DNA of 64,000 nucleotides, taken from assembly GCA_041905405.1 (NCBI GenBank), contig JAYRLC010000023.1, forward strand, positions 15 to 64,014. The letters are read 5' to 3'. The DNA comes from Ramlibacter sp. Its GTDB lineage: Bacteria; Pseudomonadota; Gammaproteobacteria; Burkholderiales; Burkholderiaceae_C. Positions 1-64,000 of the stretch are shown here, one piece after another (the stretch's first letter is position 1; every line of letters begins with the position of its first letter). A program made the translations under genes and the position numbers. The notes below the pieces were generated by a model. That model had not been told where the DNA came from, ran no database searches, and was given only the letters and a program-made list of their open reading frames with translations.

Positions 1-137
1 GCAAAGGCGCGGGTCCGGCGTGGCGGGCGATGGCGATGGCATGGCGTTCAAGTCTACTGCCGCGGGGCATATCAGGGTCTGAACGGGTATGGCGGCACCG
101 ACAGCGGTGCCATCATGATCCGCAGGAGGGCAAGATC

Positions 138-773
138 ATGTCCAAGATACCTAGGGAAGGGCGGCGAAGCGCCCTGCTGGCGGCCCTGCTGGCCGCATGC
201 GCCGTGGCGCCCGCCTGGGGCCAGGCCGAAGGCAAGGGCTGCGCGCTGGTGCTGATGCACGACCGTGGCGGCACTGCGGCGCCCATGGCGGCGCTGGGGC
301 GCAAGCTGCAGGGCACCTGCACGGTCCGCGCCGTGGAAATGCCATGGTCGCAGGCCCGCGCCAACGACAAGGACCTGCCCGGTGCCTGGCAGGAGTTGGC
401 CCGCCATGTGCGCGGCCTGCGCCAGCAGGGCTACAAGCGCGTGCTGGTCGGCGGCGCAGGGTTCGGCGCCAATGCGGCCATGGCCTATTCGGCGGCAGTG
501 GGTGAATCGGACGGCGTGGTGGCCATCGCGCCCGAAGCGGACGCGCCAGGATTGGGAACGCTGCCCGCCACCGCTGCGGCCATGCGCCAGCATGCCCCTG
601 CGCTGTGGGTGCTGGGCACGGGCGACCCGCTGTTCCAGCGCGGCGAGGACTTTGCCTACGCCAAGGCCCCACCGCACCCGCAAAGCCGGTACGAATCCGT
701 CAAGTCGGACCGTAAGGGAACAATAGAGGCGGCAGCCAAGCCCGTGGGCGACTGGCTCAAATCACTGGAGTAA
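138..773 (+). CDS. secreted alpha/beta-hydrolase-fold-like protein, function unknown
   Basis: ORF 30..773 trimmed to the ATG at 138, which precedes a signal-peptide-like N-terminus (RRSALLAALLAACAVAPAWGQ). VLMHDRGG and GTGDP blocks resemble dienelactone-hydrolase-type folds. High GC3. Confidence 0.5.
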   Translation: MSKIPREGRRSALLAALLAACAVAPAWGQAEGKGCALVLMHDRGGTAAPMAALGRKLQGTCTVRAVEMPWSQARANDKDLPGAWQELARHVRGLRQQGYKRVLVGGAGFGANAAMAYSAAVGESDGVVAIAPEADAPGLGTLPATAAAMRQHAPALWVLGTGDPLFQRGEDFAYAKAPPHPQSRYESVKSDRKGTIEAAAKPVGDWLKSLE

Positions 774-788
774 GCGGGGGCGCCCCGG

Positions 789-1649
789 TCAGTTCTGTAC
801 CAGCGCCAGGCCCGACACGCTGTCCACGCCGGCGATGCCGCCCAGCAGCGTGGCCGCGTTGGTGGCCGCGGACAGGTCGATGCGGTACAGCGACAGCACG
901 GTGCCCGACCGGATGGCGGCGTAGCCGGTGGTGGTGCGCGATTCCAGGTCGAAGCCGTTGACCCCGCTGCCCACCACGCCCAGCGTCACGCTGCTGGTCA
1001 GGTTGCCGTCGTTGGGCGGGTTCATGACCGAGCGCAAACCCAGGGTCAGGTCCAGTATGTACAGCGTGGTGGACGTGGCGCCCGCGAACGAATTGGTATA
1101 GGCCGCCGCCGTGGCTGTCGGCGTGACCGGCGCGCCCGCAGCATTCGTGCCGGTCAGCGCGCCGTCGGTGATGGTGTCGCCCGTGTCCACGTTGATGCGC
1201 AGGTTCTGGCCCGTGTTGCTCACCACGCGCAGCCGGTCCGCCACAGGGTTGAAGTCCACGCCGAACTGTGTGCCCAGCAGACCCGTGAAAGGGTTGTCGT
1301 CGCCGGCGGCGGCCTTCAGCTGCGCGCGGAAGGTGGCGCGGCCCGTGGCGGCGTCCAGCGTGTAGAGATTGCCGCGGCTGCCCAATGCGTACAGCAGGCC
1401 GCTGGCCGGGCGGAAATCGATACCGCTCACGGTCTCGCCGGCCTGTAACCCGATGATCGCGCGGGTGCCGATCTGGGTGCCCGGCGTGGCCCGGTTGAAC
1501 GACGCGACCTGGTTGGATTCGGTCACGATGATGGTGTCGCCGACGGCCACCGACGTCGGGGTGTCGCTACCCCCGCCGCAGGCGGACAGCCCCCAGGCTA
1601 GACAGGCAACGGCGGCTGAAACGGACAGGCGGCGGGGCAGGCGGCGCAT
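789..1649 (-). CDS. DUF4394-domain lipoprotein
   Basis: ORF 789..1718 trimmed to the Met at 1649, giving MRRLPRRLSVSAAVACLAWGLSAC (lipobox). GIDFRPASGLLYALG-type repeats are typical of DUF4394. Confidence 0.7.
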   Translation of the reverse strand: MRRLPRRLSVSAAVACLAWGLSACGGGSDTPTSVAVGDTIIVTESNQVASFNRATPGTQIGTRAIIGLQAGETVSGIDFRPASGLLYALGSRGNLYTLDAATGRATFRAQLKAAAGDDNPFTGLLGTQFGVDFNPVADRLRVVSNTGQNLRINVDTGDTITDGALTGTNAAGAPVTPTATAAAYTNSFAGATSTTLYILDLTLGLRSVMNPPNDGNLTSSVTLGVVGSGVNGFDLESRTTTGYAAIRSGTVLSLYRIDLSAATNAATLLGGIAGVDSVSGLALVQN

Positions 1650-1746
1650 GGCGGGGCTTTCGTGGTGACAACGACGAAAGCAGTGTGCCAGTGTTTCGGC
1701 CCGGCGCACAACTTGCACGCTGGCCGAAAAGGAAAGCGCCCGAAGC

Positions 1747-1944
1747 TCAGGGCTTCTTGAACGCTTCCTTGGCGTCGTCCTTGGCCTGCTCGCGCAGGTC
1801 GCCAGCGGTCTTTTGGGCCTTGCCGGCCTGTTCGCGGGCGTGGCCCTTGGCTTCCTGCTCCTTGCTGTTGATCAGCTTGCCGAACTGCTCCTGGGTTTCA
1901 CCCGCTGCTTCCTTGATGCGGCCCTTGACTTGATCCTTGTTCAT
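1747..1944 (-). CDS. CsbD-family general stress protein
   Basis: 65 aa, MNKDQVKGRIKEAAGETQEQFGKL...; a classic CsbD-like sequence. Confidence 0.85.
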   Translation of the reverse strand: MNKDQVKGRIKEAAGETQEQFGKLINSKEQEAKGHAREQAGKAQKTAGDLREQAKDDAKEAFKKP

Positions 1945-2120
1945 GTGAACTCCTTGGTCGGTTGGTACAGGAATTCATGGTGCCGCAGGGTAAGGCTGCG
2001 GTGGGCCGGAGCAGGGCGCGCCGTACTGTACGCGGGCGCCTACATCCCCGCTCTGCTTCACAAGCACGGCTGACTGAAGTGCACGTTGTTGAAAATACAA
2101 AATCTTGTATAGCCGCGCAC

Positions 2121-2336
2121 ATGAAAGCGCGCAGCGAACCCATGATGGCCATTGCCGAACACATCCGCAAAGGGGGTCTCACGCAGGCGGAGGCGGCGAA
2201 GCTTTTCGGCGTAACTCAACCGCGCGTTTCAGATCTGGTGCGTGGCAAGATCGAACTGTTTTCGATCGATATGCTTGTGCAGATGCTGGCGTCCGCCGGG
2301 ATGCGGGTGGAGATGAGGCTGAAAAAGGCCGCGTAA
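2121..2336 (+). CDS. XRE/HigA-like helix-turn-helix protein (antitoxin-like, no partner seen)
   Basis: ATG at 2121 inside ORF 1962..2336. GGLTQAEAAKLFGVTQPRVSDLVRGKIELFSIDMLVQML matches the HTH of HigA-2/COG5606-type antitoxins. Confidence 0.7.
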   Translation: MKARSEPMMAIAEHIRKGGLTQAEAAKLFGVTQPRVSDLVRGKIELFSIDMLVQMLASAGMRVEMRLKKAA

Positions 2337-2384
2337 GTATTCAGAGGAACGCCTGCCGCGCGGCCCTGCACCTTCAGCAGTCGA

Positions 2385-4598
2385 TCAACCGCCTGCCTTA
2401 ACCTTCAACCGCCACGCATGCAGCAGCGGCTCGGTGTAGCCGCTGGGCTGTTCTTTGCCCTTGAACACCAGCTCTGTCGCCGCCTGATACGCCGCACCGT
2501 CGTAGTTGCCGGTCATGGGCTTGTACAGCGCATCGCCCGCGTTCTGCTTGTCCACCACCTTGGCCATGCGCTTGAAGGTTGCATTCACTTGTGCCTTGGT
2601 GACCACGCCGTGGTGCAGCCAGTTGGCCATGTGCTGGCTGCTGATGCGCAGCGTGGCGCGGTCTTCCATCAGGCCCACGTTGTGGATGTCGGGCACCTTG
2701 GAGCAGCCCACGCCCTGGTCGATCCAGCGCACCACGTAGCCCAGGATGCCCTGTGCGTTGTTGTCCAGTTCCTGCTGCTTCTCGGCATCAGTCCACTTCG
2801 CGGCCTTGACCACGGGGATGCTCAGCAGATCGTTCAGAATGCCGTCGCGCGCGCCGTCGGCGTCGATCTTTTCCAGGTCCTTCTGCACGTCGGACACCTT
2901 GACCTGGTGGTAGTGCAGCGCGTGCAGCGTCGCGCCCGTGGGGCTGGGCACCCAGGCAGTGTTGGCGCCGGCCTTGGGGTGGGCGATCTTCTGTTGCAGC
3001 ATGGCGGCCATCAGGTCGGGCATGGCCCACATGCCCTTGCCGATCTGCGCCTTGCCGCGCAGGCCGCAGCTCAGGCCCACGAGCACGTTGTTGCGCTCGT
3101 ATGCCTGGATCCAGGCGCTGGACTTCATGTCGCCCTTGCGCAGCACGGGGCCGGCCTGCATGCAGGTGTGCATTTCGTCGCCCGTGCGGTCCAGGAAGCC
3201 CGTGTTGATGAAGGCCACGCGGCTGGCGGCCGCGGCAATGCAGGCCTTGAGGTTCACGCTGGTGCGGCGCTCTTCGTCCATGATGCCCAGCTTGACGGTG
3301 CTGTCCTTCAGGCCCAGCACTTTCTCGACGCGGGTGAACAGCTCGGCGGCGAACGCCACTTCGGCGGGGCCGTGCATCTTGGGCTTGACGATGTAGACGC
3401 TTCCGGTGCGGCTGTTGCGGATCCCGTTCGCACCATGGCCCTGCAGGTCGTGCAGCGCGATGGTCGTGGTGATCACGGCATCCATGATCCCTTCCGGAAT
3501 TTCCTTCGTGCTGCCATCGGCCGCCGTGTACAGGATGGCCGGGTTGGTCATCAGGTGGCCCACGTTGCGCACGAACATCAGCGAGCGGCCGTGCAGCTTC
3601 ACCTCGCCGCCGTTCGGGCCGGTATAGACGCGGTCGGCGTTCAGGCCGCGCGTGAAGGTCTTGCCGCCCTTGGCGACTTCCTCGGTCAACGTGCCCTTCA
3701 AAATGCCCAGCCAGTTGCCGTACGCCAGCACCTTGTCCTGCGCATCGACCACGGCGACGGAGTCTTCCAGGTCCAGGATGGTGGACAGCGCCGACTCGAT
3801 CACCAGGTCGCTCACGCCGGCCGCGTCGGTCGCGCCGATGGGCGTGTTGCGGTCGATGCGGATGTCCAGGTGCAGGCCGTTGTGCTGCAGCAGCACGCCC
3901 GACGGCGCAGCCGCGTCGCCCTGGTAGCCGGTGAGCTGCTTGCCATCCTTCAGCTCGGTGGTCTGGCCGCCCTTGAGCGTGACGACCAGCTTGCCGCCGG
4001 CCACGGCGTAGCCGGTGCTGTCGATGTGCGAGCCCTTTTTGAGCGGGGCGGTGCGGTCCAGCACGTAGCGTGCGTATTCGATGACCTTGGCGCCGCGCTT
4101 TTCGTTGTAGCCCTTGCCCCCTTCTTTCACCTTGCCACAGCCGTCGGCCTCGGAAATCGCGTCGGTGCCGTACAGCGCGTCGTACAGGCTGCCCCAGCGC
4201 GCGTTGGCGGCGTTCAGCGCATAGCGCGCGTTCAGGATCGGCACCACGAGCTGCGGGCCGGCCTGCGTGGCGAGCTCGGCGTCCACGTTCTTCGTCGTGG
4301 CCTTGACCTTGGCCGGCACGGGCACCAGGTAGCCGATCTTTTCCAGGAACTTGCGGTACTTGCCCATGTTCTTGATCGGGCCGGGGTTGGCCTTGTGCCA
4401 GGCGTCCAGCTCGGTCTGCAGGCGGTCGCGCTCGGCCAGCAGGGCGATGTTCTTGGGCGCCAGGTCGGCCACGATGGCGTCGAAGCCTTTCCAGAACGCG
4501 GCGCTGTCCACGCCGGTGCCAGGCAGGACCTTGTGCTGGATGAACTCGTACAGCTCGGTGGCCACCTGCAGGCGGTGAACGGGGGTGCGTTGCGTCAT
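2385..4598 (-). CDS. glcB: malate synthase G
   Basis: About 737 aa starting [30 protein letters not shown]. Full-length similarity to GlcB as I remember it. Confidence 0.95.
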
Positions 4599-4792
4599 GG
4601 TGTTCTCCAAAGAAGAGGGCAAAGGGGGAGCCTGAACGCCACTGTATTCGATACTTTGAGTGGCATTAAGTCGGGAATATGAGATTTATCCGTGACAAAA
4701 ACAAATGTAATGGTGGGCACTTGCTTGGGGAACCCCCGCATGCCCTGCCGCGCATTGCCGCATATATTTAACCTCTTAAATAACAAGATTCC

Positions 4793-5821
4793 ATGATCTC
4801 GCTTGCTTCGAATGAAAACCCGCTGGGCATGCCCCAGTCCGCCCGCCAAGCCGCGGCCGATGCCTTGCAAACCGCGGGCCAGTACCCCGACGCCACCGGC
4901 GCCGACCTGAAAGCCGCGCTGGCTGAACGCCTGGGCGTGCCGGCTGGCTGGCTGGTGTTGGGCAGTGGCTCCAGTGAAATCCTCACGCTCACGGCGCAGG
5001 CCTGTGTCCAGCCGGGGCAGGGCGTGGTGTGGTCGCAGTACGGCTTCATCGTTTACGGGCAGGCGGCGCAGCTTGCGCGCGGCGCGGCCGTGGTGGTGCC
5101 CGCGCGCGACTTTGGCCACGATCTGGGCGCCATGCGCGCCGCCGTCAATGTGGACACGCGCCTCATTTTTCTGGCCAACCCCAACAACCCCACGGGCAGC
5201 TTCATCGATGCTGCCTGGCTGCAGGGTTTCATTGCCAGCGTGCCGCCGCACGTCACCGTGCTGCTGGATGAGGCGTACACCGAATACCTCACGCCCGCGC
5301 AGCGCTACGACAGCATGGCGTGGGTGCGCGCGCACCCCAACCTGATCGTGGCGCGCACGTTTTCCAAGGCCTACGGCCTGGCGGGGCTGCGGGTGGGCTA
5401 TGGCGTGGCGCAGCCCGCGCTGGCGGCCCGGCTCAATGCCATCCGCCCGCGGTTCAACGTCACCACGCCGGCGCTGGCTGCGGCACGCGCCGCGCTGGCC
5501 GATGGCGACTACCTGGCGCGCACCTATGCGCTGAACACGGCGGGCCGCGAGCAACTCACGCAGGGCCTGTCGGCGATGGGGCTTCAATGCCTGCCCTCGG
5601 CCGGCAACTTCGTGACGGTGCGCTTCCCCGATGCCGGGGCGGCCCATGGCACGCTGCTTGCCGCCGGCATTGCCGTGTCCACGCTGGAGCCCTACGGCAT
5701 GGCCGACTGGCTGCGCATCAGCGTGGGCCTGCCTGAACAGAACGAGGCCGTGCTGCAGGCGCTGGCGCGCAGCGGAGCCGCCGCCATCATTTCATCCACC
5801 ACGACCGGAGCCCTGCCATGA
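4793..5821 (+). CDS. hisC: histidinol-phosphate aminotransferase family (class II PLP aminotransferase)
   Basis: MISLASNENPLGMP N-terminus and a FSKAYGLAGLRVGY lysine block. Confidence 0.8.
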   Translation: MISLASNENPLGMPQSARQAAADALQTAGQYPDATGADLKAALAERLGVPAGWLVLGSGSSEILTLTAQACVQPGQGVVWSQYGFIVYGQAAQLARGAAVVVPARDFGHDLGAMRAAVNVDTRLIFLANPNNPTGSFIDAAWLQGFIASVPPHVTVLLDEAYTEYLTPAQRYDSMAWVRAHPNLIVARTFSKAYGLAGLRVGYGVAQPALAARLNAIRPRFNVTTPALAAARAALADGDYLARTYALNTAGREQLTQGLSAMGLQCLPSAGNFVTVRFPDAGAAHGTLLAAGIAVSTLEPYGMADWLRISVGLPEQNEAVLQALARSGAAAIISSTTTGALP

Positions 5822-6783
5822 CGATGAACCGACGCCACTTCACCTTTGCCGCAGCGGCCGCAGCCGCAAGCCTGGCCGCGCCCGCGTTCGCGCAGGACCG
5901 CACGCTGAAGATTCTGGTGGGGTTCCCGCCGGGCGGCTCCGTGGACGTCATCGCGCGCCTGCTGGCCGACAAGCTGCGCGTGTCGCTCGCGCAGAACGTC
6001 ATCGTGGACAACAAGCCGGGCGCGGGCGGCCGCGTGGCGCTGAACGAACTCAAGCGCGCCGCGCCAGATGGCCAGACGCTGGCGCTTACGCCCAGCGGGG
6101 CGCTGGTGATCCAGCCCTGGCTGTACAGCAACCTCGGCTACGACCCGGTCAAGGACTTCACGCCCATCTCGCGCGTGACCACGTTCGACTTCGCCGTGAC
6201 CGCGGGGCCCGGCGCCCCCGCGGGCGACCTGAAGGCCGTGCTGGCGTGGATGAAGGCCAACCCGGCCAAGGCCAACTACGCCACGTCCGGGGCGGGCACG
6301 GTGCCGCATTTCGCGGGCCAGATGCTGGCGCAGGCCTCGGGCGTGCCGTTGACCCACGTGGCCTACCGCGGTGGCGCGCCGGCCGCGCAGGACCTGATCG
6401 GCGGCCAGGTGCCGCTGATGGTGGACACGGCCAGCGAAACACTGGAACACCACAAGGCCGGCAAGGCGCGCATCCTGGCCGTTACGGGCGAGTCACGTTC
6501 GCGCGCGCTGCCCGACGTGCCGACGCTCAAAGAGGTGGGCATCAACGTCGCGGCCGATGCGTTCTTTGGCCTGTACGGGCCGGCCGGGCTGCCGGCCGAC
6601 GTTGCGGCGCGTATCGACCGCGCCGTGGCCGATGCGCTGAAGGCCCCTGACGTGCAGGACAAGATCTACGGCTTTGGCCTCGTGCCCAGCCACGCGCCGT
6701 CGGCCGACCTGGTGGCCACGCAGGCCGCCCACCTGAAGAAATGGGAGGCGCCGATCAAGGCGTCGGGCTTCAAGGCCGAATAG
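5818..6783 (+). CDS. Bug-family (TctC-like) tripartite tricarboxylate transporter substrate-binding protein
   Basis: Tat/Sec-like leader followed by LKILVGFPPGGSVDVIARLLADKL. ATGA overlap with the hisC stop. Confidence 0.85.
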   Translation: MTMNRRHFTFAAAAAAASLAAPAFAQDRTLKILVGFPPGGSVDVIARLLADKLRVSLAQNVIVDNKPGAGGRVALNELKRAAPDGQTLALTPSGALVIQPWLYSNLGYDPVKDFTPISRVTTFDFAVTAGPGAPAGDLKAVLAWMKANPAKANYATSGAGTVPHFAGQMLAQASGVPLTHVAYRGGAPAAQDLIGGQVPLMVDTASETLEHHKAGKARILAVTGESRSRALPDVPTLKEVGINVAADAFFGLYGPAGLPADVAARIDRAVADALKAPDVQDKIYGFGLVPSHAPSADLVATQAAHLKKWEAPIKASGFKAE

Positions 6784-6867
6784 CGCACGACCAGAACTTC
6801 CGGATCACGCGCCAATCGGCGCAAAAGTCCGGTTGATCTTTGACTTCCATCCGCATAATCTGCGGCC

Positions 6868-7800
6868 ATGGACAAGCTCAAGGCGCTGGAATCCTTTGTG
6901 TCGGTGGCCACGCGCGGCAGCCTGACGGCCGCCGCCAACGCCGAAGGCGTGGCTCCGGCCATCATGGGTCGGCGGCTGGACGCGCTGGAGGAAAAGCTGG
7001 GCGTCAAGCTGCTGGTGCGCACCACGCGGCGCATCACGCTCACGCACGAAGGCAGCGCGTTCCTGGAGGACTGCCAGCGCCTGCTGGCCGACCTGGCCAA
7101 CGCCGAGGCCAGCGTCAGCGCCGGCGGGGTCAAGGCCAGTGGGCATCTGCGCATCACGGCGCCTGCGGGTTTCGGCCGCCGGCACGTCGCGCCGCTGGTG
7201 CCGCGCTTTCGCGCGCTGCATGCCGACGTGACGATCTCACTGAACCTGAGCGACCGCGTGGTGGACTTGGCCGGCGAGGGCTACGACTGCGCCGTGCGCG
7301 TGGGCGACCTGCCGGATTCGTCGCTGGTTAGCGTGCGCCTGGCCGACAACCGCCGCCTGTGCGTGGCCACGCCCGAATACCTGAAGCGGCACGGCACGCC
7401 GCAGCACCCCAACGACCTCGTCAAATTCGACTGCCTCACGCTGTCCAGCGACGCGTCGCAGACGCGGGGATGGGCGTTTCGCATTCCCGTGGGAGAGGGC
7501 GACGGCGGCTCCGAAGTCGTGCACCTCAAGCCCGGCGGCCCGCTGGACTGCTCCGACGGCCAGGTGCTGCACGGCTGGTGCCTGGCGGGCTGGGGCATCG
7601 CCTGGCGCAGCATCTGGGAGGTGGAGGGCGACATCGCCGCCGGGCGGCTCGTGTCGGTGCTGGAGGCGTTTGCCGCGCCACCCAATGGCATCTACGCCGT
7701 GTTTCCGCAGCGCAAGCACCTGCCCCTGCGCGTGCGGCTGTGGATAGACTTCCTCAAGCACAACTACGGCCAACCCGATTTCTGGAAGGCAACCGTATGA
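6868..7800 (+). CDS. LysR-family transcriptional regulator
   Basis: N-terminal HTH MDKLKALESFVSVATRGSLTAAANAEGVAPAIMGRRLDALEEKLGVKLL plus a LysR substrate-binding domain. Confidence 0.9.
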   Translation: MDKLKALESFVSVATRGSLTAAANAEGVAPAIMGRRLDALEEKLGVKLLVRTTRRITLTHEGSAFLEDCQRLLADLANAEASVSAGGVKASGHLRITAPAGFGRRHVAPLVPRFRALHADVTISLNLSDRVVDLAGEGYDCAVRVGDLPDSSLVSVRLADNRRLCVATPEYLKRHGTPQHPNDLVKFDCLTLSSDASQTRGWAFRIPVGEGDGGSEVVHLKPGGPLDCSDGQVLHGWCLAGWGIAWRSIWEVEGDIAAGRLVSVLEAFAAPPNGIYAVFPQRKHLPLRVRLWIDFLKHNYGQPDFWKATV

Positions 7801-8249
7801 CGACCGAAGCCCTGTTGGCCTACGCCCACCTGCTGGCCATCCTGACGATGGTGGTGTTTCTGGCGAGCGAGGCGGCGCTGTGCCGCGCCGAGTGGCTCAA
7901 CGCCGCCGTGGTGGAGCGCCTGGCCCGCGTGGACATGATCTACGGAATCGCGTCCATCGCGGTATTTGCTACTGGGCTGATGCGCGTGTTCATCGGCGTG
8001 AAAGGCGGCGCGTTCTACGCCAGCAACCCGTTGCTGTACGTCAAATTCGGCTTGTTCGTCTTGCTCGGGCTGCTGTCGATCAAGCCGACGCTCACGTTCA
8101 TCCGCTGGCGCCGGGAGCTGAAGGCCAACGGGGCGTTGCCCGCAGCGGACGCCGTGCGGCAGACGCGTAAGCTCATCATGGTGCAGGCGCATATCCTGCC
8201 GCTCATCCCTTTGGCCGCCGTGTTCCTGGCCCGTGGCTGGGGAAGTTGA
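7797..8249 (+). CDS. small 4-TM membrane protein (DUF2214-like)
   Basis: ATG at 7797 overlaps the LysR stop (ATGA). 150 aa with four hydrophobic helices. Confidence 0.55.
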   Translation: MTTEALLAYAHLLAILTMVVFLASEAALCRAEWLNAAVVERLARVDMIYGIASIAVFATGLMRVFIGVKGGAFYASNPLLYVKFGLFVLLGLLSIKPTLTFIRWRRELKANGALPAADAVRQTRKLIMVQAHILPLIPLAAVFLARGWGS

Positions 8250-8270
8250 TCAAAATCCTCTCATTTTTCC

Positions 8271-8310
8271 TATCAATTTGACTAGAATGGCTAATCATCT
8301 CAAATTGATA
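8271..8310. promoter_or_regulatory. perfect 11-bp inverted repeat (TATCAATTTGA-N18-TCAAATTGATA) in an AT-rich island just upstream of the Fic gene
   Basis: Read directly. The arms are 8271..8281 and 8300..8310. The spacer contains TAGAAT (8283..8288). The right arm ends 5 nt before the ATG at 8316. Confidence 0.45.
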
Positions 8311-8315
8311 AGAAA

Positions 8316-9695
8316 ATGTCTCACTCGACCCGTGATCTGGATGCTGCCGTGCTGGGCTTTGCACGTGCACATGGCGTTCCGGTTGCGGCGGGTGCCATTC
8401 AGGCGCATTTGAATGAGCCGCGCGCCACGGTCAACCGGTCGCTCAGCCGGCTGGTGAACGGCGGGCAGCTCAAAAAAAGCGGCGCGGGCCGCAGTGTCGT
8501 TTATCAACCGGTGTTCGCGGCGCCGCCCCATGACCCGCTGGTGCTGTATGCGCGCGAGCCTGCTCCCCCACCCACGATGGGAGCCGCTGGCTTCCCCTGG
8601 AGCCGTGACGCATTGCCTGTGATTCAGGCCCTGAGTGCGCCATTGGGCACGCGCAGCCCGGTGTCCTACCAGCGTGGCTTTGTCGGCGGCTATCAGCCCA
8701 ACGCCAACAGCCTGCTGCCGCCCAGCCTGGCTGCCGGGTTGGCAGAGGCGGGCCGTTCGAAAGAGCAGCAGCCTGCGGGCACGTATGCCCGCAAGGTGCT
8801 GGAGCAACTGTTGATCGACCTGTCGTGGTCGTCTTCACGGCTGGAAGGCAACCGCAAGAGCCTGCTGGACACGCGTGAGCTGTTCGAGCGTGGTCGCTCG
8901 CCCGGCGACGACCGGGACGCGACGATGCTGCTCAACCACAAGGAAGCCATCGAGTTCATGGTGGACGCCGTGCCAACCGAGGGTGTGACGGTCCCGGTGG
9001 TTCGCAACCTGCAGGCCGTGCTGATGCGCGACCTGCTGCCCGATCCGGCGGACCTGGGGGCCATCCGCAGCCGTGTCGTCAATATCCATGGATCGGTCTA
9101 CCTGCCCAGCCAGGTGCCCACGCTGCTGGACGAAACGCTGTCGACCATCGTGGCCAAGGCACGCCAGATCAACAACCCCGTGGAGTCGGCGTTTTTCCTG
9201 TGGGTGAATTTGGCCTATCTGCAGCCGTTCGCTGATGGAAACAAGCGCACGAGCCGCCTGGCCGCCAACATGCCGCTGATGCTGTCCAACTGTGCGCCGC
9301 TGTCGTTCCTGGACGTGGAATCGAACGACTACGCACTGGCGATGCTTGCCGTGTATGAGCGCTGCGACGTCTTGCCCGCCGTGGAGCTCTTCGAGTGGAC
9401 GTATCGCCGCTCCATCCACAAGTATCAGGCCATTGTCGAATCGATGGGCGGGCCGGACCCTGTGCGCTCGCGCTATCGGGAGCAGTTGGGCGAAGCGATC
9501 CGCCAGATCGTGTTCTACGGTCTGTCGCAGGACAAAGCCGTCGCCGCGCTGGGCGTGGCCTCGGGCGACCAGCTTGCTTTCAACGCCATCCTGCAAACGG
9601 AACTGCAGCATCTGCAGCCGTACAACTGTGCCCGTTACCGGCTGCCTTTCGGCAGAACGCAGGCCTGGATCGACGCGGGCCGGCCAACGGGCTGA
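8316..9695 (+). CDS. Fic/Doc-family protein with an N-terminal winged-HTH-like region; degenerate active-site motif
   Basis: Core motif LQPFADGNKRTSRL (nt 9222..9257 encode QPFADGNKRTSR). Upstream SSRLEG matches the (S/T)xxxE(G/N) inhibitory motif. Confidence 0.8.
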   Translation: MSHSTRDLDAAVLGFARAHGVPVAAGAIQAHLNEPRATVNRSLSRLVNGGQLKKSGAGRSVVYQPVFAAPPHDPLVLYAREPAPPPTMGAAGFPWSRDALPVIQALSAPLGTRSPVSYQRGFVGGYQPNANSLLPPSLAAGLAEAGRSKEQQPAGTYARKVLEQLLIDLSWSSSRLEGNRKSLLDTRELFERGRSPGDDRDATMLLNHKEAIEFMVDAVPTEGVTVPVVRNLQAVLMRDLLPDPADLGAIRSRVVNIHGSVYLPSQVPTLLDETLSTIVAKARQINNPVESAFFLWVNLAYLQPFADGNKRTSRLAANMPLMLSNCAPLSFLDVESNDYALAMLAVYERCDVLPAVELFEWTYRRSIHKYQAIVESMGGPDPVRSRYREQLGEAIRQIVFYGLSQDKAVAALGVASGDQLAFNAILQTELQHLQPYNCARYRLPFGRTQAWIDAGRPTG

Positions 9696-9709
9696 GGCAT
9701 CGCCAAAAC

Positions 9710-9733
9710 AAAGGCCCGCGACGGCGGGCCTTT
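9710..9733. terminator. GC-rich hairpin between the convergent Fic and psiF genes
   Basis: aaaGGCCCGCgacgGCGGGCCttt. On the minus strand it is followed by tttgtttt. Confidence 0.55.
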
Positions 9734-9751
9734 GTGGGGGCATTCTGGAGC

Positions 9752-10054
9752 TCAGGCCTTCTTGCTCAGGCACTCGCTCATGAACTTCTTGCGCTCGTCG
9801 CCCTTGAGCGTCTTGGCTTTCTCGTCGGCGTTGCAGGCCTTCATCTTGTCCTGCTGCGTCACGGGGGCGGCGGGCTTGGCGCTCAGGCATTCCTTCATGA
9901 AGGCCTTGCGGTCGTCGCCCTTCTTGTCGCCGGCGTCCTTGTTGCAGGTGGTCATCTTGCTCTGCTGGGCGGTGGGTTTCTTGTCGTCAGCGGCGTGGGC
10001 GGCGCCCACGGAAAGGCACAGGCCGAGGGCCATCAGGGAAAGCAGCTTTTTCAT
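9752..10054 (-). CDS. psiF: PsiF-repeat periplasmic protein
   Basis: 100 aa with a signal peptide MKKLLSLMALGLCLSVGAAHA. Two copies of the C-x-(12-16)-(K/R)KxFMxECLS repeat. Only the 3-prime 303 nt of ORF 9752..11857 are real. Confidence 0.75.
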   Translation of the reverse strand: MKKLLSLMALGLCLSVGAAHAADDKKPTAQQSKMTTCNKDAGDKKGDDRKAFMKECLSAKPAAPVTQQDKMKACNADEKAKTLKGDERKKFMSECLSKKA

Positions 10055-10162
10055 GGGGTCTCCTGGACAGGTGTTGGGGTTGAGTGGTTGAACCCGCGAG
10101 GATTCGAGCACATAACGTGGGCAGCGGCAAGGCGGATGACGCCCCGCCCGTAAAATCCGCCG

Positions 10163-11848
10163 ATGCTCTCCGTCAAACAGGAATTGCTTGGCAGACTCGT
10201 TGCCGAGCTGGAACAGTTGTCGCCCGGCGCCGGCGCGCGCGCGGCTTTCGAGTCGCCCAAGGTCGCAGCGCATGGCGACTTTGCCTGCACGGCCGCCATG
10301 CAACTGGCCAAGCCGCTCAAGCTCAATCCGCGCCAGGTGGCCGAAAACCTGCGCACCGCGCTGCTCGCGACGCCCCCCTACGAGCAGTGGGTGGAGGCGA
10401 TCGACATTGCCGGGCCTGGATTCATCAACATCCGCCTGAAGCCTGCCGCCAAGCAGCAGATCGTGCGCGAGGTGCTGGCGGCGGCAGCCGCATTCGGCAG
10501 CCGGCCGGCGAACGGCCAGCGCATGATGGTCGAATTCGTGTCGGCCAATCCCACCGGCCCGCTGCACGTGGGCCACGGCCGCCAGGCCGCGCTGGGCGAC
10601 GCGATCTGCAACCTGTACACGACCCAAGGCTGGGACGTGCACCGCGAGTTCTATTACAACGACGCGGGCGTGCAGATTGCCACGCTGGCCAACTCGACCC
10701 AGCTGCGCGCGCAGGGCATCAAGCCCGGCGACCCGCAGTGGCCCGAAGCTGCCTACAACGGCGAATACATCCAGGACATCGCGAACGACTTCCTGGCGAA
10801 AAAGACCGTCAGGGCCGATGACCGTGAATTCACCGCCAGCGGCGATGCGGCCGACCTGGACGGCATCCGCCAGTTCGCCGTGGCCTACCTGCGCCATGAA
10901 CAGGATCTGGACCTCAAGGCGTTCCAGGTGAAGTTCGACAACTACTACCTGGAATCCAGCCTGTACACCAGCGGCAAGGTGGATGCCACGGTGAAAAAAC
11001 TCCAGGACGCCGGCAAGACCTACGAGCAGGACGGCGCGCTGTGGCTGCGGTCGACCGACTACGGCGACGACAAGGACCGCGTCATGCGCAAGTCCGACGG
11101 CACGTACACCTACTTCGTGCCCGACGTGGCGTACCACATCACCAAATGGGAGCGCGGCTTCCAGAAGGTGGTGAACATCCAGGGCACCGACCACCACGGC
11201 ACCATCGCGCGCGTGCGCGCCGGGCTGCAGGCCGCGGGCGTGGGCATCCCCCAGGGCTACCCCGACTACGTGCTGCACACCATGGTGCGCGTGATGAAGG
11301 GCGGCGAAGAGGTCAAGATCAGCAAGCGCGCCGGCAGCTACGTGACGCTGCGCGACCTGATCGAATGGACCAGCAAGGACGCCGTGCGCTTCTTCCTGCT
11401 CAGCCGCAAGCCCGACACCGAATACACATTCGACGTGGACCTGGCCGTCGCGCAGAACAACGACAACCCCGTCTACTACGTCCAGTACGCCCATGCGCGC
11501 ATCTGCTCGGTGCTGGCCGCGTGGCACGCCAAGGACGGTGGCGAGGTGGCGTCCCTGAAGGACGCCGATCTCTCGCCGCTCATCAGCCCGCAGGCCCAGG
11601 CGCTGATGCTGCAACTGGCCAAATACCCCGACATGCTGGCCGCCGCCGCGGCGGACTTCGCCCCGCACGACGTTACGTTCTACCTGCGCGAGCTGGCAGC
11701 GGGCTACCACAGCTACTACGACGCCGAGCGCATTCTGGTGGACGACGAGGCCGTCAAAAAGGCCCGGCTGGCCCTGGTCGCCGCCACGGCGCAGGTGTTG
11801 CACAATGGCCTGCAGGTGCTCGGTGTCAGCGCACCGCAGAAGATGTGA
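10163..11848 (+). CDS. argS: arginine--tRNA ligase
   Basis: 561 aa. [14 protein letters not shown] (HIGH region) and a KISKRAGS (KMSKS-like) motif. Confidence 0.95.
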
Positions 11849-11850
11849 AC

Positions 11851-12510
11851 ATGGCAACCATGAAACAACGCGGCAACCTCGTCCTTGGCCTGATCATCGG
11901 CGTCGTGATCGGCCTGGGTGCGGCACTGGCCGTGGCCGTTTACGTGACGAAAGTGCCCGTGCCCTTCATGAACAAGGGCACGAATCGCACCGCCGACCAG
12001 GACGCGGCCGAAGCCCGCAAGAACAAGGACTGGGATCCCAACGCGCCGCTGTACGGCAAGAACCCCGTGCGCCCCGCGCCCGCTGCATCTGGCGCCGTGA
12101 GCGAAGGGCCCGCGGCAGCCGCGTCCGCGCCCAGGGCCGGCGCGAGCGCACCGAAAACGGCCGACGGCAAAGAGACCAAGCCTGCCGTCACCGGCGGTGA
12201 CCCGCTGGGTGATCTGGCGCGCGCCAAGGCGGGCGGCGCGCCCGCGGCGGCCGGTGCTACCACCGGGGCGGACCCGTTCCTGTACTTCATCCAGGCCGGC
12301 GCCTTCCGTACGCCCGATGACGCCGAGGCACAGCGCGCCAAGCTGTCGCTGATCGGGCTGGAAGCCAAGGTCACCGAACGCGAGCAGTCCGGCCGCACGG
12401 TCTACCGCGTGCGCGTGGGTCCGTTCGAACGCAAGGAAGAGGCCGAAAAGCAGAAAGAACGGCTGGAGGCCAGCGGTGTTGAAACGGCGCTTGTTCGCCA
12501 GCAACGCTGA
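11851..12510 (+). CDS. SPOR-domain cell-division protein
   Basis: N-terminal TM helix, a P/A-rich linker, and a C-terminal FIQAGAFRTPDDAEAQRAKL...YRVRVGPFERKEEAEKQKERL SPOR fold. Confidence 0.85.
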   Translation: MATMKQRGNLVLGLIIGVVIGLGAALAVAVYVTKVPVPFMNKGTNRTADQDAAEARKNKDWDPNAPLYGKNPVRPAPAASGAVSEGPAAAASAPRAGASAPKTADGKETKPAVTGGDPLGDLARAKAGGAPAAAGATTGADPFLYFIQAGAFRTPDDAEAQRAKLSLIGLEAKVTEREQSGRTVYRVRVGPFERKEEAEKQKERLEASGVETALVRQQR

Positions 12511-12581
12511 AGGTTCCGCGCCCGCCGTGCTGAACTTTCCCCGGCACACCGGCTCAGACGACATTCAAGGAGTGAATTGAC

Positions 12582-13226
12582 ATGAAGCGACGCGATTTTT
12601 CCCTCGCAACGGTAGCCGCTGTGGCCGCCACGGGGCTGGCGCTGCCGGCGCATGCCCAGAAAAAGCCTGATGAAGGCGCGGACTACCTCGCGCTGGACAA
12701 GCGTGTGCCGGTCGAGGCGCCACAGGGCAAGGTCGAGGTGATTGAGTTCTTCTGGTACAGCTGCCCGCACTGCAACGCCTTTGAGCCCAAGCTGGAAGCC
12801 TGGATCAAGAAGAACCCGGCCGACGTCGTCGTGCGCCGCGTGCCGGTCGCCTTCCGCGACAGCTTCGTGCCGCAGCAGCGCCTGTTCTACACACTGGAGG
12901 CCATGGGCAAGGTTGACGAAGTGCACCGCAAGGTCTTCAACGCCATCCACGTGGACAAGCTGTCTCTGGACAAGGAAGACACCATCACCGCCTGGGTCGA
13001 AAAGCAGGGCGTGGACAAGGCCAAGTTCACCGAGCTGTACAACTCGTTCTGGGTGTCCACCAAGGCGCGTCGCGCGGCCCAGCTGCAGGACGCTTTCAAG
13101 GTCCAGGGCGTGCCTGCGCTGGGCATCGCCGGGCGCTGGTACACCGACGGCACGCTCGCCGGCACCATGGACCGTGCGCTTCAGGTCACCGACTACCTGA
13201 TCGCCGAAGCACGCAAGAGCAAGTAA
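12582..13226 (+). CDS. dsbA: thiol:disulfide interchange protein DsbA
   Basis: Signal peptide and the FFWYSCPHCNAFEP CPHC active site. Confidence 0.9.
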   Translation: MKRRDFSLATVAAVAATGLALPAHAQKKPDEGADYLALDKRVPVEAPQGKVEVIEFFWYSCPHCNAFEPKLEAWIKKNPADVVVRRVPVAFRDSFVPQQRLFYTLEAMGKVDEVHRKVFNAIHVDKLSLDKEDTITAWVEKQGVDKAKFTELYNSFWVSTKARRAAQLQDAFKVQGVPALGIAGRWYTDGTLAGTMDRALQVTDYLIAEARKSK

Positions 13227-13262
13227 TCAGCGTCACCGGCGGGTCGACAGCCCGCCGTCATG

Positions 13263-13289
13263 AAAAAGCCCGCACGCGCGGGCTTTTTA
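13263..13289 (+). terminator. rho-independent terminator after dsbA
   Basis: aaaaaGCCCGCacgcGCGGGCttttta. Confidence 0.65.
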
Positions 13290-13341
13290 CCTTGAGCGCC
13301 CGAAGTCGGCCGCTACAATGGCCAGCAAGATTCGTGCCGAT

Positions 13342-13965
13342 ATGAAACTTTCCTACGCCCCCCTTCTGATCGCAGCAGCCTGTGCACTGTCCGGGGGCGT
13401 GGCGCACGCCGAACGGGCCGACCGCAACAAGCCCATGAACATCGAAGCCGACGCGCTGCGCTACGACGACCTCAAGCAAACCAGCATCTTCACGGGCCGG
13501 GTCATCATGACCAAGGGCACCATCGTGATCCGCGGCGCGCGCGTGGACGTGCGCCAAGACGCAGAGGGCTACCAGTTCGGCACTGTCACGGCCGAGCCCG
13601 GCAAGCTCGCCTACTACCGCCAGAAACGCGAAGGCGTGGACGAATACATCGAGGGCGAGGCCGACAGTATCGAATACGACGGCCGCGCCGACCGCGTGCG
13701 CTTCATCCGCAACGCCGAGCTGCGCCGGCTGCGCGGGGCGACAGTGGCCGACGAAATGACCGGCAGCCTGATCGTGTACGACAACACCACCGACGTGTTC
13801 ACCGTGGATGGCAGCGTCACGGCGGCGGGCCAGCCGGCGGCGACCGGCGGGCGGGTGCGCGCCATCCTGACGCCGCGCGGCGCCGCATCCGCCGCCGCGC
13901 AGGCCGCCCCGGCCGCGCCGGCGCAACTGCGCCAGAGCACTACCATCGGCGGGGAGCGCAAGTGA
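13342..13965 (+). CDS. lptA: LPS export periplasmic protein LptA
   Basis: Signal peptide followed by [39 protein letters not shown], the OstA-like fold. Confidence 0.85.
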
Positions 13966-14756
13966 CGGAAGGCGTTGCGGCCCTGTCCGAACCCGTCGCG
14001 CCGGCATCCGGCGGTGCGAGCCGGCTGGAAGCCCGGCACCTGCAGAAGTCCTACGGCAGCCGCAAGGTCGTCAAGGACGTGTCGCTGGCCGTGCAAAAGG
14101 GCGAAGTCGTGGGGCTGCTGGGGCCCAATGGCGCGGGCAAGACCACTTCGTTCTACATGATCGTGGGCCTGGTGCGGGCCGACGCGGGCGAGATTGCCAT
14201 CGATGGCCAGCCGGTGGAGCACATGCCGATCCATCGCCGCTCGCGCCTGGGCCTGAGCTACCTGCCACAGGAGGCGTCGATCTTCCGCAAGCTCAATGTC
14301 GAGGAAAACGTGCGCGCCGTGCTGGAGCTTCAGCGTGGCGAGGACGGCCGGCCGCTGGCCAGGGCCGTCATCAACGAACGCCTGGACGCGCTGCTGCAGG
14401 ACCTGCGCGTCGAGCATCTGCGCGGTTCGCCTTCGGTGGCGCTGTCCGGCGGCGAACGCCGACGCGTGGAGATCGCGCGTGCCCTGGCGACCCAGCCGCG
14501 CTTCATCCTGCTGGACGAGCCGTTTGCCGGCATCGACCCGATCGCCGTGATCGAGATCCAGCGCATCATCAGCTTCCTGAAGTCGCGCGGCATTGGCGTG
14601 CTCATCACCGACCACAACGTGCGCGAAACGCTGGGCATCTGCGATCACGCCTACATCATCAGCGACGGCCACGTGCTGGCGCAGGGAACCCCGTCGGAGA
14701 TCGTGAACAACGCGGACGTGCGGCGCGTGTACCTCGGCGAACACTTCCGCATGTGA
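13962..14756 (+). CDS. lptB: LPS export ABC ATPase LptB
   Basis: Walker [10 protein letters not shown], signature [15 protein letters not shown], Walker [14 protein letters not shown] overlap with lptA. Confidence 0.95.
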
Positions 14757-14772
14757 TCCTGGGTTCTTGGTC

Positions 14773-16353
14773 ATGAAACAGGGTCTGTCGCTACGCGTCT
14801 CGCAGCATCTGGCATTGACGCCGCAGCTGCAGCAGTCCATCCGGCTGCTGCAGCTGTCCACGCTCGAGCTGAGCCAGGAAGTCGAGCAGATGCTGGACGA
14901 CAACCCGTTCCTGGAGCTGAACACCGACGAGGCGCCGCGCGAGGAATTCGGTCTGGCGCAGGCCGACACGCCGGTGCGCGAAGACGACCGCGAGGCCGAA
15001 TACGTGGCCGACCCCGTGAATGCGCCAGCGCAGGCCTCCGAATCCGTTGCGACTGCGGCTGCGGCTGCGGCTGAAGCAGATGCTCCTGCCGCCGCCGAGG
15101 GCGACGACCCGAGCTGGGACGGCGACGGCACCACCGAAATGGTGCCCGACGACGGTGAATGGGGCGGCGAGGCGCCCGCGCGCAAGAACAACGCGGGCGA
15201 GGACGGCGACATGGACGCCACCGAACTCGCCCGCGGCCATGAATCTTTGCAGGACCACCTGCACCGCCAGGCGCTGACGCTGCGGCTGTCGGCCGAGGAC
15301 AGCGCCGCGCTGCGCTTCCTGATCGAATCGCTCAACGACGACGGCTACCTGGAAGACTCGCTGGAGGAGCTGGCCATCAGCCTGGCGGGCCGCGACGACG
15401 AGCAGCTGGAAGAGTTGGTGCACCGTTTCACCGTGGCGCTGCGCCTGCTGCACCATCTGGAGCCGGCCGGTGTGGGCGCGCGCACGCTGGGCGAATGCCT
15501 CACGCTGCAGCTTCGCGCCCTGCAGGCCGGGGGTGATCCGCCGGATGCCTGCGACGCGGCGCTGCGCCTGTGCGCGCAGCCCATAGAACTGCTCGCGCGG
15601 CGCGACGTGAAGCGGCTGGCCCAGGCCACGGGTGACAGTGAGGCCGACGTCAAGGCCGCCATCGGCCTGATCACGCGGCTGGAGCCCAAGCCGGGCCGGC
15701 GTTTTACCGACGTGGAACGCAACATCGTGGTGCCTGACGTGATCGTCACGCGCGTGGGCCGCGCGTCGCAGCCCAAATTCCGGGTGCAGCTCAACGGCGA
15801 CGTCATGCCGCGCCTGCGCGTTCACGACATCTATGCCGGCGCGCTGAAGGCGCACAAGGGCGAGGGCCACCAGGCCCTGCAGCAGCGCCTGCAGGAGGCG
15901 CGCTGGTTCATCAAGAACATCCAGCAGCGCTTTGACACCATCCTGCGCGTGTCCAATGCGATCGTGGAACGGCAGAAGAACTTCTTCGTGCACGGCGAGC
16001 TGGCCATGCGGCCGCTGGTGCTGCGCGAGATCGCCGACGAGCTGGGCCTGCACGAGTCGACCATCAGCCGCGTGACCACGGCCAAATACATGTCCACGCC
16101 CTACGGCACCTTCGAGCTCAAGTACTTCTTCGGCTCGGCACTGGGAACGGAGACGGGCGGCAATGCGTCCAGCACGGCGGTGCGCGCGCTGATCAAACAG
16201 TTCGTGGCCAGCGAAAGCACCAAGAAGCCGCTGTCGGACAACCAGATCTCGGAGATGCTGAAAGAGCAGGGTATCGAGTGCGCGCGCCGCACGGTCGCCA
16301 AATACCGCGAGGCGTTGAAGATCGCGCCCGCGAACCTGCGAAAGGCGTTGTAG
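14773..16353 (+). CDS. rpoN: RNA polymerase sigma-54
   Basis: MKQGLSLRVSQHLALTPQLQQSIRLLQLS N-terminus and a C-terminal RpoN box ARRTVAKYRE. Confidence 0.95.
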   Translation: MKQGLSLRVSQHLALTPQLQQSIRLLQLSTLELSQEVEQMLDDNPFLELNTDEAPREEFGLAQADTPVREDDREAEYVADPVNAPAQASESVATAAAAAAEADAPAAAEGDDPSWDGDGTTEMVPDDGEWGGEAPARKNNAGEDGDMDATELARGHESLQDHLHRQALTLRLSAEDSAALRFLIESLNDDGYLEDSLEELAISLAGRDDEQLEELVHRFTVALRLLHHLEPAGVGARTLGECLTLQLRALQAGGDPPDACDAALRLCAQPIELLARRDVKRLAQATGDSEADVKAAIGLITRLEPKPGRRFTDVERNIVVPDVIVTRVGRASQPKFRVQLNGDVMPRLRVHDIYAGALKAHKGEGHQALQQRLQEARWFIKNIQQRFDTILRVSNAIVERQKNFFVHGELAMRPLVLREIADELGLHESTISRVTTAKYMSTPYGTFELKYFFGSALGTETGGNASSTAVRALIKQFVASESTKKPLSDNQISEMLKEQGIECARRTVAKYREALKIAPANLRKAL

Positions 16354-16362
16354 GCCAGCCTG

Positions 16363-16599
16363 TCAGCGTTCGTCGCCAGCGGCTGGCGGCGCATCGGGCG
16401 CGCGGCGCAACAGCCTGCGCGCCTCGCGGACGTTGCCGCGGCTGGCGCGCTGCTGGATAAAGGCTTCTGCGTCGAGCGCGGAAACCTTCTCGGCAACGGC
16501 CATGGCAATGAACTGGTTGAGCGATGTGTTGTCGCGCGCCGCCAGAGTTTTGGCGTAGTCGTGCAGCGAATCCGGCAGGCGCAGGGCAAAGTTACTCAT
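16363..16599 (-). CDS. ribbon-helix-helix (Arc/CopG-like) antitoxin-type protein
   Basis: MSNFALRLPDSLHDYAKTLAARDNTSLNQFIAMAVAEKV. Its start overlaps the stop of the upstream PIN gene by 8 nt. Confidence 0.65.
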   Translation of the reverse strand: MSNFALRLPDSLHDYAKTLAARDNTSLNQFIAMAVAEKVSALDAEAFIQQRASRGNVREARRLLRRAPDAPPAAGDER

Positions 16600-17029
16600 G
16601 ATGGCTCTCCAGAAGCTTCAGGAATTCAGCGGGCCTCAGTACGCGCAGCCCGAACCGGGGCGCAGCGGCGGCGAAATCCGCCGTGTTGTGGGTCACGAGC
16701 GCATGAGCCTGGCCGTTGACTGCCAGCTCCAGCACCATCTCGTCATTGGCGTCCCGCAGCTGGGGACGCCATAGGTAGTGCAGGCGTACTGGGACCGCGA
16801 ACTGGGCGAACGTGTCCAGCAGCACGTCCACCTCGGCGGCGCTGAAACCATGACGCAGAAGCTGTTGCTCGCGCTTCAGGACGGCTTCGTATTCGAGCCA
16901 CAGTGCCGGGGTGGCAAGCAGCGCAAATGTGCCGTCCAGCAAATGTTCAAGAATGCGGTTGGATGCGCCGTTGCGGCTCGAAAGGCCCGCAACCAGCACA
17001 TTGGTATCCAACGCGGCAAGCATTTTCAT
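16592..17029 (-). CDS. PIN-domain protein (PIN_3/TIGR00305-like toxin)
   Basis: LDTNVLVAG acidic N-terminal strand, ...DANDEMVLELAV..., THNTADF. The start is set at the ATG (MKML) inside ORF 16592..17053. Confidence 0.75.
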   Translation of the reverse strand: MKMLAALDTNVLVAGLSSRNGASNRILEHLLDGTFALLATPALWLEYEAVLKREQQLLRHGFSAAEVDVLLDTFAQFAVPVRLHYLWRPQLRDANDEMVLELAVNGQAHALVTHNTADFAAAAPRFGLRVLRPAEFLKLLESHHE

Positions 17030-17052
17030 GATGTTGCCTATAATATCATTCA

Positions 17053-18303
17053 ATGAATCAGTTGCAGCTCTTCCTGCCCTGCGCCGCCGGCGTCGAGGGC
17101 CTGCTGGCCGACGAGGTCCACGCCATCACGGGCCTGACGGGCGAAGACCTTTTGACCGGGCGCGGCGGGGTGCTGCTGCGGGCCTCGTGGCGCAACGCGT
17201 TGCAGCTGAACCTGCACAGCCGGCTCGCGCAGCGCGTGCTGGTGCAGCTGTCGCACACGATGTACCGCAGCGAAAATGACTTGTACGAAGCGGCGAGCGC
17301 GGTCGCCTGGGAAATCTGGTTCACCACGCGCCAGACTTTCAAGATCGAAGTTACCGCCCAGCACAGCCCGCTCAAAAGCCTGAACTTTGCGGCGCTGCGC
17401 GTGAAGGACGCCGTGGCCGACCGCTTCCGCCACAAGGGCGGCGAGCGCCCTAGCGTGGAAACGCGCTGGCCCGACGCGCGCATCCACCTGCACCTGACCA
17501 CCGACGAAGCCACGCTGTACATCGACACCTCGGGCGAGCCGCTGTTCAAGCGCGGCTGGCGCGAAGACAAAGGCGACGCCCCGCTGAAAGAGACGCTGGC
17601 CGCCGCCATGCTGGCCGCCAGCGGCTGGCCCAACCAGTGCGCCGACGGCGTGCCGCTGTACGACCCCTGCTGCGGCAGCGGCACCATCGCGATCGAGGCC
17701 GCGCAGATCGCCTGCGGCATCGCGGCCGGCTCGCTGCGCCGCTTCGCGTTCGAAAAGCTCCTGCCGTTCCAGGCGCACGTGTGGCAGGCGCTCAAGGCGC
17801 AGGCGCAGGCCGCACAGCATGCGCCTGCGGCGCCCGTGTTCGGCAGCGACGTGGCCCACCGCATGGTGGACTTCGCGCAGCGCAACGCGCAGCGCGCGGG
17901 TGTGGGCGACGTGGTGCAGCTGCGCGGCGGCGACGCGCTGCAGCGCATGCCGCCCACCGAAACGCCTGGCGTCATGCTGCTGAACCCCCCGTACGGCGAG
18001 CGGATCGAGGCCGGTGGCGTGGCGGGCGCGCAGCACCAGGCCCGCTTCGGCGCGCGCGAAGCCGCGCAGACCGAGGACGGTGGCGAGTTCTTCAGCCAGC
18101 TCGCCACGCACTGGAAGAAGAACTACCCCGGCTGGACCGCCTGGATGCTCACGCCCGACCTGAAGCTGCCGTCGAAGATGCGGCTGAAGGAGTCGCGTCG
18201 CGTGCCCATGTGGAACGGGCCGATCGAATGCCGGTTGTTCAGGTTCGACATGATCAAGGGGTCCGCGCGTGACAAGCCTGCCGCAGCAAACGATCGTACT
18301 TGA
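17053..18303 (+). CDS. THUMP-domain class I SAM-dependent RNA methyltransferase (RlmL-like)
   Basis: THUMP-like N-terminal half, LYDPCCGSGTIAIEAA SAM motif, LLNPPYGERI catalytic NPPY. Confidence 0.85.
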   Translation: MNQLQLFLPCAAGVEGLLADEVHAITGLTGEDLLTGRGGVLLRASWRNALQLNLHSRLAQRVLVQLSHTMYRSENDLYEAASAVAWEIWFTTRQTFKIEVTAQHSPLKSLNFAALRVKDAVADRFRHKGGERPSVETRWPDARIHLHLTTDEATLYIDTSGEPLFKRGWREDKGDAPLKETLAAAMLAASGWPNQCADGVPLYDPCCGSGTIAIEAAQIACGIAAGSLRRFAFEKLLPFQAHVWQALKAQAQAAQHAPAAPVFGSDVAHRMVDFAQRNAQRAGVGDVVQLRGGDALQRMPPTETPGVMLLNPPYGERIEAGGVAGAQHQARFGAREAAQTEDGGEFFSQLATHWKKNYPGWTAWMLTPDLKLPSKMRLKESRRVPMWNGPIECRLFRFDMIKGSARDKPAAANDRT

Positions 18304-18709
18304 CACCAACATCGTGCTGGACGCGTTTGTGTTCAGCGATGTGGCGGCGATCCCGGTGCGTGATGGCCTGGAATCCGGTGTCTTGCGCTGGATCGCCACC
18401 CAGCCCATGCGCGACGAATTGCAGCGCGTGCTGGCCTACCCGCAGATCGTGCCGCGCCTCACGTTCTACAAGCTGAGCGCGGACGACGTGCTCGCCCAAT
18501 TCGACCGCCACGCCCGCATCGTCGACATCGCCCCCAAGGCCGACATCACCTGCAAGGACGCCGACGACCAGAAGTTCATTGACCTGGCCGTGCAACACCG
18601 CGCGTTGCTGCTCAGCAAGGACGCCGCCGTGCTGACGATGGCCAAGCGGATGCTGGCGCGCAGCGCGGCGGTGTCTCGCGCCTGGACCCCCCTCACATCT
18701 GCAGCTTGA
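18269..18709 (+). CDS. PIN-domain protein (PIN_3/TIGR00305-like), orphan
   Basis: The GTG start lies 35 nt inside the 3-prime end of the methyltransferase gene. LDTNIVLDAF, ...CKDADDQKFIDLAV.... Confidence 0.7.
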   Translation: MTSLPQQTIVLDTNIVLDAFVFSDVAAIPVRDGLESGVLRWIATQPMRDELQRVLAYPQIVPRLTFYKLSADDVLAQFDRHARIVDIAPKADITCKDADDQKFIDLAVQHRALLLSKDAAVLTMAKRMLARSAAVSRAWTPLTSAA

Positions 18710-20315
18710 AGCTGTCGGCCCGTGCCTTGGGCCAGTAGAGCCTGAACACGTTGTGCAGCGTGCTGATGTCGCGGTCCAGCAGCGCGCCGGGCTCCACTTG
18801 CGGCAGCAGGTTGGCCAGCAGCCGCACTTCGGTGTTGTCCAGCCGCCGCACGATGTGGTGCGCCGTGATGTCGTTGGGGTGCTGCAGGCCCGCCGCCTGT
18901 ACCAGCTCCTTCAGCGCGTGCAGCGTGTTGCGGTGGTACTGATACACACGCTCGGCCTTGTCGGGCACGACCAGGGCCTTCTGCCTCAACGGGTCCTGCG
19001 TGGTCACGCCCGTGGGACAAAACCCCGTGTGGCAGGTCTGTGCCTGGATGCAACCCAGCGCGAACATGAAGCCGCGGCCCGCGTTGGACCAGTCGGCGCC
19101 CAGCGCCATCATGCGCGCGATGTCGAACGCGGTGATCACCTTGCCCGCGCAGCCCAGCTTGATGCGTTCGCGCAGGCCCACGCCCTTGAGCGTGTTGTGC
19201 ACGAGCAGCAGACCCTCTTGTAGCGGCGCGCCCACGTGGTCGCTGAATTCGAGCGGCGACGCGCCGGTGCCGCCCTCGGCACCGTCCACCACGATGTAGT
19301 CGGGCGTGATGCCGGTTTCCTGCATGGCCTTGACGATGCCGAACCATTCCCAAGGGTGGCCGATGCACAGCTTGAAGCCCGTGGGTTTGCCGCCGCTCAG
19401 GGTGCGCAGCCGCTCGATGAATTGCATCATCTCGATGGGCGTGCTGAACGCGCTGTGCGACGACGGCGACACGCAGTCCACGCCCATTGGCACGCCGCGC
19501 GCGGCCGCGATCTCGGCGGTGACCTTGGGGCCGGGCAGGATGCCGCCGTGCCCCGGCTTGGCGCCTTGGCTGAGCTTGAGCTCGATCATTCGCACCTGCG
19601 GGTCGGCCGCATTGGCGGCGAAGCGTTCCTCGCTGAAGCGGCCATCGTCGCCACGGCAGCCGAAGTAGCCCGAGCCGATTTCCCAGATCAGGTCGCCGCC
19701 GTTGGCGCGGTGGTACTGTGAGATGGAGCCTTCGCCCGTGTCGTGCGCGAAGTTGCCGCGCTTGGCACCGGCGTTCAGAGCCAGCACGGCGTTGGCCGAC
19801 AGTGCCCCGAAGCTCATGGCCGAAATGTTGAAGATGCTGCAGTTGTAGGGCTGCGCGCGGTCCGCGCCGATGGTCACGCGAAAGTCGTGTGAGCCCAGCC
19901 GCGTGGGCTGCATGGAATGGTTGATCCACTCGTAGCCCTGCGCGCCCACGTCCAGCTGCGTGCCGAACGGGCGATTGTCGGGCTCGCCCTTGGACCGCTG
20001 GTAGACCAGCGAGCGTTGCACGCGGGAAAACGGCTCGGCCTCACGATCGCTTTCGATGAAGTACTGCCGCATCTCGGGGCGGATGTACTCCAGTGCGAAG
20101 CGCAGGTGCCCGATGACCGGGTAGTTGCGCAGGATGGAGTGGCGCGCCTGGCGCAGGTCGTACACGCCCAGGGCGGTCAGGCCTGCGAACAGCAGCAGCG
20201 CGATCCAGCCCACGCCGAACGCGGCGAGGCTGAACAGGCTGAGCAGCGCGCCAAAGGCGCACAGGCCCAGGACGGTGTAGCGCACGGGGTAGTGGTGGTC
20301 TAGTTGATTGAGCAT
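18693..20315 (-). CDS. FMN-binding glutamate synthase-family protein (GltB domain-2-like) with an N-terminal membrane anchor
   Basis: 540 aa. ...ISAMSFGALS..., GEGS..., LKLSQGAKPGHGG, IVVDGAEGGTGASP motifs. Confidence 0.9.
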   Translation of the reverse strand: MLNQLDHHYPVRYTVLGLCAFGALLSLFSLAAFGVGWIALLLFAGLTALGVYDLRQARHSILRNYPVIGHLRFALEYIRPEMRQYFIESDREAEPFSRVQRSLVYQRSKGEPDNRPFGTQLDVGAQGYEWINHSMQPTRLGSHDFRVTIGADRAQPYNCSIFNISAMSFGALSANAVLALNAGAKRGNFAHDTGEGSISQYHRANGGDLIWEIGSGYFGCRGDDGRFSEERFAANAADPQVRMIELKLSQGAKPGHGGILPGPKVTAEIAAARGVPMGVDCVSPSSHSAFSTPIEMMQFIERLRTLSGGKPTGFKLCIGHPWEWFGIVKAMQETGITPDYIVVDGAEGGTGASPLEFSDHVGAPLQEGLLLVHNTLKGVGLRERIKLGCAGKVITAFDIARMMALGADWSNAGRGFMFALGCIQAQTCHTGFCPTGVTTQDPLRQKALVVPDKAERVYQYHRNTLHALKELVQAAGLQHPNDITAHHIVRRLDNTEVRLLANLLPQVEPGALLDRDISTLHNVFRLYWPKARADSFKLQM

Positions 20316-29126: not shown

Positions 29127-29345
29127 TCACAGGCGGTCCTCATCACGGGCGATGGCGGTGTCGGGTGTCAGGCCCGGCCGCTTCAGAAAGCCGCGCATGG
29201 ACTTCATGCTGCGCGAAGGAATGATTTCGACGCGGTCGCCATACCCGATGACGTGCATGCGGTCGCCCGGCGACAGCTGCAGCGCCGTGCGGATCGACTG
29301 CGGAATGACGACCTGGAACTTCGGAGAGAGTGTGACGGTTTCCAT
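29127..29345 (-). CDS. vapB: AbrB/SpoVT-fold VapB antitoxin
   Basis: METVTLSPKFQVVIPQSIRTALQLSPGDRMHVIGYGDRVEIIP. Confidence 0.85.
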   Translation of the reverse strand: METVTLSPKFQVVIPQSIRTALQLSPGDRMHVIGYGDRVEIIPSRSMKSMRGFLKRPGLTPDTAIARDEDRL

Positions 29346-29396
29346 ATCGATCAATATATCGTTAAACGATCGCTCCCGCAAACCCGGCGGCGGGTC
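29346..29396 (-). promoter_or_regulatory. AT-rich vapBC upstream region with palindromes (ATCGTT-A-AACGAT at 29358..29370; ATCGAT)
   Basis: Read directly. This is the only non-coding gap (51 nt) between pncC and the vapBC-MFS string. Confidence 0.4.
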
Positions 29397-29885
29397 TTAC
29401 CCCGTCAGTTCATGCAGCCGCCGCAGCGCGTGCGCCACGGTGGCCGCGCGCACGGCGGCGCGGTCGCCGCTGAAGTGCTGCTTCTCGCTGGTGAGCCCGC
29501 CGTTCACCGAAAAGCCGAACCACACCAGCCCGACCGGTTTGTCCGGCGTGCCGCCACCGGGGCCGGCCACGCCGGTCACGGCGACGCCGGCCTGCGCCCG
29601 CGAATGGCGCACGGCGCCGAACGCCATGGCGCGGGCCACGACCTCGCTTACCGCGCCATGCGTTTCGATCAGCGCGGGGTCCACGCCCAGCATTTCGGTC
29701 TTGGCCTCGTTGGAATAGGTGACGAAGCCGCGCTCGAACCACAGGCTTGAGCCGGCCAGGTCGGTGCAGGCGGCCGCGATCAGGCCGCCCGTGCAGCTTT
29801 CGGCCGTGGCCATCATCCAGCCGCGCGCCTGGAGCGCACCGGCCAGCGCGGCAACCCTAGACGGGATGGGGGATGCGTCGTTCAC
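29397..29885 (-). CDS. pncC: nicotinamide-nucleotide amidohydrolase (CinA C-terminal domain)
   Basis: ...MATAESCTGGLIAAACTDLAGSS..FERGFVTYSNEAK... GTGA overlap with pgpA. Confidence 0.85.
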   Translation of the reverse strand: MNDASPIPSRVAALAGALQARGWMMATAESCTGGLIAAACTDLAGSSLWFERGFVTYSNEAKTEMLGVDPALIETHGAVSEVVARAMAFGAVRHSRAQAGVAVTGVAGPGGGTPDKPVGLVWFGFSVNGGLTSEKQHFSGDRAAVRAATVAHALRRLHELTG

Positions 29886-30421
29886 CAGAACCTCCACAGC
29901 GCCATGACCAGCAGCGTGCAGCCCGCGGCCACCAGGTCGTCGAACATGATGCCGAAGCCACCTCGCCAGCCAAAGCCCTTGAACAGGCCGTCGGCCCAGC
30001 GCACGGGCCCGGGCTTGGCCGCGTCGAAATAGCGGAACAGCAGGAACGCCGCGCCTTGCGCCCACAGGCTGGCCGGCATCACCAGCCACAGCACGAGCCA
30101 GAACGCCACGATCTCGTCGATCACGATCTGGCCGGGATCGGCCACGCCCATGTGCCGCGCCGTGATCACGCTGGCCCACCAGCCCAGCAGGAAGGTGGTG
30201 ACGATCAGCAGGCCCCACTGCCATGCCGTGGGTTCGAACACATAGCCGATGCACAGGAACGCGAGCCAGGCCCACAGCGTGCCGGCGGTTCCGGGCGCCT
30301 TGGGGCTCAGGCCCGAGCCCAGGCCCAGCGCGAAGAAGTGCGCGCCGTGGCGCAGCGCAAAGCCGGCGCCCGCGCGACGGAGCGGCGCGGGCGGGGCGGT
30401 GGTGGTGTCGTCGGTGGACAT
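29882..30421 (-). CDS. pgpA: phosphatidylglycerophosphatase A
   Basis: ...GLGSGLSPKAPGTAGTLWAW..., ...VIDEIVAFWLVL..., FRYFDAAKPGPVRWAD. Confidence 0.9.
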   Translation of the reverse strand: MSTDDTTTAPPAPLRRAGAGFALRHGAHFFALGLGSGLSPKAPGTAGTLWAWLAFLCIGYVFEPTAWQWGLLIVTTFLLGWWASVITARHMGVADPGQIVIDEIVAFWLVLWLVMPASLWAQGAAFLLFRYFDAAKPGPVRWADGLFKGFGWRGGFGIMFDDLVAAGCTLLVMALWRFW

Positions 30422-30430
30422 GGCGGGGCT

Positions 30431-31327
30431 TTAGATGCTGCCGAACCATTCGGCCCAGTAGTCGATGCAGGCGCGGATCTTGGGCAGGCGGTGGCGCTGG
30501 GGAAGCATCATCGCGTAAATCGGGAAGCGCTGCGCGTCCACGTAGCTGTCCAGCACCGACACGAGCCGGCCCTGGCGCACCAGCGGCTTGGCGATCAGGT
30601 CGTTGCAGCGGCAGATGCCCAGGCCACCCAGCACCATGGACATCATGATGCCGGTGGATGCCGTGCGGTAGTGGCCCTGCTGCGGCCGCAGCACGGCTTG
30701 CCCGTCCAGCAGGAACGGCCAGCGGTTCAGGTGCAGCGCCACGCTGTTGGTGATGAGCCGGTGCGCGGCGAGTTCGTCGGGATGCTGCGGCGTGCCGTGG
30801 GCGGCCAGGTAGTCGGGGCTGGCGTACAGGTAGCGCGTGTGGCTGCCGATCTCGCGCGCGATCACCGCGTCGGTCTGGATCGTGCCGGTGCGTATCGCCA
30901 TGTCGATGCCTTCGCGCGCCATGTCCACCAGCCGGTCGTCGGCATGGATGTCCACCTGCAGACGCGGGTGGCGTTCGGTCAGGCCCGCCAGCCCCGGCAC
31001 GATCAGGAAATGCGCCATGGCCGGGCTCACGGCCAGCCGCACGGTGCCGCCGACCTCGCGCGCCTTGCTGGCGAACTCGGCCTCCATCTCGGTGATCGTG
31101 CCGGCCATGCGGTGGCAATAGTCCAGGAAGGTTTCGCCCTCGGGCGTGAGCGCCAGGCCGTGGGTGGAGCGGTGGATCAGCCGCGCGCCGCAGGCCTTTT
31201 CGATGCGGGCGAGCGAACGCGACACCTGGCTCACCGGCACGTCGCGCTCGCGCGCCACGGCCGACAGCGTGCCCAGTTCGGCCACACGCGCGAACAGCGC
31301 CAGATCGTCGAATGCCAGGTCCCTCAT
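30431..31327 (-). CDS. LysR-family transcriptional regulator
   Basis: MRDLAFDDLALFARVAELGTLSAVARERDVPVSQVSRSLARIE HTH. The stop lies 9 nt before the pgpA start. Confidence 0.9.
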   Translation of the reverse strand: MRDLAFDDLALFARVAELGTLSAVARERDVPVSQVSRSLARIEKACGARLIHRSTHGLALTPEGETFLDYCHRMAGTITEMEAEFASKAREVGGTVRLAVSPAMAHFLIVPGLAGLTERHPRLQVDIHADDRLVDMAREGIDMAIRTGTIQTDAVIAREIGSHTRYLYASPDYLAAHGTPQHPDELAAHRLITNSVALHLNRWPFLLDGQAVLRPQQGHYRTASTGIMMSMVLGGLGICRCNDLIAKPLVRQGRLVSVLDSYVDAQRFPIYAMMLPQRHRLPKIRACIDYWAEWFGSI

Positions 31328-31451
31328 GACGGCAATGGTAGTGCGGCGGCGGCGGGGTCTTGCGTGCACCGCAACAGGCCTTTGCGCGGACACGGCTTTC
31401 CGCAGGCGGCCCTGCGGCCTACAGTGGCCGTTCCTGCCGAAAGGACGCTCC

Positions 31452-31859
31452 ATGCCCACGCTGCACCTGCGGGTTGCCCCGCTCCAGAACCCCGAACGCT
31501 ACGAGACGCTGGCCGCCGCGCTCACGCGCATCACGGCGGACGTGCTGGGCAAGCGCGCCGACGTCACGGCCGTCACCATCGACGACCTGCCCGCGGCACG
31601 CTGGTACGTGGGCGGGCGTGCCGTGCAGCGTCCCGCCGCGACGCTGGAGATCACCATCACCGCCGGCACCAACACGCCCGCGCAGAAGGCCGCGTTCGTC
31701 GAGGCGGCTTTCGCCGAACTGCGCCGGCAACTGGCCGCAGGCGGCGAGCTGGAGGAAGCCAGCTACGTGACCGTGCGCGAGGTGCCCGCCGCCGACTGGG
31801 GCTATGGGGGCCTGACGCAGCAGCAGCGCCAGCTCGCGCGCATGCGGCTGGCCGCCTGA
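31452..31859 (+). CDS. 4-oxalocrotonate tautomerase-family protein (fused/tandem type)
   Basis: Met-Pro start (MPTLHLRV), about 135 aa, divergent from the LysR gene. Confidence 0.7.
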   Translation: MPTLHLRVAPLQNPERYETLAAALTRITADVLGKRADVTAVTIDDLPAARWYVGGRAVQRPAATLEITITAGTNTPAQKAAFVEAAFAELRRQLAAGGELEEASYVTVREVPAADWGYGGLTQQQRQLARMRLAA

Positions 31860-31874
31860 TCCGAAGGCGCTGCG

Positions 31875-32801
31875 TCAGCCGCGGGTGCGGCCCAGCTCGT
31901 CACGCAGCACCTCGATCAGCGCGCGGCCAGCCGGCGGGATCGACCGGCCGCGGCGCGTCACCACGAAGATGTCGCGCGACACGCGCGGCGCGGCCAGCGG
32001 CTTGACCACCAGCGACGCGTCGCCGCTGCGGGTGGCGAACGCCGACGGCATGATGGCCGCGGCCATGCCGGCGGCCGTCATCCACAGCGCCGTGGACAGG
32101 AAGGCGACCTCGTTGACCACATCCAGCCGCACGCCGGCCTGCGCCGCCGCGCCGTCGATCAGCGGCCGGATGCCATAGCCCGGCCGCACGGTGATGATGG
32201 GGTGGCCCGCCAGGTCGGCCCAGCGCAGCGTGCGGCGCGCGGCCAGCGGGTGGCCCCGCAGGCACACCAGCGCCAGGTGGTCGCGCACCAGGGTTTCGGT
32301 GTCCACGTCGGCGCCCGCGCGCTCGGGCGTGCCGATGCCAAAGTCCACGTGTTCGCCGATCACGCGGCCCACGAACTGGTCGGGCGCGCAGTCGTCGATC
32401 TCCACACGAATGTGCGGATGCTGTGCGCCGAAGCGCCGCATGGCCGCGGGCAGCAGGATTTCGGCCAGCGTGGGCGTGATGGCCAGCGCCACCCGGCCGC
32501 GCCGCAGTCCGCTCAGGTCGCGCAGCCCCGCGCCCAGCGAGTCCACGTCGCGCAGGATGCGCTGGGCGACCACGACCGCCTCATGCGCGGCCTGGGTGGG
32601 CTGCAGCGACCGCGTCGTGCGGTCGAACAGGCGCGCGCCCAGCCCCTCCTCGATCTGGCGGATCAGCACGCTCACGGCCGACTGCGTGACCGACAGCCGC
32701 TGCGCCGCCGCGCCCAGTTTGCGCAGCTCGTACACGGCGACGAAGGCGCGCAGCTGCCGCATGCTGGGCGTGAACTTGCTCGCGGGCGCAGGTTGATTCA
32801 T
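31875..32801 (-). CDS. LysR-family transcriptional regulator
   Basis: MRQLRAFVAVYELRKLGAAAQRLSVTQSAVSVLIRQIEEGLGARLF HTH. Confidence 0.9.
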   Translation of the reverse strand: MNQPAPASKFTPSMRQLRAFVAVYELRKLGAAAQRLSVTQSAVSVLIRQIEEGLGARLFDRTTRSLQPTQAAHEAVVVAQRILRDVDSLGAGLRDLSGLRRGRVALAITPTLAEILLPAAMRRFGAQHPHIRVEIDDCAPDQFVGRVIGEHVDFGIGTPERAGADVDTETLVRDHLALVCLRGHPLAARRTLRWADLAGHPIITVRPGYGIRPLIDGAAAQAGVRLDVVNEVAFLSTALWMTAAGMAAAIMPSAFATRSGDASLVVKPLAAPRVSRDIFVVTRRGRSIPPAGRALIEVLRDELGRTRG

Positions 32802-32816
32802 GAATAAACATCATAT

Positions 32817-32847
32817 TTCATTCGAAATATTTCGATTTACGAATGAA
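32817..32847. promoter_or_regulatory. nested palindromes in the AT-rich LysR/Bug divergent region (TTCATTCG..CGAATGAA; TCGAAATATTTCGA)
   Basis: Read directly. The outer arms are 32817..32824 and 32840..32847. The inner 14-bp palindrome is 32822..32835. It is a LysR-box-like T-N11-A context. Confidence 0.45.
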
Positions 32848-32893
32848 TGAGTGTTGATTCCAATCAAGGACAACAACATCAAGGAGACATCCC

Positions 32894-33883
32894 GTGGTTC
32901 GTTCCCGACTGATCTGCGCGCTGGCCGTCGCGCTTGCGCTGGGTGGCGCGGCGCTGTTGCCCGCGCACGCGCAGAAGACCGACTTTCCCAACAAACCCAT
33001 CCGCGTGGTGGTGACCTTCCCGCCCGGGGGCAGCGCCGACGCCGTGGTGCGCATGCTGGTGCCCCGGCTCAACGACAAACTCGGGCAGCAGGTGGTGGTG
33101 GACAACCGCCCCGGCGCGGGCGGCAACATCGGCCTGACGGTGGTGGCCAAGGCGGCGCCCGGCGACGGCTACACGCTGGGTGTGGGGGCGGCGGGTGCAC
33201 TGGCCGCCAACAGCAGCCTGTATTCGCAGATGCCGTTCGACCCGCTGAAGGACCTCAAGCCGGTGAGCATGCTCGCGGCCATTCCGTTCGTGATCATCGG
33301 CAACCCGGCGGTCGCCGCCAAAACGCAGAAGGACCTGATCGCGCTGGCCAAGTCGCAGCCTGGCAAGCTGTCGCTGGCGCACGGCGGCAACGGCACGGCC
33401 ATGCACCTGTCGGCTGCCCTGTTTGCGCAGATGGCGGACGTGAAGCTGGTCGAAATCCCGTACAAGGGCTCCGGTCCCGTGGCGCTGGACGTGCTGGCGG
33501 GCCAGGTGCCGCTGGGCGTGGTGGACCTGCCGTCGGCGTTGCAGCACATCAAGGCCGGCAAGCTCACCGCCTATGCCGTGACCAGCCCGCAGCGCCTGCC
33601 CATGCTGCCGGACGTGCCCACCGTGTCCGAGGCGGGGCTGGCGGGCTATGACTCCACCGGCTGGTTCGGCGTGGTGGCGCCGGCCGGCACGCCCGACGCC
33701 GTGGTGGCGCGGCTGAACGCCGAAATCACGGCCGCGCTGAACGACGAGGCTATCAAGTCCGCCATGCGCAACCTGGGCGTGGAGCCCGCGCCCGGCACGG
33801 CCCAGGCGTTTGACGCGTACATCCGGTCCGAGACGCAGAAGTGGTCCCGGGTCATCAAGGCCGCCAACATCAAGGCCGAATGA
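32894..33883 (+). CDS. Bug-family (TctC-like) substrate-binding protein
   Basis: Signal peptide followed by PIRVVVTFPPGGSADAVVRMLVPRL. Confidence 0.85.
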   Translation: MVRSRLICALAVALALGGAALLPAHAQKTDFPNKPIRVVVTFPPGGSADAVVRMLVPRLNDKLGQQVVVDNRPGAGGNIGLTVVAKAAPGDGYTLGVGAAGALAANSSLYSQMPFDPLKDLKPVSMLAAIPFVIIGNPAVAAKTQKDLIALAKSQPGKLSLAHGGNGTAMHLSAALFAQMADVKLVEIPYKGSGPVALDVLAGQVPLGVVDLPSALQHIKAGKLTAYAVTSPQRLPMLPDVPTVSEAGLAGYDSTGWFGVVAPAGTPDAVVARLNAEITAALNDEAIKSAMRNLGVEPAPGTAQAFDAYIRSETQKWSRVIKAANIKAE

Positions 33884-33884
33884 C

Positions 33885-35612
33885 ATGGTGGATACGCTGA
33901 AGACTGCACCGCTGGAATGCGACGTGCTGGTGGTGGGCGCAGGCCCCGTGGGCCTGACGCTGGCCATGGACCTGGCCGGGCGCGGCGTGAAGGTCGTAGT
34001 GGCCGAAACGCGCCGCTACGCCGAGCCGCCCAGCGTCAAGTGCAACCACGTGTCGGCCCGCACCATGGAGCAGTTTCGCCGCCTGGGCGTTGCGCACAAG
34101 CTGCGCGGTGCCGGGCTGCCGGCCGACCACCCGAACGACGTGGTGTTCCGCACCAGCGTGACGGGCCAGGAGCTCACGCGCATTCCCATCCCCTGCCAGC
34201 GCGACCGCTACACCGAGACCGAAGGCCCGGACGCCTGGTGGCCCACGCCCGAGCCGCCGCACCGCATCAACCAGATCTACCTGGAACCCATCCTGCTGGA
34301 ACACACGGCGGCGCTGCCCGGCGTGACGCTGCTCAACCGCACGCAGGTGACAGGCTTCACCCAGGACGGCGGCGGTGTGCAGGCGCAGACACTGGACCTG
34401 GATACCAACGGCGAGCGCACGATCCGCGCCCGCTACCTCGTCGGCTGCGATGGCGGCTCGTCGGGCGTGCGCAAGCAGATCGGTGCGAAGCTGGAGGGCA
34501 CGGCCGTGATCCAGCGCGTGCAGTCCACCTTCATCCGCGCGCCGGGTCTGCGCGCGCTGATCCCGGGCAAGCCCGCGTGGTCGTACTACGCGGTCAACCC
34601 GCGCCGCTGCGGAACGGTGTTTGCCATCGACGGGCACGAGACCTGGCTCGTGCACAACCACCTGAACCCCCACGAGCCCGAGTTCGATTCGGTGGACCGC
34701 GACTGGGCGATCCGGCAGATCCTGGGCGTGGGCGAGGACTTCCGGTATGAGGTGATCAGTAAAGAAGACTGGGTGGGGCGCCGCCTGGTGGCCGACCGCT
34801 TCCGCGACCGCAACGTGTTCATCGCGGGCGATGCGGCGCACCTGTGGGTGCCCTACGCAGGCTACGGCATGAACGCGGGCATTGCCGATGCGATCAACTT
34901 GTCCTGGTTGCTGGCCGCGCGCATCCAGGGCTGGGCCGGCGAGGCGATCCTGGACGCCTACGAGGCCGAGCGCCAGCCCATCACCGAGCAGGTGTCGCAT
35001 TTCGCGATGGACCATGCGCAGAAGATGATCCGCGCGCGCAGCGCCGTGCCGCCCAACCTGGAGGCGCCCGACGCCGCGGGTGCGACCGAACGCGAACGCA
35101 TCGGGCGCGAATCGTATGACCTGAACGTGCAGCAGTTCTGCTGCGCGGGGCTGAACTTCGGTTACTACTACAGCGGCTCGCCCATCATGGCGGGCGACGG
35201 CGAACCGCCACCGGCCTACACCATGGGCGGCTTCACGCCGTCGACCGTGCCGGGTTGCCGTGCGCCGCACATCTGGCTGCCGGACGGCCGCTCGCTGTAT
35301 GACGCTTTCGGGCCGGGCTACACGCTGCTGCGACTGGACGCGCGGGCCGACACGGCGCCGCTGGTGGCCGCGGCGCAGGCGCGCCGCATGCCGCTGCAGG
35401 TGCTGGACCTGCAGGCCGTGCAGGACATGCCCGAGGCCTACCGGCACCGGCTGGTGCTGTGCCGGGCGGACCAGCACGTGGTGTGGCGCGGCGACGCGCT
35501 GCCGGCCGACGCGCACGCACTGGTCGGCCTGCTGTGCGGCGTCAGCGCTGCAGCAGGTTCTTCATCACCGCCCGCAGCTTTGCAGGCGGCACCGGTTTGT
35601 ACAGCAGCATGA
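33885..35612 (+). CDS. FAD-dependent aromatic-ring monooxygenase (PheA/TfdB-like)
   Basis: CDVLVVGAGPVGLTLAMDLAGRG dinucleotide fold and FIAGDAAHLWVPYAGYGMNAGIADA. The 3-prime end overlaps the convergent kinase gene by 71 nt. Confidence 0.85.
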   Translation: MVDTLKTAPLECDVLVVGAGPVGLTLAMDLAGRGVKVVVAETRRYAEPPSVKCNHVSARTMEQFRRLGVAHKLRGAGLPADHPNDVVFRTSVTGQELTRIPIPCQRDRYTETEGPDAWWPTPEPPHRINQIYLEPILLEHTAALPGVTLLNRTQVTGFTQDGGGVQAQTLDLDTNGERTIRARYLVGCDGGSSGVRKQIGAKLEGTAVIQRVQSTFIRAPGLRALIPGKPAWSYYAVNPRRCGTVFAIDGHETWLVHNHLNPHEPEFDSVDRDWAIRQILGVGEDFRYEVISKEDWVGRRLVADRFRDRNVFIAGDAAHLWVPYAGYGMNAGIADAINLSWLLAARIQGWAGEAILDAYEAERQPITEQVSHFAMDHAQKMIRARSAVPPNLEAPDAAGATERERIGRESYDLNVQQFCCAGLNFGYYYSGSPIMAGDGEPPPAYTMGGFTPSTVPGCRAPHIWLPDGRSLYDAFGPGYTLLRLDARADTAPLVAAAQARRMPLQVLDLQAVQDMPEAYRHRLVLCRADQHVVWRGDALPADAHALVGLLCGVSAAAGSSSPPAALQAAPVCTAA

Positions 35613-37836
35613 GGCCGCTGCGGCGCACGTCGCGCGCGGTTTGCAGCGACGTGTCGCCCGTGAGCAACAGCGCCGGCAGGTTGGGGCGCAGCCGCGCGCG
35701 CAGCCGGCGCACGACCTCGGTGCCCAGCTCGCCGTGGTCCAGCCGCAGGTCGGAGATGATGATGTCCGGCGCCGCGCTCTCGCGCGCGAGCAGCGCCTCG
35801 GCCTGCGGCCCGGAGCCGGCCATGATCACCTCGCAGCCCCAGCGTTGCAGCAGGATGGCCGTGCGTTCCAGGATCAGCGCGTCGTCGTCCACCAGCACCA
35901 CGCGCACCCCGGCGAAGGTGTCGGGGCTCGCGTCGTCCTCGGCCAGCAGGTCTGGCTCGGCCTGCGCGGTGGGGGACAGCTGGCCCAGCGGCACCTGAAG
36001 CGCAAAGCGCGACCCGCGGCCCAGCACCGAGTCGAGCTGGACGGTGTAGCCCAACAACTGCGTGCAACTTTGCACGATGGCCAGTCCCAGGCCAAGGCCG
36101 CCACGGTTGTCGCCATCGCGCTCGACGCGGAAGAACTCGCGGAAGATCGCCTCCTTGTGCTCGGGCGCAATGCCCAGGCCCGTGTCCCAGACCTCGATCT
36201 GCAGCGCCTGCCCGCGCTTGCGGCAGCCCAGCACGACGCCGCCGCTGTCGGTGTAGCGCAGCGCGTTGGACACCAGGTTGGCCACGATGCGCTCCAGCAG
36301 CGCCGGGTCGCTGAACACCACGGCGTCGCAGCGCACCACGCGCAGGTGCAGGTTCTTCTTTTGCGCCACAGCCGAGAACGCGCGGCGCACCCGCTCCAGC
36401 ACCGGCTGCAGCGGGAACGCCATGAGGTTGGGTGCGATCAGCCCGCTTTCCAGCCGCGAGATGACAAGGATCGCGTCCAGCAGCGACTGCGTGGAATGCA
36501 GGGCCGATTCCATGTGTTCCAGCAGGGGCGCGACCTGCGGCGGCAGCGCTGCAATGCTCTTGAGGTCGTCCAGGAACAGGCCCAGCGCATGCATGGGTTG
36601 GCGCAGGTCATGGCTCACGGCGGCCATGAACCGCGACTTGGCCGCGCTCGCGCGTTCAGCCTCGCTTTTCTGCGCGGACAGCGTGGCCAGCTGCTGCAGG
36701 CGCTCCTCGCGCTGCCTGAACTCGGTCAGGTCGGTGACGATCGCCAGCGTACCGGCGTGCGCGCCATCCTTGCCGTACACGGGGTAGCGGGTCTGCATGG
36801 TCAGCACGGCACTGCCGTTCTTGCGGCGCAGCGTCACGGCGGCGCCGTCGTCCTGCGCCCCGTTGCCGTCCTCGGGCTGCAGCGGCGTGTCATGGACCAG
36901 GCTGGACAGCAACTGGCCGGTGAGCTCGGCTTCCGGGTAGCCCAGCATGGCGGCCACGCGCCGGTTGGCGAAGGTGATGCGTCCTTCGGCATCGGTCATC
37001 AGGATGCCGTCGCGGCCGCTGTCCATGATGCGGCGAAATCGCTCCTCGCTGCCGCGCAGCGCCGCCGCGGCGCGTTCGCGTGTGCTCACGTCCTTGCCCA
37101 GCCCCCGGTAGACCAGCCGCTCGCCGTCCGATGCCACGGGCACGCCGCTGATGCTGATGTGCAGCGACTCGGCGCCGTCGGTCGGGTAGCGGATCACGAA
37201 GTCGTGATACGGCTTGCCCGCTGCCTGGGCCTCCCGCAGCACGGCCCAGTCCGCCTCGGCGCCGGCGCGGGCCAGGTCCTCCCAGGTGCGGCCCAGCAGG
37301 GCGGCCGGATCGATGCCGCATTTTTCCGCGAAACCCTCGGACAGGTAGGACAGACGCCCCTGCAGGTCCTGTTCCCAGTACCAGTCCGATGACAGGTCGG
37401 CCAGGCTGCGAAAGCGCGCCTCGCTGATGCGCAGCGACGCCTCGATCGCCTTGCGCTCCTGCGCATACTTCATGGTCTTGACCAGCAGCCGGCCGGACAG
37501 ATCGTTCTTGACCATGTAGTCCTGCGCGCCGGCTTTCACGGCCGACAGCGCGAGCTGCTGGTCCTCGTTGCCCGTCAGCACGATGACGGGCAGCGCCGGC
37601 GCCCGGCTTTGCAGCTTGTACAGCGTCTCAAGCCCGAAACTGTCCGGCAGCGACAGGTCCAGGAACACCACATCCGGCAGGCCTGACTCCAGCGTGGCCA
37701 GCGCGTCTTCCAGCGATTCGGCGATCTGCATGCTGAAGGCGGCGCGGCCGATCTCGTCCACCAGCAGTTCGCGGATCAGCCGCGCGTCGCCGGGGTTGTC
37801 CTCGACCAGCAGGATCTCCTGAACGCCGTCCTTCAT
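35542..37836 (-). CDS. hybrid sensor histidine kinase (REC-PAS-PAS-HisKA-HATPase-REC)
   Basis: ILLVEDNPGD...FLDLSLPD receiver, two PAS units, H-box FMAAVSHDLRQPMHAL, N/G boxes, and a C-terminal receiver ...IISDLRLD.... Confidence 0.9.
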   Translation of the reverse strand: MKDGVQEILLVEDNPGDARLIRELLVDEIGRAAFSMQIAESLEDALATLESGLPDVVFLDLSLPDSFGLETLYKLQSRAPALPVIVLTGNEDQQLALSAVKAGAQDYMVKNDLSGRLLVKTMKYAQERKAIEASLRISEARFRSLADLSSDWYWEQDLQGRLSYLSEGFAEKCGIDPAALLGRTWEDLARAGAEADWAVLREAQAAGKPYHDFVIRYPTDGAESLHISISGVPVASDGERLVYRGLGKDVSTRERAAAALRGSEERFRRIMDSGRDGILMTDAEGRITFANRRVAAMLGYPEAELTGQLLSSLVHDTPLQPEDGNGAQDDGAAVTLRRKNGSAVLTMQTRYPVYGKDGAHAGTLAIVTDLTEFRQREERLQQLATLSAQKSEAERASAAKSRFMAAVSHDLRQPMHALGLFLDDLKSIAALPPQVAPLLEHMESALHSTQSLLDAILVISRLESGLIAPNLMAFPLQPVLERVRRAFSAVAQKKNLHLRVVRCDAVVFSDPALLERIVANLVSNALRYTDSGGVVLGCRKRGQALQIEVWDTGLGIAPEHKEAIFREFFRVERDGDNRGGLGLGLAIVQSCTQLLGYTVQLDSVLGRGSRFALQVPLGQLSPTAQAEPDLLAEDDASPDTFAGVRVVLVDDDALILERTAILLQRWGCEVIMAGSGPQAEALLARESAAPDIIISDLRLDHGELGTEVVRRLRARLRPNLPALLLTGDTSLQTARDVRRSGLMLLYKPVPPAKLRAVMKNLLQR

Positions 37837-37847
37837 GGGCGGGCTCC

Positions 37848-38306
37848 TCAGTCATCCGCCTTGGGTGGCAAAGTGACCAGGGCCAGCCAGAAGCGGTCGA
37901 TCGACCGGATCACTTCGATGAAATTGTCGAAGTCCACAGGCGACTTGGTGACGTAGCAGTTGGCGTACAGGTCGTAGCTGCGCAGGATGTCTTCCTCGGC
38001 CTTGGACGTGGTGAGGATCACGACGGGAATGCGCCGCAGCTGCGGCTGCGTCTTGATGTGCTGCAGCACCTCACGGCCGTCCATGCGCGGCAGGTTAAGG
38101 TCCAGCAGGATCAGGTCGGGCCGCACCGCGTCGCCGTGCTTGCCGCGCCGGTGCAGGAAGTCCAGCGCTTCCACGCCGTCCTCCACCCAGTGCAGCTTGC
38201 ACAGCACCTTGCCCTCGCGCAGGGCTTCCACTGTCAGACGCATGTCGCCGGGGTTGTCTTCCACCAGCAGGATGTCCAGGGGCTTGGGCGCTACGTCAAT
38301 GTTCAT
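37848..38306 (-). CDS. single-domain CheY-like response regulator (Rcp1-type)
   Basis: ILLVEDNPGDMRL...LILLDLNLPRMDG...VVILTTS...YVTKP. ATGA overlap with the giant kinase stop. Confidence 0.9.
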   Translation of the reverse strand: MNIDVAPKPLDILLVEDNPGDMRLTVEALREGKVLCKLHWVEDGVEALDFLHRRGKHGDAVRPDLILLDLNLPRMDGREVLQHIKTQPQLRRIPVVILTTSKAEEDILRSYDLYANCYVTKSPVDFDNFIEVIRSIDRFWLALVTLPPKADD

Positions 38307-41300
38307 GGTGTCTCGCTTTCGGTGAGGGATTTGGACAGCGTGAAACTGAAGGTGGTGCCCTGGCCGGGCCCGGATGCCACGGTGAACTGTCCGCCGTGGC
38401 GCTCCACGATTTTCTTGCAGATGGACAAGCCGATACCTGTACCTTCGTATTTGGTGCGCGAATGCAGGCGCTGGAAGATGATGAAGATGCGCTGGAAATA
38501 TTCCGGCGCGATGCCGATGCCGTTGTCGGCCACCGAGATGGTCCAGAACTGCGCGTCTTCCACCGCGGTGATGCGCACCACGGGTGGCGCCTCGCCACGG
38601 AATTTGATGGCGTTGCCCACGAGGTTCTGGAACACCTGGGTGAGGCCGGCCTTCTCGCACACGAGCTCGGGCATGGGGCCGCGCTCGATGACGGCGCCGT
38701 TGCGCTCAATGGCGTTGGCCAGATTGGCCAGCGCGTCGTCCAGCGCGCGGTCCAGCCGGATCTGGCGCATCGGGACCTTGGAGCGGCCCGCGCGCGAATA
38801 CATGAGCAGGTCGTCGATCAACTGCTTCATGCGCTGCGCGCCGTCCACCGCGTACTTGATGAATTCGCGCCCGTCGTCGTCGAATTTGTCTGCATAGCGC
38901 CTGGACAGCAGCTGCGTGTAGCTGGCCACCATGCGCAGCGGCTCGGACAGGTCGTGCGACGTCACGTAGGCGAACTGCTCCAGCTCCTGGTTGGAACGGG
39001 TGAGCTCGGCCACGCGCTGGCGGATTTCCTCCTCGGCGCGACGGGCCTCGGTGATGTCGCGCATCAGCGTGACGATCACCCATCGGCCATCCACGTTGAC
39101 GGCGCGCCGCGAAAATTCAATCACTGTGTCGCGTCCGCCCAGGCCCAGCGGATTGACGGTGCGTACGTCTACGATGGCTTCGGGTGCCCGCGAGATGACA
39201 TATTGATAGCCCTTTCGCATCCTGTCCGGATTGAAGGGCTCGTTCGCCGTGGAGTAGTAGCTGGATTCCACCCCCCCCGCCAGCAGCGTTTCGCGTGGCA
39301 CGCCCAGCATCTGCACCGCTGCCTGGTTCACGTCGTAGTACTCGAGTGTTTCCGGGTCGGCGATCATGATGACGTCCACCGCGGCGTCGTAGGCCTGGCG
39401 CAGCAGCTCGAGCTCGGCGACGCGCCGGCGGATTTCGGCTTCGGCACGCTTGCGTTCGGTGATGTCGCGCACGGTGGCCAGGATCAGCCAGCGTCCGTCG
39501 GACTGGATCGCCAGGCGATGTGTCTCGGCCTGGAAGACCGAGCCGTCGCAGCGTACCGCATCGTGCTCCATGTAGTGGATTTCAGGCGAGCGGGCGATCG
39601 TCTCGTCGTACAGCGCTTCCAGATCCGCGGTGCTCATGCCTGGCCGGTTGGCGTTGGGGCGCAAGGCCAGCAGGTCTTCGCGGGTATAGCCATACATGCG
39701 GCAGGCGGCTTCATTCACGTCAATGGTGCGAAGCGTCTCGCGGTCCACCACGAACACGCCGTCGGCGCTGAGGTTGACCACCGCGGCGAAGCGTTCCATG
39801 CGCAGTTGGGCGGCCTTGCGCTCGGTGATATCGCGCACCGTCGCGACAACGAGCCAGCCGTCCTCGGACCGGATGGCCTGGCGATGCACTTCCGCCGGAA
39901 AGCTGCTGCCGTCTGCGCGCATGGCCGTGATCTCGGTCCGTATGACGGCCGGCGAGGCGTGGATGGCGTCGTCGAACTGGCGCTCAAGGTCCTCCTGGGT
40001 CGCTCCGGTGCGGCCCCTGTGCGGGGGCAGTGCCAGGAAGGTGTCGCGCGTATGGCCGTACATACGGCAGGCGGTTTCATTGACGTCGATGATCGACATG
40101 CGGGTGCGGTCAAAAACGAGCACCGCGTCCGCGCTGAGGTTCACGATGGCGGCGAAACGTTCGATGCGGTCCTGCGCTGCCTTTCGCTCCGTGATGTCCC
40201 GCACGACGATGAGGATCAGCCAGCGCCCATCCACCTGCACAGCCTGGCGCAGCGTCTCGGTCACGATGTCGGGCCGTCCCGGCAGGCGAACGCGGCGCTC
40301 CGACGTATGAACTTGTGGATAGTTCTGGATCAGCCAGTTGTGACGCTCCCGGACGCCGTCCAGGGTGAAATTCGCATCATGGTTGTTCAGCCAGCGCATG
40401 AAGCCCGTCATGCCCATGCCCAGAACTTCCTCCCGCGACAGCCCATACAGCCGGCCTGCTGCGTGGTTCAGGTCGATGTACTCGCCGCTGTCGGCGTCCA
40501 CGATGTACATGCCGTCGGGCGCCACATCCACGACGGCCTTCAGCTGCCGCAGTCCGGCCTCGGCGGCCTTGCGCTGCGTGACGTCGCGGGCCGTGATGGC
40601 GATGATCCAGCCGCCGCCGGGCCCGGATTGCAGCGCCTGGCGCTGCACCTCGGCGACGAAGTGGCTGCCGTCGGCGCGCTGGGCGACAAGCTCGGCGTGA
40701 ATGACCTCCGGCGAGCGCCGGATGGCCTCGTCGTAGTCCGCTTCCAGCTGCTGCAGTGTCGTGCTGCCCCGGCTCAGGTGCGGCGGCAGGGCCAGCAGTT
40801 CCTCGCGGGTGTATCCGTGCAGGCGGCAGGCGGCCTCATTCACATCGATGATGCGCATGCTGGCGCGGTCCACCAGCAGCACTGCGTCGGCGCTGAGGTT
40901 CAGCACTGCGGCAAAACGCCCGATGCGCTCCTGCGCAAGCTTGCGCTCGGTGATATCGCGCACGGTCGTCACCACCAGCCAGCGACCCTCGGACCGGATG
41001 GCCATGCGCTGGACCTCGGCATGGAAGCTCCTGCCGTCCGCGCGTCGCGGCTCGACCTCGGTGACGGTCACGCGTGGCGACTGGGCGATCACCTCGTCGT
41101 ATTCGCGCGCCATCCTGGCGGCGGCTTCCTGGTAGGTCCGGGTCAAGCGGTGCACCGGATGGCCGATGAGCTGCTCCCGCGAATAGTCGTACATCCGGCA
41201 GGCGCTGTCGTTGACGTCCACGACGTTCATGGACTCCCGGTCGATCACGAACAGCGCGTCCGCGCTGAGGTTCACGATGGCTGCGAAACGCTCGATGCGG

Positions 41301-44300
41301 GCCAGCGCGGCCTTGCGCTCGCTCAGGTCGCGCACGGTCACCACCATGACCCAGGCCCCGTCGGACAGCAGTGCCTGGCGCCGGACCTCGGCCGCGAACG
41401 TGCTGCCGTCGGGCCGCCGCTCGACCACTTCCTCGTGCACGACGGCCGGGGACTGCCGGATGACGGCGTCGTACCTGGCCGCCAGCTCGTCGCGCGTGGT
41501 GTCCTGCAGGGTCAGGTGCACTGGCAGGGCCATCATCTCGTCGCGCGTGCAGCCGTGCATGGCGCAGGTGGCTTCATTCACGTCAATGACCTGCATGGTC
41601 GACCGGTCGATCAGCATCACGGCGTCGGGGCTCATGTTCACCACCGCCGCGAAGCGTTCAATGCGAGCCTGCGCGGCCTTGCGCTCGGTCAGGTCGCGCA
41701 CGGTGATGACGATCACCCATTCGCCATCGGCCCGCACCGCCTGGCGCTGCGCCTCGGCGGGGAAGCGGCTGCCGTCGGCGCGGATGGCCTGGATTTCGGC
41801 GCGGCTGGTCGCGGGCGACGTGCGGATCATCTCGTCGTACAGCTTTTCCAGTTCTTCGAGCGAGCCGCCGTCCTTGTGCAGATGCGGTGGCATGGTGGTC
41901 AACTGCTCGCGGGTGTAGCCGTACATGCGGCAGGCGGCGTCGTTGACATCCACGATGCGCATGCCGTCACGCTGCACGACGAACACGGCGTCGGCGCTCA
42001 GACTGACAATCGCCGCGAACCGTTCCATGCGGGCCTGTGCGGCCTTGCGTTCGGTAATGTCGCGGGTGACGTTGACGACGAGCCACCGGCCATCCACCTG
42101 GACGGCCTGGCGGACGGTCTCGGTGTGCACGCGGCGGCCGTCGGGCGTGCGCTGGGTACGTTCCTGGGTCTGGGCCTGGGGATGGTTGGCGATCAGCTCC
42201 GCGTAGCTTTCGCGCAGCCTCTCAGGCGTCATGCCTTCGTTGAAGGAGCCCAGCCATTTCAGCAGGCCGGTCATGCCCATGTCCAGCACCTGCTCGCGCG
42301 TGAGGCCGTACAGCGAGCCCGCCGCGCGGTTGACTTCGACGTATTCGAGTTTTTCGGGATCGATGAGGTAGAAGCTGTCGGGCGCCAGGTCGATCGCGGC
42401 CTTGAGCATGTTCAGCCGGGTCTGCTCGGCCTTGCGCTGGGTGATGTCCCGCGCCACGCTGATGACGAGCCAACGGTCGCCCACGCGCGCGGCCCGTCGT
42501 ACCGCTTCGGTAAGGATCGTGCTGCCGTCGGGGCGGCGCACGACGCGCTCCTCGGACACGGCCTGGGGCGCCATGGCGATCAGGTCGTCATAGCGCTGAC
42601 GCAGCAACTGCGGCGTGAACTGCGGGAACATGCCGAGCATGCCGCGTTTCATTACCTCCTGCAGCGGCAGGCCGTGCAGGCGGCAGACGGCGTCGTTCAC
42701 GTGCACATACTGGAAGGTGTCGGGGTCCACGACGGCGATGGCGTCGGGTGCGGCGTCGACGGCGGCCAGCAGCAACTCGAGCTGGGCCTGGGCTGCCAGC
42801 CGCTGCGTGATGTCGCGGTTGACGCTGACGATGATCCAGCGGTCGTCGACGCGGACGGCGCGGCGCGTGGCCTCGACCATGCGTTCGGAGCCGTCCGGCC
42901 GCCGCAGAGGCCGCGTCTCGATGTCGGGCTGGGGGCTTTGCGCAATGACCTTGGCGTACACCTCGCGCAGATGCCGGCGTGCTTCCTCGTCCTGGAACAC
43001 CCCCGTGATGCCGCTGGCCAGCATCCGGGCACGCGGCAGCGCCGTGAGCTGGGCCGCAGCCTCGTTCACGTCGATGTAGTCGAGCGTGGCCGGATCAATG
43101 ACCAGGATCGCATCGGGAGCGGCGTCGATGGCCGCCTTCAGCAGTTCCAGGCGAGCCTGGGCCGCCCGGCGTTCGGTGATGTCACGCATCACGCTGATCA
43201 CAAGCCATTCGCCATCGACGCGGATGGCGCGGCGGATCGATTCGGCCCACACCACGCGTCCGTCGCTGCGCGGAATCTGCCGTTCTTCGGTCAGTGAGTC
43301 GGGGAACCGGCTGATCAGCTCGTCGTAGCGTGCGCGCAGGCCAGCCTCGTCGAACCTGTTGCCGAACGCCCCCCGGACCCCCAGGGCCCGCAGTTCGTCG
43401 CGGGATACGCCGTGCATCCGCGCGGCCGCCTCGTTGACATCGACATAGGCGAAGGTTCGGGGGTCGATGATGTAGATGCCGTCGCCCGACGCGTCGAAGG
43501 CAGCCGTGATGCGCTCCAGATGCCGTTGCTGGCGCTTGCGCGCGGTGATGTCGATGCGGGTGCTCAGGATCAGCCAGCGGCCACCCGAGTGCATGGCGCG
43601 GTGGCGGATCTCCAGCTGCACGGCCGTGCCGTCGGGGCGTGTGGCGCCCTCCTCGCGGACGATGGTTTCGGGGTGCCGCGCCACCACGTCGGCATAAAAC
43701 GGCCGGATGTCTCCTATGTTTCCGAACCGGCGCGCCAGCCCGGCCGGGCCAAGCGCGGCGATGTCCTGCGCGGGAGTGCCCGTAAGCTTCTGGAATGCGT
43801 CGTTGAAGTACAGATAGGACAAAGCCTGCACGTCCACGATGCAGATGGCGTCCGTGGCCTGCTCGAAGGCGGCCTGGAACAGTTCGCGCTGCGCCTGGGT
43901 GGCCACATTTGCCGAGATGTCCCGCCAGGTGATGAAGATCAGCCACCGGCCGTCCACGTTCAGGGCCTGGCGGGTGGCGGCGACCGGAACGGTCCGTCCG
44001 TCGTCGCGGAGAAAGTCGTACTCATGCGTCAGCGCCTGGGGCGAGCGCTTGATGAGTTCCGCATACAGGGCGTGGAAATCCTCATTGCCACTGCCGTCGC
44101 GCCGGCGCAGGGTCGTGGGACCGCGTCGGCGCATCTCCTCCAGGGTCATGCCCATCAACGCGCAGGCGGCTGGATTGGCGTCCAGGAAGACCAGCGTCCG
44201 CGCGTCCACCACCATCGCGGCGTCGGGGCTGAGGAATAGCGCGGAGTTCACACGCGATGCCAGCCCGTCCGCCGCTGTCGTGGCGTGCCGAATCCGGACA

Positions 44301-44614
44301 CAGAAGGCTTGCCTGCCGCCCGTCGTGGAGCGCGTTGCCGCAAGCTCCAGAGGCAGTGCGGTTGCCCCCAGCAGCTTCACGGGTGTGGGAGGGAGCTGGT
44401 CGGTACCTTTCCAGCCTGCGGCATCGGCCAACGGCTCAGGCTGCCAGACCGACGCCGCGGCCATGCCCTGCAGGCCGCCCATGGCGGCCTGCGCCGCCGG
44501 CGCAAGCAGGTCCTGTGCGGCAGGATTGGCATAGACGATGAGGCCGTCCATGACCAGCACGAGCGCGTCGGAAGAGAGTTCGGCAAGGTTCCGGAAATCC
44601 GTGGCGTCGTGCAT
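38303..44614 (-). CDS. 2103-aa cytoplasmic sensor histidine kinase with 15 tandem PAS domains
   Basis: 15 PAS-like units of 122-129 aa, each closed by W(L/V)(V/I)..RD(I/L)T.RK. The C-terminal H-box is FAYVTSHDLSEPLRMV, followed by HATPase N/G boxes. No TM segment was seen. Confidence 0.9.
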   Translation of the reverse strand: MHDATDFRNLAELSSDALVLVMDGLIVYANPAAQDLLAPAAQAAMGGLQGMAAASVWQPEPLADAAGWKGTDQLPPTPVKLLGATALPLELAATRSTTGGRQAFCVRIRHATTAADGLASRVNSALFLSPDAAMVVDARTLVFLDANPAACALMGMTLEEMRRRGPTTLRRRDGSGNEDFHALYAELIKRSPQALTHEYDFLRDDGRTVPVAATRQALNVDGRWLIFITWRDISANVATQAQRELFQAAFEQATDAICIVDVQALSYLYFNDAFQKLTGTPAQDIAALGPAGLARRFGNIGDIRPFYADVVARHPETIVREEGATRPDGTAVQLEIRHRAMHSGGRWLILSTRIDITARKRQQRHLERITAAFDASGDGIYIIDPRTFAYVDVNEAAARMHGVSRDELRALGVRGAFGNRFDEAGLRARYDELISRFPDSLTEERQIPRSDGRVVWAESIRRAIRVDGEWLVISVMRDITERRAAQARLELLKAAIDAAPDAILVIDPATLDYIDVNEAAAQLTALPRARMLASGITGVFQDEEARRHLREVYAKVIAQSPQPDIETRPLRRPDGSERMVEATRRAVRVDDRWIIVSVNRDITQRLAAQAQLELLLAAVDAAPDAIAVVDPDTFQYVHVNDAVCRLHGLPLQEVMKRGMLGMFPQFTPQLLRQRYDDLIAMAPQAVSEERVVRRPDGSTILTEAVRRAARVGDRWLVISVARDITQRKAEQTRLNMLKAAIDLAPDSFYLIDPEKLEYVEVNRAAGSLYGLTREQVLDMGMTGLLKWLGSFNEGMTPERLRESYAELIANHPQAQTQERTQRTPDGRRVHTETVRQAVQVDGRWLVVNVTRDITERKAAQARMERFAAIVSLSADAVFVVQRDGMRIVDVNDAACRMYGYTREQLTTMPPHLHKDGGSLEELEKLYDEMIRTSPATSRAEIQAIRADGSRFPAEAQRQAVRADGEWVIVITVRDLTERKAAQARIERFAAVVNMSPDAVMLIDRSTMQVIDVNEATCAMHGCTRDEMMALPVHLTLQDTTRDELAARYDAVIRQSPAVVHEEVVERRPDGSTFAAEVRRQALLSDGAWVMVVTVRDLSERKAALARIERFAAIVNLSADALFVIDRESMNVVDVNDSACRMYDYSREQLIGHPVHRLTRTYQEAAARMAREYDEVIAQSPRVTVTEVEPRRADGRSFHAEVQRMAIRSEGRWLVVTTVRDITERKLAQERIGRFAAVLNLSADAVLLVDRASMRIIDVNEAACRLHGYTREELLALPPHLSRGSTTLQQLEADYDEAIRRSPEVIHAELVAQRADGSHFVAEVQRQALQSGPGGGWIIAITARDVTQRKAAEAGLRQLKAVVDVAPDGMYIVDADSGEYIDLNHAAGRLYGLSREEVLGMGMTGFMRWLNNHDANFTLDGVRERHNWLIQNYPQVHTSERRVRLPGRPDIVTETLRQAVQVDGRWLILIVVRDITERKAAQDRIERFAAIVNLSADAVLVFDRTRMSIIDVNETACRMYGHTRDTFLALPPHRGRTGATQEDLERQFDDAIHASPAVIRTEITAMRADGSSFPAEVHRQAIRSEDGWLVVATVRDITERKAAQLRMERFAAVVNLSADGVFVVDRETLRTIDVNEAACRMYGYTREDLLALRPNANRPGMSTADLEALYDETIARSPEIHYMEHDAVRCDGSVFQAETHRLAIQSDGRWLILATVRDITERKRAEAEIRRRVAELELLRQAYDAAVDVIMIADPETLEYYDVNQAAVQMLGVPRETLLAGGVESSYYSTANEPFNPDRMRKGYQYVISRAPEAIVDVRTVNPLGLGGRDTVIEFSRRAVNVDGRWVIVTLMRDITEARRAEEEIRQRVAELTRSNQELEQFAYVTSHDLSEPLRMVASYTQLLSRRYADKFDDDGREFIKYAVDGAQRMKQLIDDLLMYSRAGRSKVPMRQIRLDRALDDALANLANAIERNGAVIERGPMPELVCEKAGLTQVFQNLVGNAIKFRGEAPPVVRITAVEDAQFWTISVADNGIGIAPEYFQRIFIIFQRLHSRTKYEGTGIGLSICKKIVERHGGQFTVASGPGQGTTFSFTLSKSLTESETP
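39044..44593 (-). repeat. coding tandem array of 15 diverged PAS modules (period about 366-387 nt)
   Basis: Unit boundaries were counted on the translated protein (aa 8-1857). There are two main unit classes. Confidence 0.8.
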
Positions 44615-44699
44615 GGCCTTTGTGCGGTCAGATCATGGACCCAGTATCGTGTATCACTAAAGCTCGCGCAATCGACCCGGCGGGCCTATACTGTTTCTC

Positions 44700-45245
44700 A
44701 TGTCCGCAACAGGTTCCGGTCAGGCTCAGCGCCTGAAAGTCCTCGTGGTCGATGACCACCATCTCGTGCGCGAGGGGCTCAAACTTGCCCTGCGCCAGAT
44801 TCAGGACGACGTGGAGGTGCTGGAGGCGGACACGTTGGGCAAGGCCATCGAGACCTATCGCGCTCATTCCGATTTCGATCTGGTCCTGCTGGACCTGTCC
44901 ATGCCCGGCACGACAGGCGCGGCGTCCGCGCTGGACGGTTTCGAGCAGAGCTGCCCCGACGCCCGCATCGTGGTGGTGTCGGCTTCCTACGACATGCAGA
45001 CCGTGCAGGGGGCTCTGCGCAAGGGCGCTTTGGGCTTCATCCCCAAGCTTGCCGGCAAGGACGCCCTGCTCAGCGCCCTGCGGTTCGTTCTGGACGGAGG
45101 CATCTATGTCCCACCCGAGGCCGTCGTAGGGGGGCCGCAGGACGCCCCGCCGCGATTCGGCATGGGTGGCGGCAGTCCCTCATCGCCCATGCCGGCGCTG
45201 TCCCGCCAGATCTGGCTGGACGATCCGGCCAGCAAGCACAAATAA
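44700..45245 (+). CDS. NarL/FixJ-type receiver domain protein lacking the LuxR HTH output
   Basis: VLVVDDHHLVREGL...LLDLSMPG...VVVSAS...GFIPK receiver. The C-terminus ends ...ALSRQIWLDDPASKHK, and there is no room for an HTH before thiL. Confidence 0.75.
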   Translation: MSATGSGQAQRLKVLVVDDHHLVREGLKLALRQIQDDVEVLEADTLGKAIETYRAHSDFDLVLLDLSMPGTTGAASALDGFEQSCPDARIVVVSASYDMQTVQGALRKGALGFIPKLAGKDALLSALRFVLDGGIYVPPEAVVGGPQDAPPRFGMGGGSPSSPMPALSRQIWLDDPASKHK

Positions 45246-45272
45246 GCGCTAACGCTGCGCCTGCCGGGCGCA

Positions 45273-46220
45273 TCAGGCGAAGTGGTCGAACGACGCGTAG
45301 GCGGCGTCTACGATGTTGCCTTGCGCGTCCCGCAGGTGCAGGCCGGGCGCGGCGTCGATCACGCCGATGCGCGTGACGGCGGCGCCCGCCCCGGCGGCTG
45401 CATTCAGCACGGCGGCCCGCATCGCGGGCGGCGCGGTGAACGCGAGCTCGTAGTCGTCACCGCCCGCGAGGACGAATTCCAGCCGCCGTTCCCCCTGGTA
45501 AGGGGACGCCATGAGACCCAGCGCGGCTGGTATGTGGATGCATGCACCGACGCCGCTGGCGTGCAGCACGTGTCCCAGGTCGCCCAGCAGGCCGTCGCTC
45601 ACATCGATGGCTGACGTGGCGATGCCGCGCAGCGCGATGCCCAGCGCCACGCGAGGCGTGGGCGTTTCCATGCGTGCCCGCGCGCTTTCGAAAGTGTCCG
45701 CGCCAACGGTCAGCCCGCCGCGAAAGACCTCCAGCGCGAGCCGTGCGTCGCCCAGTGTGCCGCTGACCCACAGGTCGTCGCCAGCCCGCGCGCCGCTGCG
45801 CAGCAGGGCCTGGCCCACCGGCACTTCGCCGAACACGGTGATGCAGATGTTCAGCGGGCCCTGGGTGGTGTCGCCGCCCACCAGCTCACAGCCGTGAGCG
45901 TCCGCCAGCGCCAGCAGGCCGCGCGAGAAAGGCGCAAGAAAGGACTCGTCGGCGCGCGGCAGCGCCAGGGCCAGCGTGAAGGCCAGCGGCTGCGCGCCGC
46001 AGGCCGCCAGATCGCTCAGGTTCACGGCCAGCGCCTTGTGGCCCAGGCGGGCCGGGTCCACGGTGGACAGGAAGTGGCGGCCTTCGACCAGCATGTCGCT
46101 GGACACGGCCAGGTGCATGCCCGGCGATGGCGCGAGCAGCGCGCAGTCGTCTCCGTTGCCCAGGGCGGCGCGGCGCGCCGGCCGCACGAAGAAGCGGCGG
46201 ATCAGATCGAACTCACCCAT
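45273..46220 (-). CDS. thiL: thiamine-phosphate kinase
   Basis: MGEFDLIRRFF...GNGDDCALL...SSDMLVEGRHF. Confidence 0.9.
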   Translation of the reverse strand: MGEFDLIRRFFVRPARRAALGNGDDCALLAPSPGMHLAVSSDMLVEGRHFLSTVDPARLGHKALAVNLSDLAACGAQPLAFTLALALPRADESFLAPFSRGLLALADAHGCELVGGDTTQGPLNICITVFGEVPVGQALLRSGARAGDDLWVSGTLGDARLALEVFRGGLTVGADTFESARARMETPTPRVALGIALRGIATSAIDVSDGLLGDLGHVLHASGVGACIHIPAALGLMASPYQGERRLEFVLAGGDDYELAFTAPPAMRAAVLNAAAGAGAAVTRIGVIDAAPGLHLRDAQGNIVDAAYASFDHFA

Positions 46221-47442
46221 GGGTCACCCCTGCTGGCGCGGAAGGCGCATCCGTTCTCAGTCTGTCGCCAGACCAGCGTAGCGCCCGCGACGCGATCGGT
46301 GGGCCTACCGTTTCCAGCACAGCCACCGCCGCCAGCACGATCGAGCTGACCACGGCGCCGTCGGCCGGAAACAGTGAAACCGTGGTGTTCACAAGGCCGA
46401 TAGCCAGTCCAGCCATGGGAATGAGCAGCAGTCCGGTGGTGGCAGCCTGCTGCGTGGGTACGCCCGCCAGGCGCGCGGCCATTCCAACGCCCATCCATTT
46501 GGCCAGCGAACGGCCGATCACGAAGACGGCTGCGGCAGGCGCGTACTGAACCATCTCGGCAACATGCAGGTTGGCCCCCGCATAGACGAACAGCGCAATG
46601 AAAAACAGCTCGAACGCCGGCCCGAATTCGATATCGGCGACCAGCTCCTTTTGTTCCAGACTACGCACCACGATACCCAGCACCAGTGGTGCGAACAGCG
46701 GCGACAACTTCAACATCATGGCCAGGCCGAGTGTGAGCGCCACGGCTCCCACCACCAGTGCGAGCAGATACTGGGGCGCCGTCTTGGTACGTCGCGCCGC
46801 GTGATGCAGCAGCCAGCCCACGAAGGCGCCCAGCGCGGCCGATCCCAGCAACCTGTACAGCGGGGCCAGCAGCATCGTGGACAGTGGTGCATCGGCGCGG
46901 TTGTACATCAGCGGCAGCAGCGCGGCGAACGCTACAAAAGCCAGCACATTGTTCAGTGCGACCAGACTCTTGGCGCGTTCGGTGACCGGGCCATGCGCGC
47001 CCAGCTCATGCGATACGTGCAGCAATACGGCGGGCGACGATGACACGGCAATCGCGGCGATGACCGCCGCGGGCAGACCGCGCACGCCCACCAGGTCCAG
47101 CGTGAAATACACGATCACAAAGGTCAGCGAGCATTCGCTCAGCGAGACCACCAGCAGCCGGCGATCATGCGCCAGCTTTTTGATGTCCAGCGACAGGCCT
47201 AGCCGGTACAGGATGAGCCCCAGTGCGATGTCGATGACAACGCGGGCACCCGCCAAACCTTCATGGCTTACCAGGTGCAGCACATTGGGCCCTGCCACGA
47301 AGCCCACCAGCATGAAGCCAGTGATACTGGGCAGCCACGGCCAGCGATGCGCTACATAGCCGCCAAGCGCACCGCAAAACAGCAGAAACCCGAAGAAGAA
47401 CAGCGCATTCGCCGCAATCGGCCAGGCGGGCAGGAAATCCAT
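46213..47442 (-). CDS. CPA2-family cation:proton antiporter, membrane domain only
   Basis: 409 aa, multi-TM, Kef/NapA-like sequence. No C-terminal RCK/KTN domain. 8-nt overlap with thiL. Confidence 0.85.
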   Translation of the reverse strand: MDFLPAWPIAANALFFFGFLLFCGALGGYVAHRWPWLPSITGFMLVGFVAGPNVLHLVSHEGLAGARVVIDIALGLILYRLGLSLDIKKLAHDRRLLVVSLSECSLTFVIVYFTLDLVGVRGLPAAVIAAIAVSSSPAVLLHVSHELGAHGPVTERAKSLVALNNVLAFVAFAALLPLMYNRADAPLSTMLLAPLYRLLGSAALGAFVGWLLHHAARRTKTAPQYLLALVVGAVALTLGLAMMLKLSPLFAPLVLGIVVRSLEQKELVADIEFGPAFELFFIALFVYAGANLHVAEMVQYAPAAAVFVIGRSLAKWMGVGMAARLAGVPTQQAATTGLLLIPMAGLAIGLVNTTVSLFPADGAVVSSIVLAAVAVLETVGPPIASRALRWSGDRLRTDAPSAPAGVTHG

Positions 47443-47515
47443 GGAAGGAACTGGCGGGCTATGGGGACCCGCCGATCATAGCCACCCCTATGCGCTTGAC
47501 CAGCTTGCGGCCGAG

Positions 47516-48634
47516 TCAGAGCCCGCGAAATTTCTGAGCCGACTGGCGAACCACTTCTGCCAGTAGCCGCTCTTGCCCCTGGCGTTCGCGCAGCCAGCGC
47601 GCGTCGTTGTTACCCAGCTCCACGCTGCTGCGCAGCAGGTGTACGCCGGCGCTCGCGTTGAGCTTCTGGATCTGTGGGTGGATGCGCGCCATGGTGGCCA
47701 GGATGTGGTCGCGCAGCGCCATGTGCTCGCCGGTGGCCGGGTCCACGTACACGGCTTCGAGCCCGAAGCGGCAGGCCTGGAAACGGTTGTAGGTGTAGAC
47801 GAGGTAGTCGTCCTCGGCCGGCATGAAGGGGTCTTCTTCCAGGAACCAGGCCGCCAGCGACTGCACGTAGGCGGCCAGCGCCGCGGCGCGGCCCACGGTC
47901 AGCGGCGTGTCGAACACGCGGATCTCGATCGTGCCGTACTCGGGCTTGGGACGGATGTCCCAGTAAAAGTCCTTCATGCTCTTGACCACGCCGGTGCGGG
48001 TCATCTTGTCGAAATAGTCGCTGAAACCGTCCCAAGTCAGCGTGAACGGCGCGCGGCCCGACAGCGGAAAGGCGAACACGGAGTTCAGCCGCGCGGAGTC
48101 GAACGCCGTGTCCTGCGCCTGCACGAAAGGGCTGGACGCGGACAGCGCGATGAAGTGCGGGATGTAGCGCGACATGCGGTGCAGCATGAGCAGCGCGCTG
48201 TCGGCGTCCGGGCAGCCCACGTGCACGTGCTGGCCGAAGATCGTGAACTGCTTGGACAGGTAGCCGTAAAGCTCGGACAGTTCGCGAAAGCGCGGCTTGT
48301 CATAAATGCGCTGGTCGTGCCACATCTGGAACGGGTGTGTCCCGCCGCCGGTGATGCCGATGTTGAGCTTGTCGGCGCTCTTGACCAGCGCGTCGCGGAT
48401 CTGCGTGAGCTGGCCCAGCACCTCGCTGGACGAGCGGCACACGCCGGTGGAAATTTCGATCATGCTGGATGTCATCTCCGGCACCACGCTGCCGGGCAGC
48501 GGCACCTTGGCCATCAGGCGCAGCATGTCGTCGGAATAGGGCGCCAGGTCGTAGTCGTTGGTGTTGACGAGCTGCAGCTCCAGCTCCACGCCGAGCGACA
48601 GCGCATCGGATCGGCTGAACGGTTCAAGTGCCAT
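47516..48634 (-). CDS. ybdK: carboxylate-amine ligase YbdK (glutamate-cysteine ligase family 2)
   Basis: ...[13 protein letters not shown]..., ...TGGGTHPF..., FGQHVHVG. Confidence 0.9.
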
Positions 48635-49901
48635 GGGGAGCTCCCGATCGGTCGCGGTTGTCGGTTTGTGCCAGAGCGGCGGGCGCCAGCCAGGGCTTGA
48701 TGCTCTCGCCCGCGCGGTAGATGGCCAGCGTCGCGATCACGGCGCCCAGCACTTCCATGAGCAGGATGGCCGGCAGCGCGATGCGGGCGATCATCGCGCC
48801 ATTGGCCGGTGACGCCACCACGAACTGAGACACCAGCAACAGCGCGACGGACGACATGGGCGCCATGGCGCAACCCACCCACAGCGCCTGGCGCCAGCTT
48901 GCGCCGCTGCCGGGGTTGGCCAGCGCCACGCCCGTGATCTTGGCCAGGGCGCGCGCGCCGATCAGCGCCAACACCACGCCGGCCACGGGCTTGCTCCAAT
49001 CAGCCTGCGCGGCCACGACCGACACGAGCACGAACATCAGCGTGGTGAGGATGGACGCGGCCGTGCCCAGCTGGCGCGGCCAGCTCCAGGGCCGGGGGTT
49101 CAGCTGCTTGAGCAGCATGCCACCCAGCAGCGCCGCCAGCGGCGCCGAGCCGCCGAAGTGCGCCGCCAGCGCCGTGCCGGCGGCTAGCAGGGCCAGCACC
49201 ATCATCGACGTGTTCTCGCTGGTGGGACTCATGAACCGCAGCGCGGTGCGCAGCGCGAGCGCCAGCGCCGCGCCCACCACGATGGACAGGCCCAGCACCA
49301 CGGCGACGGGGTAGAACGTGTCGGCCAGGTCCGTGTGCGGGCGGTTCAGCAGACCGGCCTTGGCACTGCCCCAGGTCAGTGCATACAGCGTGCCCAACGT
49401 GGCCAGCACGATGGCGCGTTCGGTGACCGGGCCCGAGGCGCGTGTGTCCATGACCACGCGCGTGAGCACTGCCGGAGACGCCACGATGGCTACGATGGCC
49501 AGCGCTTCGGCGACCGAAGGCCGCACGTCCAGCCAGACCAGCACCCAGTACACGGCCGCATAGGTGAGCACCGATTCGAGCACGCTTTGCGCCAGCACCA
49601 TGGGGTTGTGGCGGAACCAGCGCAGCGGGATGCGCGCGCCCGCCTCGAACAGCACGACGGCCACGCCCAGCTCCAGCAGGAACAGGCCAATGCCCTGCAA
49701 CGGCCAGGCGGCGCCGGAAAAACCGGCCAGGCCCGCGAACGCGCCCACGACCGAATAGCCCACGACCTTGGGCAGTCCGGTGTAGCGCTGGATGAGGTGC
49801 CCGATCGCGGCGGCGATGGCCAGCAGCAGCGACCATTGCACGGTGGGCAGGCCGGCCGATGGCTTGAGCCATTCGGCCCAGAAGGCCATCAGTTCATTCA
49901 T
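48624..49901 (-). CDS. CPA2-family cation:proton antiporter, membrane domain only
   Basis: 425 aa, multi-TM, paralogous in layout to 46213..47442. 11-nt overlap with ybdK. Confidence 0.85.
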
Positions 49902-49994
49902 TGTGGAGTCTCCCGCAGGTACTGTAGCCCCTTGTTACGACACCGCCTGTAGGACTTGGACGCAAACGCCTTTCAGGCGCGCGCGGCGTGCCAA

Positions 49995-50528
49995 TCAGAG
50001 CGGCGCGAGGGGTGTCTTTTCGGCCTGCGGGTCGGTTGCGGCATCGGCCGCCAGCACGGCAATGAGCTTGCCCAGATCGTCGTCCAGGCGTGCCAGCGTT
50101 CCCGCATCCAGTTGCTGCAACGCGGCCGGCAGCACGCCGGTGAACGGCCCGGGCGCGCGCTGCAGCATCTGCAGGCCCGCCGGCAACAGCTGTAGCTGGA
50201 CGGCGCGCCGGTCCTCGCCGCTGCGCGTGGTTTCCACCAGCCCGCGGTTGACCAGCAGGCGCACCAGATTGCTCGCGGTGGATTGGTGAATGTCCATGGC
50301 CACTGCCAGCGCCGACACACGGATGCCGGGATACTGCTGCACCACGCTCAGCGCCCACACCTGAGCGCCACCGATGCCGGCCTGCTTTTCCACCTGTTGG
50401 AAGTGGGTCTTGACCGCGTTGAACACGACACGAAACCGGCGCAGCACCTGTCTTTCCGCGTCGCCCGAACCCTGCAACGCGGGTTGGAGCGGCACGACGG
50501 ACTGCGCGGCGGTGGATGGCATAGCCAA
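49995..50528 (-). CDS. MarR-family transcriptional regulator
   Basis: ...VSALAVAMDIHQSTASNLVRLLVNRGLVETTRSGEDRRAVQLQL winged HTH. Confidence 0.85.
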   Translation of the reverse strand: MAMPSTAAQSVVPLQPALQGSGDAERQVLRRFRVVFNAVKTHFQQVEKQAGIGGAQVWALSVVQQYPGIRVSALAVAMDIHQSTASNLVRLLVNRGLVETTRSGEDRRAVQLQLLPAGLQMLQRAPGPFTGVLPAALQQLDAGTLARLDDDLGKLIAVLAADAATDPQAEKTPLAPL

Positions 50529-50621
50529 TGATCATAGGCCGTCCCTGAGATGGCGGCTACGTGCCGCCGTGTGGAGCGTGCACGGCGCACAACAGTGCTG
50601 CTGCACCGCGCCATGTCACCC

Positions 50622-50646
50622 AAAAAGAGAGCCCCGGGCGGGGCTC
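50622..50646 (-). terminator. rho-independent terminator after the Gcr-like gene
   Basis: On the minus strand it reads GAGCCCCgcccGGGGCTCtcttttt. Confidence 0.55.
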
Positions 50647-50767
50647 GAAAGCTCGGATTCGCTGCCCTGACAAGCAGTTCGAGCCTGAAATGAGTACCTA
50701 TTGTATTTGTATGAATGTATTGCGGCAAGCCGGCCGCCAATGCCGCACCCCGGCGCGGGGACAAGGC

Positions 50768-52765
50768 TCAGGCCTGTCGGGACGGCACAAAGAAGCTGCC
50801 CGGCCGGCGGCGCAGCCTGGCGCGGATGGCGCTGTAGATGCGCCTGCGGTCCACGCCGCTGACGTTGTGGGCGCGCAGCGCGAGCTGGAACGCGAAGTAA
50901 AAGCTCACGGTGAGATTGAGCACGCCGATCAGCGGAATGGCGGCCACGCACCACCAGAACTGCGGCAGATGCAGCACGTCCAGCCCGTAGCTGGCCGCGG
51001 CCGCCGCGAGCTGGCCGGTGGACAGGGTGACGTGGCGCGCCTGCAGCCCGATACCGATGAAGGCCAGCACGGGCGGCACCAGGCCCAGCATGAAGCCCAG
51101 CGAAATATTGGAGGCAAAGCCGGAAATGTGCTCGCGCATGAAGCGGGCCCAGCGGTCGGCCCGCTGCACGCCCAGGAACCGCGTGATGCGCGGGTTGTAG
51201 CGCATGGCCGAATCGAGCCGGTGCAGCACGAACCAGTTCTCCACCCAGCCCGCGATCAGGCTGGACGCGAACAGCAGCACGCCCGTGAACGCGGCGAACA
51301 GCAGGGTGCTGGGCGAAAGCAGACTCAGCGAATGGAACACATAGTCGGCCTCGGCGCGGCCGATCATGGGGTGGCCGCTCGCCAGGTAGATGGCGTAGCT
51401 GATCAGCAGCACGCAGGGCGTGACCATGCCAACGTTCCCCGCCACGGCCGCGACCTGCGAACGCACCAGGTGCGTGACCTCGTCCACGAACTCCTCCACG
51501 GCGTCGCGCCGGCCCAGGTCCTTGAGCTTGGCCGCCATGGCCGGCGCCGTCATGGCGGGCTGCTTGGTGGCCAGCGTCCAGTGCGCCAGCTGGATCAGCA
51601 CGAAGCTGGCCGCGTACATGGCGCCCGCCCAGAAGCCGCCCCAGAACGCGGCCAGCCCCAGTGCCCCCAATGCGAACTTGGCGGACACCGTCAGCGACGT
51701 CACCGCGCCGCCGCCGGCAGCCTTGCCCAGCATGCTGCGGTACTCGGCGCGCGTGCGAGTGATGTAGTGCTCGCCGGTCTCCGCGCTGCGCTCGGCCAGC
51801 TTGGCCGCCAGCAGCGACGAATTGGACGCCAGCAACGCGCGCAGGCTGCGCCGCTCCTGGCTTGCCGCGGCCAGGTGCGACAGCAGCCGCGCCGTGGCGG
51901 TCAGCGGCGTGCCCGACAGCAGACAGTCCATGAGTTCACGCACGCGCAGCACGCGCGCGCGCAACTGGCGCAGCATGAACACCAGGCCCACCGAAATGCC
52001 GTGTTCTTCCAGGTGCGCATAGACGCTGTTGGCCGCCTGGCGGCAGGCGTCCAGGCGTTCGCGCAGGCGGTTGGCGGCCGCTTCCACGTCCTGCGGCTCG
52101 CGCGGCGTGGCGACGAACGCCGCATGCAGGGCCTGCACGTCGGCGGCCAGTTCATGGAACGGCTGGGTCTGGCGCGCGGGCGTGCCCATGCGCTGGCGCA
52201 GCTCGGCGGCGAAGCCCGTGGAGCGGATCTGGCTTGCGCAGTAGTTGATGGCTTCCAGCAGCTCGCGCTGCCACAGCGTCAGGCCCGCCACGCTGCTGGG
52301 CGCGCGCAGCAGCGCGCCCAGACGGCGCAGCGTCACGTCGTCCAGTGCCGCCAGCCACTGGGCGTCAAAGCTGTCGCCCAGCGCCAGGCTGAAGAGTTCG
52401 GACGCGTCGCTGGTTTCCGGCGTGGCGGGCAGCAGCTTGTGGCGCAGCCGCGCGGCCATCTCGCTCATGAACGCCGTGCGCGGCGCGAAACCGAAGTCCG
52501 CCAGCAACGTGGATGGGTCCACGGTGCCGGTCAGCGCCAGCCACCATTGCTGCAGCCGTTCCTGCGCATCGGGCTGCGCCTGCAGGGCGTCCAGAAACAG
52601 CGTGACGCGGCTGGCTGCGGCCTGGGGCGATACCCGGTCGCCCCGCACCCAGTCCAGCAGGGCGATCAGCCACAGATGACGCTGCGCGAGCGGTGCCTGC
52701 GGGTCCAGCGTGTCCAGCAGGTGCCTGAGCGCGCTGGCCGCGCCGGCGGTGCGGGCGCCGCTCAA
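50768..52765 (-). CDS. membrane protein of the so-called site-specific recombinase (Gcr-like, PF10136-type) family
   Basis: N-terminal ...LAQRHLWLIALLDWVRG... block as I remember it for this family. Several C-terminal TM helices. TTG start overlapping the apaG stop. Confidence 0.6.
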   Translation of the reverse strand: MSGARTAGAASALRHLLDTLDPQAPLAQRHLWLIALLDWVRGDRVSPQAAASRVTLFLDALQAQPDAQERLQQWWLALTGTVDPSTLLADFGFAPRTAFMSEMAARLRHKLLPATPETSDASELFSLALGDSFDAQWLAALDDVTLRRLGALLRAPSSVAGLTLWQRELLEAINYCASQIRSTGFAAELRQRMGTPARQTQPFHELAADVQALHAAFVATPREPQDVEAAANRLRERLDACRQAANSVYAHLEEHGISVGLVFMLRQLRARVLRVRELMDCLLSGTPLTATARLLSHLAAASQERRSLRALLASNSSLLAAKLAERSAETGEHYITRTRAEYRSMLGKAAGGGAVTSLTVSAKFALGALGLAAFWGGFWAGAMYAASFVLIQLAHWTLATKQPAMTAPAMAAKLKDLGRRDAVEEFVDEVTHLVRSQVAAVAGNVGMVTPCVLLISYAIYLASGHPMIGRAEADYVFHSLSLLSPSTLLFAAFTGVLLFASSLIAGWVENWFVLHRLDSAMRYNPRITRFLGVQRADRWARFMREHISGFASNISLGFMLGLVPPVLAFIGIGLQARHVTLSTGQLAAAAASYGLDVLHLPQFWWCVAAIPLIGVLNLTVSFYFAFQLALRAHNVSGVDRRRIYSAIRARLRRRPGSFFVPSRQA

Positions 52766-53148
52766 TGCAGCACCCGCGACGGGCCGCCCCCGGCGTCCAG
52801 CACAAAGGCCGGGATCGCGACCTCGAAACGTTCGCCGTCCTCGGCCACGCAGAAGTACGTGCCGTGCATGGTGCCGGTGGCGGTGCGCAACCGGCAGCCG
52901 CTGGTGTACTGGAACGACTCGCCGGGGTTGAGCAGCGGCTGCTGTCCCACGACGCCCAGGCCCTTGACCTCTTCAGTCTGGCCTTGGGCATTGCCGATGA
53001 TCCAGTGGCGCGAGATCAGCTGTGCGGGAACGTCACCCGTGTTGGTGACGGTGATCGTGTACGCGAAGCTGAACAGATGCTGCTCGGGCGATGACTGGTC
53101 CGGCAGGTACTGGGGTTCGACGTCGATCCTGAACTGGTAGTGGGGCAT
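52762..53148 (-). CDS. apaG: ApaG (DUF525) protein
   Basis: MPHYQFRIDVEPQYLPDQSSPEQHLFSFAYTITVTNTG...SRHWIIG...GEGVVG-like block. Confidence 0.9.
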   Translation of the reverse strand: MPHYQFRIDVEPQYLPDQSSPEQHLFSFAYTITVTNTGDVPAQLISRHWIIGNAQGQTEEVKGLGVVGQQPLLNPGESFQYTSGCRLRTATGTMHGTYFCVAEDGERFEVAIPAFVLDAGGGPSRVLH

Positions 53149-53203
53149 GGCGCTGCAATGGTAGCAAGCCGGGGGCGCGGCGCGGTGCTGCGACAATCCC
53201 GTC

Positions 53204-53893
53204 ATGAGCAAGCCCGCCCCCAACTTCCGCATTGCGCCTTCCATCCTGTCCGCCGACTTTGCCCGGCTGGGCGACGAACTGAAGAACGTCATCGCCGCCG
53301 GCGCTGACTGGATCCACTTCGACGTGATGGACAACCATTACGTGCCCAACCTCACGTTCGGGCCCATGATCTGCCAGGCGCTGAAACCGCACGCGAAGAC
53401 CGCGCAGGGCACCCCCGTGCCCGTGGACGTGCACCTGATGATCGAGCCGGTCGATGCGCTGGCCGCCGCGTTCGCCGACGCCGGCGCCGACTACATCAGC
53501 TTCCATCCGGATGCGTCCGCCCACGTTCACCGCAGCGTACAGGCCATCAAGTCCAAGGGCTGCAAGGCGGGGCTGGTGTTCAACCCCGCGGCGCCGCTGG
53601 ATGTGCTGGACTGGGTGATCGACGACCTGGACCTGATCCTCATCATGAGCGTGAACCCCGGCTTCGGCGGCCAGAGCTTCATCGACTCGGCGCTGCGCAA
53701 GATCGAGGCCGTGCGCAAGCGCATCGACGCGTCGGGCAAAGACATCCGCCTGGAAGTGGACGGCGGCATCAAGACCGACAACATCCGCAGCGTGGCCGAC
53801 GCCGGTGCGGACACCTTCGTGGCGGGCAGCGCGATCTTCGGCAAGCCGGATTACAAGGCCGTGGTGGATGCGATGCGCAAGGCGCTGGCCTGA
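53204..53893 (+). CDS. rpe: ribulose-phosphate 3-epimerase
   Basis: [18 protein letters not shown]...[16 protein letters not shown]...[13 protein letters not shown]. Confidence 0.95.
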
Positions 53894-53909
53894 ATGCCAG
53901 CTGGATCGA

Positions 53910-54200
53910 TCAGCGGGCCGGGCCCGACTTGACCTTCTGGTAAGTCCGGTCCATCACGGGGCCCTTGTCGGTATCCGTCATTCCGCGTTTCAAGTCCTCA
54001 TGGGCCTGCGCACCCATCTTCTTGCCGCTGGCTTCGCCGCCCGCCTGGCTGTCGGCCGACAGGTCGCGCTCGTGCGGCAGGCGCGGCACTTCGTGCGGTG
54101 TGGTCGTCTCGCCCTGTGACGGCGTGGTGCGGCCCGGTTTGCGATTGGGGTTGCGGCGGCTGGTCATACGGTTGTGCATGGTGATCCTCTCGCTGGACAT
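53910..54200 (-). CDS. small basic hypothetical protein
   Basis: 96-aa ORF with GC3-rich codons. No recognisable family. Confidence 0.4.
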   Translation of the reverse strand: MSSERITMHNRMTSRRNPNRKPGRTTPSQGETTTPHEVPRLPHERDLSADSQAGGEASGKKMGAQAHEDLKRGMTDTDKGPVMDRTYQKVKSGPAR

Positions 54201-54306
54201 TCGTGGTCACTTTGCCACTGTGGTACTTGCGGGCCTGTAGGAAAGGGGCGCAAATCGCGCACCAATAGCGGTCACAATCACCGCGAAGAACCTGTTGTTA
54301 CGTAAC

Positions 54307-54963
54307 ATGCTCCCCGACTTCAAAACCCTTGACGCCGCCATCGTCGACCTGGACGGCACCATGGTCGACACCATCGGCGATTTCCACGCCGCGTTGAACC
54401 TCATGCTGGCCGACCTGTCGCTGCCGGCCGTTGGCAAAGAGCCCATCGGCCTGATGGTTGGCAAGGGTTCCGAACACCTGATCCGCTCCGTGCTGGTCCA
54501 TGTCGGCGCCGATGCCGCGCACTACGACGCGGCCTGGGACCGCTACCAGCGCCATTACATCGGCATCAACGGCCAGCACTCCGACGTGTACGCAGGCGTG
54601 GCCGACGGACTGGCCGCATTGCGTCGCAAGGGCTTGCGGCTGGCCTGCCTGACCAATAAGCCCACGGCATTCGCGCGTCCCCTGCTGCAGGCCAAGGGGC
54701 TGGACGGTTATTTCGAGGTGGTATTCGGCGGCGATGCGTTCGAGCGCAAAAAGCCCGACCCGTTGCCGCTGCGCAAGACCTGCGAGGCGCTGGGTACTTC
54801 ACCCGCGCGCACGCTGATGATTGGTGACTCCAGCAACGACGCGCAGGCCGCGCGCGCCGCCGGTTGCCCCGTGGTGCTGGTCACCTACGGCTACAACCAC
54901 GGCGAACCCGTGCGCGCCGTGGACGCGGACGGGTTCGTGGATTCGCTGGCCGAACTCGGCTGA
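54307..54963 (+). CDS. gph: phosphoglycolate phosphatase (HAD)
   Basis: AAIVDLDGTMVDT (DxDxT), ...LTNKP..., ...MIGDSSNDAQAARAAG. Confidence 0.9.
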   Translation: MLPDFKTLDAAIVDLDGTMVDTIGDFHAALNLMLADLSLPAVGKEPIGLMVGKGSEHLIRSVLVHVGADAAHYDAAWDRYQRHYIGINGQHSDVYAGVADGLAALRRKGLRLACLTNKPTAFARPLLQAKGLDGYFEVVFGGDAFERKKPDPLPLRKTCEALGTSPARTLMIGDSSNDAQAARAAGCPVVLVTYGYNHGEPVRAVDADGFVDSLAELG

Positions 54964-54969
54964 ACCCGA

Positions 54970-55557
54970 TCAGCTCGCGGCCTTGCCCAGCAAGGCCTCT
55001 TTCAGCTTGTAGTCCGCGGGGTTCGGGCCCAGCCAGATGCGCAGCAGCGCGTTGAAAAACTCGGGTTCCTTGAACGGCTCGCCCTGGGCCACCCCCTTGA
55101 CCGTGATCACCGTGCCGGTGCCGGGAATCCAGTCGATGGTGAACACCTCGCCGGGATTGAGCTTCTTGTGGTCGGTAAAGATCTGGCTCATGCGCATCAC
55201 GCCGGGGATCAGCTTGGAAAACGCGGCCTTGTCCATGTTGTCTTCCATCCCGCGCGAGAACAGCTTGCCCAGCTCGGATGAGTCGATCTCGCGCAGCATG
55301 GTGATGCTCATGCGCTTGGGGCCCTGCACAGCCAGCACTTCGTCGGGCGTGCCGGCTTTCCTGGGCAGGTACAGGCCGGCCGTGTACACCTTGAACACGG
55401 CCTTGTAGCGGATGCCGGCGCCGTTGAGCTGCAGCCTGGTGCCGCGCGCATCGAGGGTGTCGTCGTATTTGACGCCCGAGACGGTAACCTGTGCCATCGC
55501 ACCGGCGGCTGCCAGGCACAACACGGCGCCTGCGGCGAGCTGCTTAAGACCCTTCAT
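54970..55557 (-). CDS. chalcone-isomerase-like periplasmic protein
   Basis: Signal peptide followed by ...LQLNGAGIRYKAVFKVYTAGLYL.... Confidence 0.75.
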   Translation of the reverse strand: MKGLKQLAAGAVLCLAAAGAMAQVTVSGVKYDDTLDARGTRLQLNGAGIRYKAVFKVYTAGLYLPRKAGTPDEVLAVQGPKRMSITMLREIDSSELGKLFSRGMEDNMDKAAFSKLIPGVMRMSQIFTDHKKLNPGEVFTIDWIPGTGTVITVKGVAQGEPFKEPEFFNALLRIWLGPNPADYKLKEALLGKAAS

Positions 55558-55883
55558 GCTTGTCTCCTAAAAAAGTACGATCGTTCTTTTTCTATTCTCA
55601 ACCGGCGCCTTGCGGTTGGCAACAGGGTTTTCGAGCGCCTGGCCCCAAGTTTCGGTGCCGCGCATGAAGCCTTTGCTACACTGGCAGGCACATGTTCATT
55701 CACCGCACCACCATCACAGGTTTGAGCGACCGGGGAGCCTGGCCCTGGCGTAAGCCTCCGTTCGTGCGCAACTGACTGCACGGGGCAGCCCGTGCCCCCG
55801 CGCCTCCCCCTGAGGCACCTGGTTTGAATGAACGCGGCCCGAAACTCAAGCGTGCGGCCGCCGAGCACTGAAAGGCTCATACC

Positions 55884-57395
55884 TTGATCACCGAACTCGA
55901 ATTCAAAAGCCTGGCGCAAGCTGGCTACAACCGCATTCCGCTCATCGCGGAAGCTTTTGCGGACCTGGAAACCCCCCTGTCCCTGTACCTCAAGCTCGCG
56001 CATTCACGTGACGGCGGCAAACACAGCTTCCTGCTCGAATCCGTCGTGGGCGGTGAGCGCTTCGGCCGTTACAGCTTCATCGGCCTGCCCGCGCGCACGC
56101 TGGTGCGCGCCAGCGGCTTTGGCGCCGACGCCGTGACCGAGGTTGTGCGCGATGGCAAGGTCATCGAGACCGCCAGCGGCAACCCGCTGGATTTTGTGGA
56201 CAGCTACCAGAAGCGCTTCAAGGTCGCGTTGCGTCCCGGCCTGCCGCGCTTTTGCGGCGGCCTGGCGGGTTACTTCGGCTACGACACCGTGCGCCACATC
56301 GAGAAAAAGCTCGAGAAGTCCTGCCCGCCCGACACACTGGGTTGCCCCGACATCCTGCTGCTGCAGTGCGAGGAGCTGGCCGTCATCGACAACCTGTCGG
56401 GCAAGCTGTACCTGATCGTCTACGCCGACCCGGGCCAACCCGAGGCGTTCTCCAACGCCAAGAAGCGCCTGCGCGAGTTGCGCGAACAGCTGAAGTACTC
56501 GGTCAGCGCGCCGGTCATCAGGCAGAGCCAGACCTTTCCGGCCGAGCGCGACTTTGCCAAGGCTGATTACATCGCTGCGGTGGAGCGCGCCAAAGAGCTT
56601 ATTGCTGCCGGCGACTTCATGCAGGTCCAGGTGGGCCAGCGCATCAAGAAGCGCTACACCGAAAGCCCGCTGTCGCTGTACCGCGCGCTGCGCTCGCTCA
56701 ACCCGTCGCCGTACATGTACTACTACCACTTCGGCGACTTCCATGTGGTGGGTGCGTCGCCCGAAATCCTGGTGCGCCAGGAGCAGGTCGAGCATGACGG
56801 AAAACCCGCGCAGAAGATCACCATCCGCCCGCTGGCCGGCACGCGCCCGCGCGCCGCGTCGCCCGAGCAGGACAAGGCAGTGGAGCAGGAACTGGTCACC
56901 GACCCCAAGGAGCGTGCCGAGCACGTGATGCTGATCGACCTGGCGCGCAACGACATCGGCCGCATCGCCAAAACCGGCACCGTGAAAGTGACCGAGGCCT
57001 TCGCGGTGGAGCGCTACAGCCACGTGATGCACATCGTGAGCAACGTCGAAGGCATCCTGAATGACGGCATGACCAACATGGACGTGCTGCGCGCCACCTT
57101 CCCGGCCGGCACGCTGACCGGCGCGCCCAAGGTCCATGCGATGGAGCTGATCGACCAGCTGGAGCCCACCAAGCGCGGCCTGTATGGCGGCGCCTGCGGC
57201 TACCTGAGTTACGCGGGCGACATGGACGTGGCCATCGCGATCCGCACGGGTCTCATCAAGGACCAGACGCTGTACGTGCAGGCGGCTGCCGGCGTGGTGG
57301 CCGATTCGGTCCCCGAGCTCGAATGGAAAGAAACCGAAGCCAAGGCGCGCGCGCTGCTGCGGGCGAGCGAGCTGGTCGAGGAGGGAATGGAATGA
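55884..57395 (+). CDS. trpE: anthranilate synthase component I
   Basis: TTG start. ITELEFKSLAQAGYNRIPL, ...LLESV.GGERFGRYSF..., ...GTLTGAPK.... Confidence 0.95.
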   Translation: MITELEFKSLAQAGYNRIPLIAEAFADLETPLSLYLKLAHSRDGGKHSFLLESVVGGERFGRYSFIGLPARTLVRASGFGADAVTEVVRDGKVIETASGNPLDFVDSYQKRFKVALRPGLPRFCGGLAGYFGYDTVRHIEKKLEKSCPPDTLGCPDILLLQCEELAVIDNLSGKLYLIVYADPGQPEAFSNAKKRLRELREQLKYSVSAPVIRQSQTFPAERDFAKADYIAAVERAKELIAAGDFMQVQVGQRIKKRYTESPLSLYRALRSLNPSPYMYYYHFGDFHVVGASPEILVRQEQVEHDGKPAQKITIRPLAGTRPRAASPEQDKAVEQELVTDPKERAEHVMLIDLARNDIGRIAKTGTVKVTEAFAVERYSHVMHIVSNVEGILNDGMTNMDVLRATFPAGTLTGAPKVHAMELIDQLEPTKRGLYGGACGYLSYAGDMDVAIAIRTGLIKDQTLYVQAAAGVVADSVPELEWKETEAKARALLRASELVEEGME

Positions 57396-57847
57396 ACCAC
57401 TCGTCCACAGGGATCGGACACCCGTACGCAGAGGACGCAGAGATTGCGCAGAGGACGCAGAAGGAACAGCCGGAAGAAAATGATCGAACTCACGCAATCA
57501 TCGGCGCGGCTGTGGAAGTTCAGCGCGTTCTGGGTGTAGGGCTTCTGGAGAGCGCGTATTCAGGTGCTTTGGCGGTGGAGCTTGCCCAGCGAGGTTTGCG
57601 GTTCGAGCGGGAAGTGGCGGTCCCGGCGCACTACAAAGGTCAGAACGTCGGGCTGGGTTACCGCGCGGATTTCATCGTTGACGACGCCATCATTGTCGAG
57701 TTGAAGGCCCTGGACGGCGTCACGGACGCTCATCGCGCCCAGCTGCTTTCGTACCTGCGGCTGTCCAATCTGAAGCTCGGCCTGCTCATCAACTTCCACG
57801 CCTTCCCGGTGGTCAAGGGCATCCACAGACTGGTTAACAAACTATGA
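57392..57847 (+). CDS. GxxExxY protein (PD-(D/E)XK nuclease-fold family)
   Basis: [29 protein letters not shown]...[15 protein letters not shown]...LINF. The ATG overlaps the trpE stop (ATGA). Confidence 0.85.
57416..57466. repeat. left arm of a 51-bp inverted repeat
   Basis: GGACACCCGTACGCAGAGGACGCAGAGATTGCGCAGAGGACGCAGAAGGAA. It matches the reverse complement of 57861..57911 at 47 of 51 positions. Confidence 0.9.
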
Positions 57848-57860
57848 ATTCCTTTCTGTA

Positions 57861-57911
57861 TTCCTTCTGCGTCCTCTGCGCAACTTCTGCGCCCTCTGCG
57901 TACGGATGTCC
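57861..57911. repeat. right arm of a 51-bp inverted repeat
   Basis: TTCCTTCTGCGTCCTCTGCGCAACTTCTGCGCCCTCTGCGTACGGATGTCC. Confidence 0.9.
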
Positions 57912-57926
57912 GCTTTCGGAGGCCTC

Positions 57927-58499
57927 ATGAAAATTCTGATGATCGATAACTACGACAGCTTCACCTACAACATCGTCCAGTACTTCGGCGAACTGGGTGC
58001 GCAGGTCGAGGTGTTCCGCAACGACGAGATCACGGTGGAAGGCGTCGCGGGCCGCAACCCGGACCTGCTGGTCGTGTCGCCGGGGCCGTGTTCGCCGGCC
58101 GAGGCGGGCATCTCGGTCCCGGCCATCAAGTACTTTGCCGGCAAGCTGCCCATCCTGGGCGTGTGCCTGGGCCACCAGAGCATCGGCGCGGCATTTGGCG
58201 GAAAAATCGTGCGGGCGCAGCAGCTCATGCACGGCAAGACCAGCGTGATCACCACGACGCAGCAAGGCGTGTTTGCCGGGTTGCCCGCGCAGTTCACGGT
58301 CAACCGCTACCACTCGCTTGCGATTGAGCGCGACTCGTGCCCCGCTGAACTGGAAGTCACTGCGCGAACCGACGATGGCGAGATCATGGGCGTGCGCCAC
58401 AAGAGCCTTCCCATCCAGGGCGTGCAGTTCCACCCCGAATCCATCCTGACCGAGCATGGTCATGCGATGTTGCGCAACTTCATGGATCAGGCCGCATGA
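57927..58499 (+). CDS. trpG: anthranilate synthase component II (glutamine amidotransferase)
   Basis: [20 protein letters not shown], ...GVCLGHQ..., ...VQFHPES. Confidence 0.95.
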
Positions 58500-59539
58500 C
58501 GCCTGTCGACTTGCGCAGCGACACCGTGACCCAGCCAACGGCCGCCATGCGTGCCGCCATGGCTGCGGCCCCGTTGGGCGACGACGTATTCGCCGACGAC
58601 CCCAGCGTCAACGCCCTGCAGGACAAGATCGCCGGCATGCTCGGCTTCGAGGCGGCGCTGTTCGTGCCCACCGGCACGCAGGGCAACCTGTGCGCCATCC
58701 TGTCGCATTGCCAGCGCGGCGACGAATACATCGTGGGCCAGTTCCAGCACTGCTACCGCTGGGAGGGCGGCGGCGCCGCCGTGTTCGGCAGCGTGCAGCC
58801 CCAGCCGCTGAACCACGCGGGCGACGGCAGCCTGCCGCTGGCCGACATCGAGGCCGCGATCAAGCCCGATGACGCCCACTTCGCGCGCACCCGGCTGCTG
58901 GCGCTGGAGAACACGCTGGGCGGCAAGCTGCTGCCTTTCAGCTATGTGCAGCAGGCGACGGCCCTGGCCAGCAGCAAGGGCCTGTCGCGCCACCTGGACG
59001 GCGCGCGCCTGTTCAACGCCGCCGTGGCACAGGCCGCGCAGACGGGCGGCGATGCGCGGGCTGAAGCCCTGCGCATTGCGCAGTGCTTTGACAGCGTGTC
59101 GGTGTGCTTCAGCAAGGGGCTTGGCGCGCCGGTGGGGTCCGCCCTGTGCGGCAGCCGCGAATTCATCGCGCGCGCCCATCGCGTCCGCAAGATGGCGGGC
59201 GGCGGCATGCGTCAGGCCGGGATGCTGGCCGCTGCCGCGTCCCATGCGCTGGACCATCACATCGACCGCCTCGCAGACGACCATGCGCTCGCGCGGCGGC
59301 TGGCCGACGGCCTGGCGGGCCTTGACGGCGTGCAGGTCGAGGCGCCGCACACCAACATCGTGTTCGTGGACCTGACCGGCGCCGCGCGTGAAAAATCCGC
59401 GGGCCTGCTGCCGCACCTGGCCGCGCTGGGCATCCAGGCCACGGGGCTGTACCGCCTGCGGCTCGTGACGCACCTCAACGTGGATGCGGCCGGCGTGGAC
59501 CGCGCCGTCGCGGCCATCCGCGCGTATTGCGGAGCCTGA
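58496..59539 (+). CDS. ltaE: low-specificity L-threonine aldolase
   Basis: [15 protein letters not shown]....GDDVF.DDPS. ATGA overlap with trpG. Confidence 0.9.
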
Positions 59540-59541
59540 CC

Positions 59542-60186
59542 ATGCCGATCGACCAGTTGCTTCTTTTCATAGCGGCCGGGCTGCTGCTGAACCTCACCCC
59601 CGGACCCGACGTGCTGTACATCGTGACCCACGCGCTCCGCCAGGGAGCGCGTGCCGGGTCCGTGGCCGCCCTGGGCATCACGGCGGGCTGCTTCGTGCAT
59701 ATCTTCGCGGCAGCCGTGGGCGTCAGCGCGCTGATGGCGGCGTCAGCCACGGCGTTCACCGTGCTCAAGTGGATGGGCGCGGCCTACCTCGTCTACGTGG
59801 GCTTGCGCATGCTGCTCGCGCGCGCGCCTTCCGGCATGGTGCTGGACGGGGCATCCGCGGCGGCGGCCGTACCCCTGAAGACCATCTTCCTGCGTGGCTT
59901 CTGGACCAATGCGCTGAACCCCAAGGTGGCGCTGTTCTTCCTGGCATTTGTGCCGCAGTTCATCGGCCCGGCGGTCGAGCACAAGGCGCTGGCCTTCCTG
60001 CTGCTGGGGCTACTGTTCAACTTCAACGGCCTGTGGGTCAACATCGGCTGGGCGCTGGCGGCGGCCTGGCTGGCGTCGCGCGTGAGTGCGGTCCAGAAAA
60101 CCATGCACTGGCTGGACCGCATTGCCGGCGCCATGTTCGTGGGCTTCGGCCTCAAGCTCGCCTTCACAGACAATCCTTCGCAATAA
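59542..60186 (+). CDS. LysE/RhtB-family amino-acid exporter
   Basis: MPIDQLLLFIAAGLLLNLTPGPDVLYIV; about 6 TM helices. Confidence 0.85.
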   Translation: MPIDQLLLFIAAGLLLNLTPGPDVLYIVTHALRQGARAGSVAALGITAGCFVHIFAAAVGVSALMAASATAFTVLKWMGAAYLVYVGLRMLLARAPSGMVLDGASAAAAVPLKTIFLRGFWTNALNPKVALFFLAFVPQFIGPAVEHKALAFLLLGLLFNFNGLWVNIGWALAAAWLASRVSAVQKTMHWLDRIAGAMFVGFGLKLAFTDNPSQ

Positions 60187-61230
60187 ATGGAGACGGCCAT
60201 GCCCATCACCCCTCAGGAAGCGCTGCAGCGCACCATCGAGCACCGCGAAATCTTCCACGACGAAATGCTCAGGGTCGTGCGCCTGATCATGAGCGGCGAG
60301 CTGTCACCCGTCATGATGGCCGCGCTCATCACCGGCCTGCGCGTCAAGAAGGAAACCATTGGCGAAATCACCGCCGCTGCACAGGTCATGCGCGAGTTCT
60401 CCACCAAGGTGAACGTGGCCGACAAAACCCACCTGGTCGACATCGTGGGCACGGGCGGCGACGGCTCGCACACGTTCAACATTTCGACCTGCTCGATGTT
60501 CGTGGCCGCCGCGGCCGGCGCCAAGGTCAGCAAGCACGGCGGGCGCAGCGTGTCCAGCAAGAGCGGCAGCGCCGATGTGCTGGAGTCGCTGGGCGTCAAC
60601 ATCAACCTGCCGCCCGACGCGATTGCCAAATGCATCGCCGAAACCGGCATCGGCTTCATGTTTGCGCCCAACCACCACAGTGCCATGAAGCACGTGGCGC
60701 CCGTGCGCAAGGAGCTGGGCGTGCGCACCATCTTCAACATCCTGGGCCCGTTGACCAACCCGGCCGGCGCGCCCAACATCCTCATGGGTGTTTTCCACCC
60801 GGACCTGGTGGGTATCCAGGTGCGCGCGCTGCAGCGCCTGGGCACCGAGCATGCGGTGGTGGTCTACGGCCGTGACGGCATGGACGAAGTCAGCCTGGGC
60901 GCTGCCACCATGGTCGGTGAGCTGAAGAGCGGCGAGATCACCGAGTACGAAATCCACCCCGAAGACTTCGGCCTGCCCATGGCCAGCAACCGTGCGCTCA
61001 AGGTGGACACGCCCGAGCAGTCCCGCAACATGCTGGTGGCGGTGCTGGACAACCAGCCCGGCGCGGCGCGCGACATCGTCGTGCTGAACGCCGGTGTGGC
61101 GCTGTACGCGGCCAATGTGGCCGGCTCCATGAAAGAAGGCGTCGAGCAGGCGCGCGCCGCGCTCGAATCGGGCGCGGCCAAGACGCGGCTGGCGCAGTTC
61201 GTGGCGGCTACGACATCCCTGGCGGGCTGA
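60187..61230 (+). CDS. trpD: anthranilate phosphoribosyltransferase
   Basis: ...[17 protein letters not shown]..., ...[16 protein letters not shown].... The start could be the second ATG, at 60199. Confidence 0.95.
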
Positions 61231-61232
61231 CC

Positions 61233-62045
61233 ATGGCTGACATCCTGGACAAGATCGTTGCGGTCAAGCGGCAGGAGGTAGCGGCCGCCGTCAAAAGAAA
61301 GTCGCTGGCCGCCATGCGCGCTGATGCGCAGAGCCGCGTGCTCACGCGCGACTTTGCCGGTGCCCTGCGCGCCAAGATCGCTGCCGGCCATGCCGCCGTG
61401 ATTGCTGAAGTCAAAAAGGCCAGCCCCAGCAAGGGCGTGCTACGCGCCGACTTCATTCCCGCCGACATTGCGCAGAGCTATGCCGAAGGCGACGGCAAGA
61501 CCAGCGCCGCCTGCCTGTCGGTGCTGACCGACCAGCAGTTCTTCCAGGGCAGCGTCGACTACCTCAAGCAGGCGCGCGCGTCCTGCGACCTGCCTGTGCT
61601 GCGCAAGGACTTCATGATCGACCCGTACCAGGTGTACGAGTCGCGCGTGATGGGCGCCGACTGCATCCTGCTGATTGCTGCCTGCCTGGATGACGCGCAG
61701 ATGGCGGAGCTGGAGGCCATCGCTCGCAGCCTGGACATGGCCGTGCTGGTCGAGGTGCACGACCGCGCCGAACTGGACCGGGCGCTGAAGCTTAAAACGC
61801 CGCTGGTGGGCATCAACAACCGGAACCTGCGTACCTTCGACGTCACGCTGGACACCACGCTGGGCATGCTGGCCGACGTGCCCCAGGACCGCCTGCTGGT
61901 GACCGAATCCGGCATCCTCGCGCCGGCTGACGTCAAGAAAATGCGCGATGCCGGCGTGCACGCCTTCCTGGTCGGCGAGGCGTTCATGCGCGCCGACGAC
62001 CCAGGCCTGGCGCTGGCAACGCTGTTCGGCGCGCAGGCGGTTTGA
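61233..62045 (+). CDS. trpC: indole-3-glycerol-phosphate synthase
   Basis: ...[13 protein letters not shown]..., ...[11 protein letters not shown]..., ...[10 protein letters not shown].... Confidence 0.95.
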
Positions 62046-62801
62046 ATGGCGCAGGGCAGTCTGGACCTGGGGGGCGAGTTGCCCGAGGCTGCGTCCTTGC
62101 AGCGGTGGGCGCCTGACCAATGGCAAGTTGCGAACGGCTGGCAGCCGGTTGTCGACGAATTCCTGGCCAGCGCTGCGGGCCGCAATCTCGCCGCATTCGT
62201 GCAGGACCGCGTGGCGACGGGCGCCATCGTGTATCCGCCGCAACCTCTGAGGGCGTTGCAACTCACACCGCTGGACGCGGTGAAGGTCGTGATCCTGGGG
62301 CAGGACCCTTACCACGGCCCAGGCCAGGCCGAGGGACTGGCGTTCTCGGTGGCTCCGGGCGTGCGGCTGCCGCCGTCGCTGCGCAACATCTTCAAGGAGC
62401 GTCAGCGCAGCCTGGGCGTTCCTGTTCCGGCGTCGGGCTCGCTGACGCCATGGGCGCGGCAAGGCGTCCTGTTGCTCAACACCAGTCTTACGGTCGAACA
62501 GGGCCTGCCGGCCAGCCACGCCGGGCAGGGCTGGGAACAGCTGACCGATGCTTTGCTGGCTTGTGTGGCCGCCAGTGCGTCACCCTGCGTCTACATGCTG
62601 TGGGGCGCCCATGCGCAGGCCAAATCGGCATTGATCTCCGCCACGGCGGCGCAGCATGGGCGCGACGCACTCATCCTGGCGGCCAACCATCCCTCACCGC
62701 TGTCGGCCAGCCGCCCTCCGGTGCCCTTCATCGGCTGCGGCCATTTCGCTACGGCCCAGGCCTGGCTGGCCGAGCGCGGGGTCAGCGTTTCCTTCGGCTG
62801 A
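62046..62801 (+). CDS. ung: uracil-DNA glycosylase (family 1)
   Basis: VVILGQDPYHGPGQAEGLAFSV and ...HPSPLSA motifs. Confidence 0.9.
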   Translation: MAQGSLDLGGELPEAASLQRWAPDQWQVANGWQPVVDEFLASAAGRNLAAFVQDRVATGAIVYPPQPLRALQLTPLDAVKVVILGQDPYHGPGQAEGLAFSVAPGVRLPPSLRNIFKERQRSLGVPVPASGSLTPWARQGVLLLNTSLTVEQGLPASHAGQGWEQLTDALLACVAASASPCVYMLWGAHAQAKSALISATAAQHGRDALILAANHPSPLSASRPPVPFIGCGHFATAQAWLAERGVSVSFG

Positions 62802-63933
62802 ACAGCGCGCTGATCAGCGAGCCCAGGCCACGGCGCGGCACCGGCGTGGCGCTGTTGGCGCGCCGCACGCTGTCCACGCGCGTGTCATCCAGGTAGTCGC
62901 GCCGGATGTCGATGGTGCTGCGCCGGCCCAGGTCGTCCAGATGGCGCCGGATCCACTGTTGCCCCGACTGCTGCCCCAGTTCGAACAAGGCCCGGATGAC
63001 GCCCGGGTCTGCCGTGCTGCGGGTGGATGCCGGATAGTCCCGAAGGGCCTCGCCTCCGTCGATGCGGTGCAGCATGACGGTGCGGCAACGGTTGCCTTGC
63101 AGAACACCCTCGGCCAACAGGCGGTTGATGAAATCGATCTCACGCATCTGGGCCATGAGGCTCGCGTTGAAGGTCAGTTCATTCACGCGGTCCAGAATGT
63201 CGGCCGACGTCTGGGGCGTCCCGTCGCGAAGGACGGGGTTGATCTGCACCAGCACGATGTCCGCGCTGTGGCAGTGGTCGACCAGCGGCATGAGCGGCGG
63301 GTTGGCGGAATAGCCGCCATCCCAATAGGGTTTGCCGTCGATCTCCACGGCCTGGAACAGCAACGGCAGGCAAGCAGACGCCATCACGGCCTGGGCAGAC
63401 AGCCGGGGTCCGGAAAACAGCACGGCCTTGCCGCTGTCGACTTGCGTGGCAGATATGAAGACCCGCGGCGACGACAGGGTGCCTATGGCCTTGAAGTCGA
63501 TCTCGCGGGCCAGCAAATCACGAAGCGGGTTGATGTCCAGCGGATTGGCCTGGTACGGGGACAACCAGTTCCGCATCGCCGCAGGCCAAAAGTTTGTAGG
63601 CGCAAACTCCTTTGGAAAGCTTCCCCAAATAAGGTTGACGAGGTTTTGCGATGCGGCGCCTGCCTGTCCCAGCGCCATCACTTCTTCCCACACGCGGGTC
63701 AAGGTGTCTCTCGCCGAGCGCCTGGGATCCGCGCCGGTGGCCAGGCCCCGTGCATGGCCGCTGGCCAGTGCCACCGCGTTGACGGCCCCGGCGCTGGCGC
63801 CACTGAGGCCTTCGATCGCAATACGAGGCTCCGCGAGCAGCGAATCCAGGACGCCCCACGTGAACGCGCCATGGGAGCCTCCGCCCTGCAGTGCGAGGTT
63901 GATCGTGCGGGGGAGTGGGGCGGGGTCGCTCAT
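62782..63933 (-). CDS. patatin-like phospholipase
   Basis: LALQGGGSHGAFTWGVL oxyanion motif, GASAGAVNA (GxSxG), ...DGGY.... Confidence 0.85.
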   Translation of the reverse strand: MSDPAPLPRTINLALQGGGSHGAFTWGVLDSLLAEPRIAIEGLSGASAGAVNAVALASGHARGLATGADPRRSARDTLTRVWEEVMALGQAGAASQNLVNLIWGSFPKEFAPTNFWPAAMRNWLSPYQANPLDINPLRDLLAREIDFKAIGTLSSPRVFISATQVDSGKAVLFSGPRLSAQAVMASACLPLLFQAVEIDGKPYWDGGYSANPPLMPLVDHCHSADIVLVQINPVLRDGTPQTSADILDRVNELTFNASLMAQMREIDFINRLLAEGVLQGNRCRTVMLHRIDGGEALRDYPASTRSTADPGVIRALFELGQQSGQQWIRRHLDDLGRRSTIDIRRDYLDDTRVDSVRRANSATPVPRRGLGSLISALFSRRKR

Positions 63934-64000
63934 GCGGGGATTCTGGCAGTTCGGGCTGCCTTGGGTGTGACCCGGACATAAAACCGTGCTATATTTCGAG

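Follow-up and report, generated by a model that had tools for sequence, protein, structure and literature searches.

The gene at 38303..44614 (minus strand) of the window, the 64,000-nucleotide stretch of Ramlibacter sp. DNA analysed here, is real and intact and encodes a cytoplasmic sensor histidine kinase, in which 15 PAS units precede the kinase core. At the orthologous locus of related genomes whole PAS units are present or absent in constant order, and we consider a modular multi-input kinase the most likely explanation of the whole, with a probability of roughly 0.6.

The open reading frame starts with ATG and encodes 2103 residues. The highest Kyte-Doolittle value of any 19-aa span in the whole protein is only 1.46, and therefore no transmembrane helix is present. 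Thus, reading frame and hydropathy reproduced the soluble kinase of 2103 aa without transmembrane helix that a preliminary description of this DNA had proposed. An antisense reading frame of 1633 aa (38396..43297, plus strand) has no Pfam match and was read as a shadow ORF typical of GC-rich coding DNA. A scan for sigma-70 promoters found nothing, and the frequency of terminator-like matches did not exceed that in shuffled sequence. The gene and its PAS units are as follows:

38303..44614, minus strand: multi-PAS histidine kinase, 2103 aa, 15 PAS + HisKA + HATPase_c (ORF and profile scans)
44279..44614, minus strand: PAS unit 1, aa 1-112, minimal PAS, DIT motif absent
43895..44278, minus strand: PAS unit 2, aa 113-240, 65-80% identity among the syntenic proteins
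43526..43894, minus strand: PAS unit 3, aa 241-363, identities of only 40-53% to the units of 8 orthologues, singleton in clustering at ≥65%
43157..43525, minus strand: PAS unit 4, aa 364-486, class B (LLKAA type)
42788..43156, minus strand: PAS unit 5, aa 487-609, class B, no orthologue of at least 65% identity elsewhere
42422..42787, minus strand: PAS unit 6, aa 610-731, class B
42035..42421, minus strand: PAS unit 7, aa 732-860, class B, with an insert of 6-7 aa common to unit 12, window's protein only
41669..42034, minus strand: PAS unit 8, aa 861-982, class A (ERFAA type), window's protein only
41303..41668, minus strand: PAS unit 9, aa 983-1104, class A
40931..41302, minus strand: PAS unit 10, aa 1105-1228, class A
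40559..40930, minus strand: PAS unit 11, aa 1229-1352, class A
40172..40558, minus strand: PAS unit 12, aa 1353-1481, class B with insert, His in place of the family's conserved F-alpha Tyr
39806..40171, minus strand: PAS unit 13, aa 1482-1603, class A
39440..39805, minus strand: PAS unit 14, aa 1604-1725, class A
39032..39439, minus strand: PAS unit 15, aa 1726-1861, kinase-proximal, N-terminal linker longer by one heptad

The pattern W..x..[RI]D[ILV][TS] was counted 14 times at regular spacing along the kinase, and 14 PAS units end in W..RD(I/L/V)(T/S). With the boundaries drawn in this analysis, units 2-14 comprise 122-129 aa, unit 15 comprises 136 aa and unit 1, which lacks the terminal motif, 112 aa. 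A family-specific HMM yielded 14 strong domains (137-167 bits each) and one weak N-terminal match. From the generic libraries, PAS_9 gave 12 stretches (456 bits), PAS_8 13 and TIGR00229 13 (693 bits), counts of 12-13 that hold at the thresholds used here; the profile matches to the PAS fold (Pfam clan CL0183) lie above the curated threshold. Unit 1 scores 23.4 bits against PAS_8 at a cut-off of 21.8, and this profile matches all nine unit-1 sequences scanned, the one from the window and those of 8 orthologues. Its AlphaFold2 model (pLDDT 80.5) has the topology H-EE-HHH-EEE, and among the Foldseek matches listed against the PDB all are PAS domains (probability 1.0, TM 0.5-0.7). The element order of a five-stranded antiparallel sheet (A, B, G, H, I) with intervening C-F helices is seen in the models of unit 1 and of units 8-9, and the Foldseek matches of the latter are PAS structures as well. 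Profile match, model topology and structural comparison thus identify unit 1 as a minimal PAS fold, so that 15 PAS folds are counted, 14 of them with the motif.

The count of 15 in the preliminary description stands, and the domain scans, which it had named as a possible refutation, did not yield a far lower number. Its statement that all units end in the W...RD motif holds for 14 units but not for unit 1, and the length of 122-129 aa holds for units 2-14 but not for units 1 and 15. The division into two classes is likewise supported, with identities of 47-58% among units 8, 9, 10, 11, 13 and 14 (class A) and of 35-53% among units 4, 5, 6, 7, 12 and 15 (class B). When units were cut into thirds to seek chimeric cassettes, the N- and C-terminal thirds proved to be conserved throughout class A.

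Since the protein sequence of this region repeats itself and the DNA probably comes from a metagenome-assembled genome, expansion of the array by mis-assembly has to be considered. The DNA of the unit copies, however, is only 60-83% identical, the longest exact repeat within the gene is 27 nt, and Tandem Repeats Finder detected no array in the gene because the units are too diverged at this level. Each cassette type is present once at most. Furthermore, a 99.9%-identical gene, 9 nt and 2 aa away from this one and with all 15 units, occurs in one NCBI assembly and one Logan assembly. Collapse or expansion of the assembly had been named beforehand as a second possible refutation; on these further 15-unit copies, the low DNA identity and the short repeats, we reject an artefact as extremely improbable.

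The same syntenic locus was found in metagenome-assembled genomes of Ramlibacter/Caenimonas, with flanking genes that are 70-96% identical. A comparison of PAS copy number in orthologues, as suggested earlier, gave 6-12 units in each of 13 syntenic orthologues and 15 in the window; the orthologues stem from short-read metagenome assemblies, so that a miscount is possible in principle for some of them. P0010 from Caenimonas aquaedulcis (8 PAS) lies at a different locus and was therefore treated as a paralogue outside this series, which also leaves out P0011. Across the 14 syntenic proteins 28 cassette types are distinguished, and a single order, strictly colinear, holds for all of them (colinear shuffles: 0 of 1000). 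The ends of the array are almost always kept, with the minimal N-terminal PAS at the head of all 14 proteins, unit 2 in 14 and unit 15 in 13 of them, whereas the middle varies; cassette 12, for example, is present in 7/14. Two deletion junctions (P0006, P0008) fall within the DIT/linker helix. The alignments indicate that copy-number variation is the presence or absence of whole cassettes in constant order. Ratios of dN/dS of 0.11-0.36 show the shared cassettes to be under purifying selection, and the kinase core has 0.09-0.12; these are rough values, with dS of 0.4-1.15 in a genome of 68% GC, and cover units other than 3, 5, 7 and 8 (no orthologue of at least 65% identity) and 13 (sole orthologue without DNA). 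The E-alpha/EF-loop region is the most divergent between cassette types, and is likewise under purifying selection in shared cassettes; identity in this loop is 0.65-0.94 among orthologous and 0.10-0.13 among paralogous cassettes.

The 12 inter-PAS junctions from unit 2 to unit 14 have identical spacing (DIT + 20 aa). The linker before unit 15 has 27 aa, exactly 7 aa more than the standard, and by the same measure the distance to His1887 is 31 aa. In the model of units 8-9 (pLDDT 89.7) a continuous helix (125-143) runs through the junction with 19 uninterrupted residues. As a whole, this tandem model matches DosP, the FixL PAS-A/PAS-B dimer and MmoS with TM 0.58-0.72 and NifL with TMq 0.60. 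By sequence, even the best match to a solved PAS structure is weak, with E 6e-8.

No match to [GN]C[RK]F[LM]Q or NC[RK] was found in the kinase, hence no flavin-adduct cysteine of LOV domains (GXNCRFLQ in E-alpha), and no CXXCH motif. Seven of the 14 cysteines sit in a C-alpha helix motif, N(E/D)xxC. The earlier statements that there is no LOV cysteine and that no cofactor or ligand is evident agree with these searches and with the Pfam scan, which contained no canonical cofactor motif. The conserved F-alpha position is Tyr in 12/14 units, Phe in unit 13 and His (His1425) in unit 12; the latter may correspond to the proximal His of FixL. One or a few units, such as cassette 12 with its invariant His, could carry heme or another cofactor for gas or redox sensing while the rest relay the signal. 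All 7 copies of cassette 12 read RERHxWLI where 12/14 units have Y-D/A-x-x-I, and the tandem model resembles the PAS-A/PAS-B pairs of FixL and DosP. When unit 10, unit 12 and a profile of cassette 12 were compared by sequence with the PDB, however, only weak generic PAS matches were obtained, and these, including the FixL alignments, end before F-alpha. Half of the syntenic proteins lack the cassette, and neither CXXCH nor a LOV cysteine is present. Hence, we regard a gas or redox sensor as very unlikely.

That no unit has a cofactor motif would also suit a structural role, in which most PAS units bind nothing and serve as dimerisation or spacer modules of a long stiff filament, with sensing left to the two conserved ends (units 1-2 and/or unit 15), or in which the protein acts as an oligomerising hub. 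The identical helical linkers at the standard junctions fit such a rod or scaffold, as does the retention of the ends, while the middle cassettes are individually dispensable. On the other hand, 6-15 units are found at this one locus, a variation in length that speaks against the role of a ruler, and purifying selection acts on the shared middle cassettes. Within a cassette type the E-alpha/EF loop on the pocket side is conserved, between types it is not, which is unexpected for interchangeable spacers and disfavours this explanation. Consequently, a rod appears unlikely; because length varies and shared cassettes are under purifying selection, input modules are favoured over a length-defined rod.

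The output side of the kinase and the adjoining genes comprise:

38786..38983, minus strand: HisKA/DHp domain, aa 1878-1943 (Pfam), codon of the phospho-acceptor His1887 at 38954-38956
38330..38650, minus strand: HATPase_c catalytic domain, aa 1989-2095, with N, G1, F and G2 boxes
37848..38306, minus strand: single-domain response regulator of Rcp1/RcpA type, 152 aa, start overlapping the kinase stop by 4 bp, 93-96% identical at orthologous loci
35542..37836, minus strand: hybrid kinase, 764 aa, REC-PAS-HisKA-HATPase-REC, next gene on the same strand
44700..45245, plus strand: REC-only protein, 181 aa, with Pro/Gly-rich tail, divergently oriented and separated from the kinase gene by 85 bp, syntenic in L003-L008

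Pfam scores in the 2103-aa protein are 41.6 bits for HisKA and 99.3 bits for HATPase_c. His1887 lies in HDLSEP, and with the boxes NLVGNAIKF, DNGIGI, FIIF and GTGIGL the protein has the H-box His in the DHp domain and the N, G1, F and G2 boxes of a class I (HisKA) kinase. The nearest solved core is 8f71, an unnamed histidine kinase (E 5e-47), followed by the bacteriophytochromes 8sgk, 8avv, 9ys3 and 8uph (E 1e-41 to 1e-35), whereas HK853 reaches only E 3e-23. By these similarities the core is assigned to the bacteriophytochrome HisKA type. The 152-aa regulator is closest to 5te9 (3e-50), RcpA 1k68 (1e-41) and Rcp1 1i3c (4e-39); its sole Pfam match is Response_reg, so it is a single receiver beside its kinase, as in the Rcp1/RcpA type. 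Thus, the phytochrome-style H-box of the preliminary description is supported by both core and regulator, over and above the motif itself. GAF and PHY families are absent among the Pfam matches to the kinase, in agreement with the earlier reading. A phytochrome is ruled out, since the PAS-GAF-PHY core is missing and only the output module is shared. Through the 4-bp overlap, the genes of kinase and regulator are translationally coupled.

As a modular multi-input kinase, the protein would probably be a parallel dimer in the cytoplasm, with dimerisation by analogy with FixL, DosP and related structures. Every cassette may be a separately maintained input module for a small ligand or a partner protein. 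By the same analogy, the cassettes could bias a helical spine that runs through the PAS chain into the DHp helix and thereby set autophosphorylation of His1887. As gene order suggests, the phosphoryl group would pass to the 152-aa regulator and perhaps also to the hybrid kinase, at its N-terminal REC. Inputs may be gained or lost, with the helical register intact, by in-register recombination where the DNA of the DIT/linker is conserved. A bolder and rather doubtful proposal is that the array is a naturally evolvable plug-in sensor board of about 28 cassette types, each for a different ligand or partner and gained or lost by such recombination, with which close relatives rewire the signals that reach one conserved kinase-regulator output. 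If this were true, the locus would be a natural experiment on signal passage through long PAS chains.

Multi-PAS kinases are common in annotation, and the single gene by itself is an expected kind of protein, unusually long and of a known kind. To our knowledge, signal passage across many PAS domains is not understood. The locus provides a ready-made series with a constant core (dN/dS about 0.1), regulator (93-96%) and neighbours, and with 6-15 PAS units in colinear sets joined by fixed helical linkers. Natural variants or cassette deletions at natural junctions could tell whether each PAS adds input or length only.

PAS proteins have two PAS domains on average, and a cyanobacterial kinase with 19 is the reported maximum among reference proteomes (PMC10468136). 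Among 1.84 billion representative proteins scanned, others reach 15-17 matched PAS stretches, and other giant PAS proteins total 933-1213 bits for TIGR00229 versus 693 in this kinase; NCBIfam stretch counts at E 1e-20 depend on the threshold, and only the total TIGR00229 bits are usable. With 15 PAS domains the kinase is near the top and within the reported range, but it is no record, and to this extent the earlier judgement of "near the extreme" was right.

The 19-PAS kinase of Aulosira (A0A1Z4MZL8; Xing, Gumerov and Zhulin 2023, PMC10468136) likewise has a long unbroken PAS chain before HisKA/HATPase, made of units without assigned function. The present kinase differs from it in its origin from Comamonadaceae instead of cyanobacteria, in having 15 units instead of 19, and in the copy-number series documented among syntenic orthologues. 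With the Cph1/Rcp1 and BphP pairs it shares the HisKA subfamily (H-box FAYVxSHDLxEPLR) and the gene for a single-domain regulator just downstream, but here the 15-PAS array replaces the PAS-GAF-PHY photosensory core. FixL (PAS-A/PAS-B-HisKA-HATPase), DosP, MmoS and NifL resemble it in the predicted geometry of two adjacent units, with the DIT motif leading into a helical linker; in contrast to them, sequence similarity is weak, there are 15 units instead of two, the heme-ligating His is only a candidate, and the motif searches showed no flavin motif. A similar pattern, with a conserved kinase-proximal PAS and shuffled PAS domains farther towards the N-terminus, was described among paralogues in lineage-specific histidine-kinase expansions (Alm, Huang and Arkin 2006, PMC1630713); here syntenic orthologues show it, through cassettes that are present or missing in a strictly colinear order.

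The multi-PAS kinase is encoded on the minus strand (38303..44614) by an ORF of 2103 aa with an ATG start. Since the GC content of the window is about 63–73%, it contains many shadow ORFs. One of these, a 1633-aa open frame antisense to the kinase (38396–43297, plus strand), has no Pfam match and was rejected as a shadow ORF of the kind usual in GC-rich coding DNA. Pfam and NCBIfam searches of the 2103-aa protein returned PAS-clan families, HisKA (aa 1878–1943) and HATPase_c (aa 1989–2095), and nothing else. The unit-ending DIT motif (W..x..[RI]D[ILV][TS]) occurs in 14 copies, and unit boundaries were set six residues past each of them. The resulting PAS units, or cassettes, numbered from the N-terminus, comprise 122–129 aa (units 2–14), 136 aa (unit 15) and 112 aa (unit 1). 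An HMM made from units 2–15 detects 14 domains in the kinase with 137–167 bits each. Unit 1 lacks the terminal motif and shares just 12–25% identity with the other units. It scores 23.4 bits against PAS_8 (cut-off 21.8), a family that matches unit 1 in all nine sequences scanned (window and eight orthologues). Its AlphaFold2 model from a 9-sequence alignment (pLDDT 80.5, pTM 0.71) has the element order H-EE-HHH-EEE, and the PDB matches listed by Foldseek are PAS domains (EcDOS, PpsR, FixL, LOV; probability 1.0, TM 0.5–0.7). Because these three lines assign a PAS fold to unit 1, the count of 15 units in the preliminary description stands, as do its two unit classes, with mutual identities of 47–58% (ERFAA type; units 8, 9, 10, 11, 13, 14) and 35–53% (LLKAA type; units 4, 5, 6, 7, 12, 15). 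An insert of 6–7 aa is common to units 7 and 12.

An assembly artefact was considered as the origin of the array and rejected. The unit copies are diverged at the DNA level (60–83% identity), Tandem Repeats Finder detected no array in the kinase gene, its longest exact repeat is 27 nt, and a 2103-aa protein with identical 15-unit make-up is present in two separate assemblies, NCBI GCA_041904965.1 and the Logan assembly of SRR26835171. No cassette type is present twice. In the comparison over 28300–54600, the window differs from the NCBI assembly at 75 of 26,312 bases and from the Logan contig at 23 of 12,957; the kinase gene differs from both public copies by 9 nt and 2 aa (V303I, S884G). The window is therefore from a closely related strain or a separate assembly.

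PAS proteins contain two PAS domains on average; the highest number reported for reference proteomes, 19, belongs to a cyanobacterial kinase, and Phytophthora reaches more than 14 (PMC10468136). The unit profile matched 260,872 of 1.84 billion representative proteins, and six of the best 150 of these 260,872 have 15–17 matched stretches, four of the six with a total sensory-box score above that of the window kinase. The chain is therefore near the extreme, as had been proposed. A long multi-PAS kinase is in itself an already known kind of protein; the specialist interest lies in the way its cassettes form a colinear series across syntenic orthologues.

The following features surround the kinase gene:

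37848..38306: 152-aa REC gene (regulator), with a 4-bp overlap between its start and the stop of the kinase gene (gene calls from the near-identical public contig)
Next gene, same strand as the multi-PAS kinase: 764-aa hybrid kinase, REC-PAS-HisKA-HATPase-REC
35542–35612: overlap of about 70 bp between the 3' ends of the hybrid kinase and a convergent FAD-monooxygenase gene (gene calls)
44700–45245, plus strand: 181-aa REC-only protein, divergent, 85 bp upstream of the kinase
about 28742–29345, minus strand: MazE-like antitoxin and PIN-domain toxin pair, downstream of the locus (gene calls, 25270–25873 of public contig L001)
about 50768–52765, minus strand: 665-aa PF10136 (SpecificRecomb) protein, upstream (from L001 1850–3847)

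After the PF10136 gene come a MarR regulator and two Na+/H+ exchanger genes on either side of a GCS2 glutamate-cysteine ligase. The 181-aa protein begins with VLVVDDHxLVREGL, typical of NarL/FixJ-type regulators, has no HTH and ends in a Pro/Gly/Ser-rich tail of about 50 aa; its gene is syntenic in 6/6 related loci.

Gene content and order around the kinase are kept in all six loci from Ramlibacter/Caenimonas metagenome-assembled genomes (L003–L008), with identities to the window of 93–95% (GCS2), 80–83% (AIR-synthase-like), 70–77% (divergent REC), 93–96% (152-aa regulator), 82–84% (hybrid kinase) and 86–88% (FAD monooxygenase). Therefore, it is the sensor array, with 11, 7, 6, 7, 11 and 10 units in these loci, that varies, while the rest of the locus is stable. 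The closest relatives in a collection of 5.8 billion proteins have lengths of 1745, 1726, 1604, 1600, 1601, 1484, 1359 and 1225 aa, spaced by steps of about 122 aa, and contain 12, 12, 11, 11, 11, 10, 9 and 8 units, respectively, according to the unit HMM. These eight were placed in the series by sequence alone, the locus being known for P0004 only, which is the L003 protein; the series thus comprises 14 distinct proteins including the window's, which has the largest array. A further 8-PAS relative from Caenimonas aquaedulcis (L026, JADWYS010000001.1, 6001–9831; 38% identity, same kinase core) is an orphan beside trehalose-metabolism genes with no adjacent regulator, and hence the family also has dispersed paralogues.

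Clustering of all units except unit 1 at at least 65% identity yielded 28 cassette types across the 14 proteins. Unit 2 occurs in 14/14 and unit 15 in 13/14, with a mosaic between them; for window units 3, 5, 7 and 8, no orthologue reaches this threshold. A single linear cassette order fits every one of the 14 proteins; with the middle cassettes shuffled, such an order resulted in 0 of 1000 trials. This pattern fits whole-unit gain or loss without rearrangement, and differential loss from a longer ancestor or ordered insertion could alike have produced it. The near-invariant ends (units 1–2 and unit 15) may be indispensable sensor and transmitter parts. Work on paralogous kinases had already described a conserved kinase-proximal PAS with shuffled upstream PAS domains in 2006 (PMC1630713). 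In P0006, a relative without unit 15, DITQRKRAEDEIRARMAEL is joined straight to TRSNQELEQF, with the break inside the RAExEIRxRxAEL linker motif present on either side of unit 15; the linker DNA is family D9 of the gene's repeat search. In P0008, which lacks the third unit, the I-beta strand of unit 2 (WLIFITW) is joined to LDITARKQEQRRLERITAAF, the end of the following unit. Since both breaks fall there, the conserved DIT/linker coding DNA is the likely site of recombination.

Because array length varies 2.5-fold at one locus, a function as length-defined ruler is disfavoured. Against L003–L008, dN/dS is 0.11–0.36 for every window unit with orthologue DNA in those loci and 0.09–0.12 for the kinase core; these Nei-Gojobori estimates (dS 0.4–1.15) come from a GC-rich genome and are rough. 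Column by column, the contrast between orthologues and paralogues peaks in E-alpha and the E-F loop, with identities of 0.65–0.94 for orthologous versus 0.10–0.13 for paralogous cassettes. In PAS domains this region makes up one side of the ligand pocket, and its conserved, type-specific signature fits cassette-specific binding better than interchangeable spacers. Separate inputs are favoured since the shared cassettes are under selection and the pocket-side region is type-specific. An integrator, with the cassettes as separate predicted inputs, is the best-supported reading, to which we assign a probability of roughly 0.6.

The kinase is soluble: no TM helix was found in it (top 19-residue Kyte-Doolittle window, 1.46), no GAF or PHY family matched it in Pfam, and NCRFLQ-like and CXXCH motifs are absent from its sequence. 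Seven of its 14 cysteines lie in the N(E/D)xxC motif of the C-alpha helix; in unit 10 orthologues this Cys is replaced. All solved relatives of the unit profile are weak, MmoS PAS-B being the best (6e-8), followed by short LOV proteins, FixL and PpsR. Cassette 12 (40172–40558) has His1425 and a Trp in the sequence RERHxWLI, conserved in 7/7 copies; at this F-alpha position 12 of 14 units carry Tyr (Y-D/A-x-x-I). This resembles the H-D-x-x-L heme-ligand motif of FixL, and His1425 might bind heme as the proximal His of FixL does. The alignments of cassette 12 with FixL end before the F-alpha helix.

At 12/12 junctions between units 2 and 14, the Thr/Ser of the DIT motif precedes the next invariant Asp by exactly 20 residues; ahead of unit 15 the distance is 27, i.e. 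one additional heptad, and between unit 15 and His1887 it measures 31. In the AlphaFold2 model of units 8–9 (24-sequence alignment, pLDDT 89.7, pTM 0.64) an unbroken 19-residue helix joins I-beta of the first unit to A-beta of the second. The whole model resembles the tandem PAS domains of DosP, FixL (PAS-A/PAS-B dimer) and MmoS (TM 0.58–0.72) and of NifL (TMq 0.60). By analogy with these dimers, the kinase would be a parallel dimer whose helical spine runs into the DHp helix, the HisKA helix that carries His1887. Fully extended, the 15-unit chain would measure some tens of nanometres.

The kinase core is catalytically intact in that it contains all boxes, i.e. the H-box with His1887 (HDLSEP), N, G1, F and G2. 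Its closest solved relative is 8f71, an unnamed kinase (5e-47), followed by the bacteriophytochromes 8sgk, 8avv, 9ys3 and 8uph (1e-41 to 1e-35), whereas HK853 reaches just 3e-23. The term 'phytochrome-style', originally applied to the H-box, hence extends to the whole core. The 152-aa regulator is of the Rcp1/RcpA type (1k68, 1e-41; 1i3c, 4e-39); it is 34% identical to the N-terminal REC domain of the hybrid kinase, and both have the ILLVEDNPGD signature. Judged purely by gene order, kinase and regulator are probably embedded in a multi-step relay. Together the two make up a Cph1/Rcp1-like output pair with a PAS chain in place of the photosensory core.

Follow-up and report, generated by a model that had tools for sequence, protein, structure and literature searches.

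Why should a small nuclease gene, enclosed by two long inverted repeats, lie between trpE and trpG? We examined this question in a 64-kb stretch of Ramlibacter sp. DNA (GCA_041905405.1, contig JAYRLC010000023.1, positions 15 to 64,014, forward strand), which is referred to below as the window. A first-pass annotation of this DNA had offered two readings of the cassette, a mobile or selfish unit that parasitizes operon expression and an RNA stem that acts in the trp transcript. We lean, with modest confidence, toward the view that the cassette is the gene-bearing member of a palindromic (fold-back) repeat family with a REPIN/RAYT-like organization, and that its Cas4-like nuclease is the likely mobilizer. 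In this account the element consists of heptamer-array arms ending in CGGACA...TGTCCG that surround a 120-amino acid Cas4/RecB-like GxxExxY nuclease of the PD-(D/E)XK type. The features of the junction are collected in Table 1.

Table 1. Features of the trpE-nuclease-trpG junction (window positions).
Feature	Position	Strand	Evidence
trpE, anthranilate synthase component I, upstream host gene	55884..57395	+	TIGR00564 at 522 bits
ATGA overlap of nuclease start codon and trpE stop	57392..57395	+	sequence reading
Nuclease ORF, 151 amino acids, stop TGA at 57845-57847	57392..57847	+	TIGR04256 and PF13366 matches
Variable leader, from overlap to left arm	57396..57414	+	alignments of cassettes
Left arm of inverted repeat	57415..57466	+	inverted-repeat search, conservation, covariation
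PD-(D/E)XK nuclease core (GxxExxY / PDDEXK_3)	57482..57829	+	Pfam match, residues 31-146
Right arm of inverted repeat	57861..57912	+	inverted-repeat search; non-coding
Trailer with SD-like GGAGG (57918-57922) for trpG	57913..57926	+	sequence reading
trpG, anthranilate synthase component II, downstream host gene	57927..58499	+	TIGR00566 at 250 bits

The inverted repeats had been described as 51 bp long with 47 of 51 positions matching. An inverted-repeat search recovered them as arms of 52 nt each that are complementary at 48/52 positions (92%) and separated by 394 nt. They are far better than any other pair, as the runner-up inverted repeat within 3 kb over the whole window is 38 nt at 74%. 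The left arm lies inside the nuclease ORF and is translated. The terminal motif CGGACACCCGTA comes first, and behind it stand four heptamers (CGCAGAG or CGCAGAA) at 57427, 57436, 57447 and 57456 with start-to-start spacings of 9, 11 and 9. The right arm holds four reverse heptamers (57865-57900) and ends with the motif TACGGATGTCCG, so that each arm has four CGCRRAG heptamers. The internal direct repeat that had been noticed in both arms is likewise present, with CGCAGAGGACGCAGA occurring twice per arm, at 57427 and 57447 on the plus strand and at 57866 and 57886 on the minus strand, the copy at 57886 having one mismatch. These four matches compare with 0.41 expected in the window, 0 of 100 shuffled sequences reached four, and CGCAGAGGACGCAGA was found nowhere else in the 64 kb. 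No further element or ORF-less mini copy was found there either, making this the single element of the window.

The cassette is joined to its host operon at both ends. The last codons of trpE, GGA ATG GAA TGA, provide an SD-like GGAGG (57380-57384) and an ATG for the nuclease ORF, with the ATG at 57392 overlapping the trpE TGA (57393-57395). The claim that this ATG is the only in-frame start is correct for the region downstream of trpE, but the nuclease frame is also open upstream of 57392 and has an in-frame ATG at 57323 inside trpE. Among 40 distinct trp-locus cassettes the junction reads ATGA in 35 and GTGA in 4, the nuclease frame is in register with the trpE overlap in 36, and most have SD-like purine motifs after the right arm and ahead of the trpG ATG. 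A search for promoter or terminator matches belonging to the cassette returned none, which together with the conserved ATGA/GTGA overlap fits the suggestion that the cassette parasitizes the operon. The GC3 of the nuclease ORF is 0.72, as compared with 0.84-0.90 in the adjacent genes. No second ORF fits between the arms. In a Pfam/NCBIfam search PDDEXK_3 and GxxExxY were the only matches to the nuclease ORF and transposases of the DDE, serine, tyrosine or HUH types were absent, so the earlier statement that no transposase is present is true for classical transposases.

In agreement with the first-pass assignment, the ORF matches TIGR04256 (GxxExxY) at 138.3 bits (cut-off 35, model positions 3-116 of 116) and PF13366 (PDDEXK_3) at 134.3 bits (cut-off 22, model positions 2-116 of 117). 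The family motif is present as G50-L-L-E53-S-A-Y56. The putative catalytic residues are E53 (57548-57550), D93 (57668-57670), E103 (57698-57700) and K105 (57704-57706), with D93 and E103-L-K105 both in place and the catalytic columns invariant or nearly so in two homologue alignments. The nuclease is under purifying selection (median dN/dS = 0.12), and the cassette protein is probably an active nuclease. AlphaFold2 gave an unusable model (pLDDT 49) with a shallow alignment of close relatives, and a two-clade alignment was used instead, yielding a pLDDT of 95.5. The closest solved fold in a Foldseek search of the PDB is Cas4 SSO0001 (4ic1; TM 0.53-0.63, E about 3e-3). Since all that this search returned were distant PD-(D/E)XK relatives with E no lower than 1e-3, the structure does not reveal the type of substrate. 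A Cas4 HMM matches weakly over the catalytic core (E = 4.6e-4), and a sequence-profile search of the PDB with the nuclease gave no match.

GxxExxY proteins form a family of about 18,900 clusters at 50% identity, annotated merely as "unknown". The searchable literature on GxxExxY/PDDEXK_3 yielded no functional statement and no biochemical or genetic evidence, and we found no description of the element in the literature on GxxExxY families and on PD-(D/E)XK enzymes with REP-type repeats. A PHROGs search gave a borderline match to a family that has no assigned function, a search of cultured phage genomes for the nuclease family gave no match, and only 6 matches of the family fell on megaplasmids. 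The few plasmid matches and the lack of cultured-phage matches indicate that carriage by plasmids or phages is not the norm.

Are the arms maintained? Across genomes they vary yet remain complementary, as 26 of the 52 pairs have changed on both sides. In 22 aligned cassettes paired cells amount to 90.2%, as compared with 38-50% when the partners are slid, and 0 of 500 shuffles attained any of the covariation measures. The CGC..A cores of the heptamers are invariant in both arms, of which the left is coding and the right non-coding. The N-terminal extension translated from the left arm was wrongly described as non-conserved: P11, A13, A16, Q23 and K24 are invariant across 22 homologues, and the extension is conserved because the left arm itself is conserved.

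Strong covariation of the arms would also be accounted for if the inverted repeat acted chiefly through the trp transcript. In such a role a ~52-bp stem would loop out the ORF and set the trpE stop beside the trpG ribosome-binding site so that coupling is preserved, and/or it would offer RNase III a site at which to divide the transcript, with selection on the stem keeping the arms complementary. Long ORF-enclosing stems that are cut by RNase III are known from the intervening sequences of 23S rRNA. Folding of 57380-57940, a check that the first-pass annotation had proposed, does pair the arms in the minimum-free-energy and centroid structures (z = -5.4; none of 100 shuffles was as stable). 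By inference the element is cotranscribed with the operon, and every operon-embedded copy retains, immediately beyond the stem, an SD-like motif for the gene that follows. However, G:U mismatches are as frequent as A:C mismatches (49 versus 47 overall and 37 versus 35 in the core, p = 0.9), unlike a constraint on the plus-strand RNA, which should favor G:U. Additionally, the left arm is translated in 36/40 cassettes, meaning that ribosomes would melt the stem, and close relatives do without the element. The same architecture is also found at unrelated loci and without an ORF, so it is no trp-specific regulatory device. An Rfam scan of 57000-58300 (E up to 10) returned a chance match of 16 bits and no family. 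We consider an RNA-level role of the stem rather improbable as the primary explanation; the stem reading and a selfish element are compatible with each other.

The same cassette occupies the trpE-trpG junction at about 50 Comamonadaceae loci. Among homologues that are at least 60% identical and whose flanks could be read (genomes L004-L026 and L030, metagenomes L052-L077), trpE is directly upstream in every one, and trpG is downstream except at L004 (an integrase-like ORF), L066 (where the contig ends) and L076 (no match). No full-length copy of this trp clade was seen away from trpE-trpG, a restriction that fits homing or vertical descent no less than a RAYT-like arrangement. A second GxxExxY clade has its own fixed site (AsnRS-like/arginase-like) in three Acidobacteriota. 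A search for empty trpE-trpG junctions, also proposed in the first-pass annotation, was positive. Empty sites occur among relatives at L043, L044-L046, L049/L050, L211 (Ramlibacter sp.) and L212, with L043, L049, L211 and L212 belonging to close relatives, such that among closely related genomes the one conserved site is occupied in some and vacant in others. At the empty locus L043 TrpG is 93% identical and synteny is unchanged, and at L211 and L212 the ATG corresponding to the start of the cassette ORF is the trpG start codon. The empty junctions are of the GGAATGAAAGTCCTG type or the GGAGTGAACACCATGAAA type.

Degenerate copies are found as well, as expected for a selfish gene. L021 and L025 have no arms and carry substitutions at catalytic positions (E103S and K105L in the former, D93G in the latter), the ExK is deleted in L027, and L018 is frameshifted. 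Within the trp clade catalytic mutants make up 2/2 arm-less copies versus about 2/40 armed copies. A general rule that arm loss equals catalytic loss was rejected for the family as a whole, where our sample holds 27 intact members that have no strong inverted repeat. The clear decay of these four copies, and two arm positions at which the window and L210 differ in one arm only, could be read as signs that the cassette is an old insertion that is now an inert passenger with protein and arms both inactive. We regard this as highly improbable, as the dN/dS value given above and the intact catalytic residues of the window copy and most others speak against an inactive protein. Inactive arms are likewise hard to reconcile with arm complementarity upheld across saturated synonymous divergence, and with a non-coding right arm conserved to the same degree as the coding left arm.

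Cassette alleles turn over without tracking their host. Identity of the nuclease is uncorrelated with that of TrpE (Spearman 0.07), as compared with 0.59 for TrpE and TrpG, and at L008 and L010 the nucleases are 76% identical while the TrpE proteins are 99.8% identical. Nucleotide identity falls from ~95% to 70-80% exactly from the trpE stop to about codon 3 of trpG. Xenophilus-like genomes with flanks that are ~95% identical carry divergent cassette alleles with sharp borders, and dS in these genomes is 0.81-0.91 in the cassette versus 0.17-0.25 in trpE and trpG. A GC3 of 0.72 as compared with 0.84-0.87 also speaks for allele turnover. The segment swapped between alleles includes the translated leader and the trailer that precedes trpG. 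Hypermutation was rejected as the source of this divergence because the cassette, with a dS four times that of its flanks, keeps a low dN/dS (0.12). Replacement of alleles could proceed via ordinary homologous recombination in the conserved flanks.

These observations bear on whether the cassette is a free-standing gene of the homing-endonuclease type, one whose nuclease would cut the empty trpE-trpG junction in cassette-free cells, repair from a filled copy then installing it. PD-(D/E)XK homing endonucleases such as I-Ssp6803I exist. Homing would be in line with the confinement of the trp clade to one junction, presence/absence polymorphism in close relatives, divergent alleles on near-identical backgrounds and the fixed site of the second clade in three Acidobacteriota, and the copies without catalytic residues and arms suit a cycle of invasion, decay and loss. 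The arms would then be secondary, for example insulating host expression, and the ORF-less copies described below would be decayed cassette remnants elsewhere. Contrary to what homing predicts, there is no co-conversion gradient in the flanks: identity stays at background as far as the trpE stop and has regained it by about codon 4 of trpG, a few bases away from the cassette. Homing also leaves unexplained the compensatory upkeep of arm complementarity, the near-identical termini that this cassette shares with mini copies scattered over many unrelated sites in several genera, and the dense arrays that mini copies form. We judge homing, with arms and mini copies as by-products, to be unlikely.

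Mini copies were found upon searching for the arms at other loci, as the first-pass annotation had recommended. They are ORF-less elements of 120-150 bp with the same termini and heptamer arrays as the cassette, located in Ramlibacter sp. 2FC, R. humi, an Ottowia MAG and a betaproteobacterial MAG. In the minis L032-L042 the termini are those of the cassette, each arm has four heptamers, the loop measures 30-60 nt and subterminal cassette sequence is kept. These minis lie 3-13 nt from stop codons, and ORF-less arm copies were found between convergent genes and at unrelated loci. Within a single genome, a gene and minis whose arms match it were seen together in Ramlibacter sp. 2FC alone, where the gene is frameshifted. 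Other mini subfamilies are dense, with 6 copies in 11 kb (L187) and 4 in 6 kb (L207). The dense arrays come from contigs labelled viral, and an HMM search of the mini-rich IMG/VR stretches as fetched gave no GxxExxY gene. No consistent target-site duplication surrounds 10 mini copies. A possible GCCT(G) duplication at the mini L034 was rejected as chance, being absent at other minis. The trp copy has ATGA(A) at both junctions, which the trpG start followed by a Lys/Thr codon would also require. The arm copies, the empty junctions and the turnover of alleles in near-identical backgrounds together support the mobile or selfish cassette that the first-pass annotation had listed as one of its readings.

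The link between gene and heptamer arrays extends across the family. Of 61 distinct gene-centred intervals, 38 have an inverted repeat scoring 30 bits or more on their flanks, versus 0 of 84 shifted controls, and around distant GxxExxY genes in Acidobacteriota and Bacteroidota the arms consist of repeated CACGGAG, CGCCGAG or CACAGAG. A large unrecognized class of heptamer-array, REP-like palindromic repeats in Pseudomonadota, Acidobacteriota and Bacteroidota may have its cognate enzymes in the GxxExxY nucleases, which would then be the PD-(D/E)XK equivalent of the RAYTs in their partnership with REPINs. We advance this generalization tentatively and rate it slightly short of an even chance. 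Gene-carrying copies would, on this generalization, survive in the junctions of housekeeping operons by seizing their stop/start coupling.

For the REPIN/RAYT-like element that we favor, we propose the following mechanism. The cassette would have no promoter of its own and be transcribed with the trp operon, and translation of the nuclease would be coupled to trpE via the ATGA overlap. Where trpE and trpG overlap in empty sites, the ATG that the cassette uses is that of trpG. As the right end supplies an SD-like motif for trpG, the operon is proposed to still work. Recognition by the nuclease would rest on the heptamer arrays in each arm, whether present as a DNA duplex or folded into a snap-back hairpin, and its cutting at or near the ends of the element would promote copying or replacement of the arm-bounded DNA. 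The nuclease may act both on its own cassette at the trp junction and in trans on the ORF-less copies, a relation that would be analogous to that of RAYT transposases and REPINs with an enzyme of a different superfamily. Binding or cutting of the arms, mobilization of the minis and the route by which alleles are replaced are inferred. As a single-domain PD-(D/E)XK nuclease is incapable of strand transfer alone, the copying step is not accounted for.

If the heptamer-array repeats beside their genes are indeed what GxxExxY nucleases act on, a very large family would gain a function and a high-copy class of bacterial repeats an origin. Palindromic repeats partnered with a nuclease, so far known from RAYTs, would then have a second, mechanistically independent example, opening the question of how a simple nuclease without strand-transfer chemistry spreads DNA. 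The finding bears on annotation too, as many members of the family have unusual low-complexity sequence at their N- and C-termini (AEDAE, TEGTEDTE, QRTQK) that is translated from the repeat arms. The trp cassette would also exemplify a selfish gene that sits within an essential operon and leaves it unbroken, having taken over a coupled start codon and provided an SD-like motif for trpG at its right end.

How does this element compare with known systems? Unlike Cas4, the cassette protein has ~120 amino acids instead of ~200 and no cysteines; the absence of cysteine from the 151-residue product implies that it has no Fe-S cluster. No CRISPR or cas context was found in the 64-kb window, where the neighbors are trp genes. 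Like MITEs and their parent insertion sequences (Correia, ERIC and Nezha-type), the element has inverted repeats at its ends, ORF-less derivatives in which the interior is deleted but subterminal sequence is retained, a location in transcribed intergenic DNA and the potential to form an RNA stem. It differs from them in having no DDE or other classical transposase and no detected target-site duplication, in its internally repetitive arms and in the confinement of the full-length copy to one site. With free-standing homing endonuclease genes, I-Ssp6803I included, it shares a small nuclease gene wedged between conserved genes, a patchy distribution with empty sites, degenerating copies and allele turnover, whereas long bounding inverted repeats, dispersed ORF-less copies and the absence of co-conversion tracts set it apart.

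The intervening sequences of 23S rRNA place a small ORF in a long terminal stem within a highly transcribed unit and exist in short ORF-less and long ORF-bearing versions, the latter encoding the S23p / four-helix-bundle protein. The cassette resembles them in its stem-enclosed ORF within a highly transcribed unit and in its ORF-less and ORF-bearing versions, and differs in its host, which is an operon junction in mRNA, and in its protein family.

The comparison with REPINs and RAYTs uses their features as described in three reports (PMC3337134, PMC3116915, 10.1101/2022.05.22.493013). Both systems have a single-locus nuclease gene between inverted copies of a repeat, palindromic ORF-less doublets of the same sequence dispersed intergenically near gene ends (here in relatives), a conserved chromosomal position of the gene and halves that stay complementary. 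They differ in enzyme, which is a PD-(D/E)XK (Cas4/RecB-like) nuclease in the cassette and an HUH/Y1 transposase in RAYTs, and in repeat, which is 3-4 heptamers spaced by 8-11 nt as opposed to the short GC-rich hairpin with a GTAG/CGTC tag of REPs. The cassette gene is furthermore translationally coupled inside an operon junction, and its alleles turn over horizontally instead of tracking the host as the RAYT gene does.

A search for inverted repeats in the window confirmed the arms around the nuclease ORF as 52-nt sequences that are complementary at 48 of 52 positions, and the runner-up among arms up to 3 kb apart in the whole 64-kb window was 38 nt at 74%. Each arm carries four heptamers (CGCAGAG, once CGCAGAA) with start-to-start spacings of 9, 11 and 9 nt. 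The 64-kb window has four occurrences of the 15-mer CGCAGAGGACGCAGA, one with 1 mismatch and all inside the cassette, versus 0.41 expected, and none of 100 shuffles reached four. The 64-kb window contains no further cassette-type element. The ORF scores 138 bits with TIGR04256 (GxxExxY protein) and 134 bits with Pfam PDDEXK_3, and its ATG overlaps the trpE stop as ATGA. Its GC3 is 0.72 versus 0.87 for trpE and 0.84 for trpG. The first-pass annotation had assigned the ORF a single in-frame start and a non-conserved peptide encoded by the left arm; neither holds, as the open frame extends into trpE, where it has another ATG (57323), and the peptide is conserved among homologues.

Features of the cassette and its junctions in the window
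Feature	Position	Strand	Basis
Left arm	57415-57466	+	inverted-repeat search
Right arm	57861-57912	+	inverted-repeat search
Nuclease ORF, 151 aa	57392-57847	+	TIGR04256 and PDDEXK_3 profile matches
trpE stop TGA	57393-57395	+	upstream host gene
trpG start	57927	+	downstream host gene

We gathered close homologues of the nuclease from one-genome-per-species contigs and from metagenomes. Wherever a homologue of at least 60% identity had readable flanks, trpE lies directly upstream, and trpG lies downstream in all except three: one locus ends with its contig (L066), another gave no match to trpG (L076), and in Ottowia an integrase-like ORF follows the cassette (L004). In this Ottowia beijingensis locus the ORF replaces trpG after trpE and the cassette (L004 3644-4636), which suggests an island inserted beside the cassette. 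Trp-junction cassettes are found in many Comamonadaceae; among the hosts are Ramlibacter, Xenophilus, Polaromonas, Brachymonas, Ottowia and unnamed MAGs. Across 3.6 kb the window matches contig JAYRMA010000009.1 (GCA_041904965.1), another carrier of the cassette, at 97.7% identity. The two cassettes show 5 differences in about 540 nt, fewer than the flanks; two arm positions differ (57435 and 57888), each on one arm only, one creating and the other removing a mismatch.

Among 40 distinct cassettes the junction sequence is ATGA in 35 and GTGA in 4, and the nuclease frame is in register with such a start in 36. In most of them an SD-like purine motif for trpG stands at the right end of the cassette, in the stretch from the right arm to the trpG ATG. 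Inside the cassette, no site resembling a promoter or a terminator was found. From this and the ATGA overlap we infer that the cassette is built to be expressed through operon transcription and coupling to trpE.

Empty trpE-trpG junctions, which the first-pass annotation had proposed to look for, do exist in close relatives. In L043, whose TrpG is 93% identical and whose gene order is identical, the junction reads TGA-ACACC-ATG, and L049/L050 have the identical 5-nt spacer. An ATGA overlap joins trpE to trpG in L211 (Ramlibacter sp.), L212 and Macromonas (L044-L046); the ATG that starts trpG at these empty sites starts the nuclease at filled sites with ATGA. In L047/L048 (2677-2997), and probably in L025 (2640-2982), the junction contains a gene for a chorismate mutase (CM_2) of 106 aa; it therefore accepts different inserted genes. 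Downstream of trpG, the window has two ORFs (58496-60186) that we judged from their L043 orthologues to be threonine aldolase-like and LysE exporter-like. In L043 this pair of genes lies between trpG and trpD/trpC; trpD directly adjoins trpG in Macromonas and L049.

Nuclease alleles do not track host identity, as nuclease identity correlates with TrpE identity at a Spearman coefficient of 0.07 versus 0.59 for TrpE with TrpG. In four Xenophilus-like genomes with flanks about 95% identical, identity falls to 70-80% over exactly the interval between the trpE stop and roughly codon 3 of trpG, and dS is 0.81-0.91 in the cassette versus 0.17-0.25 in trpE/trpG. We rejected local hypermutation as the source of this divergence because dN/dS is low while cassette dS is high; the combination indicates that the cassette was replaced by old, divergent alleles.

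The nuclease core has a median dN/dS of 0.12 with E53, D93, E103 and K105 conserved. An AlphaFold2 model from a two-clade alignment (pLDDT 95.5) has Cas4 SSO0001 as its nearest solved structure, with lambda exonuclease and RecB-type domains next, all at E >1e-3, and a weak match to a Cas4 HMM agrees with this search. The protein is not a Cas4, however, because it has no cysteine. Both arm-less copies at the trp locus have lost catalytic residues (E103S and K105L in L021, D93G in L025); the ExK segment is missing in L027, and the nuclease of L018 is frameshifted. A homing-endonuclease gene at the trpE-trpG junction would account for such decay, as well as for site specificity and patchiness, but leaves two features unexplained, arm covariation and dispersed mini copies.

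Arm sequence differs by genome (CGCAGAGGAC, CGCGAAGGAC, CGCAAAGGAC, CGCAAAAGTC), yet every left arm matches the right arm of its own genome. In an alignment of 22 cassettes, 90.2% of cells over 52 arm pairs are paired, versus 38-50% after a shift of the partners by 1-3 columns, and 26 of the 52 pairs have changed on both sides; none of five arm measures was reached in 500 shuffles. The arms are thus constrained for complementarity. In the translated left arm and in the non-coding right arm alike, the CGC..A heptamer cores are invariant, and therefore their conservation is at the nucleic-acid level. Among cells without Watson-Crick pairing, G:U (49) is as frequent as A:C (47). In a plus-strand RNA stem kept by selection G:U should be the better tolerated of the two, so this modestly favors a strand-symmetric, DNA-level constraint, although the test is weak. 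An RNA-stem function of the arms, in processing or in coupling across the stem, agrees with the data and could coexist with a selfish element, but it cannot explain the cassette architecture in general.

Further copies of the arms, which the first-pass annotation had also proposed to look for, were found as ORF-less elements elsewhere. Eleven loci that match only the arm-encoded peptide are 120-150 bp mini copies: they share the cassette termini (CGGACAYCCGTA ... TACGGRKGTCCG), have four heptamers in each arm and keep subterminal cassette sequence in a loop of 30-60 nt. Three are in Ramlibacter sp. 2FC, which also has a frameshifted cassette at its trpE-trpG junction, two are in R. humi and one is in an Ottowia MAG; the other five loci belong to a betaproteobacterial MAG and include an identical pair. 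The intergenic gaps in which they sit are short, and a stop codon is typically 3-13 nt away. Exact pattern matching against IMG/VR contigs, whose viral-labelled sequences may be host DNA, recovered related subfamilies with three-heptamer arms and ends of TTCAA/TTGAA or TCACC/GGTGA, as dense as six in 11 kb (L187) or four in 6 kb (L207), and fifteen solo heptamer arrays (CTCTGCG-type) in 14 kb (L159 664-12010). These arrays all lie on the same strand, sometimes in tandem, interleaved with a second hairpin repeat, GTCATTCCGGCGNAGGCCGGAATCCA. No GxxExxY gene was found on the fetched IMG/VR stretches.

Other repeats occur near trpG in four near-identical genomes (L007, L008, L010 and L011). A palindromic insert of ~70-95 nt from a different family, AGTCCGTTCGGSCTGAGCC ... 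GGCTCAGSCCGAACGGA, lies apparently in frame within the threonine-aldolase-like CDS downstream of trpG in L008 (~4720-4800), L007 and L011, and is absent from L010 and from window 58496-59539. In L010 (~4100-4230) and L011 the spacer that follows trpG is filled, up to the next gene, by a different palindromic repeat of ~130 nt; L007 and L008 lack it, so that it is another presence/absence polymorphism, with the repeat in two of the four genomes.

The association of gene and repeat extends across the family. Inverted repeats of tandem CACGGAG, CGCCGAG, CACAGAG or CGCAGAG units also flank homologues with 48-58% identity, and flanking repeats of at least 30 bits accompany 38 of 61 distinct gene-centred intervals versus 0 of 84 control intervals shifted by 1 kb. 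Three Acidobacteriota copies share a site between AsnRS-like and arginase-like genes, and a Ramlibacter copy of another clade lies between mreD-like and PBP2-like ORFs. Copies in Bacteroides finegoldii (between radA and an FAD-dependent protein gene) and Bernardetia (between ade and a mannose-1-phosphate guanylyltransferase gene) have 28-30 nt CACAGAG-array arms in ~60-nt spacers. The family comprises 18,899 clusters at 50% identity (E <=1e-3), and many members have translated-arm termini such as TEGTEDTE or QNRQSRQ. Two GxxExxY domains in tandem occur in some members of 250-295 aa (P0363-P0372), and domain 2 of P0363 and P0364 apparently lacks the acidic residues of the GxxExxY and ExK motifs.

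The most parsimonious account is a selfish element of palindromic form, with arms that would be the cis sites of its own predicted nuclease. The enzyme would recognize the arms and mobilize the ORF-less derivatives in trans, while the gene copy would stay at a single operon junction and be expressed by taking over translational coupling. The openly searchable full-text literature, also where PD-(D/E)XK proteins are treated together with REP, REPIN, RAYT or MITE sequences, gave no description of the element or of any function for the GxxExxY family. A gene for a 'four helix bundle protein' (23S-IVS protein family) is annotated in Flavobacterium columnare between guanylate kinase and nicotinate-nucleotide adenylyltransferase genes (PMC5524665), and like the cassette ORF is a small ORF wedged between housekeeping genes. 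The cassette with its mini copies resembles the REPIN-RAYT systems of PMC3337134, PMC3116915 and 10.1101/2022.05.22.493013 but differs from them in enzyme superfamily, repeat architecture and its horizontal allele turnover.
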